Shown here piece by piece: positions 1 to 64,000 of a DNA stretch of 64,000 bases. The DNA is taken from contig CM069167.1 in the NCBI GenBank assembly GCA_035221665.1, forward strand, positions 8,370,001-8,434,000, written 5' to 3'. Under the pieces are notes generated by a model. It searched no databases. It was given only the letters and a program-made list of their open reading frames with translations, and was not told the DNA's origin. This DNA is from Okamejei kenojei. Lineage: Eukaryota. Each line of letters begins with the position of its first letter. Positions within the stretch are counted from its first letter, which is position 1. The translations under genes and the position numbers were made by a program.

Positions 1-3000
1 CTCTGTCACAGTCTCCATAAGTGAATTTTTCCATCTCTCTATGAAAAGAATTGTTCAGCTGGATACTTCTATTCCTCCTCAATATGTGGACATTCCTCTT
101 TGGGGTACAGTTTTGAGGTTCAGTTCCTGACTCTCTCTGGGGTACACTCCCAATGGGTTGACTCTGAGGGATAGTTTTTGTCTCTCCTGGGGGTACAGTT
201 TTTGGAGGTGCCAATTCTCTGTGGTACTGTTCCTAAAGGTGCAGAGCCTCCCTGAAGTACAATTCCATAAGGTGTTGACTCTCCCAGGAGTCAGTACCAT
301 CTGTCCCTTTTAAATACAGATGTTTATCTCAGCAAATGTCACTGTTTTTAATTTAAACGCTGAACACTGACATGCTCGCATATAATTTTTAATCAGGAAT
401 CCGTACCAGAAAGTGACTGGGTACTGTAATCAGGAGCTGGTAACCCTGGGCAGTGAACAGGATTATGGATCCCCAGGCAGTGATCACGAGCTGAACTTCC
501 AGGGCAGTGATCAGGAATGGGAATTCCTGGGGCAGTGATGTGGATCAGGAATCTCTGAACCATCACACCTCCGTCAACCCATACTCTTATGGCAGTTCCA
601 TCACCGACAGCTACCAAAAACTGCCCCAAAATACACCCTCACCCTATGCTCTCTAACCCCACAGTCTTTCTTGCTTCCTCCTCCTATCTGCTCTCCTTAT
701 TGGAGTCTCATCCTTGCTTGGGAATCTCCCTTTCCCAACCTAGCTTTGTTTGGAAGCATTCCAAAGCCCGAGTAAGATCCCAGGGTCTACACTTGACTTG
801 CAATCTCAGATTGGGAGTTGCAGTTCTCATTAAACAATGGCAGAGGATGCTTTCCGGAGTTAAAGTTCATTGCACCCACTCCTCAATTCACCACTGGTTT
901 AATTCGAGAGCTAGCATCAGGTTCAGTTATGACACAAGGGAGAAAATGTAGCTATGGCAGCCCAGTAACCCTCAATTAATTCTCGTCTGAGTTTAGAACC
1001 AAGCTCAATCCAAAACCGCCACGTCAAGAGACAGGTTTGCTTAGTTCAGAGAGGGTGGACTGGGAAAGAATATGACTTTCTTTTCCAGTTTGTGAATGAG
1101 TAGCCCACAAAGGCTGTGCTCACACCTTACCCAACCCCAGCCTTACTGACACCAGCATATTGATCAATGGATGGAGATTCAGAGTAGATATCCCAACAAT
1201 GAACATCAATAAACCCTGCCGTTGGATTATTTCTAAAGCTAGCGGCGCATCCACCAATTGAGACAGAGGAGGAAGTTGGTACGATTTCTGTGGTGGAATC
1301 ACATTCTGGATTCAGGATCCGAGAATCTCAGACGGACCAACAACATGATGCACAGACTGCTAACAAATAGGGCAAGGCAGCATTAGTAGTGAAGCTATTA
1401 AACAGATCTCTGGAAGATTTTCTCTCCAGAACTCCTGCAGCAATACATTGCTTGGCGATAAGATGCGCTCCAAGTATACAGACTTGTATAGCTGAAAATA
1501 TGAAACATGATAGCAGTGTTCTTGACAGTATTTTGGATCCTTCTGGCGAGTGATTAGAAACAGGCACGGTATTTTTGATTTCACAGCACTGCCTGATCCT
1601 AAAGGGTCCTACACAGAGTATTCATCTCTTAATAGAATTTGGCTTCCAGAGCACATGGGCAATTGTTCAACCCCACTATTGAACTAATCATTTATTAATC
1701 AACAGTTAGACATGCACTTGACAGGAATCAGCAGTGACTCCACAGAGTTCAGCCACTGTTCCAGGATCATCACATGACGCTAGATCAGAAATCAAGCTCT
1801 ACACAGGGTTCTGGCCAGCCATCCTACATGGTATGCCAAATCTGGCAAAAAGGCATGTAGTCCCATAGATCAAGACCATCACTAGCTAAAGCAGTAAAAG
1901 GAAAGTCATTTAAACATTAAATAACACTCCCTCACCTGTATCCACCTATAACATGTCTTGCCCCCCCCCCCCCCGCCTCTCTCTCCCAGCTTTCTCTCCC
2001 CCTAACTACAATCAATGTCCCAATCTGAAACATCACTATTTGCTCCCTCCACAAATGCTGCCTGTCTTGTCGGGTTACTCCGACATTTTGTGTTTTGCTA
2101 AATCTTGCTGGGCTCCAAAACTCACCAGCAATCTCACGGACACTCTGTTTCTACTGGAGGGAAGCTGGAAACACGGGCGATAGCTTGCAATGTTGTGGCT
2201 TGTTCCAGTTGCTGGATCCAACTATAATTTAAAGATAACTGCATACAATGCAACAAACACAGGCAAAGATTTCTTTTTTTTTTTCACAGAAAACCAAGTA
2301 GGTACAATTTTAAATTCTCTACGATGGGATGAAATTATCCTAATTCTTGCCACAAAGGTCAATTTATGACATTCAGCTTTGTAAATAGCACTCACTCATG
2401 CGTTTGAACAGTGACAAGCTGCTTAATTGTAATAGGATGGGAATAGAGGTGATCCTAGCTTGCCATCACATTGCTTTTAGACTGGGTCCCTGATAGTTAA
2501 TCTGTGGCAGAACACTGGTTGACTTTCATTGTAATCTGGATGCCAAAATGAGCAATATCAGTCTGCACAAGATCAGCTAATCTATCGCAGCCTACAAACT
2601 CCTGTAAACCCTAAGCTGATCAATATTGCCGGTTTGTCTGAAGCTACAAAGAAGCTGTGATAAATACATATTCATGATCTATAAATAAAATATAAAGAAT
2701 CACTGATGAAAATTCTTGGCTTTCTCAAACCAGCCTCATAGCAAAGCAGGTCCCAATATACCATGTCTGCATCTCCCTGTGGCCCCAGGCAGGAAATACG
2801 GCCAGTCTCAGCCGACACATTGGCTGTTCCTGGGGGAAAGGACAGAGAATCCCTTTGGGCTGCCCTGGCTTCAACATTCAATCACCATGATTGGGGACTA
2901 GGATTATTTGAGGATGAAGGCAGAATAAGGAGGGCATATCATTGAATGAAGCTACACTTACACTGGAAGATCATCTGGAACAGTGGTGGGTGATGGAGGT

Positions 3001-3384
3001 TGGGGAGGGAAGGCATCCTGACACAGTGTAACCACTGTGGTATTACACTGTGCACAGGCACAGGCAAGACAAGTAATCATTACAGCAGCTTTATAAAAAA
3101 TGTGACATGTGTGAGGATGGAGACATGTCAAGCTACCAGCCTGGATTTCATGCATACAGCAATTATATCCAAGCACATTTTATTAATTTTGAAATATTTA
3201 AGTACTTCAGACAGCAGTTAAAAAATATTAGGAACTGCATTGCTAAAGTAGCTGGTTGTCCAATTATCATCTGAACAATAAAATCCATCGCAAATCAAGC
3301 CTGGAGGAGACTGGAAATTGCAGACTATGAGTCCCTTTTGCATGTTTAACAAAACATGATTAGTCAGCTGATAAAAAACTGATT

Positions 3385-3690
3385 GTCCAGAACAAGGGGT
3401 CACAGTTTAAGGATAAGGTAGGAAGTCTTTTAGGACCGAGATGAGAAAATTATTTTTCACACAGAGTGGTGAATCTGTGGAATTCTCTGCCACAGAAGGT
3501 AGTTGAGGCCAGTTCATTGGCTATATTTACGAGGGAGTTAGATGTGGCCCTTGTGGCTAAAGGGATCAGGGGGTATGGAGAGAAGGCAGGTACAGAATAC
3601 AGAGTTGGATGATCAGCCATGATCATATTGAATGGCATGCAGGCTCGAAGGGCGGAATGGCCTACTGCACCTATTTTCTATGTTTCTATG
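3385..3690 (+). mobile_element. CR1/HER1-type LINE 3' end
   Basis: Typical tail: AGGGGTCACAGTTTAAGGATAAG...GTGGTGAATCTGTGGAATTCTCTGCCACAGAAGG...GAAGGGC.GAATGGCCTACT, ending in (TTCTATG)2. Confidence 0.85.
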
Positions 3691-4349
3691 ATCAATGAGA
3701 GTGTATCAAATTTAGACAATATCATTGATTAGATTACTTTCAAAGGGGTTGCGACTAATCATTTAAATGCCTGTTATGCCGAAGATATCATGCTGGTTAG
3801 TTTACCCCCACATGACCTTGGATACATTATCCAATTGGGATTCTTCACACAAGGCGGACAGAGAAAAAACATGGGTTGTTCAACTCATTCACTATTGTGT
3901 CTGGAATCCAGAATCCTTTCCTTTATTGGCTGAGCCAAAGAATATAAGAGCCATAAAGTCTACGTTTAGGCCACAGCAGGGGTATTTGTACAGATATTGT
4001 CACCACACAAAAGAACGAGAGGCTGGAGAAGATATTATCAGAGCTGAAAAAATTATGATTATGAGGCAAGTGCAACTAAATTGGGTTTGTTCACTTTGGA
4101 AAAGGGGAGGACAAATGGAGAATTGACGAAAATAAAACAGCGAAAGACCAAAATATGTTGGATAATGAGAACCTACACCCTTTAACAGAGTGGTAAGAAG
4201 GAGAATAGAAAATACAGGAATAGGCTGAAGGATTAAAAATAATTGCAGAAGTTAGTGAATTCACTGCATTTAAATAGCACATATAGACGCAAATGCCGGA
4301 GTAATAAATAGCAGTTGGCTGAGCATTCGGACCCGGTCAGTCTCAGCTG

Positions 4350-4845
4350 TGGAGGTTCCAGCTGTGCCACTTGATTCTCCTGGCTGGCCTTCCATGTAAA
4401 ACTGGGCCCTAACTCACACCGACTCAATTCACACTCATCTCTATGCTTGCTGACCCACGTTGGGTCCCAGTTAAGCAACGTCTCATTTAAAATTCACTTC
4501 TGGTTTTAAAAATCCCACGGTTTTCATTCCTTTTAAATCCCATTTCCTCAAGAGATTTCTCTGCTCTGCCAGTTCTGTCCCTCTGATCATCCCTATATTT
4601 AATTGCTCCTCTTCCAGTAACTATGATTCAGCTGCCAAGGCCTTAAGCTCTGGAATGTTCTCCCTAAATCATTTTTTGGCTTCTCTCTCCTCCTTTACGA
4701 TGCTCTTTGTTGACCAAGCCTTTGGTCATTTATAGCAAAATTTGCGTACATGGCTACGGTATCAGTTTTTGTTTAAAAACACTCCTGTGAGACACCCTAG
4801 GATATTTTGCTCCAATGAAGGCACTATATAAAGGCAAAATGCTTT
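4350..4845 (+). mobile_element. Old L2-type LINE 3' fragment
   Basis: Degenerate L2-like motifs (CTTGCTGACC...CCCAGTTAAGCAACG, TTCAGCTGCCAAGGCCTTAAGCTCTGGAAT..CTCCCT, TTGACCAAGCCTTTGGTCA, GCACTATATAAA). Confidence 0.55.
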
Positions 4846-5414
4846 TGTATTGTAATAATACAGAACTCCGGGTCAATGTTCTGTGATACACAAATCGGCT
4901 GGGTAGCCCTTTATCCCTCTGTATAGGAGATGATGGGTTAAATAGCCTTTTTTAGTGACTATTTCTATTAACTGTTCTGGGGCATCACGGCCAAGGCAAT
5001 CTCATCAGAACATCTACTAATGGCTAGTGCACTCTGCCGGATGTTCCTCTTTCTGATCGGTGGATGTGGACGGTGGCTCAGATTAGTTACGTGAACAGAG
5101 ACCCAGGAGCTGGGCCTTTCCTGCTCTGTGGTGCCAGAGTGTGATCCTGGCTGATGCAGCCACTTCGAGATTGACAACTACTTGCAGGGTTTGGAGGAAG
5201 TTCAGCGGTGGGGCGTGGAAAACGGAGGAAGGTTAAGCTGTTCCCACATTTACAGTGGCTACCTCTACCTCATATTGTGTTCACTCAAAAGCTGGTTCAT
5301 ATTCCTGGCTAACACTCATTGGTGCGTGGGGGCTTGGGTTTGCAGAGTACGTCGATCTTCCCCAGGCAGAACTGGTGTTGGGCTTGTACAGCTCAGGCTC
5401 AGTGCACCGGCAGT

Positions 5415-5671
5415 TTATACTACGTGTGTGGCCATGTGCCTCTCCAGCAGAGTCTTGTGCGAGAAACGTTTGTTACAGACGTGGCACTCGAATGCCTTCT
5501 CGCCACGGTGGAGCCGCATGTGCACGTTAAGGGAGCTCTTTTGTGTAAAGCGTTTATTGCACACAGGGCACTGGTACGCTCGCACGCCTGTGTGCGTCAC
5601 CATGTGTTTTATCAAGTAGTCCCTGAGCGAGAACGAACGCCAGCACACGCTGCACTGATGAGGCTTCTCAC
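5415..5671 (-). CDS. ZBTB45: ZBTB45-like, last coding exon (C2H2 zinc fingers 2-4)
   Basis: Acceptor cctccgcag|GTGAGAAG at 5672/5671 in phase 1. Reads (G)[84 protein letters not shown], stop TAA at 5415-5417. The phase matches the upstream exon. Confidence 0.92.
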
Positions 5672-6299
5672 CTGCGGAGGAGGTGGGGAGAGGAAAGACA
5701 TCAGTAAATCAGAGACTTCAACTGCACAAAATGAACAGTGGTTAAAACCATTCAGTAAGCAGCAAATCAGTGGAAAACTGGTGTGATAAAAGGAGCATTC
5801 TGCATACATGTTTACACAACGCTTCGTAGCCTGAGTCTATGCCCTGCAAGCGATATTATTATCTCCAGAGCAAGGGAGAGAGTGAGAGCCAGACAGGCCC
5901 TGCTCCTGATCACTGCCCTTCACCTCAGTTGGAATGTGGCCATAATTTTATGTCAGCTGAGAGATATTTAGTAGCTAAACACCGAGCTCCAGCATGGAGT
6001 AGTGATTGGACTGAATAGAGAGTGCTGACTTTATGGATTCAAATGAGGCAAAACATCTTCAAAAGATGAGAGGGAAGATACTAAAAATGTACACAATTAG
6101 TACCACAACACCTGCCAAGAAGCAAACATATGTAGTTCACTTACCAGTCAACGAGGAAAGTGCCACAAATGTGGACAACTGAATTAAAGGGACTGATGCC
6201 TTCTAATATTTGCAGAAATGAATTTGATTATTTCCAGGAATACATTATTCTATGTGCACATTCAGTTGCTTTCTGTGCATTTTGGCTGCAGCACATCCT

Positions 6300-6530
6300 C
6301 TTTACGTCATGCAATGGTTAGTTCTCTCTCTTGAGTCAAAAGGTCAGGGATTCAAATCCCACACCTGGCTAACACTCCAGTGAAATTCTGAGGGAGAAGA
6401 TGATATCTTTAAAATGAAATGTTAAGCTGAGGCTCAAAATGCTCGTCGAGATGACTGCAAAAGCTCTCATAGAAGCAGCTGGAAGAGCATGATGCTTTCT
6501 CCAATATTTATCCTTCAAAGAACTCGGAGG
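6300..6530 (+). mobile_element. Old tRNA-headed DeuSINE-like remnant
   Basis: tRNA-like B box (GATTCAAATCCC) followed by GGCTAACACTCCAGTG....CTGAGGGAG and ATGTTAAGCTGAGGC, resembling the Deu-domain core. Confidence 0.45.
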
Positions 6531-6929
6531 TATGGGGAGAAGTGGAACTTGCTCTGGTAGAGTTGGCTCAGACATGATAGGGGTACTCAGGACTGCTTTC
6601 TAGTTGTGCTAGGATGATTCCGTTGCCTGAGAACTGCTGGGAAGAAAGTGTCCATGAATCTGGAGGTGTGCGTTTTCGCACTTCTATACCTTTTGCCTGA
6701 TGGTAGAGGAGAGAAGAGGACATTTCAAAATATTGATTTGAGTTGTACAATGGCTTCAGCACTGAACCAGGGCATTCTGCTCCTATCATGTCCGTGCCAA
6801 CTCTATCAGAGTACTTTACTCCCATTGCAATTTTCTTGTTGATAGTGCTGTGACAGGCACTATCTAGATGTACTAGTTATTTTCCAACTATTGCTCATAA
6901 GTCTTTTCCTCAATCTGAGACCGAGGAAC

Positions 6930-7030
6930 TCCAGTCTGAAGAAGGGTCTCGACTTGAAACGTCACCTGTTCCTTTTCTCCAGAGATGCTGCCTAACTCGC
7001 TGAGTTATTTCACCACTTTGTGTCCAACAT
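6930..7030 (+). mobile_element. Penelope-derived terminal repeat with hammerhead-like core
   Basis: CTGAAGAAGGGTCTCGACTTGAAACGTC at 6936-6963, followed by the family body CTCCAGAGATGCTGCC..GCTGAGTT. Confidence 0.75.
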
Positions 7031-7697
7031 CTCACACATTTCAGTCTGTGCTTCCATTCATTCAAATATCAAGTATCCTCTGCTTTCCAGCCGACAATGT
7101 AGCAATGAATGGTTTCATTGTACTGAGAACAGGAGCACATTGCCAAGGTGGACGCTGACTCATCCCCAGACCATGTGTAGTGCTCGCTACAACCCACTTG
7201 TGGTAACAGACAAATTACTCCTTACTCATTAATCCTGTCCACTAATGCCGAGTTATCTCTTCATGTCCGGTTCCAGCCCTATGTTATTTATTGCTGACTG
7301 CAACAGGCACGCATTACCCAGAACCCTTACATTACAGCGCAGTAGTGGTGAACCTTACAGAGCCGCCAACTACCTTTCGTAGATATCCACCACCTTAAGG
7401 TTGGGAACCAGATACTTAATGCATAGAAAACATATGGGGTGAAGGATAAACAAGAACGGCTCCTCAGAACTACTCAAATTACCTCATCTCCTCACAGACC
7501 ACTGAGCAAGAAGAGCAGATGCACATAGGAATAAGGTTTCCAACCTAACTCACATTTTAGTCTTTATTACACAGAGATGTTAGCTGCAGCATAGCCTGGG
7601 CTCATGAAGAAAATAGATCAATGCCAAGTGGACTTATATAATAGAATTTCACACTCCAGTGGGAGCCTCTAACTTTGGATGCAGTACCCCAGGCAAA

Positions 7698-8460
7698 GGC
7701 AGCACGGTGGTGCAGTGGTATATTTACTGCCTTAAGGGGCTGTCCTACTGCGGCGACCTAATCCGCGAGTTCAGAAGAGTATCTATCTTCTGGATCGACC
7801 GTCAGCGATGAAACCGCGAACTGGATCGACCGACCGCACACACACACACACACACACACACACATCGCAAAGGCGGGGGCCAGGGCAAGCGGGGGAGCGC
7901 TGTCTGAAATTCACACCTGTGATGAAGAGGAAAGTAAAAGACGGCTGCACAGTGTACAGCAAGTCCTTTAGAGAGCGCGTAGGGGGGGTGGGGGGAGAGA
8001 AGGGGAAGGCGAAGTAGTGGAGACACTTTAAAGAAGTCAGACAATGTTTAATAAAGTTTAGCGGGCATTTAACCTACCGGTCGGTTTTCCTTGGTCCTGA
8101 AAACTCAAATGCTCGGTCAGCGAAGGAGATTGCCCACGGCTGCCCTCGACTGCCTGTAATTATATAGCGACCCCACTCCACTGCACTATGAGTTAAAAAG
8201 AACCATGCCGACCAATTTTTACTCAATCTTAACTATCGCTGCTGGCTGTACGGAGTTTGTATGTTTTCCCTGTGACTTCATGGGTTTTCTCCAGCTGCTC
8301 CGGTTTCTTCCCACGTTTCCAAAGCCATGTTTAATTGGCTTCTGTAAATTGTCCTTAGAGTGTAGGATGCGAAAATGGGATAACATGGTTCTAGAGTGCG
8401 GGTCAGCACGGACTGGGTGGGCCGACGGGCCTGTTTCCATGCTGTACCTCTAAACTAAAC
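7698..8460 (+). mobile_element. HE1-type tRNA SINE interrupted by a truncated TTAA-type MITE (~7735-8235)
   Basis: SINE head GGCAGCACGGTGGTGCAGTGGT at 7698. An insert starts TTAAGGGGCTGTCCTAC, a terminus similar to the 62 kb MITE. The SINE body resumes near 8245 (CTGTACGGAGTTTGTATGTT) and ends GGGCCTGTTTCCATGCTGTACCTCTAAACTAAAC. Confidence 0.65.
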
Positions 8461-9019
8461 ACTGAGTAGACTCACTCACTGAGTCTGTGAGACTGGCTGA
8501 CGGCTGCTCTTCCCACTCCTGCTCGCTATCGTGTCACAACTGTTTCTGTGACAGGAGAGTGAGCAGATACTATACTTGCTCATTCCTGACCTACAAACAG
8601 TCTGGGGTACAAACAGCTCTTAGGAATGGAACTTGGTTTAACCTATACATAAATCTTTGAAATTGGCAATTCCTGGTGAGAGAGGCATTAGCAAAGGAAA
8701 TGGCATACCGTGTTTCATAAATACACATGGAATACAAAAGCAGGCAAGATAAGAAACACTGGTTAGCTAAGCCATAAGTGGGGCTTTCGGTTCACTTCCC
8801 GTCACTACATTTTAGGATGGTTGTGAAGGTCATGCAAAATGTGCAAAAAACATTTGCTTTAATGGTTGCAGGGACTGGGGATTTCAGGTCCAAAATTAGG
8901 TTGAAGAAATGTGGTTGTTCTCCTTGAAGGTTGGAAGATTTGCTCGAGGTGCACAAGGCTATGATAGATTGGATAAATTGAGATTCGCTGTTCCCATTAC
9001 TAGACTTCAGGTCGGGGGG

Positions 9020-9282
9020 AGTTCACACCACCACTGGTACCATGTAATCCCGTGCTACCTGCTCTATGGTTGGATAGTCGGCGACTAAACCGTCTCCCCA
9101 TCTGGCTTGCCAGGTGAGGGAAGGGGCTGTGGACCCCCAGCAGGACCAAAAACAAGACCTGTCAAAGGGCGGATGAGCTCCTAGCGAGCCAACGGCCATC
9201 CACACTTAGAAGTTGCGATCACTGACGTGTATAGCATTGTAAGGCACCGTGGCCGTTGATGTTTTCAACGATGATGATGATT
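9020..9282 (+). mobile_element. Short non-autonomous retroelement with (GAT)n tail, possibly RTE-related
   Basis: CpG-containing ~260-bp insert ending in GATGATGATGAT, placed within a degraded CR1-like sequence. Confidence 0.4.
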
Positions 9283-9625
9283 AGTAGATGATTGGGAATG
9301 CGAGGACAGAACTCAAACTAATCGGGAAAAATTCAGGATGATGCAAAGGCATTGCCTTCTCCCTAAAAATACAGTGGTTATGATTTTGAACACAATCTTT
9401 AAGGAGGGTGTAAATGGAGGTAATCAGGAATTTTTGAGAGGGAGATATACTTTTGGGGAGGTAATAAATTGCAGTGCTCTTGGGTAAGAGGGGAGATATA
9501 GGACTGATTCTTATTTAACAAAGCAATTGACCAAATGGCTTCTGTTTGTACTATAAAAATGCTATTAAAAAAAAAAGAACCTGAAAGATTGCGTTTAAAA
9601 AAGAGAACAACAGTATTGAACCTAC

Positions 9626-11177
9626 CGGTGTGGACAAACATGTGCTTGGCATAGTTCTGTCTGGAGCTGAAGGTTTTCCCACACTGCGTGCATCCGTAGG
9701 GTTTCCTTTCGGCATCACTGGAAATTGCTGGAACTGCCTGGCTTCCATCTGGGAATACCGGGGCATTCTGGCACGAGGGCTGTGCCGGAATGCTGGACAC
9801 ACACGTCTGGGAGGTGGAGGCCAATGGTGGGAGATGATGAGACTGAGGAAGGCCCATTTGGTAGAGGCTGCGGTGAGTAGTTGCGCCGGCACCAGTGGGG
9901 TCTTCTTCAACATCATATTGTGCAGAACAGCCCTGGTTACGCAGGTTGGCTTGCATGGTCGATCCTGGGAGAAAGTCTTGCATGAATGTTGAAGGCCGCG
10001 GAAAAGAAGCATCAAGCTGCGACTTGCAGTCCGCTTTGCGATTCTGCTGTACGGCAGTGTCCTTCTCTTCTTTCTCCTCCTTTTCTCCCTGCCAAAAGGA
10101 CTTCAGTTCATCTGGTAAGAGATCACTGGCATTGAAAAATTCCATCTCATCTCCTTTGCTGCTCAAACTCAGATGACCAGCAGAGTCTCGTCGGTCCTCC
10201 ATTGCACTCTGGTTGGGGTTAAACGCATTTGCCTCAGTGATTTCCTCGGTCTGTTCATCTTGGTTGCCTTGCTGTGTGGTTTGGTTGGAGACGGTTCGGA
10301 CAGTGATGCTCTCCCCACAGTAAAGGAGATCATCGTCTTCTTCTTTGATGGTCACTTGACTTCCGTCAGCCATTTGAAGTCTGATTGGCTGCCGTTGCTT
10401 GCGGCTGTGACTGCCCTGTGACAAAAGCCCCATCTCGGGCCGCTGGTTGGCTGCAGTATTGTACCAGATTCCACGCACCTCATTATTGCGGCCAGTCTCC
10501 ATTAGAGTCAGGTTCTCCTGGTCGGTTATGGCCGGCTCGCCAACTCCCTTATGACGTGCTAATGTTTGTTGCCTGCACAGAATGGGGACCATTTCTTCTG
10601 CTTTGTACCCACCATCACCTGTGGCTGTGTTCTTTGAACCTCCCTGTACAAAGTCAAACTCTCTCTCACCAGTATGGGGTGACAATGCTGTTTCAATAAA
10701 ACCCATGGGAAACTTGTGGATCTGCTCGCCAGTGTTCTGGCAAAGAACTGCTTCCTTCACATCGGAGAGGTCCATCTTTTGATGGTCCCCTTGAGCTTTT
10801 TGTAGGGCATTTTGTGAAATGATCCGTGTGCACTCGTCGATTATGGTTTTAATCTGAAGGACACTCGCTGCCGTGAGGATCTGCAAAGCCTCCACATGAG
10901 AGACCATCAGTGAGCCACTATACATAAAATCCACTAATCGTCGCAGAGTCTGGGCCGAGACCAGAGGTGGGACCTCAATCTCGCTGTAACCCAACAAGAG
11001 TTTATCATGGAAAAAGGGGCTAGCTGCAGCCAAGACACAGCGGTGGGCTCGGAGAGCTGTGTTATGGATACGTACGGTTACATCGCAGAAATGTCCACCC
11101 AGGCGCTGCGAGTTCAGCGTCTCCAGAAGTGACCTGCTGAAATTCTGGAGGTTGATGCTATGAAGTTGCTCAGCCAT
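9626..11177 (-). CDS. ZBTB45: ZBTB45-like, main coding exon (BTB/POZ domain, linker, zinc finger 1)
   Basis: ATG at 11177 begins MAEQLHSINLQNFSRSLLETLNSQRLGGHFCDVTVR (BTB of the ZBTB45/ZBTB20 family). Acceptor tttgcag| gives exon start 11205. Donor CACACCG|gtaggt at 9626/9625 follows YGCTQCGKTFSSRQNYAKHMFVHT. 1552+257 nt gives 602 aa plus stop. Confidence 0.92.
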
Positions 11178-11739
11178 TCTGCTCTGTCTCACTGCACAGG
11201 TCAACCTGCAAACCAGAATCATAGAAACCACAGAAAGTTTACCATGCAGGCTATACAGCCCGTCATCTAAATGTCAGCTATAAAAGAACTGCCCAGTCTA
11301 ATCCTGTCCTCCAGTACTAAATCGGTAGTCTTAGAGATCAGACCTCTTCAAGTGGATATCCAAATTCTTTATGGCTTCTATTTCTATCTTCTTTTCAGAC
11401 ATGGAGTATCAAATTCTTAACATACTAACATTCCCCAAGGGATATTCTATCTTATAATTCAACATTATCTTACCCAACCGATGAGGAAAGAGGGAGAGGA
11501 GCAGGATGGGAACAGGGCAAACAATAATAGCGTGAATGGAGGGGAGATTGTAAATATAGAGAAAGCAGTGGGGAATAACTAATAAGGTGGGAGAGTGGGG
11601 CAATGCATGACACGGAGATGCTAGATATAGGGCAAGGCCTGTGATCACAACCTGCCATCAGATATTAGCAAACAGCTACACTTCAATTTCATTTGCTGGA
11701 TATCTTTCCAATAAACACTGTCAATCAAGCTTAAGTTCA

Positions 11740-11838
11740 AGGTAGACACAAAATGCTGGAGTAACTCAGTGGGTCAGGCAGCATCTCTGGAGCGAAGGAA
11801 TGGGTGACGTTTCGGGTCTAGACCCTTCTTCAGACAGA
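11740..11838 (-). mobile_element. Penelope-derived terminal repeat with an intact minimal hammerhead core
   Basis: Minus strand reads CTGAAGA-A-GGGTCTAGACCC-GAAACGTC (11833-11806), then the family body. Confidence 0.8.
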
Positions 11839-11988
11839 TGTCTTTTTTTCTTCTTGTGGATCTTCTGCACCAAGGCTGAGGACTCTTTACTGAGGCAGTG
11901 CCATCCGTGCCCTGGCTGCCATCTAACAGAGCCTCTCCTGGGCCATTCATGGAGGCTGCAATTGGACAATAAGCTGCAGATCCATAAG

Positions 11989-12475
11989 GAGGGATATGGA
12001 CCCTTTAACGGGCCGGTGGATTAAGGAGGGATATGGACCCTTTAACATGTCAGTGGGAGGGAGGTTAAGGTGGGATATGACCCCCTTTATCAGGGTGGGG
12101 GGGAGTTAAGGTGGGATATGGCCCCCTTTAGCAGGGTGGAGGGGGGTTAAGGTGGGATATGACCCCCTTTATCAGAGTGGGGGGGTTTTAAGGTGAGATA
12201 TGACCCCTTTATCAGGGTGGAGGGGGGTTAAGGTGGGATATGACCCCGTTTATCAGGGTGGGTGTTAAAGGTTGGGATATGACCCCTTTATGGTGGGGGG
12301 GAGTTTAAAGGTGGGATATGACCCCCTTTATCAGGGTGGGGGGTAAGGTGGGATATGACCCCCTTTATCAGGGTGGGGGGGGTTAAGGTGGGATATGACC
12401 CCCTTTATCAGGGTGGGGGGGAGTTAAGGTGGGATATGACCCCCTTTATCAGAGTGGGGGGGGGTTAAGGTGGGA
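11989..12475. repeat. G-rich minisatellite, ~41-bp unit (AAGGTGGGATATGACCCCCTTTATCAGGGTGGGGGGGAGTT), about 10 copies plus degenerate leading copies
   Basis: Directly visible tandem units that vary mainly in G/C run length. Confidence 0.9.
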
Positions 12476-12479
12476 CACG

Positions 12480-12890
12480 GGCCCTTTAAATCCGAGACGA
12501 GGGCAGCGGGGCCTCTGATCACGTGTGTGCTGCGGCCCATTAGTGACATTGACCCCCTGACCCGCAGAACAACGTACCTCCGCTTTCTGCCGCGGTGAAC
12601 CGGCGCTCGCAAGCCTCACGTGAGAATTGTGGAGGTCCCGGTGCCGCCGCCGGCGCCGCCACCGATCACCCTCTCGTCTCCTCTCGGCATCGACAACCCC
12701 TCGGGGGGGCGGGGCGACAGGACCTGTGCGTCATCACGCAACGCGACGCGTGCGTGGTTCGGCACGCATCCCACGCATGCGCCGGTCGAAGATGGGGGGG
12801 TTGCGACATTGTGTGATGACGTCACGAAGAGCCAACGTGGCCGCCATTTTAGTGAGGTCGACTGGACAGAGTGAGGCAGAGAGCGCGCAG
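12480..12890. promoter_or_regulatory. CpG island, probable bidirectional promoter of the ZBTB45-like and THAP7-like genes
   Basis: High CpG density, palindromic CRE/ATF site TGACGTCA near 12817-12824, YY1-type GCCGCCATTTT near 12840-12850, and outward-facing splice donors on both strands (12577 minus, GTGAGG at 12871 plus). Confidence 0.7.
12578..12800 (-). other. Probable non-coding first exon of the ZBTB45-like gene (5' end uncertain)
   Basis: Good donor GAG|gtacgt at 12578/12577 on the minus strand inside the CpG island. The coding exon has an acceptor 28 nt upstream of its ATG, so an upstream exon is needed. Confidence 0.55.
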
Positions 12891-15055
12891 GGAGGGAGGG
12901 AGGGAGGGAAGGAAGGAAGGATAGAGAGAGGGAGGGAGGGAGGGAGGGTGGAGGCTGGCTGGAGGGGAGGGAGAAGGCAGGCAGGAAAGGAGGGAGGGAT
13001 GCTGGCAGGAGGGGAAGAGAACAAGAAAAATAGGAGGGTGAAGGAAGGGAGGATGGGGTGAAGGGAGGATGGGGTGAAGGAGGATGGGGTGATGATGGGT
13101 GAAGGGAGGATGGGGTGAAGGGAGGATGGGGTGAAGGAGGGGAGGATGGGAGAACAGGAGGATGGGAGAAGGGGGTGTAGGAGGAGGGGNNNNNNNNNNN
13201 NNNNNNNNNNNNNNNNNNNNNNNNNNNNNNNNNNNNNNNNNNNNNNNNNNNNNNNNNNNNNNNNNNNNNNNNNNNNNNNNNNNNNNNNNNNNNNNNNNNN
13301 NNNNNNNNNNNNNNNNNNNNNNNNNNNNNNNNNNNNNNNNNNNNNGGGGAGAGGGAGGGGAAGGAGGAAGGGGGAGAGGGAAAGGAGGAGGGGGAGAGGG
13401 AAAAGGAGGAGGGGGAGAGGGAAAGGAGGAGGGAGAGGTGAGGGAGAGGAGGAGAAAGGAGGAAAGGAGGAGGAGGATGGGGGGAAAGGAGGAGGGGGAA
13501 AGGAAGGATGAGGAGGGGGAAAGGATGAGGGGGGGGAAAAGGAGGAGGAGGGGTGAGAAGGAGAGGAGGAGGGAGGAGGGAGGGAAAGGAGGAGGGGGGA
13601 ANNNNNNNNNNNNNNNNNNNNNNNNNNNNNNNNNNNNNNNNNNNNNNNNNNNNNNNNNNNNNNNNNNNNNNNNNNNNNNNNNNNNNNNNNNNNNNNNNNN
13701 NNNNNNNNNNNNNNNNNNNNNNNNNNNNNNNNNNNNNNNNNNNNNNNNNNNNNNNNNNNNNNNNNNNNNNNNNNNNNNNNNNNNNNNNNNNNNNNNNNNN
13801 NNNNNNNNNNNNNNNNNNNNNNNNNNNNNNNNNNNNNNNNNNNNGGGGGAAAGGGGGGGGAGGGAGGGTGGGGGAAGGGGGAGGGGGGGAAGGGGGAAAG
13901 TGGGGGGGAGGGGGTAGGAGGGGGAAAGGGGGAGGAGGGGGAAAGGGGGGAGGAGGAGGAGGAGGAGGGGGAAAGGAGGGGGGGGATGGGGGGAAGGAGG
14001 GGAGGGGAAAGGGAGGAGGAGGGGAGGGGGGGGGAGGGTGGGAGGGGGGGGAGGGGGGAGGAGGGGGAATGGGAGGTGGAGGGTGGTGGGGGGGAGGAGG
14101 GGGGAGGGGGAAGGAGGAGGATGGGGGAAAGGAGGAGGAGGTAATGGGAGGAGGAGGAGAGGAGGAGGAAGAGGAGGGGGGAGAGGAGGAGGGGGAGAGG
14201 AGGAGGGGAGGGTGAGGGATGAGGGGGGAGAGGAAGTGGCGGAGGGGGAGGGAGGGGGAGGGAGGAGGAGGAGGAGGAGGAGGGGGACGGAAGGAAGAGG
14301 AGGAGGAGGTGGGAGGAAAGGAGGAGGAGGAGGGGAAAAAGGAGAGGAGAGGAGGCTGAGGAGGGGGATGAAGGAGGAGGAGGAGGAAGGAGGGGGGACT
14401 GGAGGAGGAGGAGGGGAGGAGGAGGGGGGGGAATGGGGGAAAGGCGGAGGAGGGGGGTAAGGAGGAGGAGGGGGAAGGAGGAGGAGGAGGGGGGGGGGGA
14501 GGAGGNNNNNNNNNNNNNNNNNNNNNNNNNNNNNNNNNNNNNNNNNNNNNNNNNNNNNNNNNNNNNNNNNNNNNNNNNNNNNNNNNNNNNNNNNNNNNNN
14601 NNNNNNNNNNNNNNNNNNNNNNNNNNNNNNNNNNNNNNNNNNNNNNNNNNNNNNNNNNNNNNNNNNNNNNNNNNNNNNNNNNNNNGAGGAGAGGAGGGGA
14701 AAGGAGGAGGGAAAGGAGGAGGTGGAGGGGGAAGGTGGAGGGGGAAAGGAGGAGGGAAAGGAGGAGGGAGGAGGGGGAAGAAGGAGGAGGAGGGGGGAGG
14801 GGGAGGAGGGGGATAAGGAGGGGAAGGTAAGGATGGAGGAGGAGGAGGAGGTGGGGAGGAAAGAGGAGGGGGAGGAGGAGGGTGGAGGGGGAAAAAGGAG
14901 GAAAGGAGGTGGAGGATGGTGGAGGGGGAAAGGGGGAGGAGGAGGTGGAAGGAGAGGAGGAGGAGGAGGAGGAGGGGGGGGGAGGAGGAGGGGGGGAGGG
15001 GACCAGGGAAAGGAGGAGGGGGAAAAGGAGGAGGAGGAGGGGGAAAGGAGGACAG
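12885..15055 (+). repeat. Low-complexity polypurine (G/A) tract with three N gaps
   Basis: Almost only G and A (GGA/GGGA motifs). N runs at about 13190-13345, 13602-13844 and 14506-14685. Confidence 0.95.
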
Positions 15056-15421
15056 AGACCAGACCATGGAGGGGGGGCTTGCGGAGAGCACATGACCTTT
15101 GTCATCATCACCATAGCTCCCCCTCACCCCAAGCCCCCTTCTCTTATCTTTGTCCACCCCTTTCTTCCCGTTTGCTGCCCTTCTCCCCCACACCCCTTTG
15201 GCTGCCTCTCTCTTTCCCACTTTGCTGTCCCCTTGACTCCCTGTCCACTGCCCATGTCTCCCCTCCTCCCTCGCCTTCCCTTTTGGCCTTATGACTACTG
15301 TTGTCTCCTTATCTTGGCTTACCTCTTTAATGGCCAGTTTGGGGAATAGGGAGGGATGTGGAATGATTATGAGACTGAAGGCTTCTGTGGTTTCTCTCAG
15401 GCTGCTCCCAAAGTGCCTGCC

Positions 15422-15501
15422 ATGCCTCGTCACTGCTCTGCTGAGGGATGCAGATCTAGGGACACAAAGGACTCGAGAATTAATGGCATCACCTTTCACA
15501 G
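15422..15501 (+). CDS. THAP7: THAP7-like, coding exon 1 (THAP domain N-terminus)
   Basis: gccATG at 15422 gives [27 protein letters not shown], matching the recalled THAP7 start [27 protein letters not shown]. Acceptor tttctctcag| at 15400, donor AG|gtcagt at 15501/15502. Confidence 0.88.
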
Positions 15502-15610
15502 GTCAGTACAGTAGCACCAGCATGCCTGGCCTAATTCCTCCTCAGTATGCCGGCAATCCTCCCTGTCACACTACTTCAGTATGTTGTTTGATTTGTCTTG
15601 GTTTACACAG

Positions 15611-15766
15611 GTTACCAAAGAAAGGGAAAAGTCAGCGTGAGATCTGGTTGCTGAACTGTTGTCGAAAGAACCTGGATGGGACTGTTCCCTGGACTCCTTC
15701 CTCGCAATTTGTCTATTTCTGCTCAAAGCATTTTGAAAGACAGTGCTTTGAACTTGTGGGACTGAG
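15611..15766 (+). CDS. THAP7: THAP7-like, coding exon 2 (THAP core)
   Basis: acacag|G acceptor. Reads LPKKGKSQREIWLLNCCRKNLDGTVPWTPSSQFVYFCSKHFERQCFELVGL (THAP W and CSxHF motifs). Donor AG|gtaata, 156 nt, phase 2-2. Confidence 0.9.
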
Positions 15767-16796
15767 GTAATATGCAGCATCAGTCTGACTGCTAATAGCT
15801 TAAGTGTTTAAAAAACACGGTAGGTTAGTGGATTGACAGTTCAAGGGGGACTGAAAGCTCAATGGCCGTTTCTGGTCATGTTATTTTAAGTCTTCTTTCC
15901 ACCTCCACACTGGCTTGTCTGTCCAGTACCTTCTCCGTTGCTACTTAGAGGTCAAGCGATAATTAAGAACAATACCTTAAATTCTGCTTGGGTATCTTAC
16001 AACCAAATTTACATGAAAGTGGAATTTTCCAGTTTCAGGCAATGTCCTTTTGTCTCCTTATCTCTAGTCTTTGTCCACCCATCCAAGCATCCACCTATCA
16101 CTTTCAGGCTTTTTCTACCCCCACCTCTCCTCCAGCTTTCACCCTCGTACTACAATCAGCCGAGAGGTATATCAACCTGAAATATCACATATTCATGACC
16201 TCCAGAGAAGCAACCTGGCTCCAGCATGTTTATTTCTATGCAAGATTCCAGCAGCTGCAGTTCTGATGTGTATCCATGCTGCAGTACTCTGTTCCTTACT
16301 CAGATAAAGATGCACAACTCTACCAAAGCTGACATGTCCCTGGTTTCTCCCACATCACCTGGAATCTCCTCGTCCCCAGCTCTCGTTATTCTCCTCTTGT
16401 CCAACAATGGCGTGACAATTACTTTGTGCCTGACCATTCATACTTGGACTTTGATTTCTGACCTCTGAGTCGGGCTCTTCGGCACCCTCTTGTGCGTGTT
16501 GCAGCCCCTCAATTAAACAAAAATCGTCTCGGCGTAATCTGTCCATTTTCAGTCTTGTTCCATGAAGATGACACAAAAGGTCTCGACCCGAAACATCAGC
16601 TATTCTTTTTCTCCAGAGATGCTGCCTGTCCTGCTGAGTTACTCCAGCTTTTTATCTGTCTATCTTTGGTTAAAACCGCATCTGCAGTTCCTTCCTACAC
16701 AGAAGTGTGTTGCAATGTCGTTGTGTTCTAGCCTCTGACGTTCTGTTTGTGGGGAGGTCGTGGTCAGAGTTCATGGTTCACCTTCTGTTTTCGCAG

Positions 16797-16919
16797 TGGT
16801 TATCACCGGCTGCGCGATGACGCGGTCCCCACGTTGTTCCAACCGAGTCCTCGAGGAAAAGTGAAGCCGACTAGAGCAAACAGAGAAAAGGCAGCAGAAC
16901 CAGTGGCCACCAGTGAATG
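16797..16919 (+). CDS. THAP7: THAP7-like, coding exon 3 (AVPTLF box)
   Basis: ttttcgcag|T acceptor. Reads SGYHRLRDDAVPTLFQPSPRGKVKPTRANREKAAEPVATSE. Donor TG|gtgagg, 123 nt, phase 2-2. Confidence 0.88.
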
Positions 16920-17124
16920 GTGAGGGGTTGGTGCTTTAACACTCGATTTTTCACCCAAAATCCTTTGCTCCCTTGCTGGCTCTTAGTGCTTTGAATAGCA
17001 GCAATCAGATGGTCAGTGCTGGAGCAGAGATAATAAGAACCAATGTTCCTAGGCTGGCTGTGTAGCAGAATCAGGTTTTAGTGTTGATGCCTTCTTGAGT
17101 GAATATCATTGAATATTTGCTGTC

Positions 17125-17495
17125 AGCTTTATTCCATGGAGTACAGGAGGCTGAGGGGTGATCTTATGGAGGTGTATAAAATCACGAGAGGAATAAATAG
17201 GGTGAATGTACAGTCTTTTACCCAGAATAGGGGAATCAAGAACCAGAGGGTATAGGTTTAAGGTGAGAGGGGAAAGATTGAGGGGGAACTTTTTCACAGA
17301 CAGGGTGCTAGTTGTATGGAATGAGCTGCCAGAAGAGATTGTTGAGGCAGGTTACTATAACATTTAAAAGGATAGACAGGTAAGTGAAAGGGCATTAATT
17401 TAGAGGAATATATAGGTCAAGGCGGGCAAATGAGACCTGCTTAGAAGGGGGCATCAGGACTCGGCATGGACGAGTTGGGCCCAAAGGGCCTGTTC
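17125..17495 (+). mobile_element. CR1/HER1-type LINE 3' end
   Basis: GGAGGCTGAGGGGTGATCTTAT.GAGGTGTATAAAATC (RRLRGDLxEVYKI), then TGGAATGAGCTGCCAG and AAGGGCCTGTT. Confidence 0.8.
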
Positions 17496-17947
17496 ATCAG
17501 TGAAGGGTCATGGGTGTGCTAATTGTGACGGGGCTGTGTGTCAGGAATATGCACTGGGAAGGGAGAAAATTGGCCTTGTTTGCCCTTGTATGTCTAGGTA
17601 GAGCTTCCCCTGTGTTTAACTCCTTTTGTCCACTCCTACAGTCTCACTAAATGCTGTTTTAACCGTCGTGTTCTCGGGAACCCACGTCCAGTGTTGAGAC
17701 GTGTTCAGCAGTTCCCTGGTGCTTCCACTTTGTCCTAGATTTTCCGATCCCCAGGCGAGGGTGAGTGAACCATTTGGCTCGAGCCATACGCTGCTCACTG
17801 AGGTCCCATGTGCTCGAGTCAGGCTGAGCGGAGGTTCTGTTTTGACCACAGGTTAAGTTACCTGGTGGATACCGTGTCAAAGCAGGGAATTGGAACCAGA
17901 CACGAGAGTGATGAGGAGCCTGCATGACACATCCTGTTTTGTCTCAG

Positions 17948-18355
17948 GCCCGATGTTTTGACAGACCTCCCGGCCCACAGCCAGGAGGAGCTGCACGATT
18001 TTGGGACCCTCATTCCCATCGCGCTGTACATGGCACGCCTTCCCAGTGCGCCCATGAACCCTGGGGCCCACTCCGCGGTCGAGCGAGCTATTTACCGTTT
18101 GAGGCTGCCCGCTGGTTTGGAAGAAGAGAGGCGGAGGTCCTGAACGAGGCCTTTGAGAAGGTCAGCAAGGAGCTGCGGGCCAGTAAGAAGCGCGAGAGCC
18201 GGCTCAGGTCCCGCATCACCTCCTTCCTGAAAGCACGAGGCCGTGGGTGCGGGGGCGGGGGTGAAGCTGGGCTTGGCAACCATCTGGCCGCCTGTGAAGT
18301 GTTTGTGGTCAGTTATTTAAATGATGTGTTGAACTGTGCACAGTGGACATGCTGA
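17948..18355 (+). CDS. THAP7: THAP7-like C-terminal coding region (HCF-1-binding-motif region and coiled coil), frameshifted in this assembly; the exon may start as early as 17642
   Basis: Segments resembling the THAP7 C-terminus lie in three frames: ALYMARLP..GAHSAVE, then SY, then LVWKKR, then AEVLNEAFEKVSKELRASKKRESRLRSRI. Confidence 0.65.
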   Translation, partial: ARCFDRPPGPQPGGAARFWDPHSHRAVHGTPSQCAHEPWGPLRGRASYLPFEAARWFGRREAEVLNEAFEKVSKELRASKKRESRLRSRITSFLKARGRGCGGGGEAGLGNHLAACEVFVVSYLNDVLNCAQWTC

Positions 18356-20702
18356 ACAGAGCCAAAGACCTCCGGATGGTCCCAGGCAATGAAGGTGGAA
18401 GCCGTCACACAAAGAGGTGAGGGTTGGGAGAGGGAGGTGTGCTGGGAGATGAATTGCTCTCAGGGAGGGGGAGAGGACTGAGGAATAATGGGGTTTATGG
18501 GAGGGGAGATGCGTTCTGGTGGGGAGGTAATCAGTGCATGAAGAGGAATGGTTGAGGAGGTGAGAGGGTGGAGAGTGCTAGGATAGGTGGATGGATGGGA
18601 TGGAATCTTCTGGGAGGGACGGAATGGGTTAGGAAGAAGCATGAATTGTGACTGAGTGAAGAGGAGGGAGAGATCGGGTGAGGCAAAGAAGAACGGTGTG
18701 AGATAAGTGGGTATGAGATGTGGAGTGGTAAAGAGACAAGGGAAGAGATTAAATTGGGTGAGGTTGAAGTGGCTGGGCAGGAAATTGAGAGGGAACTATA
18801 TGACAGCAGTGTGTGGTGACAGGCGCCATTGTTCTGAGGCACCAAGATGTACAGGAGGGCATTTGTTCGCAATCAGTTATTGATGTTTGCCTGACATGAA
18901 ATGTAACATTTGAATATGCTACCTTTTTAAAATAAAATAACTTGGATCATTATTATGGAGCACTTCAGTTCTGTAAAACACTGTTAATCACCTTTTGTAG
19001 TTACAAACTTGACTTTTCCTTGATCAGATCTTTTTTCTTATTTGGATCAACAACGTTCAGCATCATTGACCCTGGCTTTTCCCACCATGTGGACGTGTGT
19101 TGGCTTGGGTAGGGTCTGACGATGAAGAATAGGATTTTCCAGGGTGGATTTTCTTTTGTTGCTCTGCCTTGAGGGTATCTTCATTATGTGTAAACAAATT
19201 GGATCTGAGCATAAAGCTGGATTTGTGCAAGGGAAAATTGGGGAGGTAATGGGCAGAGCTGGTGTGCGTGGGGAGCGAGATGAGGGGAAATAGAGCACAG
19301 AACAGACAACAGTACAGCACAGGAACGAGCCCTTTTGCCCACAAGGTTTGTGCCGAGCATGAAGCCTAGTTAAATTGATCTCATCTGCCAGTACATGAAT
19401 CCATACCCCTCTATTCCTTGCACCTCACGTGCTAATAATGGCCTCTTAAACGCCACTTTCGTATCTGCCTCCGCAAGGCAGACTGATGAAATGCTGCAAG
19501 AAACCCGTTTTAAAAAGTGCTGGTGAGTCGCCTTCATTTGGGAGTTCCGCTGATGGTGCTGTGCATCGTTGCTGGGAGAAGGATCGTCTTGGCGTCCTCC
19601 CTGCCGAGACTGGGCACACCACTAATCACTGGGAGTCGGAGAAATGTCAGGCCATCAAAAAAAGTCGCAACATGGCAATGATTAAAATGGCACAACTTCC
19701 CCCCTCCCCCCCCCCCCCCCCCCCCTCCCCCCCCACCGTTGCTGAACAACAATTGACTGTATATTCACTTAACAACAATTGAATTAATTTTTTTTCTGGT
19801 GGAGAACTTTAATACTTTGCTGTAATAGGAAATTTTAGAGCAGATGTCCACAAGTTTGGTCACTAAGGAAGAATTAAGGAGTTTCTTCAGGGAGAGAGAA
19901 TAGTGACATAGGTTTAGGACTGGGAAGGTGATGGGCAAAGCTGGTGGCTGGGGAGCATCGTAAAAGGAAATAGAACATGGAACTGTACAGCACAGGAATG
20001 GGCCCTTTTGCCCACCATGATTGTGCTGAGCATTATGTCTGGTTAAATTTATCTCATCTGCCAGTACATGCTCCATATCCCACTATTCCCTGCACTTCAA
20101 GTGTTATTAAAAGCTCTTTACCATCATTATCGTATTGCTTCTGGCACACCCTTGGCAATGTGTTCACCGTTCCCCCACCTCTCTCTGGGGAAAGAAACCT
20201 TGCCCGCACTTCCCATTAACCGTTCATCTCCCTCCCACCTAGAGCTTTTGCCTCTGCTGTTTGGACATTTCACCTGGGGGAAAAGAGGTTCTGTCTGTCT
20301 TTATCTAAGCGTCTCATATATTTTATATACTTCTAATCGAGTCTTCTCCTCAACTCTGAAATTCTCGAGCAAACACTCCAAGCCCCCCCCTATCCAATCT
20401 TCCGTGTGAAGGATAAGGAGAAAACTGGAAGAAAGTCTGGGCAATGGAATGGAAACGGCTGTGCCTGAGGGACCAGTAATGGGGCAAAATGAAGTCCATA
20501 GACCAAACGGTGGAGGTGGAAGATGGAGGCAATGGTGGAGAAATTTAAAGATGTAGATAATATAAATGAAACAAGGTCTGAGAGGGATGATCGTGGGATT
20601 TGGTCAAGGTATGGGTTGCAGAGAGATGGACATTACATGCGGGTTGGGAGCCTCAAAGGGAAATCAGGAATGGAAAGTTAGAAAAGCAGTAGGAAAAATA
20701 AG

Positions 20703-20960
20703 CAATAGACAATAGGTGTGGGAGTAGGCCATTTGGCCCTTCGAGCCAGCGCCACCATTCAATGTGATCGTGGCTGATCATCCCCAATCAGTATCTCGTT
20801 CCTGCCTTCTCCCCATATCCCCTGACTCCACTATCTTTAAGAGCCCTATCTTGCTCTGTCTTGAAAGTATCCAGAGAACCGGCCTCCACCGCCCACTGAG
20901 GCAGAGAATTCCAGAGACTCACCACTCTCTGTGAGAAAACGTGTTTCCTCATCTCCGTTC
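20703..20960 (-). mobile_element. CR1/HER1-type LINE 3' end
   Basis: Reverse complement of the CR1 tail (GGAGTAGGCCATTTGGCCCTTCGAGCC...GGCAGAGAATTCCA...CACCACTCTCTGTGAGAAAA). Confidence 0.8.
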
Positions 20961-22559
20961 TGCCAGCAGATGTTAAGATAAACTAATTGCTACAGGAATC
21001 AAAGCACTATAAAAAATAAAATGATGCATTTGTAGTGGGACCAAAGGGATTAATGATACTAATAGTAAATAGTTGTAATCTTATTGCCACTGTGAAAATA
21101 TGGATGTACGGTTGGACCACAGTGGGAACTAAACATTCCAGATTATTTGACTTTGGAAGGATAGGCTAAAAAGAGTAGTTGTAGCAATATTAATAAGTGA
21201 GGGGATGAATGTAGTGCTGAGAAATAATCTTACCACGATAGATCAAGACATACCACAAGAATCAATTTGGGTCAGTGCTAAGAAATAGTAAAGGGCTGAA
21301 AATGCTTGTAAGAGCTATTTATAGGCCAATAAGTAGTGGATGTAATATTGGATGTGGAATTAATTAGAAATTAGAGGTATTTGTGAGACAGGAGTAATAC
21401 AGTAATCATGGGAAACTAACCTACGTTTATACTGGATAAATTAAATTTGTTCCAACAGGGTGAAAGGTGAATGCCTAGAATGTTTTTGAGATGCTTTTCT
21501 AAATCAGTATGTTGAAGAGGCAAGTTGGGTAAAGGATATTTTGGATGTTGTTTTGTACAATGAAAAAGGGGCCCATTAAGGAGGAGTGACTGTAATATGA
21601 TAGAATTTGACATTAAGTTTGAAAGCCATGTGGTACAATGCAAAACTAAGATCTTAACTCCAAGCAAAGGAAATTGAGAGCATGAAGGGTAATCGCTGTC
21701 AATGGGTAATAGAATCCAGGGTATGTTAATGTGAATGTATAGAGAATAAAGTGTGACTAATGTAATATTATTGTTTGTCAACATGGTTTTTGAAGGCAAA
21801 AGGGCCAGTTTTGGTATTATATGAATTTTAGGATGATGATCTCACATCAGGAAGTGTTATTCTGACAGTGCAGCTTCCACTTGGTTTCTGTTCTTGAGTA
21901 ACCTTGTAATATTCAATAAAGATCAGGATCTTATCTTTCACTTTCTTTTGCTAACCCAAGATGGCACTTGACAATTTTTTTTTTTTTTTTTCCCAAATTT
22001 GTCTGAGCTTCCACAGCTTCAGTTAACATTAACCTCTTATTTGAATAAACTCTCTAGAGTAGAGGCTCTTCGTAAACCTTCTGGAACTTCAAGTAGTGGT
22101 GTATACAGGTTCTGGGTTCCATACTTAGAGAACAGTATGGAAACCAGAACTGTATCCAACCATTCTAGACTTGTGTACATACCCAAAGAAATAGATTTTT
22201 TTTATATAATGGAGGGGTATGGTCTGAGTGCAGGTAGATGGGACTAGGGGAAAACAAATGGTCGGCACGGACTGGAAGGGCCGAGAGGGCCTGTTTCCGT
22301 GCTGTAATTGTTATATGGTTATATGGTTATATTGGTCCTGGGTAGAGTTTGTATTTTCTCTTTTTGACTGTTTGGGTTTTCCCATGGGTGGTCTGATTTC
22401 CTCCCACATCCTAAAGGTGTGTGGGTTGGTAGTTTACTTGGAAATTGTCCCTTGCGGGTATTAGAATCGGAGGGGAGGGGGGTGTGGAATGAATGTGAAG
22501 CATATGTAAAAAATCGGATTAATCTAAATGTTCATTAATTACTTAAAATTAATGTAAAT

Positions 22560-22755
22560 GAATGAAGTCCAAAGAAGGTTTCCAACCCAAAACCTTACCT
22601 ATCCATATTCTCCGGAGATGCTGCCTGACTGAAGAAGGGTCTCGACCCGAAACGTTGTCTATTCATTCGCTGCAAGATGCTGCCTCACCTGCTGAGTTTC
22701 TCCAGCATTTTTGTCTACCTTTGATTTTTCCAGCATCTGCAGTTCTTTCTTAAAC
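22560..22755 (+). mobile_element. Tandem pair of Penelope-derived terminal repeats
   Basis: Degenerate copy at ~22568, then CTGAAGAAGGGTCTCGACCCGAAACGTT at 22629-22656 and the tail CCAGCATCTGCAGTTCTTTCTT. Confidence 0.75.
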
Positions 22756-22799
22756 ACTGAGATACTCCAGTATTTTGTGCCTATCTTTGGATTAAGATT

Positions 22800-23240
22800 A
22801 ATGTGTGGGCAGGTGCTATAGACCTGCACAGGAAGGGAAGCTCCCGCCCCCCACACCCAACGATGTCTCGGGCAGATGGGCCTCGTCAGCCTGCATGATG
22901 GCCACTAGTCCCATCTAGGAGAGAGACACCTCACTGTCTTGTGGCTATATCCAGTCATGGAAAAGGCTCCAGGTGTAAACCTCAAGAAAATCTGGAGTTG
23001 GAGTCCCTAAGGCAGTTTGTCGTTGGTCTTACAACCTCTCTCCTGGCAGCTCTGTGACGGCGCTGGTGCCAAACTGTAACGGCCCTGCTGTTCCTTTGGA
23101 TCGATCAACGACGTGAAGAGGGGGGGGGGGATGTGCTGCTTGGGCAACAGCCTGTCCTCCATAAGACATCGCCCAGTCTTGCATCCGACCAGGATACATC
23201 ACCCATGGTCAGTCATGACCGAGAGGGGCCTACTACTACT
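22800..23240 (+). mobile_element. RTE-clade-related short element with (TAC)n tail
   Basis: GGGCAGATGGGCCTCGTCAGCC...CCATCTAGGAGA and GGCGCTGGTGCCAAACTGTA resemble RTE 5' UTR motifs. Ends in CTACTACTACT. Confidence 0.5.
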
Positions 23241-23399
23241 TGGATTAATGTGTGGTTGATGGTCGGCATCAACCTGGTGGGCCGAAGGGCCTGTTTCCAT
23301 GCCTTATGACACTGTGACCTTCTGAAATTAGTTGCTCGCAAAGGAACCTAAGCTAGCCGACTATCTAAGAGTGAATAGGATTGATGGTTGGAGAACAAG

Positions 23400-24588
23400 G
23401 ACATCGAGAGATGGGGTGAGGTGAGCCATGAGCTTGATGAATGGTTCAGCAGGCTCGAGGGGCCGCATGGTGAAGGTTGCAGCCTGCCGCTGGATGGCAG
23501 TGGCCGGCTCGGCCCGTGGCGGCGCCCGCGCTCCAGTAATCGGAGCCCGGGGAGCATTCTCCCATCACCACGGCAACGGCTCCCTCGTGTCCCTAACCCC
23601 GGGCGCCGAGTTTTCCCGAGTCCCGGCCGAAACGATTGAACTCCCGCCGATCAGAAGGACTCAATACGTTATGAGGATCGGAAAAATCCAAAGGATGATG
23701 TTTTCTTCCCGCATCTGCAGCTCCTTCCTACACCATTACGTTTTCTTTTTTTGTTCGCCCTATCTATCTACGCCTGGTTGCTTGGACTCGGTGACACCCC
23801 TCGCTCCCCTTTGGAGCCTCGGCCGCCGAGTGTTTCCGAAGCTGGCGGGCCGCCGGCTGCCGAAGGCTCCACAGGCAACGACCTCCTCTCTCTCCCCCCC
23901 CCCCCTCCTCTCCAGAGCGCGTGCGCGCGCGCGCGGGGGTGGGGGAAGCTGCTGGCGGGCGGAGGCCGGGGCTCGTGCACGCGCCGGGCACCAGCACGCG
24001 CCGAGTGGGGGCTCGTGCACGCGCGGGCGCGCCAAGCTAGGCATTTTTTCAAGAGTGTTTTCGCTCCCGACTCCCAGCGTTCTCCGCTCTTAGCTGTGTT
24101 GTGTGTGTGTTAGAGTGTGAGGTAAAACTCGGCGCCGTCGTCCCCGCACTTCTGCGTGAGATTGCCACCCCGCCGTTAGCCGACGTGTTTGGTGTAAAAC
24201 GTGGTTGTTTTTTTTTTTTTTTTAATTTGTTAGCTGGAGGGAATGGGATATTTTTTTTTCCCAAACCCGCGGCGGTCGTCGGGTTTTTCATGCGTTCGGC
24301 CCGTCCGCCGAGTCCGGGACACGCCTCACCCCACCACCACAACCTTCCCCTCACCTCACCTCGATCCCGAGCCATGGCGGCGGAGCCGGTGGCGTGGCGG
24401 ACTTCGGCACCGGGCATGGGCCCCGAGACGAATGCTCCGAGGTTGACGCAGGGACGAACAGGGAGTTGAGCGGCGGCGGGCGAGAGGACAGCGGCTGGAA
24501 GCGAGAGTGAACCCGGAGAGTACGGGATGAACAGCGAGGCCGCACAGGTGTAAAACAGGAGGGCGGGACAGGGTGGCTGGTGATCCCT

Positions 24589-24600
<12 letters not shown>
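23400..24600. promoter_or_regulatory. CpG island / promoter of a third gene
   Basis: About 1.2 kb of CpG-rich sequence with GC boxes, a (GC)n NRF1-like run near 23917-23935 and a duplicated GGGGCTCGTGCACGCGC motif. Confidence 0.8.
24374..24547 (+). CDS. Candidate first coding exon of an unidentified gene (MAAEPVA...); reading frame not continuous
   Basis: Strong Kozak context GAGCCATGG at 24374 inside the CpG island, with an acidic/Gly-rich composition and a possible donor CAG|gtgtaa at 24547. As assembled the ATG frame stops after 31 codons (24469), so it could instead be a uORF. Confidence 0.35.
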
Positions 24601-24626
<26 letters not shown>

Positions 24627-27600
24627 ACCCCCAACCCAACACCCAACTGGGACTGGTCTAGGCCCCGAAGTGACCCGCCACCCACGAACTCTTTCCCCCC
24701 CCCGTAAAGTACCCCTTCGATGTGCCTTGCCGAGAACCCCTTAAGAGACTCCCCCCCCCCACCCCCCCCCCCTATTTTCCCACCCTCCAAATCTCCTCAA
24801 CCCTCCAAATCTCCCAAAACCCTCCCCATGGCTCCCCTCTCACGGTGTGGCCTCGGACTCCCCTCCACAATGTGGCATCGCGACAGCATCTCCACCCCCC
24901 CCCCCCGATCAATCACAGGGGCCCTCTCCAGAATGGGCTCCGCTCCATTTTTGGGCTTCGACGTCGTGATGTACTTGGATGCCTCCCACAAACTTCTTCA
25001 GTGAGACAGGAAACGGTTCTTGATACTCGAGCGATGCCCTCAGAGACGCCGCGAACAATACTTAACCCAGCGCCTGTATCTTTCACCCTTATTGGCTACC
25101 TCGTCCTTTGAAATATCCCGCTGCTTTAAAATAGTGGGTAAACTATGCCCTGTTCCCTGGTCTGAGTTGGAGCTAAGTGCCTTGAAGAGGGCTGAGGTTG
25201 ATGGTAGTGTCAAGAGTGGGGCCAGTGTTGGAAGTGGGACTGACGATTTTCAGAAAAGACAGAAGTTCCCATTTCCAGGGATTGGGCCAATGTTATGCCA
25301 GGGCCAATTATGGGGATGGTGGCAAATGTCAGGAGCGGAACATTTCTCTGTAACTACAGTGTCAGGCTGTGTATGGACTTGGAAATAGATACATTTGTCG
25401 AGTCTGGAAGCTTGCTGCGTTTTGTTAGTTAATGTCACTTGAATAGCTCGCCATTGAAGCTGTGTCCAAGGATATTGTCAAGGTTTGTTAGTCGTTCTCT
25501 TGGATAAGCTGACAGGGATGAGATGTGGTAAATCCAGCAGTCTACATTATGTGATGTCAAACATTGTTTTTAAACTATTGTGGCCAGGAAACAAGTCTCG
25601 AAATGATAAAGTACTGTGTTGTTTTAAGAACTTTGGACCAAAGTGAATTGGAGCTGAATATAAGTTGTTTTGAGAGTCACTATTTGAATTAATAGAAGTA
25701 GACTTAAAATTTACAAAAGGACACAAAGTGCTGGACTAGCTCCACAAGTCAGGCAGCATCTCCGGAGAATATAAGTGGTTTTGGGTCGTGGCCATTCTTC
25801 GGACTCCGTTTACCCAATTTACATTTCAGCCAGGAATTATGTTAAAATCAAATCCATAAATGTGGGGAGATGAGTGATGTAATTTTAATTTATAGGTGAC
25901 ATTTTGGCTGTAGTTTTAGAACACTCAAAATGAAAGTGAATTGACAGACTGCCTCATTTGATGTTGTACATTGTTGATTCCTGCATTCCAGCCAACAGCA
26001 AATCCCCCCCCCAATTTTCCCACTTTTTTCAATCTAGTAAGACATTTAAGACAAGCTTTGCTTGCAGATTGATCATTGTTGTTAATTATTGTGATGCATC
26101 TAAATCGTGACTCGGGTGGAGCGAAGTACTAATTATGAATTCTGCGGAGATTAATGCAAAAATTAATCTTCAGTTTTCAGTGCGATTGAGAATATATTGG
26201 TTCCTGTTAATTAAATAACACTAAATGTATGATGAGAGTGCAAAGGTGAGTGACAAAAGCATGAAAAGTGTCAGGGAAATAAGGCATCATATTGCATGAG
26301 AGACACAGTTGCTGTTTGCAGGAGTTACTTGTGTTGCCCATTTGGGCTAATATAGGAATCTGAGGAAAAACAATCGTATTTATAAACTTGCATTTAGATT
26401 TTTGCTTTATTGGGGTCACTGAATGCTCCAACGCATGTTAGTAAAATGTAGTCTCTTATATAGACATATGCTGTAGATATCTTATGCATGGTAATATTGC
26501 TATATTAAAGTCTGGTCAGTCATTTATTTTAACATTATTTCATTGTGGTAAAGTAATATTAGAGAAATGTCTATCTTCAAAAATAATTGTGTATATTTAA
26601 ACTTTATATGAAGCCATTAAGATAGAAGATATGGCTTTGTGTTAAATATATGGGAAGGATAGAGAATCGTTGTAAGTTATTTTAAAATGCAAGCGTATTG
26701 AGGAATGTGGAACTAATGTTAGTAAATTAATGACACAATCAGCCATGATTGGTTTTCCATTGAGGACACTATCCTGGAAACGGGCTTACTTCTGTGACTG
26801 TCTTGGTTCAATACTGCCAAATGCTAGTCAGTTTTATATTATAAATCTGGAATGGCTGTTGAATCGACATCAGACTCTTGGCAAAAAAGTAGATAAAATC
26901 TCTTGAAAAGTTCTTAAATGAAAAAAAAAAAGGTCTTTCAGACATGTTTTCTCAGTGTGGGACATAATCAGTTATATGTGCAAACATTAGGGATTCATCC
27001 TTGCAAATGCTGTATATGTTTCAAAATTTTCCAATGCAAGCTGTTATATACCAGCTTGTGTTGATATGTTAACTTGCAGAGAGCATCTTGTAAAGAGATG
27101 AAAAATTAGACTGCTGAACCAATAAAGGAAATAAGAGAGTGAATGACAATGAATTTCATTAAAGTGAGAGAATTCAAAAAGGAATTTCAGGCCTTGGTAG
27201 TATGCTGTGATTAGGTTGAAGAATGGCTATTAGGTCGCTGTGATCCGTGGTATTTATTTCATTTTATTGCTGAAGTGAGAAACTTGTTATTTAGTCTAAA
27301 CAAAATTTCAGTAACATCAAAATTATCAGGCAGGCAGAGGAAATTATTCGAAGGATGTCTCAGCCTTCTTGAAGGAATAAAAACAATCCCAATAATGAGG
27401 GGAATCCCATGCCCATGATTGACAGGTGGAGATGGTGCATTCATGATAGTATGGGAAGAGTCCATGCATTCAAATCCGCTCTACCTAAATCTTACCTACA
27501 CTCCTACTTACTTGTCAGCCAGGACTAGCTACCCATGTCTGCAGTTCCCAAATTGGCCTCATCAGTTACTCAGAATATGAGTAGAATTAGGCCATCCTTG

Positions 27601-30600
27601 AACTTGAGGAACTGCCTAATGAGAGCCACATTTCCCAGCTCAATATAATATCAAACTATTGGAAGCATTGTGAAATGCAAATCAGTGAACGAAGCTTTGT
27701 TTATCATTTAAAAAATACTCCACTTTATGTTGGAGTGTCTCCAGCAGAAAAATACATATGGTTAACTCAATGAATTAGTCCATTTTTATAATTATGGACT
27801 AAAACTGTTGACTTTTCGCTTGCTCTTGGGAGCATGTGTGCTGCATATTAAGTAACAATTTCTGATTTATTTCAGCACAACTGAAGTACTGTTGCACACC
27901 TGTGTGGTGGGTAAACGTATGTTCTGCACACGTTTCTAATACTGATCATTGTCAGGTACCTCATTTGGAAGTACATAGGTTAGATGTGGAAAGGATTGCA
28001 CTGAACTGTCATTCACATGCACATTGATCTTCATTGTTCTGGTGAAGCTTGCAAGGCATGTATTTAGGTATGGTACTGGAGGAACTATATAAATAAACCT
28101 GTGGATAGTTTTTTATCATTAAACTTTGTTTTTGTTCCATAAACAACTGTACTGTAACTCTAAAAATATAAAATGGAAAAAAAAATCATATGTTTATAAC
28201 TTTGTGTAATGTGTAAACTTAGCGATACAAATGCATCATTGTATAACTTGGAATGATTTTGGTCTGCAGTTGAGAATAATATAAACTTAGTATCTTGTGA
28301 GAAAAACGGTGCTCTCATGTCGGTTGAATTGGCAAGTTAACACTCATCAGCAGCTGCCATTGAAAATAATGTGTAAATGCACAATGATTCATGAAAGTGA
28401 AAATAATTGGTTCATCAATCAATTATTTGAAAATACATGTAATTTTCAGAATTAATTTAATGGTTACTCAGATTCTACATGGTTTAGAAATGCATTACTA
28501 AATAGGTGTTTTTGGATCTGATGATGGTGAATTCTGTGTATCCTTTTACTTGTGATGTTCCTGTTGTAAGAGAATGCCCAAGACATATGCAGATTTCAGC
28601 CTCTGGAAAATCAGTTTGATGTGAAAATCGTACTCTAGTTAGATAGTTTTTGTGTTGGGCCCTTTGACTTTCAAGATAAGGCAGGCACATTTGGCCATTG
28701 ACTTTGAGTGAGTAGAGTGGAGCTGGAAAAAGGAATATAAGAATTTAAATTCCCTTCATGAGTTAAAAATTCAAAAAACATTTCTCAAATAAGTTGTCAA
28801 ATTAAATCTTTATCTCAAAGTTAAAAGCAAGATCATAAATATGAACAAAATTGATGAAAAGTAAATTTTAGGTGAGAGAGAATATATTAAATGGTTATTT
28901 ACTTTTGATTGATGACACCATACAGCATGAATTAATTTTGCATCCTAATGAGAATACTCAATACCCCGTTTCTACAAACCAGAATGAAAATTTCTAATCA
29001 TCTGCAATGACAGTGGCATGACCGAGAGGGCAGGCTCTTGACGTCTTTTTTTAATGCAGATTTAAATCTAGTGAATTCCATATTGCAATTTTGGCATTTG
29101 GTGCTTTTTCTCCATGTTTACAAAATGAATCCTGGATATATTATCCTTGTTTGCAGTTTCCCAAAATTTCAGGAAATGGGATAGTGATACTGCGTTTTGG
29201 AAAAGTTCTCTTTTTCCACACTACCCATAAACTAACATATTCTTTGTATTTTTTTATTGGTTTACTTTATGATTTATAACTTTGGCGAACCTGGTGCATA
29301 TTCTTTATTAGCGCGAGAGTTGTAGCGAATGCGCCCAGAAACATAGTCTAAGAAAAAAAATAATAATCTGCTAAATAAAAAACAATTACATTAGAAGGAA
29401 TGCTGGTTTTGGTTACCTGTGATTTTTTCTTTTAAAACTCTGTTTAAAGTAGTTTGGGAGTAGTGTGGAGAGGAGCCTGCGGGCATTGAGCATTCTTTAT
29501 AAATTGGATGAGATTTGCCTCATAATGCTCTTGGGTCCAACAGCACTTATTCTGTTCCAGATCATGAGCCAGATAGCGAGCTTGTTTCAATTGCAGTGCT
29601 TATTTCTCCAGTTTTAGAATTTACAAAGCTGCTTTAGTTGTTGGGACTTAGGCATAAATCAGATATAGTGATATTGTCATTGTAGTTCTGACATTTGATC
29701 CTTCTGCTTAGTCCATAAGTTAATTTGTAAAGGTATTTTTTTAATGACAATGAAATACACTTATATATTTAAACACCAATATTTTTATTATTTTGCCAAT
29801 ATCTGTTCTGATGCTCAATGTCTAATATTTGAAATGTGATTAAGCTATTTAATGTTATTCGGAGAGGGGGACCGGTAGGGGCAAGGTAGTAGAGGAAATA
29901 GCAGCCTTTTTTGAACAATAGAGAATAGAAACATATGCAATTTGATTTGGTGCGAATGTGACCATGGGCTGAAATTAGTCCCGTATTCAGCAGCAGCGCA
30001 ATCCTTTGGTTGATGTGACTTTGTTCTCTGGGTACTCGATGGTAGAAATTGGTTTTGTGAAACAAAATGTGTTTTGCTTGCATTTATTCTGCCTGCCAGA
30101 ACATCTAGCCATGAGGGACACAATTTGATTCATTATGGAAAAAGCCTTAATCCTTCCTGGTTCCCAGTTCATAGTTCCATAGGTTACGGCACCTTCACAT
30201 CCACATACTTTTTAAATGTGGTGAAAGATTTTGCGACCCTTGCTTCTATCAACAAGTTTTAAATCCTCAATTCTCTGGATCGATAGGGGTGGGGGGGGGG
30301 GGGGGGAGGGTCACATTTATTTTTTTTACTCTGCGAGTCATGTCAAACCTATGTCCTCTAGTTTGTTTTGATCTATGAGAAAAATTTTACAAACAGTTAT
30401 CATAAAACCATCAGAGTTCAATCTAAAAAAGTGATGAAACAAGGAGGAGTGGAATGGTATGAGGAGATTTTAGAGAGAGAAGGAAACTGAAGAAGTGTGA
30501 TTGGAGGTTTATCTGCAGTAGAGAAAGGTAAGTAAAAATGTGCGCGACTCATAATATGGGGAGGGAATGGTGTTTTGAGGTTATTATGAAAAGATTGTAG

Positions 30601-31103
30601 CACATTTAAAAGGTAAATGACAAGAAGACCAGAGTAATATAAGAAAACTATTTGTAATGCATTGAATAGTTTGAAGGTTGTGGATGTTTAAAATTTTTGG
30701 ATTGAAATGTTTCATAACAGAATAAAATTGTGAACGCAAAACTCGTGATGTGGGAATGAACAGAAAAAAATAGGACTATGGTTGAATCTCGAGGGACCGT
30801 TAAAAGCCACGATTCTAGCATCAATTTTTCATTGCATAATTATGGATTATCTAGGTATGCATTCGCAGTTAAAATAATTGTACAACTGTACAATTATATT
30901 CAGCTCACTAACAATCATTAGTATAGAATGTAAATTGAAGTAAATATTTAAGCGGGCCGACAGGCGGACATTACAGTTTACCAATCTGAATATAATCTTT
31001 GTCTCCACTGTTCTTTTTCAATACATAACATAATACTGTGATGTTATTTGTAGTCAACATTTCCATCTCAAACAATAATACAAAAATAGTGTTTTTCCAT
31101 GTA

Positions 31104-32623
31104 CAGTGCCCTCCATAATGTTTGGGACAAAGATCCATCATTTATTTATTTGCCTCTGTACTCCACAATTTGAAATTTGTAATAGGAAAAAAATCATATG
31201 TAGTTAAAGTACACTTTGTCAGATTTTAATAAAGGCCATTTTTATACATTTTGGTTTTACCATGTAGAAATTACAGCTGTGTTTAAAAACATAGTCACCG
31301 CCATTTCAAGGCACCATAATGTTTTGGACACAGCAATGTCATGTAAATGAAAGTAGCCATGTTTAGTATTTTGTTGCATATTCCCCCCCCCCCCTTTAGC
31401 AATGCTAATGACTGCTTGAAGTCGCGATTCATGACATCACCAGTTTGCTGGTGTCTTCTCTGGTGATGCTCTGCCAGGCCTGTATTGCAGCCATCTTTAG
31501 CTTATGTTTGTTTTGGGGGCTAGTCCCCTTCAGTTTTCTCTTCAGCATATAAAATACACGCTCAATTGGGTTCAGATGGGGCTATTGACTTAATCACTCA
31601 AGAATTGACCTATTTTAACTTTGAAAAACTCCTTTGATGCTTTAGCAGTATGTTTGGGATCATTTTCTTGCTGTAGAATGAATCCCCAGCCAGTGAGTTT
31701 TGAGGCATTTGTTTGAACTTGAGCAGACAGGATGTGCGTATACACTTCAGAATTCAGTTTGCTACTACCATCAGCAGTTGTATCATCAATGAAGGTAAGT
31801 GAGCCAATACCTTCAGCAGCCATTCATGCCCAGGCCATAACACCCCCACCACCGTGTTTCACAGATAAGGTGGTATGCTTTGTGTCTTGGGTAGTTCCCT
31901 TCAGTTTTCTCTTCAGCATATAAAATACATACTTTTCTCTTGCCATCACTCTGATATAAATTAATCTTTGTCTCGTCTGTCCACAAGACCTTTTTCCAGA
32001 AACTTGGGGTGGGGGTGGGGATGGCTACGGGTTTTTGGGAGGGGGGGAAAGTACTTCTTGGCAAACTGTAACCTGGGCCATCCTATTTTTGCGGCTAACC
32101 AGTGGTTTGCATCTTTCAGTATAGCCTCTGTATTTCTGTTCATGAAGTCTTCTGCGGACTGTGGTCATTGACAAATCCACACCTGACTCCTGAAGAGTCT
32201 TTCTGATCTGCCGGAGACGATGTTTGGGGATTTTTCTTTATTATAGAGAGAATTCTTCTGTCATAAGGCTGTGGAGGTATTCCTTGGCCTGCCAGTCCCT
32301 TTGCGATTAGTAAGCTAACAAGTGCTCTCTTTCTTCTTAATGGTGCTCCAAACAGTTGATTTTTGTAAGCCTAAGGTTTGGCTGCCGTCTCTAACAGTTT
32401 TATTCTTGTTTCTCAGTCTCATAATGGCTTCTTTGACTTTCATTGGCACAACCTTGGACATATTGATAAACAGCAATAAAAGTTTCCAAAGGTGATGGAA
32501 AGACTAGGTGCTGAGAGCACCTTTTTATGCCTGCATTAAGGAGGCATTTAAGCACACCTGAGCAATTACAAACACCTGTGAAGCCATGTGTCCCAAACAT
32601 TATGGTGCCCTGAAATGGGATGG

Positions 32624-32663
<40 letters not shown>

Positions 32664-32873
32664 GGTGTGGGGGGGGGGGGGGGGGTGGGGGGGAACTATG
32701 TATAAACACAGCTGTCATTTCTATATGGTGAAACCAAAATGTATAAAAATACCCTTTATTAAAATCTGACTGTGCACTTTAACCACGTAATTTTTTTCTA
32801 TTACAAATCTGAAATTGTGTGATTGCTTTGCAGAGGCAAATAAATAAATGATGGGTCTTTATGGGTGGCACTT
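31104..32873 (-). mobile_element. Tc1-family DNA transposon (IR/DR type), decayed transposase
   Basis: TA|CAGTGCCCTCCATAATGTTTGGGACA left end with ~230-bp inverted repeats. Fragments WKKVLWTDETKINLYQSDGK and GFILQQENDPKHTAKA. Right end is partly deleted. Confidence 0.92.
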
Positions 32874-33710
32874 ATGATGCATCAATTTGCAGATGTTAAA
32901 ATGTGAAATAAAACGTTGTTTACGTTTTTCATGTACCTGATGTGAAAATAAATGAGAAAAAAAGGATGCATGAGAACTATTTGCACAACAACACAACAGA
33001 GTCACTTTAAATGTAATTGTGAAATTTGAGGCTTCAGAACAGGAAAGGTGGTGTGAACTGCAAATACTTTCTTGATAACATGTAATAGAAGAGAGGTGTA
33101 TTACATTCAGCAGTAATATTCATTACTAGGTCAACTTTTTTATGAATACCCTTTTATATTCTTCCCCAGCCATTTTTCGCCTCTCTCCTGTAGATGTTCT
33201 AATCTGTTTACTGGTTTAATCTATTTAAAGCCGTATTTAATAATGCATGTGTTAGTCTTTTTAAGTCCTTGTAAGTATTGCATTTATCCCAGCTATGATA
33301 TTCTATTACTCCACCTGGTACATTTGCTTAAACTCTTTATTCTGCCGAGGTTGACTCTTTTATGCCTAGGTATTGGTTTGGGGGTGGGGGGGGGGGGGGG
33401 GGGGGGGTTTATCTTGGATCAAGCCAAATTTAATCAGATTATGGTATTACCATCTCAATGTGATTTACTTGATATTTACTAAGGCACTGGGTTGAAATCT
33501 GTTTCGCATTACGTTTTCTAGTTCACACCCTACACTAATGGATGTTTCTTGTTTGTTTTTGTAGAAATAAAGGTAGATTAAAGTGATCTTATACTTTCTT
33601 GAATGAACTTTTGATTTTTCTATGTTCCAATATAGTCAAACCTTTGCTGGTTTCCACAATTTTCGAATTATATATAAAATACCTCACTTTGAACTACACC
33701 TAAAACTTAA

Positions 33711-34018
33711 CGTGGAGGAAAGAACTGCAGATGCTGGTTTAAACCGATAGACACAAAATGCTGGAATAACTCAGCGGGACGGGCAGCATCTCTGGAGAGA
33801 AGGAATGGGTGATGTTTCGGGTCAAGACTCTTCTTCAGATGCTGCTCTTTCTTCCATAATTTTGTACTTTCTTTTCCCTGAGTAGTCTGAAGAAGGGTCT
33901 CAACCCAAAACATCACCCATTCCTTCTCTCCAGGGATGCTGCCTCTCCCGCTGAGTTATTCCGGCATTTTGTGTCCATCTCCGATTTGAACTAGCATCTG
34001 CAGTTCCTCCCTATACAT
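33711..34018. mobile_element. Inverted pair of Penelope-derived terminal repeats
   Basis: Minus copy ~33711-33840 and plus copy ~33885-34018 are reverse-complement homologues separated by ~45 nt. Confidence 0.8.
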
Positions 34019-34099
34019 GACAGAGGCCTCTCCTTGGCCATACACACATTTGGGAACATTTGGATAACAAGAACAGATGCTAAAATTCTATTTATTGTC

Positions 34100-34500
34100 T
34101 ATAACCAAGCTATTTTGGGCACCATAATCTGAAAGATGTGCTGACCCTGGAGAGGGTCCCGAGGAGATTTACAAGAATGGGTGGGTTAACTTATGATGAG
34201 CGTTTGATGGCACTGGGCTTATACTCATTGGAGTTTAGAAGAATGAGGGGAGGACCATGTTGAAACATTCTGAATAGTGAAAGACTTGGATAGAGTGGAT
34301 ATGGATGTTTCCATGTGGGAGAATCTAGAACTAGAGGTCCTAGCCCCAGAATTGAAATACGTTTCTTTAAGAATGAGATGAAAAGGAATTTCTTTAGTCA
34401 GAGGTGGTGAATCTGTGGAATGTTTTGCCATAGAAGCTTGTGGAGGCCGTCCATGGATATTTTTACAGCAGCGATCGATAAATTCTTGATTAGTTTGATG
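34100..34500 (+). mobile_element. CR1/HER1-type LINE ORF2 3' fragment
   Basis: CTGGAGAGGGTCC.GAGGAG.TTTACAAGAATG, GGAGTTTAGAAGAATGAGGGG and GGTGGTGAATCTGTGGAAT. Confidence 0.8.
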
Positions 34501-36619
34501 GTAATCACGTGATGTTGGATTTGAGTTCATGTGTCTGAAAGGTGCTGAAATGTTTATTCAGATTCTTTTTTCACGTGCCAAGTGAGCCCTCATTTTACAC
34601 GCTGACTGACCTGTATAGTTTTCCAGCATTTGTTTAAATCACAGGGAAATAAATTAGCCCATTGCTGCTGACCTTCAGAACAGTTAAATTTGTTGTCCAT
34701 TTTCATGCCCCAAAGAATGTCAAAGTGGATGCGAAGCCAGTGGATGATACAGCTTCCTCAGTTAATCAGAAAGCATGGGAGGTGATCTCTTGGGATTTGC
34801 ACAACAGATAGCGAGTAGTAATTTTCCCTGGATGAGTAGAATAAATGGTTGGTGTGAGAAAGTCATCCGACAATTGAGAAATAGAATGAAAAGCCTCTTC
34901 ATTGTGGATCGAGAATCTTTGGAATTGTCTAGTCTAGAGTTCGCTAGACCTAAAAATTCCAGTGGGTTAATGCCTGTTAATTGAGTGTGTTTCATAGAAT
35001 CTGGGGAGCCGAAGGGGAAGATGGGAATGGCGCACAGGAAATGATGTTACGCAGCATTAGCATGCATATAGGAGAGGTAAATTATACTGGACAAATCTTC
35101 ATGTGTTTTATTGTACAACCTCTCCCTGTACCTTCAACTCCAGGCAACATCCTCGTAAATCATCTCTGCACTCTTTTCAGCTTAACAGCATTCTTCCTAT
35201 AGCAGGGTGTCCAAAACTGAACACAATACTCCAAATGTGGCCTCTACTCCAACGGATCAAAATGTGAGGTCATCCACTTTGATGGAAGAAAAATAGTTCA
35301 AACTTTTTACACAGTAAATTGAAAGGTGCAGGGGTTAGTGTTAAGAGGATTTGAGTGCAATTATATAAGGCCCCAATGTGATCCCACACCTGAAATAATG
35401 TGTTTAGATCTGGTTTCCTATCTATGGAAGGTTAGATACAATAAGTGATTGACTACTGGGGTGAAGGGATAGTTATTGTATGAGAAGGGTGAAGCAGTCT
35501 GGCTCTATAATGTCTGGAGTTTGGAAGAATGAAAGGAAAAATCATTGAAACATAAAATTCATATGTGGTTGGCATGGTTTATGCAAGGATGACATTTATG
35601 AATGTTCCTGGGTCAAATTTTACAGACTGGTAAGTCTGGCATGTGAATAATTTTCCAAAGCATTACTAAATGCATGGTCTGCTATTTAGATTAAAAATGT
35701 GTCTATGTGAGTTTCATTGATCAAGACGCAGTTTGGGGGTATACTGAGGGAAATGCGAGTATGAGAATAATAGCCTTGCAACATTGTGGCAAACCAGACA
35801 GGAACATCCCATAGATAGGTAGACTACAAACTGCATGTTGTGCAACACTGGTTTAGTCTGTATTACCCAGCCGTTAGCTGGATAAATTCAGAGTTATTGG
35901 ACAACTTGTTCTCGTCAATTGTAAACAGTGTTCTGACCTGAGAACTTAAAACTATTGAATTTACCAGGGGTTGTTATGGCAATCTTGTTCTTGGGATACA
36001 ATAACAAATATGACCTGATAACAATTGGGGAGCAAATTACTCCACATCAATTAGCTATGTAGTTGACATTTCAGATGACATAAGGAAAATGTGAACATAG
36101 CTTGGAAACAGAATAAGAATAGATTGAAGACTGGTCTCTTCAATGTGCTTCCTTTAAAAAAAAATTCAAGCCAGAATTATCTAATAACTATTTCTTATTC
36201 TCTCCTGTGCTAATGAGTAGGGAGCCTGGAGGTCACTGATTGTTTTACTTGATGCACAGAAGTGTAGAAACAAATGATCCTTTTAATTTGGAAGAAAAAT
36301 TGTGGTTTCATCTGTAAATGATTCATTTCTGATCCACAAGTCGGTGATTTCCACAAATGAATGACACTCCAATTATGGCCAAATATCTGCATAAGTTTTA
36401 AGATTAATTTCAAAAATGTCTAATTTGAAAACATGGACCTGAAAGGATTTAATTGTACTTTATTAAAGCAAGATTGCTGTTTGAAACTTAAAACAAAAAA
36501 AACCCTGCAGATTCTGACAATCGGAAACAAAAGCATTCACGGAATGTCAAATTATGGAGGCAATGGTCCCTGTGGAAAACAGAAAGGGGAGAAAATAGGA
36601 AGATGTGACCGGTGGTTGC

Positions 36620-37210
36620 ATGCGTCGGGTGGAAGGTGAGGACAAGTGGGACTCTGTCCTTGTTGCGAGTAGGGGGATGGGGAGTGAGAGCGGAGCTGCA
36701 GGATATAGAGGAGTCCCTGATGAGAGCCTCATCTATAGTAGAAGAGGGGAACTCCCATTCCCTAAAGAATGAGGGCATCTCCAATGCCCTGGTTTGGAAC
36801 ACCTCATCCTGGGTGCAGATGCGGCGTAGACGGAGGAATTGGGAGTAGGGGGATAGAGTCTTTACAGGAAGCAGGGTGGGAAGAAGTGTATTCCAGATAG
36901 CCATGGGAGTCAGTTTATGGTAGATGTCGGTCAGTAGTTTGTTACCTGTAATGGAGATATTGAGGTCTAGAAAAGGTAGGGAGATGTTGAAAATGGCCCA
37001 GATGAATTTGAGTACCGGATGGAAGTTAGTGGTGAAATGGATGAAGTCAGTGAGTTCTGCATGGGTGCAGGAGGTAACACCAATGTAGTTGTCAATGTAG
37101 TGGAGGCAGAGTTTGGGGATAGGGCCACGGTATGACTCGAACAAGAATTGTTTGACCTACCCTACAAAGAGGCAGGCATAGCTGGGGCCCATGTGTGTGC
37201 CCATAGTATT
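36620..37210 (-). mobile_element. Penelope-like element reverse transcriptase fragment (pseudogenised)
   Basis: MGTHMGPSYACLFVG, HYIDN (decayed RYIDD), LPFLDL..TDIYHK, PYSQFLRLRRIC and RVPLVLTFHP are PLE RT/thumb motifs. Confidence 0.88.
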
Positions 37211-37249
37211 GGAGATGTCACAAATGAAAGTAGAAAAGGACTGAACAAT

Positions 37250-37303
<54 letters not shown>

Positions 37304-38780
37304 ACAGAGTTAAGGTTAGAATATATGTGGGGCAAGAACAGGCTGAAATATTATCTATTTGGACTGTCCCTCTGTACATCTTGGGTTGGATTTTGAAGCA
37401 AGATGTGCAGTATTGGGAAGATGTCATGGTTGGAGGGTATGGAGGGAAGATATCTCCAGGAATAATTATCTGGGAGACAATGGGCTGATGTTCATTAGTG
37501 AGAATATTTGGAGGAGAGTTGGGAGCTGAGATTTAGCTTCTGCAAGGTACATTAGGTTGAATGATGTTGTTGGAGTTGATCCTAGAGGATTGGAATGTGC
37601 AACTTCAAAGAGAGCATAAAATGCACTTTGGCAAAAGTGACGAATAGATCGTAAGTGAGGGAGTTGAGTTAGTTTCAGGTTGATTACCAACTAGAATATC
37701 TGGTGTTTTACAGCAGATGAGCTCATCTCCCACTCATTCCATTTTCTCGTTCCCCAGTTTTGCTTTTATCTCACCTCCTTCTACTCTCCATTGTCCCTTC
37801 CACCCATATCCCTCCCTCCAGATGTACATTTAATTTCTCGTCTTTGCTAGTCTCTTACCCGTTTGTCTCCTTTTCATCTCCACACTTTGTCACATCTCCA
37901 CCATCTGCCAATCAACCCTTCCCCCTGCCCCTTGCCTGTATCCTTCCACTACTTGCCAGACATTGCCTCACCTCCACCTCTTTCAGCTTTCTCCTCTTTC
38001 CTCTGTCAGTCTGAAGAAAGGTTCCGACCCGAAACATCACCTTTCTGTTTCCTCCACAGATGATGACTGACATGAGATCCTCCAGCACTGTTTTTTGTTT
38101 AAAGGATTGTTTAGTTTGTTGAACTGTTTTAATATGTTGCTGTTAAATGTTAAGTTTGTTAAATGTTAATAGGCCTTGTTAGATGCATTTACTAAATATT
38201 CATTTTTAAAATCTGAATTGGCTTCTAATAACTGACTTGCTTAAGTGTAAAACCATGTCCCTATCAAGGAATTGTTTTGTAGTAATTAAAATAAATTCTG
38301 GTGGTAGAACAGATTTAAAGTGCTAGAGGAAGATTTGGCTGTGTGCCTTTATTTGAATCTGATACATTATAACTTTATATATCATAGATGCTAACATTAC
38401 CTGATATATATTTCAGCATTTCTTTATTTGTATAGCTTGGCCTGCTTCTAATGAATTTGCAATTAGTATATTATATATTTTTAAAAGACAGGTTATGTTA
38501 CAGTACATCATGACTTACGAGGTTTCATCTTTCCAAACGCATCGATTACTTAACTAGTCTTCTGTTTACGCCAGTCCAGTTTGCCAGATGCTATCCACTT
38601 TTTTTTACCTTTAGACGGGAGGGATGCTTTTGAAATGAATCCCTTTTTAAAAATTATTTTAAGCTGTGACTCTGTTGGTACCACTCTCACCCCAGAGAAG
38701 TGAGCCCCATTTTGCAAACTTGAACTTATGAACATGATGTTAACCACAGCTACAATATGCAGTATTTATAGCATTATCAG

Positions 38781-40732
38781 TAGAGCCAGGATGTTTAGGC
38801 ACTAAAAAACTCTGAAACAGGCAGACAAAAAGGAATAATAAAATCACAAAAAGGCATTTATTACAAAACAGGCATTCATTTCCTCCACCAAAATATGGTT
38901 AAAAATGATAATATAAAGGTATTCTACATTAAATGACCGAAGTTGCTTGGTTGCACATAATTACTAGCATTTTTTCCAAATTATCTGGTGTTAAAGTATG
39001 CAGTCTGTCAAGACAGAATATGCTTCAGCTGTGAAAAACTTATTTCGACCTCAGCTGAGGTCACTGGTGCATACCCGAAACAAGCTACAGACTCTCTATT
39101 CATGTCAATATCTTGTGCATTACAACTACCTTTGAGAACTTTAGCTATGTTTTCTATTTCTTCAAGATCTTTGTTAGCTAAAATCTCTCTCTCAGATTTT
39201 CCTTGTATGTCTTTACCTACATCGCCAGGAACTTTACAAATTCTGTCAGTTGCTTTGTTGAGAACCTGCAAGTTATTCACTAATGTTTCGCACGTTTCTC
39301 AAGGGAAGTGATAGCTTGCAAAATTGGAAGCAATAAACATAAGATCACGGTGGAGGGACTTTTTCTCCATGATTTCACTGACGATCCTGACTACAGCAGA
39401 TTCTTCTTCAAGACAGTTGACTATTTATTTTATCTTTTCAAAATTTGCAGCATAGTAGAGTACAGCAGAAAGCCATGTAGCCCACCTAGTCAAAACGGGC
39501 TGATGAGGTAGCGGAATCTCGGGTGCCATTTCCTTGAACAACTGCACACGTGACGGTGCTTTGAGGAAGATTTTCTTGACATTGGAAACTAGGCGATCGA
39601 CATTTGGAAACAATTCTATGAAGTCCTTGAGCTAAGCATGTCAAATGCAACATTTTGGGGAATAAAATGAAGTCACAAACAGAAGAACATTCTGTTGTTT
39701 TATACCTGCTGGCCAAAGTACAGCAAGTGAAAGTGTAAATAACTGAGCAATAGTTGAACTGTTGACTTATCCAATACTTCCGATGTCATCAAATACTCCT
39801 TTGAGGGTGGACATGCCTCCAGTGCACCGATTACCACATTGGCAACATAACACCCCACAGTATCGGTTGTCTTGTCTATTGAGATCCATATTTTCTTGCA
39901 TGCAACTTCCTCTGTAATATTCTATGCAACAATGTTGAAGTTGCTGTCAACATAATTTTTCCGTAATGATGACTCGCTTGGTCTATGTTCCTCTGTATAT
40001 TTCTCTAAAAAACCTCTGAGAGGTTTGTTTTCCAATTTCCACAGTTGAATTCCAACATCAATGAATGCCTTGCACAGATCACTCAAATTCAGATTTGCGA
40101 CTGAGCCAGCAATAAATGTAGTGAGGAGACATGTTTGGGTATTTCGCTTGGGTAGTCTACACCGCAGTGGTATCAACATTGACTTCTCTAATTTTAGATT
40201 GGCCTTGTCTTCCCCCTTCCTCCTTCCCAACTCCTTCTACTGTCCTACTGTCTTTGCCTCTTCCTTTCTTTCCCACCCCCACCCCCCACATCAGTCTGAA
40301 GAAGGGTCTCGACCCAAAATGTCGCCTATTCCTTCTCTCCATAGATGCTGCCTCACCCGCTGAGTTTCTCCAGCATTTTTTGTCTATCTTCGATTTTTCC
40401 AGCATCTGCAGTTCTTTCTTAAATAGATCTTGGAGAAGACTGAACCAGTGGGCAGAGGCACGAACGAATGAACGGTGGTGCCCGCGGTTTCGCCCCGGTG
40501 GTGGAAGTTTTCTTGTAAGTTATACTATGTTAACACGTTAATTAAAACATTAATATTAACGTGTCAACACCGAAAACGTCATCGTAATCACGGTACAACT
40601 AGAGAAAACAGTATGGCCTTTTAGCAAAACAGCAAAAAAAGGCTGATTTAGGCACTCGATCATGAAAAAAGGCGTTATCCTGGTGAAATCATCAAAAAAG
40701 GCAAGAAAAGGCACGTGGCATTTATGGCTCTA
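38781..40732 (-). mobile_element. hAT-superfamily DNA transposon with 8-bp TSD, decayed transposase (DUF659/CGGBP1-related type)
   Basis: TSD ATTATCAG at 38773-38780 and 40733-40740, termini TAGAGCCA...TGGCTCTA. Fragments [33 protein letters not shown] and YAPVTSAEVEISFSQLKHILS (hAT dimerisation-like motif). Confidence 0.88.
40125..40425 (+). mobile_element. Penelope 3' end (ORF tail plus terminal repeat) nested in the hAT element
   Basis: VFRLGSLHRSGINIDFSNF resembles the C-terminus of the PLE endonuclease domain. It is followed by a pyrimidine tract and CTGAAGAAGGGTCTCGACCCAAAATGTC at 40296. Confidence 0.8.
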
Positions 40733-43047
40733 ATTATCAGCATCATCTTGCGAAGAAATTGAATCATTTAGTCATTACCATATTGCTATCTATCATTGAG
40801 CTCTTATTTCCATGGCTTTTAAATGTTCGTCATATGTCAGTACAATCTCTAGGCCATCTCTGTTCTTGGGTTGCTCAGCGTTAGACATTGTTTGATCATT
40901 TTGATGCAGTGGGTTGGGCATTTTTACTGCATTAAAGATTTTCATAAATATAAATTGTTAGTTATTACTCAAGATGGCATTTTGGATCAAAATATCAACT
41001 GGATAGATTTGGGAAAGACAACTCACAAAGAGTTGGCTATTAACATACAATCGCAACACATTAGTTACTCAAATAGGGGTTGTCCTAGCAACAGTTTCTG
41101 AGTTCATTTATTATTGTAGTATCACAAGTGTTTATTCTTTATATTCAAGTAAGGGAATTAAGAGTAGGCCACTCGGTCTCATTAGCCTGAATGCTATTTA
41201 ATACGATAGAACAAATGTGATCATTTAGATGATTTCACCATTTAGATGATTTGTTTTACAAAATTACAAAGTAAATAATTTCAAATTGCACAACCTATGA
41301 AGTGTTCCAAATGTCAACATTGATTGGAAGAATATATAGCTAAATTAAATAAAATTAGAAATAATTTTATTTAGAATGAGTTGTGACTTCTAAACTTTTT
41401 ATAACAAATTTGTATTTGTGCGTATAATGTGAATCGTGTGCTATAGCATTGGGCTGCAGGTCAATCGTTAATTTGCAATTGGTTAATAATATGTTTTGTA
41501 AAGAAAACCTTCCACACACAAATTACTCAAGTAGGATTAAGACGTAATCTTGCTATTCTGGGTTGGTTAATTTATAGAAAATTAATGATTGTCAGTTAAC
41601 AGTGAGGTTTTTGAATTTTTTTTAACTTTGAGTAGAAATTAATGGAAACAATTTGAATTATTAGCATCATATTTTATAATTTGTTTTATGCCATTGCATG
41701 GGTTGAATTTCTTGGCAGTCTGCAGGTAATACTGGACATTTTGCGTCATGCAGTTCTTCTCATTTATATTATTATTGGAGCTACTTTCGAGCTATTGTCT
41801 AAGCTTGTTTTACACCCTTTCAATCAAGGGTTCAGAGTCGCAGGAACACACAGATTTAATTAAGCAGGACATCATACAGGCTAAAAACTGTGCAATGCTT
41901 GTTGCGCAAAAATATCGACATGAGATTGTGACTGTTTTTCCGGGATAAATGCCTTAAGTTAATGTTGTTTGCGTAGAAAATTATACTTTGTGACATTATC
42001 AAGGCCTTATGGCTTTTCTGGAGTCCAAAATGTGACTTGTAAATGTAGTGGTTGATTAACATAAGCAATTGTTTATGCTGCACATCTGGAGGATGTGGTT
42101 AAGTTTTAAATAGGGTGTGTACTCAAATGAAAGTAAGAGTGCTGGAAATATAGAATATGTACATGTGTACAAATATGCAGGATCATATGAAGGATTTAAC
42201 ATCTAAATCACCAAACTGCCTTTGTCATTTTACAATTGACCATGTGATTGTAGGATTTCTATAGTTGTTTTGGATTGTCTTTTTCCCCTGTTTACCTTGG
42301 AATTTTTATTGAATATTGAAGAAGTGATTTTCTTTCCCCTCCAATTTCATTATTGGGAAATGCGAGGAACTTTAAATCAATTTTTTGGGGAAATTTCCTT
42401 TGTCCTGCATATGTTTCATCATCAGTGTAAACTTACACTTTAACGTGCCCAGTCTTGTTCTGATGGGAAATTTGCACTTTGATCAGGTCAAATATAGGCC
42501 TTTGTTCAACTTGTTAGTTGTCAGCTGCACAAATGCTGGAACTAGCTTGTTTACAATTAGCTAAGTATGCTATCTCTCTTACAAAGAGGTTTTATGGCCT
42601 ATCGTAAATCTTTGAATGCCCTAAGGCTTTGAATTCTTTTAGCAGTAGTTCGCCATATATCAGTCTTTACAGACACCAATGGAGAAAAAAATAGGTTCCA
42701 TAATGTGGCACTAGATCTTTGCTAGGCAGCAGAGAACTAACAATGAGGAAGAGAGCCCTGACGCATTTCCACATTACCAACCCCCAGATGCCAGAGCCAA
42801 TTGCAGCATCCCTAAGATTGTCAGTAACTCAGCAAAAAAGCAGATGTCCGTCTTTGGTTTGTATGACATATTTGCATGTCCTTTTATGAAATGAACCTTT
42901 GCAAATCCAACTGTGCAATACTGTCCCAAAGGTTGAAATTATAATGTTATTGTTTGAGCCAGGTCTAATGATTCTTTCTTCTTGACCATCCAGTAATGAT
43001 TTGATCTTGGAGATAAATTGCACTTGAACAAATGCTAATTAATGAGA

Positions 43048-43240
43048 TGTGTAGGAAGGGACTGCAGATGCTGGTTTAAACCCAAGATAGACACAAAAAG
43101 CTGGAGTAACTCAGTGGGTCAGGCAGCATCTCTGGAGAAAAGGAATAGGTGAGATTTCGAGTCAAGATCCTTCATCGGACAGAGAGTCAGAGGAATAGGA
43201 AACGAGAGATATATACGATGATATAGCGAGATATAGAACA
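43048..43240 (-). mobile_element. Penelope-derived terminal repeat
   Basis: GTGTAGGAAGGGACTGCAGATGCTGG...GGAGTAACTCAGTGGGTCAGGCAGCATCTCTGGAG, same family as the 11740 copy. The ribozyme core is degenerate. Confidence 0.75.
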
Positions 43241-46200
43241 AATCATTTATTTAATGAATGAGGATGAAATTGTGCTCATAGTATGTCTATCGTGCTATTG
43301 ATTAGCCTGTGGGAATTCTGTTCATAAGTAAAACTGTTTATTTGTCTGAACTGTCAGATGTTTCTGTCTCCCATTAAGCTAAATTAGAAACCAGTTGGCA
43401 GTCTAGACTAAAGTAAGAAAAGTTAAGGTCCTAAGGACATAAGTGATAGGAGCAGAATTAACCCATTCGGCCCATCAAGTCTACTCCGCCAGTCAATCAT
43501 GTCTGATCTATCTCTCCCTCCGTCCCTTCTCCTGTCTTCTCCCCATAACGTCTGACTCCCGTACTAATCAATGTAAACTTTGAGTGTAAACATTAGCAAA
43601 ATAAAAATAATGATTAATTTCCATGTCATTAGATTGAAATTGCAAATGCATTTAATGGAAAGTAATAAATCTGTGCCAGAGGTTTTTGGAAGTTCAGTAT
43701 GTTAAAGATAGCATAGAATATAGAAAGGCACAACACAGGAACAGGCCGTATGGGTTATGATGTCTGTGCTGTGTATGATGTTATGTTCTACCAGCAAGTA
43801 ACCCATATCCCTCCCAGCCCTGGGTATTCATGTACCTATCTAAAAGCCTCTTTTGACAGATTTTTAAAAGTCAAGGGATACGTGTAGATCATAAAATTGG
43901 TGCTAAGCTAAAATATCAGTAATGGAGTTTTTGAAAGGCGAAGTGGCCATATGGCATGTTGTGAATTAGATCATCATATTGTGCAAGTTATTTAAGGAGT
44001 CTGTGCAATCCAGTAATGCATAAATCCATTATGCTGAACACCCCAAATTGCAAGTTATTGTGGGAGAATAATTGATACCATTCATTTTGTAATTAGACTA
44101 AAAATCTACATATCTAGGTGCGGTAGCTTTCAGGACACATGTACAGAAATTATGTTGCATGGACTTATAATAAATATCTGTAGACAATATCAAATATTGT
44201 CCTTTTTATTGTGTTATTAGCTCTAAGAATACATAACTGAGTTAGGTCATATCAATGAAAATGAACACAAGTGCAACAGCATCTAGCTAATCCAGACTTT
44301 GCAGAAAACAATGATAATGAAGTCATACGTTGCCACTTGAGCCATGAACCAGAGTTTAACTTCCAACAACATGTCCTATCCATTTTCAAAAGACTAAAAT
44401 CTACTTCTGTCATACCTATATGCCACTGCAATAACATATCCTGAGACTTTTTATTGACTTAATGTGTGGTGTCCCACTTTCTAACAGTCGTGAACTTATT
44501 AAATTGATAGTAAACTTCCAGTTTGTTCATCTCACCCACACCGACACCAACTCTGTATAATGAACATAAATGCGGTTAACCAGGCAGCGACATCATAGAT
44601 TATAAAATGGACTAGAGTAATGGACTGAAGAAAGATGCGCATTTTTATTCCTCAAGGACTGGATTTTAGACCACTTCTCTTTCAGATACATAATGACCTT
44701 GATTATAGAGTAAAATATGTATGTTAAGGTAAAATTTCAACGACAAAAGGTTGAAAGTGCAATTGAAATTGAGGAGTCTAATTGACAGATGAAAAATGAC
44801 AGATGAAGTGTAAAACAACAGTGTGAAATTGTATCTTCTGATGCGAAGAATGATGAGAGCTAATATGAATTAAACATTATAGTTTTACAGTAAGTACATA
44901 TATGAGAGACCTAAAAGTATAAGGGCACAAATTTCTGAAGATGTCGGGCCGATTTAAAAAAGGATTTTTGGGATCTTTGGCTTTACCAAAAGAGTAATAG
45001 CAGTGTACAAAGGAAATTGATGTTAAAATCCTTTTAAAACTATGGCCTAGCTGGCTTTAGGACATTGTTTCAGGAACATTCGCAAACTTAAAATCCAAAT
45101 TCCACCACAGTAGTTGTATAATTTAAAGTCTGATTAATAATCTGAAATTATTAATGTTTTTTTAATATTTACATACAATCTCATGGAGCCTTCTGTTTCA
45201 CAAATGTCAGCCAACTGGATATGGCCAATATGTCATCCCAGACCCACCAATATGGCCTACCATTTCGTAGGCAATTCAGAAAAGCTGGTATTGACAGTGA
45301 TAATAAATAAGGAAAAATGTTATGGCAGTAACCAGTGAATACAGGTTTAACGGATTGGCACAAGAGCCAGAAAAGATTTAACCAATTGATGATGCTCAGT
45401 AGGTCACAAATATTTCACATTTACGGAAAAAGACTTGTGATCACAACTGACCGGAAAGGTTATCCCTAATTCTCCTTTCAAAGATGTTGTTTGATCTGCT
45501 TTATTCCAGCTGTTTATTTCAGACTCCAAGCAACTGCATCATTTGCTCTTTCAAAATTAAAAAAAATTGTTAGTGCGTTGCTGTCATATAAAAAGCACTT
45601 CCTGACGAAGGCGAGACATTCAGTAAAAACATTCAAAATTGAACTAATTCAATGCTTACAAAAAACATGCTGAAGCATGCAGAAAATTTAGTTGGGGAGT
45701 TCGAGCAAAAAATCAGTAAAGACATAATGAAATAATTTGCCTCTAATACTGTGTTAGTTTGTGATTTGGCCCATTGTGATTGCTGGCTATCCAAATATTT
45801 ATTTGTGAATCTGTTTCCACTGTCTGTTTCAGTCACACATTTGCATGCAAAATTGGATGGAAACAAACTTTATTTTTCCTCCTAGTTCTCTTGCCACTTC
45901 CATTAATAATGTTTCAGATGTTAACAATTTCTGTCCTTGAACACTCAATGAATTCTTAACGAATTTAAATCTAAATGGAAATACCTTCCCAATTTATTGT
46001 GAGCATTTGTTTCTAATATATATTAGATGGAATGAATAAAATTTGTTTTATAAGATAATTTCTAAATGTTCACAACCAGAATTGTTTTTCCTCAACCCTG
46101 TAAATGAGACTTTGGCAACTTTGTGTGGAGAAGTCACTGATTCAGACCAAATGTATGCAACACTTTGAAGAATTTTTCTGCAAGCCTTTGAGAACCATGA

Positions 46201-46494
46201 ATTCCTTAAGAAAACATATTTGCTTTGTGTTACTTAGATGACAACCATATGTCTTCCCAGGGTTCCAACCCATGCGGTGCCTCAGCCAGCTGTTTTAAAA
46301 AAAATAATAGTCAATTGCAGTACCCAACTACAAAGAAATAAACTGCAAAGAATTAAAATACAAAATTGCTGCAATATACCAGGTTTAGAAAGTAAAATTT
46401 ACTGTATGTAATTTTGATTCGTGTAAATCAGTGTTTATGTATTCTATTACTTTCATAAAGAGAAACCATCATTAACAATAGTAATACACTAGCT

Positions 46495-46670
46495 TTTGGT
46501 AACGACAACCGGTTTGCCGAAAACTTGCTATCTGTCCTCCAAGGTTTGCTGTAGCCCTCGGTTGCTGGTCATTTTAACTCTCCTTTCCATTCCCATATCG
46601 ACCTTTTTGACCTTGGCCTCCTACATTGCTAGAGTAAGGCTAAATGCAGTGGGACGTTTGGCTTCTATAC
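46495..46670 (+). mobile_element. Penelope endonuclease-region remnant
   Basis: Degenerate RFAE.L and VAGHFNSPFHSHIDL..LGLLHC reading, typical of the PLE GIY-YIG region. Confidence 0.6.
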
Positions 46671-46689
46671 CTCCTGCCTCTCAGAGAGG

Positions 46690-47010
46690 AGGTCATGGGC
46701 CAGTTGGTATGGAATCTTGATGATAGTTGCCACCACATCGGGATAGCACCTTGTATAGATACTTCCGATGGTGGGGAGGGCTTATACCCATGACGGACTG
46801 TGCAGAGTCCACCACTGTCTGCATCCTCTTGTGCCCTGTGTACTGGATTTGCCATACCAGGCCATGATGCAACCAGTCAGGATACTTTCTACAGGACATC
46901 TGTAGAGATTTATTAGAGTATTCAGCGACATGCTGAATCTCTTTAAACCTTTAAGAAAGTAGAGGTGCGATGAGCCTTTTTGTGATTGCATCTGTGTGCC
47001 AGGCTGATGA
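46690..47010 (-). mobile_element. Rex1/Babar-type LINE 3' coding fragment
   Basis: HLYFLKGLKRFSMS..LINLYRCPVESILTGCIMAWYG. Confidence 0.75.
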
Positions 47011-48497
47011 GTAGTATACTGACATGGTGTTCTTGTTGTCAAGCTGATCCAGAGCTGAATGTAGCGCAGATGAGCTGATATCCTTTGTAGCCCTATTTTT
47101 CCTGGAAGCAAATTGCTGTCATTTTTAAGAAATTAATTGCTTCAGACCAGTGGTGGCCTCATTAATAGTTTATAAAGCTTTATGGAACGTTGCTTTACTG
47201 AAAGCATATAACATTTTAAACTGCTATTGCTTAGTGCCATCTCAACTTTTGATTTGTATCCTTGGGCTAGGTGTGAACTTGATAGCAAAGTAGGCCTCCA
47301 TTTAAGTTTGCATGGGAAGGTTTTATCTATTAAACTATGCTGCTATCACAGAATACTTGCAGAATTGTTTTTCATGCTTGTCCCAGTAACTATATGTTGT
47401 ATACAAGTGGCCTTGTGGCAATGTAGAATTGTATCCTAACATGAGCCCTTGAATGCATAATATATGAATGTAATTAATTATATGTTAATAGCACGAGTTA
47501 TGATAACAGAAGGTATACGGGGGATTACTGGCTGTGTACAGGAAATACACCATTGCAGACTGTTTGTGCCGTGCATCTTGTTGCCATATTGCAATAAAAG
47601 AAACAAAGCTATTTATAATTGTCATGTAAGATCCTTTGTAACGGTATTAAAGCTGGCTTTCATTCAGTGTATTCGTTGAAGAATTGCTATTTAGCAGTTG
47701 TGTGGTCTTCATTTGTTTGGATTAGTGGTCTCTCATGGAAAGCATCTGTGCTCTCTTTAAGCTAGTTTTTTACACCATTGGCAGTATTCCAATGCTTCTA
47801 CGTTATCAGATCCTTTTGGGGTCATGTGATAAATGTTTTTTGCCTTTCTTGCCCTTGTACTGCCTTTAGAAGATTATAGCAAGATTATTTGTACATTTGG
47901 AAGCATTGAAGAAAAAAGTATTTGTCTCGCATCTCGTGGTCCATCTTGTGAGTTGAACTATCAAAGCTAGATTCAGCCTGTATACAAATATCCCTTTATG
48001 AAATAGAGCCTCCAGAAGGTTGTTAGCTGTAGAGGTATGAAATGTTCATTTAGGATTTAAAGGGTGAATTATGCTTTTGAGTGCTTGTGAGTCACTTAAT
48101 ATAATTGATTCCAGATGATCTGAGAATAGAGTCAAAGGACAAAGATTGCCAGTGTTTACGCTTAGCTCTGAGTCCCGAGCACTTCCTGTGCTGTGTTGGA
48201 TCAAATATCCCGAATTATACCCATGCCTTTGTCTAAAGCGATATCCAGTAATATTCACATCACAAGGATTTTTACATTTAAAATGACAGTTAGCATTTTA
48301 ACATTTGTAACTTCCTGCGCTTACATTCTGTCCTGCTCATTCAAGTTAACTTTTAACCATGCTATTATGTTACCTTAACAAATTTCTTTTGAACATTCAG
48401 ATAATCTATATTCACCGGCTAGAATTAGGAACAGGAGAAGTCCCCAATTTTTTGTGGGGGACAATTTCAAAGATTTGTGATGCTCAGAAAAGAAAAT

Positions 48498-48775
48498 GTG
48501 GCATGGTGGCGCTGTGGTAGAGTTGATGCCTTGCAGTGTCAGAGATCCGGGTTCGATCCTGACTTCAGGTGCTCTCTGTATGGATTTTGTACGTTCTCCC
48601 TGTGACCACGTGGTTTTCGTCAGGAGCTCTGTTCGCCACCACATTCCAAAGACGCACAATTTTTGTAGGTGAACTAGCTTTGGTAAGAATTGTAAATCGT
48701 CCCAAGTGTGTAGTGTACGGGGCTCATTGGTCAGCACAGACTTGGTGAGCCTAAGGGCCTGTTTCTGGCCTGTTA
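48498..48775 (+). mobile_element. HE1-type tRNA-derived SINE
   Basis: A box GGCATGGTGGCGCTGTGGTAGAG, B box GGGTTCGATCCTGAC, body TTGTACGTTCTCCCTGTGACC and tail AAGGGCCTGTTTC. A partial inverted copy lies at ~48865-49005. Confidence 0.8.
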
Positions 48776-50650
48776 AATAGCGAATTGATGGTCGGCATGG
48801 ATGAATCCGACTAGAAGGAGTTTAACTCCCTCTTGGAACTAATCACTTTTCTGTTGTTTTGATTCAAAACCAGCAATCCCCATACATTAATACGATCCTA
48901 CACTCGGGACAATTTACATTTATACCAAGCCAATTAACCAGCAAACCAGTACATCTCTGGCACTGTTCGGCATCAACTCTATCACTGCGCCACTGTGCTG
49001 CCCCAATGTTTGCTAAATATTTGCTATAACTGATCTCCAATTGTTCCCACATATTGTTGCTGCTGGTGCTTTGTATAACTTTCAACTCTGATTTTTATTT
49101 TAAAGTGTAAACACAGCACTTTTTCTTCCTTATTTTAGTACTCTTTGGAGTAGTACTTTGTGCAATTTGTTTGTGTGTCTGCAAATGCTCTTGCACTAAA
49201 TATAACAACATTTCCATGTCCCTGAGTCAACCTCTTCTGACAGTAATTACCAGTCCTAACCAACCATATGATTACTTATGTAGCTGTCACCAGCAACTGT
49301 TTCTTTACCAATGACTAATAATGTGAAGGAAATTCTAACATACTGCTAAATTTAAGGTCTATGGAATTAGATTCCATGCTCTAACAGCACTCAAATTTTA
49401 ATATATATTTCCTTTAATGAAACGGTTTATGATCGCACTTCATTTTCTAATTGCCCAGGAATTTCATAGCTCATCATGGATTCCTGCATTTTTAAGAGAA
49501 TACATGCTGCATCTCTTAACCAGTGCAGTAAGGCATTGATGAATTATTCTCATGCAATATATATACATTGACAATTTTGAAGTCTTTCTTTAAATGCACC
49601 CAAATGTGTATTTACTCACAACCTTTTCATCTAATCTCTTAGTCTATCCAACGTGATGCATCCTTGTGTATAGCTTAACTTTAGAATTTAAAGTTTTAAA
49701 TTCTAAATCTAGAATTTTAAATTTTAAATATTCAAAGGATTTTTTAAGCTATTGGGAACATTTGGATAGATGTGACTAGCATATGAAGTTACAGCGATAA
49801 TGGATAAACTGTGTTAAAATAGTGTTCTTGGAAGAAATAAGAGATAGGACTGAAGTTCAGTAAACAGGGACACAATTTATACTTTCCTGCTGTAGTAAAA
49901 TCAGAAAATACCAGAATCAATTTTGTGTCTCTTTCCATAGGTGCTGCCTGAACTGAGTGTTTATGGCGTTTTCTGTTTTTTAAATTGCAGATTTTCAGCA
50001 TTGGCAACTGTTTTTGATTTTCTACTGTTCTTTCTTTCAAAAATTGATAATGATTGCTAACTGAATCAAAATAAAATACTATGGTCACCTAATAACCCTC
50101 CATGACCTTATCCTCGCAGTTCAAGTTGTGGCAGATGTATCCCTTGGAGGACACCCTCAATCATGCATGGAATCTAGCATTGCCATTTTGGGTAGAGTCC
50201 GAACAGATTTTGCTTCTCAAAAGTATGTGTCCATTAGGTGCTTTGGATCATCAGCAACAGTAGAAATGTTCATTGCTGTCTGTATTGTATTGTAATTGTT
50301 ATTGTATTATAATTAATTTATTAGCCAAGTATGTAAAAACATAGAAAGATTTTTGATTTGCCATACAGTCATACCAAAAAAGCAACAATACAAACAACTA
50401 CATAAAAATTAACATCCAACACAGCAACTGATGGAAGGGAATAACATATTATGTTCTTCCCTCCTTTTCTCCTGCGGTCAGGGCAGTCGAACCATCCGCA
50501 GTCGGGGCGATCGAAGCTCCCGCGTCAGGACAATCGAAGCTCCCGCGGTTGGAGCTCCCGAAGTCGATCCCCAGCTAAGGGACCGCAAGCTCCACCATGT
50601 TAGACGATACGGAAAAAGTCGAGGAAAGAGATTTAAAAAAAGTCTCTTCC

Positions 50651-50686
<36 letters not shown>

Positions 50687-51474
50687 CATAATGCAAAACT
50701 AAAGATACACTAAATCATGCATTTAACAGACTAAAAACAAAAGCAAAAAAGGACGAAACAGACTTGGCGAGGCTGCCATCGTACGGTGCGACCTGGTAAA
50801 TGCTGACATGGTGACAAAATCTCACTACTGTCAACTGAGATCAACCCAATATCATTAACAACATTCAGGTATGGTCTGATCAATGCTAAAAGTAACAGAT
50901 AATGACCATCTCCACTTCCACTTCCACCTGTTCAATAAAGTTTCCATTAATGGAAATCTGGGAGGAGGGCTGAAGAGCATTAAGGTGCCAACTCACTGAA
51001 GGTGCAGCACAAGATTATGTGTGCCAAATAGCAATGGGAGAACAAAGGGATATTGCAACAAATGATGTGCAATTCTTGTCATTGTAAGTCATGAATGGTA
51101 GTAGCTAATTAGAATTGAAGGGAGGAGGAGGAGGTGGCTTCCAGAACATCATTATCATCAACTGTGGCAGGGCCTAGCAAGGTACGCCGTTTTTCGACTG
51201 AGGTACCACTTTCACGGCTAGACTACAAGGCCGACCACCCCCCCCCCCCCCCCCCAACTCGAGAATTGCCAAATTTGTTGAAAATGCGGTGGGGCAGGCA
51301 TCCCCGAGAGGAGTCCAACAGTACTGGAAAGGTCTGCCTAGGCTGCCAGGGGCCGAGATACCAGTCTACAAAGTTGGCCTCAAAGTCGGCTATGGGAATG
51401 AATCTGGCGGCTCCAACCGGGCAAAAGTTCCTGAGCCCCGGCCGCAGGTGGCAAATTCAACCTGCCGATCTGAA

Positions 51475-51795
51475 GTCGAAGATAGACACAAAAAGCAGTA
51501 ACTCAGCAGGATAGGCAGCATTTCTTATACCTTTTGATTTTTCCAGCATCTGCAGTAATCTCTTCAAGGTATGCCTACTTTGAAGAAGTTCTCCTCCTCA
51601 CTCCAAAGACAGTTTAGCAACCTCCTCTCTCTGAAGAAAGGTCTCGACCCGAAACGTCACCTATTCCTTCACTCCATAGATGCTGCCTCAATCGCTGAGT
51701 TGTCTACCTTTGATTTTTCCAACAAGTTATTTCTTAAATCATCTCTGGAGAGAAGGAATGTGTGACGTTTCGTGTCGAGACCCTTCTTCAGAAGC
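51475..51795. mobile_element. Cluster of rearranged Penelope-derived terminal repeats in both orientations
   Basis: Cores CTGAAGAAAGGTCTCGACCCGAAACGTC (51631-51658, plus) and CTGAAGAAGGGTCTCGACACGAAACGTC (51791-51764, minus). Confidence 0.75.
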
Positions 51796-54700
51796 TAGCT
51801 GTAGAAGTCAGCAATGGAAATGTATCTGCTGGCTCTGGCCAGGCCAAAGTTGCACAGCCCTGGCCGCAGTGCGCAAATTCAGCCCGCCGATCAGCTACGG
51901 GGGTCCTGATGAGGTCAAGATCAGCCACCTTCACGGCTTCATGCCACATTTCCGGGGGGATTTCAAGTGTGCTCGTTATTTTGGATTAAAGGAGATGCAG
52001 CTAAACCATCAGTTGCCAGTAAATCGGTGGTGGACCTGTATTCATAGTCAAGTTCAGCCTGAATTACTGAGTGGGTATTAATTTCGACTTCCTCTGAGAT
52101 CTCCAATGTCACAGAAGCCAGTCTTCAATCAATTTGTAACACTGTACATGAAGTCAAGAAACGGTTGAGTGCACCGGATAACAGCCTAAGGGAGCAGACG
52201 ACATACCAATGACAGTGCGGTAAACCCTTGCAATAACGAATCTCTATATGGCGGATTTCAGTTACGAGGCTCCCGATGCAACCCCCCCCCCCCCCCCCCC
52301 CCCAAGTTAGGCAGTAACATGGCGTCACACGATTTACTTAATGGTTGCGGGAGTGGAGAGATCGAACACAAAATACAGAACAGCCAATTGTTAAATTTGT
52401 TCCATAATTTTATAAAGATATTTCTGTGACTTAATAACACTTTTACAGTAAGCATGAAAATCTCTGTTCTGAGAATAAAAACAGTTTTTTTCCAAAACTT
52501 GATTTGTCAGGAAGAGCATTTTGAGCTAAAAATAAATGCAAAACTGTTGGCATGTGATCAATTTCATTGGTCCCTGTTGCTTTTATGTTGTGGCACTGGA
52601 GACAGACTGGCCAAAACACAAGCCTGATTTCCTGAACCATGCCCAAGCTGAAACATCTTGGGCCTGATATAACTTTCTCAGTGAATGGGCGGGACTAATG
52701 ATATGGAAGAAGAAATGAAGAGAAATGTTATACTGTGGATGTATGCTGTTTGCAGCAATTGATGCCTCAGACCTGTGTCCTGTCGGCATCCCGCTAATGA
52801 TTTCCTGTAATTCCTGCAATTGGAATCTGTGTGCTTTGCTCTCATCGTTTTTTTTAAAATCTCATTTACTCATTTCAAAGATATCTGCTTTAAAATGCCT
52901 TCCAAGACTAATTTTATCAAACTTTTCTCTGTCTCTACAGTAATTTTCAATTTTAAGTTCAGTATAGAAACAAATCTGTTGGCGAATTAGCTAATTTTAT
53001 GCACACTAGACGAGTTTTTTGCCTTGTGAGAGAAGAGCAACTTTAGCAATTAAAATCAGACACGTACAATGTAGTAAATGACAACAGTGCAATGGAAAGT
53101 GTCACGTAAATATCACCTTTCAAGAACTTTACTGTCTTGTTCCCATGTATCTGGTGAATTTGTCATTTCTTTAATGTTTTTGTGCTGATGTAATCTTGGA
53201 GGGAATGATCTCCCATGGCCCATAGCACATATCCCCTGGATAAGAAAGATTTTAAATGTCCTACGCTTGATTACAGCTGGAAAGTACGTGTATTGTTGAG
53301 AACAGGACTGAATTGTATTTAATGTATTTAAATCTAGCTGCCTTCCATATTCCGTTTCTTGGATCATGCATGAGTGGGCCCTTCGTCAAGATATTGTAGA
53401 ACACTGATAACTATCCTAGCAAGCTTCAAAGAGGACAATTGGTTGAGGATACCGAAAGTGTACATTTTTTGAAATTCCAAAAAAAATAATCAGTGTGCTG
53501 TTTTGGTTTGCTTAATTGTTCCCCCTGCCTGTTCCATTGACATAATTTCACAACATAACAAAGAATAAAATTAATAATGTTAATCAGTTCACTGGATTAT
53601 TTTAAAATTTGGAATGGAAAAGAGCCCTAATTTAAGTTCTTGCGATGGTTTGTATTAACCAAAACTACTTAAAATAAAGCTACTGGTTGTTTTGAAATGG
53701 ATGAGTACGGTGAGGGAAGACCATGAGAGACGGAGATGCGTGTTATTTCTCTATAGTTTGTTGACTATTTTGTAATTCGGCAGTACAGCAGAGGAAGAAG
53801 TAAAGAAATAGAATTTGCCAGGGTCACCATGCTGCACCTGCCATTTCCACTCAAGTGAGGTTGTTTACCTTCCGTAATAAAACATTAATTTTTGTCTGAT
53901 TGGAATCATTGGTGCGTGCCTTTTTTTATCAAGTACTCTGTTTATATTTTACCAGAGCTGTTTGTGGTTATTAATCAGTTATTTTATCCCCGGGTTTTCC
54001 TACTCTTTCTGTTTTGGTCTTTGATATGAGCAAATTAAGCACTAATACAATTAAGCTTATATTTGGTTTAACTGGGTAGATTTGCAGCTTTGTGCACCAT
54101 TGAGCCTTTTAATATCGTAATATGATGGAATAATATCCAGGTTACTGGTACTGTAGTTTACATAGAAATAGTAAACCATCCATTTTGGCAATGTTTTTTT
54201 TGCTTAAAATGATCTGATCTCCGCAATCACTGCAAAGAAAGTTCTTGAAATTTAGCAATTGACTACTCCCAAATAAAATGATGTAATAGAAACTCTGAAA
54301 TACCTTTATGACATCTTATTTTCTTATTTGTACAATAACAATTTAAATTCTGAAACTCTACGTTAACTTGAGATTATTTTTCCACGTTTATACATCCAGA
54401 GGTTTTTCTATAAATGGGAGTTGATTGTCAAGAATTGTTTGTATTTTGGTGCATATGCAGGGTTGAATTTGATTGAGATGCTTGTTGGTGGAACAGTAAG
54501 TCTAATAAAATACATAACACTTTTCAGACTGAACCCAGACATGCTTCTGCAGTGCAATTATTAGTTTTTCTATCATCTAAATAATACCCATGTCTACATG
54601 AAAATGGAAATCTCTTAAATTAGTGTTGGCTTCCAGTTTCTTTCAATTCTATTTAGGATGCAAACTATACTTAAGATGTCATTCGACAGTCATGTGCCTT

Positions 54701-55296
54701 GTACATCTCTCATTGTTCTTGTTCAGAAAATAACCGTACCTATTGGAAACTCTCAATTTTCTTCACCAGTCATGCCATATAATGTAATAGCCGTGGTATC
54801 AATCTGTGAAATCAATAAGGTTTTTTCTCAATGTATGCCAGACCCCTCATATTAAACTTGCTTGTCTTCAGCCACTGCGATTCTTTGATCCCGTGTCTGT
54901 TGACCCTGGTTCTTGATATCATTTGTACATTTCTGAAGATAAAACAATGACTTTCTTTGCAAGAGTGTAAACGCCAAAGCTTTCATTTACTTGCATCTTT
55001 GTTAATGTGAAATCAGCTTAATGTAAGGATATTAATACAACGTTAACAACCTTTGATTGCAATACAGCCAGGGAATAAACAGTCCTGTCATAGTTTTACC
55101 AAAGTTGACCCAACTTGCTGTGAGTAATGTGAAATTAAAAAAACCCCATAAGTATTGAAATTTGAAAATAAAATGAAAAATGTTGGGAGCATCTAGTAGG
55201 TTGGGCAGCATCTGTGGAAAGAAAGTTGATGTTTGAGGTTGAAGACCCATTCTCAGACAGACCCTTCTGACCAAAGGTCATTAACTCTATTTGTTT

Positions 55297-56554
55297 AAAT
55301 TTTTTTATTTTTTTTAATTATAGAAACAATATATACAGAGTACACTCTTATGCGGCATTAAAAATTATATAATATACAAAATTATATAATATTGATTATC
55401 AATTGATACTGTTTGTGTTATTTGTAATGTTATCCATTATACATTTCCTGGTTATTTATTTTGTATAATTGGGAGTGTATGTAGTATATTCCTAAAATAA
55501 GCAATATACTCATACTTCTCATACCATACATATTTCTTCTAATTACCAAATACAAATCCCCCCTAATATAACTACATAATACCCAATCTTAACCAAACTT
55601 CTATGATATTCATGATATTTTCATAATATTAAGAGTGTTTGTATTATTATTAACTTTATATTTCAAAATTATTATATAGTTGAAAATGCGCAATTTTATA
55701 TAATTACAAATGTAAGACATCTATAATATTTTCATAGAACTAATAATATGTATATTCATACTAATATTAAGAATATATATAATATGTTTCTATGCTTTTT
55801 TTCCTACTTAAAGATAGAAAGATAGAGATAGAAAGTAGAAAATAGAAAAGAAAATGTGAAAAGTTTGGTGGAGATTAAAATATTACTCAATAATCCGTTC
55901 TTGGAGATACATTCATGATTTATTATATGTATTTCTTCATCCATTCAGATATTCAGGCCTCAGTCAAGTCCCCGCGCCGAACCATTATGACCCTGTAAAT
56001 ATTTAATGTATGGAGACCAAATCCCTTTGAAGAGATCTAACCTATCCATAAGGACAAGTCTCAATCTCTCCAAGTGAAGTGTCTCCGACATTTCTGTATT
56101 CCACATTTTAATTGTTGGGGATGCAGGGCCTTTCCAAAATTTTAGTATTAATTTTTTCCCAATTATTAGAGAATAGTCGATAAAAATTCTTTGATTCCTT
56201 GTAATTATTTGTTCCGTTTCAGGTATTCCAAGTATTATTAACTTTGGATCAGGAATCATAGTAATATTAACAACATTCGAGATTATCTTAAATATTTCGT
56301 TCCAATATTCTACAATCTTCGTACAATTAGTGAATGAATGTGACAAATTTGCTTCTGAGATTTGACATTTATCACATATAGGCGATAATTTTGGAAATAT
56401 ATTATGTAATTTAGATTTGGAGTAATGTAATCTATGTAAAATTTTAAACTGTATAAGAGCATGTTTAGCATTTAACGAGCAGTAATGTATGTGTTGTAAG
56501 CTTTCTTCCCATATTTCTGGGCTTATTATTTGACCTAATTTTTTTATTTTTTAT
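55297..56554 (-). mobile_element. 5'-truncated L1-clade LINE (ORF2 C-terminus, AT-rich 3' UTR, A-rich tail)
   Basis: QFKILHRLHYSK..SPICDKCQ..ANLSHSFTNCTKIVEYW..KKLILKFWK..IWSPYIKYL (CCHC-like region). T-rich tail at the left end, flanked by a 53-bp duplication. Confidence 0.88.
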
Positions 56555-56670
56555 GACCCATTCTCAGACAGACCCTTCTGACCAAAGGTCATTAACTCTA
56601 TTTGTTTTTCCACATATGCTGTCTAACCTCCTTAATGTTTAAAACTGGAAATATTTTTAATTTGCAAATA

Positions 56671-58062
56671 CAGTGGTCTCCATAATATTTGGGACAAAGA
56701 CCCATCATTTATTTGCCTCTGTATTCCACAATTTGAGACTTGTAATAGAAAAATGTACATTGTCAGATTTTAATAAAGGCCATTTTTATACATTGTGGTT
56801 TTACCATGTATAAATTACAGCTGTGTTTATACATAGTCCCCCCCATTTCAGGGCACCATAATGTTTGGGACACAACAATGTCATGTAAATGAAAGTAGTA
56901 ATGTTTAGTATTTTGATGCATATCCTTTGCATGCAATGACTGCTTGAAGTCTGCGATTCATGGACATCACCAGTTGCTGGGTGTCTTCTCTGGTGATGCT
57001 CTGCCAGGCCTGTATTCCAGTCATCTTTAGCTTATGCTTGTTTTGGGGGCTAGTCCCCTTCAGTTTTCTCTTCAGCATCTAAAAGGCTTGCTCAATTGGG
57101 TTCAGATCGGGTGATTGACTTGGCCACTCAAGAATGTACATTTTTTTTAGTTTTGAAAAAATCCTTTGTTGCTTTAGCAGCATGTCGAATGAGTTGGCAA
57201 CCAATGTGTTTTGAGGCATTTGTTTCAATTTGAGCATATAGGATGTGTCTATACACTTCAAAATTCATTTTGCTACTACCAACAGCAGTTGTATCATCAA
57301 TAAAGATAAGTGAGCCAGTACCTTCAGCAGCCATACATGCCCAGGCCATAACTCCCCCGCCACCGTGTTTCACAGATGAGGTGGTATGCTTTGGATCTTG
57401 GGCAGTTCCTTCTCTCCTCCATACTTTGCTCTTGCAATCACTCTGATATAAGTTAATCTTTGTCTCATCTGTCCACAAGACCTTTTTCAAGAACTGTGGT
57501 TGCTCTTTTAAGTGCTTCTTGGCAAGTACTTAACCGTCCTATTTTTGCGGCTAACCAGCGGTTTGCATCTTGCAGTGTAGCCTCTGTATTTCTATTCTCT
57601 TTTGTGGAGAATGGTCATTGACAAATCCGCACCTGACACCTGAAGAGTGTTTCTGATCAGTCGGACAGGTGTTTGGGGATTTTTCTTTATTATAGAGTGA
57701 GTTTTTCTGTTATCTGTGGCGGTATTCCTTGGCCTGCCAGTTCCTTTGCGATTAGTAAGCTCACCAGTGCTCTCTTTCTTCTTAATGATGTTCCAAACAG
57801 TTGATTCTGGAAAGCCTAAGGTTTGGCTGATGTCTCTAATGGTTTTATTCTTGTTTCTCAGTCTCATAATGGCTTCTTTGACTTTCATTGGCACAACTTT
57901 GGTCCTCATGTTGATAAACAGCAATAAAAGTTTCCAAAGGTGATGGAAAGTCTAGGTGCTGAGAGTTCCCTCATACTTGCTTTAAGGACGCATTTAAACA
58001 CACCTGAGCAATTACAAACACCTATGAAGCCATGTGTCCCAAACATTATGGTGCCCTGAAAT

Positions 58063-58105
<43 letters not shown>

Positions 58106-58190
58106 AGACTATGTATAAACACAACTCTAATTTCTTCATGGCATATAAATAAATGATGGGTCTTTGTCCCAAACATTATGTAGGGCACCG
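56671..58190 (-). mobile_element. Tc1-family DNA transposon (same family as 31104-32873), decayed transposase
   Basis: TA|CAGTGGTCTCCATAAT..GGGACAAAGACCCATC left end and GGGTCTTTGTCCCAAACATTATGTAGGGCACCG|TA right end. HTH fragment RDISQTLGFPESTVWNIIKK..GRPR, KKVLWTDETKINL, VKHGGGGVMAW and WPSQSPDLNPIE. Confidence 0.95.
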
Positions 58191-60124
58191 TAGATAGTTT
58201 ATGATTTTTAAACTGTTGGTTTAAAAAAATTGGAACCCATGCTGGCTGGGAACAGCTTTACTCTAATTACCACTCAAGCAGGTCACTCAAAGCAGCATAT
58301 GATAACAGCACATGAAGTAATCGAACCCTTGTAATTGAACCTCTCATTCTCGCCTTAAAGCATAATCGCGCCTGGGCTGTAAATGCACGAAGGTAATCAT
58401 GTTTATTATGTGCAGTGACGTCAGATTGGCTCATTTCTGATGAGCTGAGATCACATTTATATAAGATTTTGAGATGGGTATTGCAACAGGGGAGAAAAGT
58501 GGAAATGCTGAGAGACTAATGTATTTTACACGGAGAGACTGTTTAAAACATGACTGTTCCTGAACGTCTAACTCTGCTATGGCGGATTTGTAACAATTTG
58601 ATAAAGCAATTACTATTGCAACAATTTCCCCATTTTAAGCTACTGGTAACCAAGGCCAACACGTGCTACTTTCTGTTGCTGGTGAATCATATTTTGTTAA
58701 GTGCAAAGGATGCTGTTGCCTATAGTCACATGCACTATACAATTGGATAATATGATTCTGCCTTTGGTGAAAATTTAGTTATTTTCCAATGTAATATCTT
58801 GCTTTTCTACAGTGTTTATTAAGCAGCCTTATTCCAAATGGATGGGAAGCAATTAAGCACCTGATGCTTATGACCATATTTTTGATAATTGGAGTTTGAA
58901 TTGCTCTGCTATTCATCTGCCACGTGGCACTCAATCAAAATAATAGCTATTTTTCCCAAAAAAAAATTGTGAGCAGCCACCAGTAAGCCTTGGTGCATCA
59001 GGTATTTCAGAAACATGCTCTTGGGAACTCATTGGTTGAGTACGAGTATCTGAATTCTTTAGTGATTGGAATCAGAATGTACATTTTGTTTTAACTGGTG
59101 CTTTGCCTGTTCATTCCCTTTCAGTCCCTCTTTCTCATCAATTTACATGGGTTCCCTCTTGAAAGGGGTGCGGGGACAATATCGTTACATTTCAGGGTAT
59201 TTCACAAATACATAACCCAATGAGAAAGGATATCGTCAGTTTTATATTTTCATCTGTTTTATATTTTCTGGGGAGGTTGCTGATATTTTCTTTTGTGTTA
59301 TTTCGTGGAACATACAGTGCAGGTATTGTGTATGCTTTGTGGATGAAGTGGAACACACTTGAGTGCGTGACTGCTTGCATTTCCACTCTTTACAATGGAC
59401 CAATGGATTAACAGTCTCATGGATGAATATTGAAAGATAATTATAGAATTGTATTTGTTGGTAAATTTCAGATCTTTTTAAAGATGGATTTATTGGAATA
59501 AAAGAATTACTGGAAACCCAAGGAAATTGGACCACATTGATGCCATTTCCTTTCGAGGTTTTGTTGGAACTTGTGTGAATGTAACATTCTATGTAAGAAG
59601 AACAAACAAACTTTTACACTTATTCATTACTTTTAGTCTGGTGAATATTAAAAGTCATGTTAAGATATGTAGGTTGAACCTATTTTTGTCCTTATTTTCT
59701 GCTTTTGCAGGATGTGGGCATTTAGAATGAAATCAATGGCCAATTCATACCCTGTACCCCTCCTATCTTAAAACATTTAGCCACTGAAGTTGCTAACATT
59801 GTTAAAAGTTAAAGCTAGTGTGTGCATTTCTCCATGCCTTGAGCTGATTGAGCTGTAGGGAAAGCATGGATTTCCTTAAATGTGAGACTTAAGTCTCTGG
59901 TCCTTTGCTATTTTTGTCATAACTAGCTAATAGATTTGTGATCCATTGCCACCGTTGCAAGAAACCAACTATTGAATGCTATATATTGCTTCTGATTTTT
60001 TGGGGATTTTTTTTTTACCGTCACAATTAAACTTAAGGCAGATTTAAAAAATAAAATATGCCTCTAGCCTAATACAGGTGATACATGTGACTTGGTGGGG
60101 AGGAGGGATTGCATTCTTAGAAAA

Positions 60125-60540
60125 TGGTCTGGACCCAGGACAGATCTTCAGAAATATGCTTGACCAGGAGCTTCGTTGTTGATTCTCTCGACCGCCAACC
60201 TGTCAATGGACAACTTTGTGGGCCTTTAGCTTTGGTTTTGCTGACATTGAGAGCAAGATTGTTGTTCTGGCACCATTCAATTACATTTTCAATCTCTCCT
60301 ATACTTGTCTTTACCCATTATTCATCCAAAAATGGTACCTTTGGCAAATTGTATGGCAGCATTAGAACTGTGTCCTGCTTTTGCATCTGAAGTATTGAGT
60401 GAGTGGAGCAGGGGGCTGACCATACAGCCATCGGCAGCCCTGTGCTGATGTTTATCAAGGAGGAAATATTGTCAGTTCAAATTGATTGTCATCTACTGAT
60501 GAGGAAGTCTAGGATCCAGTTGAATAGGGTTAAGCAGAGA
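60125..60540 (-). mobile_element. Rex1/Babar-type LINE RT fragment, highly decayed
   Basis: Minus strand gives NWILDFLISR and a degenerate NTGLP.GC..SPLL region. Confidence 0.55.
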
Positions 60541-62018
60541 TTCCCCTATTTTTCCCCCAATGCTTGGGGATTTTTAAAGTTTTGAATTTCCTATTTCGCC
60601 TTAAGACAAGGTGTGTAAAGTCTTAGAAAGTTGCACCATAAAATGATGAAAGCTGGTTTGCATGTCTGGTCTCTTGTAATATGGTTCTGAATCTGGGAAG
60701 CCAAATTTGGTGCTGTAGCAGCATCTTGTTTTGTTTGCTCTTTGCAAATTGTTACAGATAGGATGGGGAAAAATGGAAGTAGACAAGAGGAAGTTATGAA
60801 TCGGATTTAGTAAAGTGACGCATTTTAAAAAGGGTTGTAATGTGATTTTAGGCAGAGAGTTAATATAAGCCAAATCTGTTGTAGGATTTGAGTTGGGATC
60901 AAAAGCTACAAGTTGAGTGAAAGGTCATGGGATGGAGAAGAATGGTAAATCCATTGTGTATTTACTAAGGTCTGGATTACCAGGTTGGAAATGGTTCTGA
61001 ACAATATGCATGGATGATCTCTGGGCAAGTTGTTGTTTATTAAAATGAGGCAATGATGATTTAAAAACAAATTACACTTGCATGTGACCAAGGCATGGGT
61101 AAGATTTTTAATGTTAAGAGAACTTGCAATAAAATTAAATGATGGTGGATGTCAACGTCTTGTTTCTTTGGCAATATGGAGGTTGTCACTCCTGCCAGGC
61201 TTGGATAGAATACCAATACTTTTATGCTCAAATTCATAATTATGAAAGCATAAAAATAGATCTGGGAATAATTTGGTAGGAGCAAAAATCTAATTGTATG
61301 GAGTTTTTTGTCTTGTTTGCAGCAATGTTCATCCCACATCTACCAATGTGCATGCCGCATTGGTGCAAGTAGGCTAGAGTTGGATAAAGACCAAGGTCGA
61401 GATGTCTTTGCATCACTCAAGCACAGCTATGAATTTTATAGTACCATGCAACAGATATGCAAAAACTTCCAAACAACCATAATTAATAATAGTTAATTAA
61501 TAATAATTATGATTCCAGCTAAAATAATGTCTGCTTTTTGTAGAGAATTTGGAAAGGTTTGATCATTTTCTAATAAAAATTATCAAATTAGTTCTTATTT
61601 AAATGTGTTCAATAATTTGAATGTGAACCTCTGAATACTTCTATTTACTTCTATATTCTTGTCTATTTAATGCAAGTACAATTGTGTTCTGCTTGATTTT
61701 TTCCATTTCTTTCAAAATGAATTACAGTGCTGAGCATAGCAGTAGAGACTGAAGGCTGCTCATGGTACCTTGATCCCGTCCTTTAACGTTCTGTGACTAG
61801 AATTTAGGATAGTGAAAGGACAGAATATCGATCTGTTGTCACAATAGCTGTTGCATTTCAACTGCTGAATTTGAAGGACATTTTGAGGTCCTTGAATATT
61901 TGATACTACTGAAAAATTCTATTGATTCTAATAGTTTTTAATAAATACCAGCGACAGACTTAAAACTAATCTTGGTCGTCAATTTTATTTTACTTGCCCG
62001 GTAAATTGTAGTGATTAA

Positions 62019-62511
62019 GGGCCTGTCCCACCAGCATGCGATTGCATGGGTCTAGCGCGACCACACATGGTCGCTTGATGTGTACGGCCTCGCGGGGCCG
62101 GTCCCAATTTGAACCGCGGAGGTGTATGGAGTTGTGCGGGGTTGGTCCCGACATCATATTCACCAATCAGCTGGGCAGGAGGCGGGCCGACTGAATTTGG
62201 ACGTCGGGCGGTGACGTCATAGCGCAACAGCACGCCGGGCGGTGACGTCATCGTGCAACGCCACGCGCTAGGTGTACAACGATGGGACGCTGCATACGTC
62301 TTCAATGCAGTTGCAGGCCGACATGCCGTTGGAGCCTGGAATGTTTGGACACTCAGTTTTTCGGAGCCCCGCGCGATGTCGGGACCAGCCCCGCACAACT
62401 CCATACACCTCTGGCGATTGAAGTGGGACCAGCCCCGCGAGGCCGTACGGCTCAAGCGACCACGTTAGATCGCCCTAGCCGCATGCAGACGCATGCTGGT
62501 GGGACAGGCCC
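62019..62511. mobile_element. Palindromic non-autonomous DNA transposon (MITE) flanked by TTAA
   Basis: TTAA at 62015-62018 and 62512-62515. Perfect 22-bp TIR GGGCCTGTCCCACCAGCATGCG, extending imperfectly to ~135 bp. Confidence 0.9.
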
Positions 62512-62634
62512 TTAAGTCTATTGTAGAAGCCAGTGCCACATGCAGCTAATGTTAATTTTTCTTTCTTAACCTTCCTGTGAGTATTGACTGGCCACCCTTT
62601 TCATGTTTGAGTGACATTGAGAATCAACAACATA

Positions 62635-62755
62635 AGCCTGAAGAAAGGGCCCGACAAGAAACATCTGTTCATTTCCTCCACAAATGCTGCCTGACCCGCT
62701 GAGTTCCTCCAGTACTTTGTTAAATCCAGATTCCAGCATCTGCAGTTTCTTATGT
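62635..62755 (+). mobile_element. Degenerate Penelope-derived terminal repeat
   Basis: CTGAAGAAAGGGCCCGACAAGAAACATC...ATGCTGCCTGACCCGCTGAGTT...CCAGCATCTGCAGTT. Confidence 0.7.
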
Positions 62756-64000
62756 TTCTAATCTATTTAACTGACAAGGAGAAGATGCAGTTGAGGCAAG
62801 TTCAACTTAATTAGTTGCTGAACCTAAAAGACTTTATGTGTAATTTTAGAGAATTTTTTTTGAATGGTGTGTGATCTCTTTCATTCCATATATTCTTAAT
62901 CTCCTTCTCCTGAGCTCACTCTTGTCCAACCCATCTAACGATGTACAGTATACCATTTGAAAACAGCCAGCTGATGCCCTTGTTACTGTTATTCCACTGT
63001 TACGACTGTCTCTGGCAATGATAACAGATACGTGTTCCACTATTCTGATTTATCTTTCACGAAATTGTCAGCTTTTATCAATATACTGTATAAAAACCTG
63101 TAGTGGAGTTTATAGGAATTAAAGACATCATTCTTTGTTCTGGCACTATGTAATTTGCAGCACTTTTCTCAATCATACATATTAAACACAGAATATAATT
63201 TTATTTGTGCAAAATTGTTTAGGTTCACGAAGGAGTGGGTTGGATGCTTGGTTATCAGAATATTAAATTGTAACAAGAAATATAAACCTCTTTGCTAGAT
63301 AATAAAATTAGACATTAATAAGAATTCAAATTAAGAAATTTCACACCTGAAAGTCTCCAGCCTCATTCTTGTCACGCAATTTTGAATTAATGTTTGTCGC
63401 AGTGCAGGCTCGGTTGTGGATCTCATTCTTGTCACCCAGTCTCTTAATGCTCTGTACCAGCCATTATTTTACAGCAGTACAGCAGTTAGCTTTCTGCATT
63501 GCAGTTATTTCAGTTTGTACACAAGGCATGATTTCACAGAATTTTTATTTAGTTCATTAAATGTTAGGCTGCGGTCTGTTTGAAAATAAAGCTGTTACCA
63601 ACATTGCATGGATTTATGTGTTTATATCTGCAATTATGAGCATGAAGGTAAAATATGGTAGAAAAGATGCTATCCTTTCAGCCATAACTGCATCTGTCAG
63701 GTGATTTTTGTGATAGTTTAATTCTGTGCTCCAGCAGTTCAAGTAGGCTGAAGGACTGTCAGTTTATGATGAAATGAAGAGGTAATTTTTCCAGCTTTCA
63801 ATCGTTCTGCTGGCAGGGACACTTGACCTATCAAATAGTGGAGCATTGATCCAGAAGGAAAAGTCTGCAGAATCACATGGATGTTGAATGATTCAGCAGA
63901 GGGTAAAGACGAGTTAAGAAATTGAACCCACAATTAGGTAAGACGGAACTATCATACTGCATGCAATGATGACTGGGCCAAACCACAGTCTTACAAATCT

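Follow-up and report, generated by a model that had tools for sequence, protein, structure and literature searches.

An abundant hammerhead-bearing repeat of Okamejei kenojei is probably the pseudo-LTR end of intact Penelope-like elements

Introduction

The first intron of a ZBTB45-like gene in Okamejei kenojei carries a short repeat that reads as a complete minimal hammerhead ribozyme, and related cores recur throughout the window, the whole 64-kb stretch of DNA analysed here. Such a locus raises the question of whether the intronic copy acts on its host transcript, belongs to a family that spreads by its own means, or is a piece of something larger. A preliminary description, made from the sequence of the window, had favored a separate, non-autonomous, retrozyme-like family. 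We conclude with good confidence that the repeat is the pseudo-LTR (pLTR) end of Penelope-like elements (PLEs), intact examples of which persist in this genome, and that the copy in the intron is a stub, likely neutral, with a minimal hammerhead predicted to be inactive by itself.

Results

We asked what the intronic motif consists of. On the minus strand, positions 11833-11806 read CUGAAGA-A-GGGU-CUAG-ACCC-GAAA-CG-UC, which upholds the intact minimal type I hammerhead core first described (Table 1). CUGANGA, GAAA and UH follow in type I order, the G10.1-C11.1 pair is present, and A9 is followed by an extra base. Helix II is present too, but was first drawn as 5 bp closed by a 2-nt loop, which is sterically impossible; it has 4 bp and a 4-nt loop instead. 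Helix I, correctly called weak, has 2 bp in 145/155 descriptor matches, a U-A or U-G pair plus G-C, and the palindrome proposed in place of helix III is ACGU in the majority sequence of every subfamily.

Table 1. Positions in the window of the 11.8-kb copy, its host intron and other PLE-derived features
Feature	Position	Strand	Basis
Catalytic box C3-A9 (CUGAAGA), then extra A at 11826	11827..11833	-	sequence reading
Helix II, 4 bp + 4-nt loop; here a perfect 12-nt palindrome	11814..11825	-	reading, folding, descriptor
GAAA box, palindromic ACGU replacing helix III, GUC triplet; predicted cut after 11806	11806..11813	-	
Helix I 5' strand, 2 bp, partner 11805-11804; at modal 5' end of stubs	11834..11835	-	
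Entire insertion, a 104-nt PLE pseudo-LTR stub	11739..11842	-	
Intron 1 (5' UTR) of ZBTB45-like gene, host of 11.8-kb copy	11206..12577	-	contig joins, protein matches
Other copy that passes the descriptor, antisense to the ZBTB45-like gene in its intron 2	6933..7024	+	
Two stubs in short same-strand tandem (22566/22629); no complete ribozyme in either	22566..22756	+	
Inverted stub pair, head-to-head, cores 33838- and 33887+	33702..34025	.	
Remnant of PLE reverse transcriptase; 54% identity to aa 787-1050 of intact L111 ORF	36497..37234	-	
PLE 3' end: final ORF codons, 100-nt UTR, decayed core (G12 lost), tail	40170..40442	+	
PLE-end cluster: ORF start MPTLKKFSSSL at 51571+, inverted pair 51631+/51791-	51463..51792	.	

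All the related cores named in the preliminary description were found, including the decayed ones near 16570, 25790, 43160 and 55240, and the family HMM marks 20 fragments in the window. Its proposed check with a minimal-hammerhead descriptor, run here in sequence-independent form, passed two copies only, 11833- and 6936+; among the other listed relatives, G12 (33887 and 40296), helix I (22629 and 51631) or the ACGU palindrome (33838, 38011 and 62638) has been lost. Rfam returned no hammerhead match, even with E relaxed to 5. Other repeats are present as well: transposase remnants with a Sleeping Beauty-like HTH at 57128-57951 (-), probably Tc1/mariner, have similar DNA at 31672-31898.

The 11.8-kb insertion runs from 9 nt upstream of the core to +67 beyond the cut site, and no target-site duplication is visible at 11739-11842. 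It belongs to the subfamily with a 110-nt 3' UTR and differs from that subfamily's majority at 6 positions over about 100 nt. Contigs from 3/4 sequencing runs, which belong to one study of related organism(s) and are presumed to be RNA, connect 12576 with 11203 at GT..AG; the intron is therefore 12577-11206, and the copy lies in sense within it, as first claimed. This is the first observed intron, and there may be more upstream exons. The closest named matches of the host protein are cartilaginous-fish 'ZBTB20-like' proteins, followed by ZBTB45 at 287 bits versus at most 239 bits for ZBTB20 proper, which by protein similarity points to a member of the ZBTB20/45 family, likely orthologous to ZBTB45. 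The same intron holds a G-rich minisatellite (41-bp unit, 10.5 copies, 12053-12475). A THAP-domain coding segment at 15597-15743 (+) (Pfam E 2.7e-5) suggests a gene divergent from the ZBTB gene's promoter.

We examined how common the repeat is in the genome. Sixty evenly spaced 10-kb pieces (599 kb) contained 236 HMM matches against 0 in a reversed control, and forty further pieces (400 kb) contained 142. From the first sample we extrapolate 1.09 million fragments in 2.76 Gb (bootstrap 0.88–1.30 million), amounting to about 4% of the sampled DNA. The high copy number first proposed is thus borne out at about 1.1 million fragments, and its density of one copy per 5 kb was too low, the HMM giving about one fragment per 2.5-2.8 kb. 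An exact 30-nt core occurs 39,727 times genome-wide against 0 in the control, a count that is somewhat inflated because stubs are also carried within other repeats or segmental duplications, as seen where stubs with identical flanks recur at several places (L361, L362, L367 and L365, L379, L380). The descriptor found 21 matches versus 0 and 0 in controls, equivalent to about 97,000 motifs genome-wide by extrapolation. The abundance of the motif is far beyond chance.

Tandem arrays are nearly absent. Same-strand runs in the 599 kb comprised 185 singles, 23 pairs and one run of four, and 47/72 pairs of adjacent copies were head-to-head, the usual arrangement for PLEs (PMC3846280). We found no two or more consecutive tandem units that each carried a complete hammerhead. 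Target-site duplications accompany 12/141 copies versus 3 in the control; at five loci (L323, L337, L352, L355, L372) duplications of 10-25 bp occur with 1-6 untemplated bases at the 5' junction.

To reach ORF-bearing relatives, we used the reverse-transcriptase (RT) remnant at 36497–37234, and an N-terminal query led to young full elements. The repeat follows the ORF end in sense at 20/20 long-ORF loci, after 81/104 ORF-end matches across all loci examined, and at 17/21 in an unselected genome sample; the ORF end is attached in 7/29 of the closest genomic relatives of the 11.8-kb copy. Three of the 20 regions retrieved hold an open frame of 1,178-1,185 aa flanked by two repeats, in the order repeat-ORF(RT, GIY-YIG)-repeat, with the repeats mostly about 3.95 kb apart and the cut site 134 nt upstream of the ORF start. 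For the subfamily of the 11.8-kb copy, this 5' architecture is taken from two sister subfamilies. The suspected link to Penelope therefore stands, since the repeat adjoins ORF ends and intact PLEs exist in the genome. The separate retrozyme-like family finds no support, the repeat being the terminal repeat of autonomous elements.

Close inspection of the protein showed the motifs DKG, YIDD, CX4CxxC and YIG, and Pfam RVT_1 and GIY-YIG match it below their curated cut-offs. The CX4CxxC linker, at aa 1052 of the L111 ORF, precedes the GIY-YIG endonuclease, and a CX2-5CxxC linker in this position is assigned to Neptune/Nematis in the available text of PMC8557442; on this one motif, the element would be of Neptune/Nematis type. 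The hallmarks of EN+ PLEs are present: a single ORF with a C-terminal GIY-YIG between pLTRs, partial tandems, an inverted partner and an optional tail. A pyrimidine-rich UTR of 90–245 nt distinguishes at least four subfamilies from one another. In two older subfamilies ORF-linked copies number 0/10 and 0/11.

Comparing the 14/20 regions that have a direct repeat at both ends, we found 11 private variants common to both repeats, in 6/14 full elements, with a boundary heuristic that inflates within-element differences for short 5' repeats. The shared variants fit copying of both repeats from one template unit, which leaves a circle unproven, and could also be inherited from unsampled tandem parents.

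Several features near the ORF start deserve mention in their own right. Read by eye, an ATG 22 nt past the cut site does not share the frame of the main ORF in the intact subfamily (L111:2803-2960) but does so in a copy of a sister subfamily (L206). A strong 5'-splice-like site overlaps the main ATG in L111:2803-2960 and sister subfamilies. Pairing it with the 3'-splice-like site that follows the cut site gave no spliced junction in the loci (two fuzzy matches were both ordinary copies), nor among the 15/247 contig joints listed. A short 3' UTR intron, possible in one subfamily, is represented by 0 intron-less copies among 81.

The short copies have defined ends. Counted from the cut site, their 3' ends cluster in two classes 35 nt apart, at +62–67 and +97–103, the 11.8-kb stub ending at +67; their modal 5' end precedes that site by about 30–32 nt. 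In the youngest subfamily (65 copies examined, with both inverted-pair partners counted and a few possibly misassigned), 34/46 copies reaching C3 end within 8 nt, and 10 run at least 250 nt. The 5'-end rate is about 0.09/nt at the C3 edge versus 0.009 inside the core and 0.003 beyond. Genome-wide exact counts drop by 8.5%, 17.1%, 17.6% and 5.6% at -2, -3, -4 and -5, or, corrected for chance, by about 23% at -3/-4 versus about 11% at -2/-5. The peak is broader in the mixed sample of all subfamilies, and many copies also end inside the core. The 11.8-kb copy deviates from the mode, beginning at -9, and belongs to a sub-lineage with T at -3.

The predicted cut leaves no such mark. Fragments span it in 160/236 cases, and an excess of 5' ends there, marginal at 4/236, disappeared across all loci, at 5/727 versus about 4 per neighboring position. 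Since fragments cross this site without any enrichment of 5' ends there, the template was uncut or religated, and the stub ends fit short cDNAs of uncleaved, pLTR-initiated RNA. Conserved across subfamilies at the ribozyme's 5' edge is YCAGTCT, which we take to resemble the initiator consensus, and the stub start likely marks where element RNA starts. An extra G at the 5' junction, which copying of a cap would be expected to leave, is weakly enriched (38/100 and 40/100 genome-wide, p about 0.02; 13/18 solo copies), and junctions at target duplications in 60 loci showed no consistent single extra G. As a separate observation, the ACGU palindrome and GUC occupy +27 to +32 relative to the inferred start, a position expected of a downstream promoter element (DPE); D. 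virilis Penelope has a similarly placed DPE (PMC2377424). The core may be under dual constraint, as promoter and as ribozyme.

Alternatively, the 5' pile-up could be an RT stop, or an integration or resolution point, at the ribozyme edge, and the stubs ordinary truncations. The peak indeed covers 3-4 positions, 1-6 nt of untemplated sequence is often added, and the extra-G signal is weak and inconsistent at target duplications, yet we regard this explanation as rather unlikely: end frequency rises in a tenfold step with almost no ends over the next 200 nt, YCAG-T is kept before the core in otherwise unlike UTRs, and RT halted by a hairpin should stop at the 3' arm of that hairpin. A start of transcription at the ribozyme edge is the most likely account.

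We also considered whether the stubs are a self-propagating, SINE- or retrozyme-like non-autonomous family with its own internal promoter, mobilized in trans by PLE protein. Defined ends at both sides, target-site duplications in a subset of copies, a copy depth of 116 in the stub part versus about 1 for the ORF, and two older subfamilies whose small samples show no ORF link, which would allow separate mobilization, could all be read this way. Nevertheless, the idea is improbable, as the stubs agree exactly, in four subfamilies, with the ends of elements that carry the ORF, and stop at the RT start, whereas the anole PLE needs template beyond that point in the accessible text of PMC11167929. 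Arrays are nearly absent as well, and a retrozyme, by definition, comprises two or more consecutive tandem units (bioRxiv 10.64898/2026.07.22.740005, available text). Because the stubs match PLE ends, head-to-head pairs are usual for PLEs and same-strand arrays are nearly absent, we read the stubs as PLE ends, not retrozymes.

Conservation of the motif differs between lineages and inserted copies. The 28-nt core shows 0 differences among four subfamily majorities while the flanks differ at 7-18 of 20 upstream positions; this identity despite unlike flanks points to constraint in replicating lineages. Within inserted copies, G12 is retained in 71% and downstream CpG positions in 70-73%, and non-CpG core retention is 92% versus 90% downstream. 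Inserted cores thus decay neutrally, like other CpG-containing sequence. Among the copies that cover the core, 43/119 retain the boxes and 20/119 (about 1 in 6) all helices. Covariation in helix II, another proposed check, was not seen: copies carry one-sided transitions only, and since the core is invariant between subfamilies nothing is left to covary.

Folding models agree poorly with an active monomer. The predicted probability of helix II is at most 0.14 in six subfamily majorities and 0.01 in the 11.8-kb copy; the purine-rich core pairs instead with the pyrimidine tract after the cut site, so that monomers are predicted to misfold. A double hammerhead is predicted at -5.7 kcal/mol versus -30.2 for two misfolded monomers, a gap of about 25 kcal/mol computed without tertiary terms. 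We do not propose that an 'off' hairpin sequestering the core serves as a switch: although predicted in every subfamily, it is no stabler than shuffles (z -1.1 to +1.4). Published minimal motifs did not cleave as monomers and did so weakly as dimers (PMC4209133, available text), and the anole PLE hammerhead requires the element's protein for cleavage (PMC11167929, likewise).

That the intronic copy, as an active or exapted ribozyme, cuts and thereby regulates the ZBTB45-like pre-mRNA, in trans with other copies, is very hard to credit, for although its core is the best preserved in the window and sense to the gene, with tens of thousands of intact partners genome-wide, its divergence from the subfamily is ordinary, about 1 in 6 core-covering copies are equally intact, the double hammerhead is predicted to be energetically disfavored, and single minimal motifs stayed uncleaved in PMC4209133. 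The 11.8-kb copy is probably ordinary, neutral-looking and predicted inactive, and nothing points to its regulating the ZBTB45-like gene.

Discussion

How would so many stubs arise? We tentatively propose that the hammerhead forms the first 31 nt of a capped RNA, that stubs are 'strong-stop'-like cDNAs of uncleaved RNA, and that cleavage and circularization are reserved for full-length copies. Transcription would start at the initiator-like YCAGTCT, and a start at this edge would account for the 2-bp helix I. RT would prime internally at two 3' sites, as in the anole PLE, and the cDNA would run to the RNA 5' end after about 95 or 130 nt, then insert singly or as an inverted pair and decay. Lacking sequence downstream of the RT start, stubs are probably dead ends. 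Long copies need the ORF upstream of the priming site, and hence tandem read-through or a circle cut at both repeats. More speculatively, the two hammerheads of a full-length RNA might pair through ACGU, probably aided by the element's protein; a double cut would release unit-length RNA, and circularization may give more-than-unit copies.

The ribozyme itself is ordinary, since PLE hammerheads are already known; less ordinary are the extreme abundance of the family and its defined stub ends. The comparisons that follow draw on the accessible portions of the papers cited. Like the metazoan PLE pLTR hammerheads of Cervera and De la Pena 2014 (PMC4209133), the motif has CUGANGA/GAAA, an extra base after A9, G10.1-C11.1 and a palindromic 15.2-16.2, sits in both pLTRs and occurs mostly as single motifs from truncated elements; with D. 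virilis Penelope it shares a 2-bp helix I. Helix II spans only 4 bp here, compared with 6-8 bp in the motifs from Schistosoma and D. virilis, and the published motifs are hypervariable whereas ours is uniform. Coelacanth and Xenopus were credited with about 4,000 and 9,000 motifs under another descriptor, against about 97,000 here and 39,727 exact cores. The start proposed here differs in geometry from that of D. virilis Penelope, where 46 nt separate the start from a downstream 75-nt intron ending at helix I (PMC2377424, PMC4209133).

The Anolis Poseidon element PAc (Frangieh et al. 2024, PMC11167929) likewise has a pLTR hammerhead, two internal RT start sites and an optional 30-40-nt tail, and these start sites and tail match our two 3' end classes 35 nt apart. 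There, uncleaved RNA is the main template, cleavage depends on protein and no reads end at the cut site. The PAc ORF starts inside the ribozyme, whereas ours starts 134 nt after the cut site and, unlike PAc, carries the Neptune/Nematis-type CX4CxxC linker; the accessible text on PAc does not describe a fixed 5' end of short copies. Neptune/Nematis EN+ PLEs (PMC8557442, PMC3846280) share the CX2-5CxxC linker, partial tandems, the inverted 5'-truncated partner, head-to-head pairs and the optional tail. Tens of thousands of copies, counted by 3' ends, were called exceptional among them; the near one million fragments here are not strictly comparable. Non-LTR retrozymes (bioRxiv 10.64898/2026.07.22.740005) have in common with our stubs a type I hammerhead, a pLTR origin, a non-coding nature and an occurrence in one chondrichthyan genome, but form tandem arrays, whereas the copies here are dispersed singles or inverted pairs matching the ends of intact elements.

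A literature search that reached few subscription papers returned no report that deals with this family or describes a start site at a ribozyme edge. For cartilaginous-fish PLE hammerheads, or a cap or start signature, it returned, within main texts, nothing beyond the single chondrichthyan genome of that preprint.

The in vivo role of PLE hammerheads is called unclear in the available text of PMC8557442. The value of the present family is as a test system, with young elements that are intact, perfect cores in the tens of thousands and sharp stub ends, in which promoter position, template choice and the cost of intronic sense copies are directly testable in this genome. If the proposed mechanism is true, the genome would record the promoter, the RT start sites and the choice to cut or not at single-base resolution.
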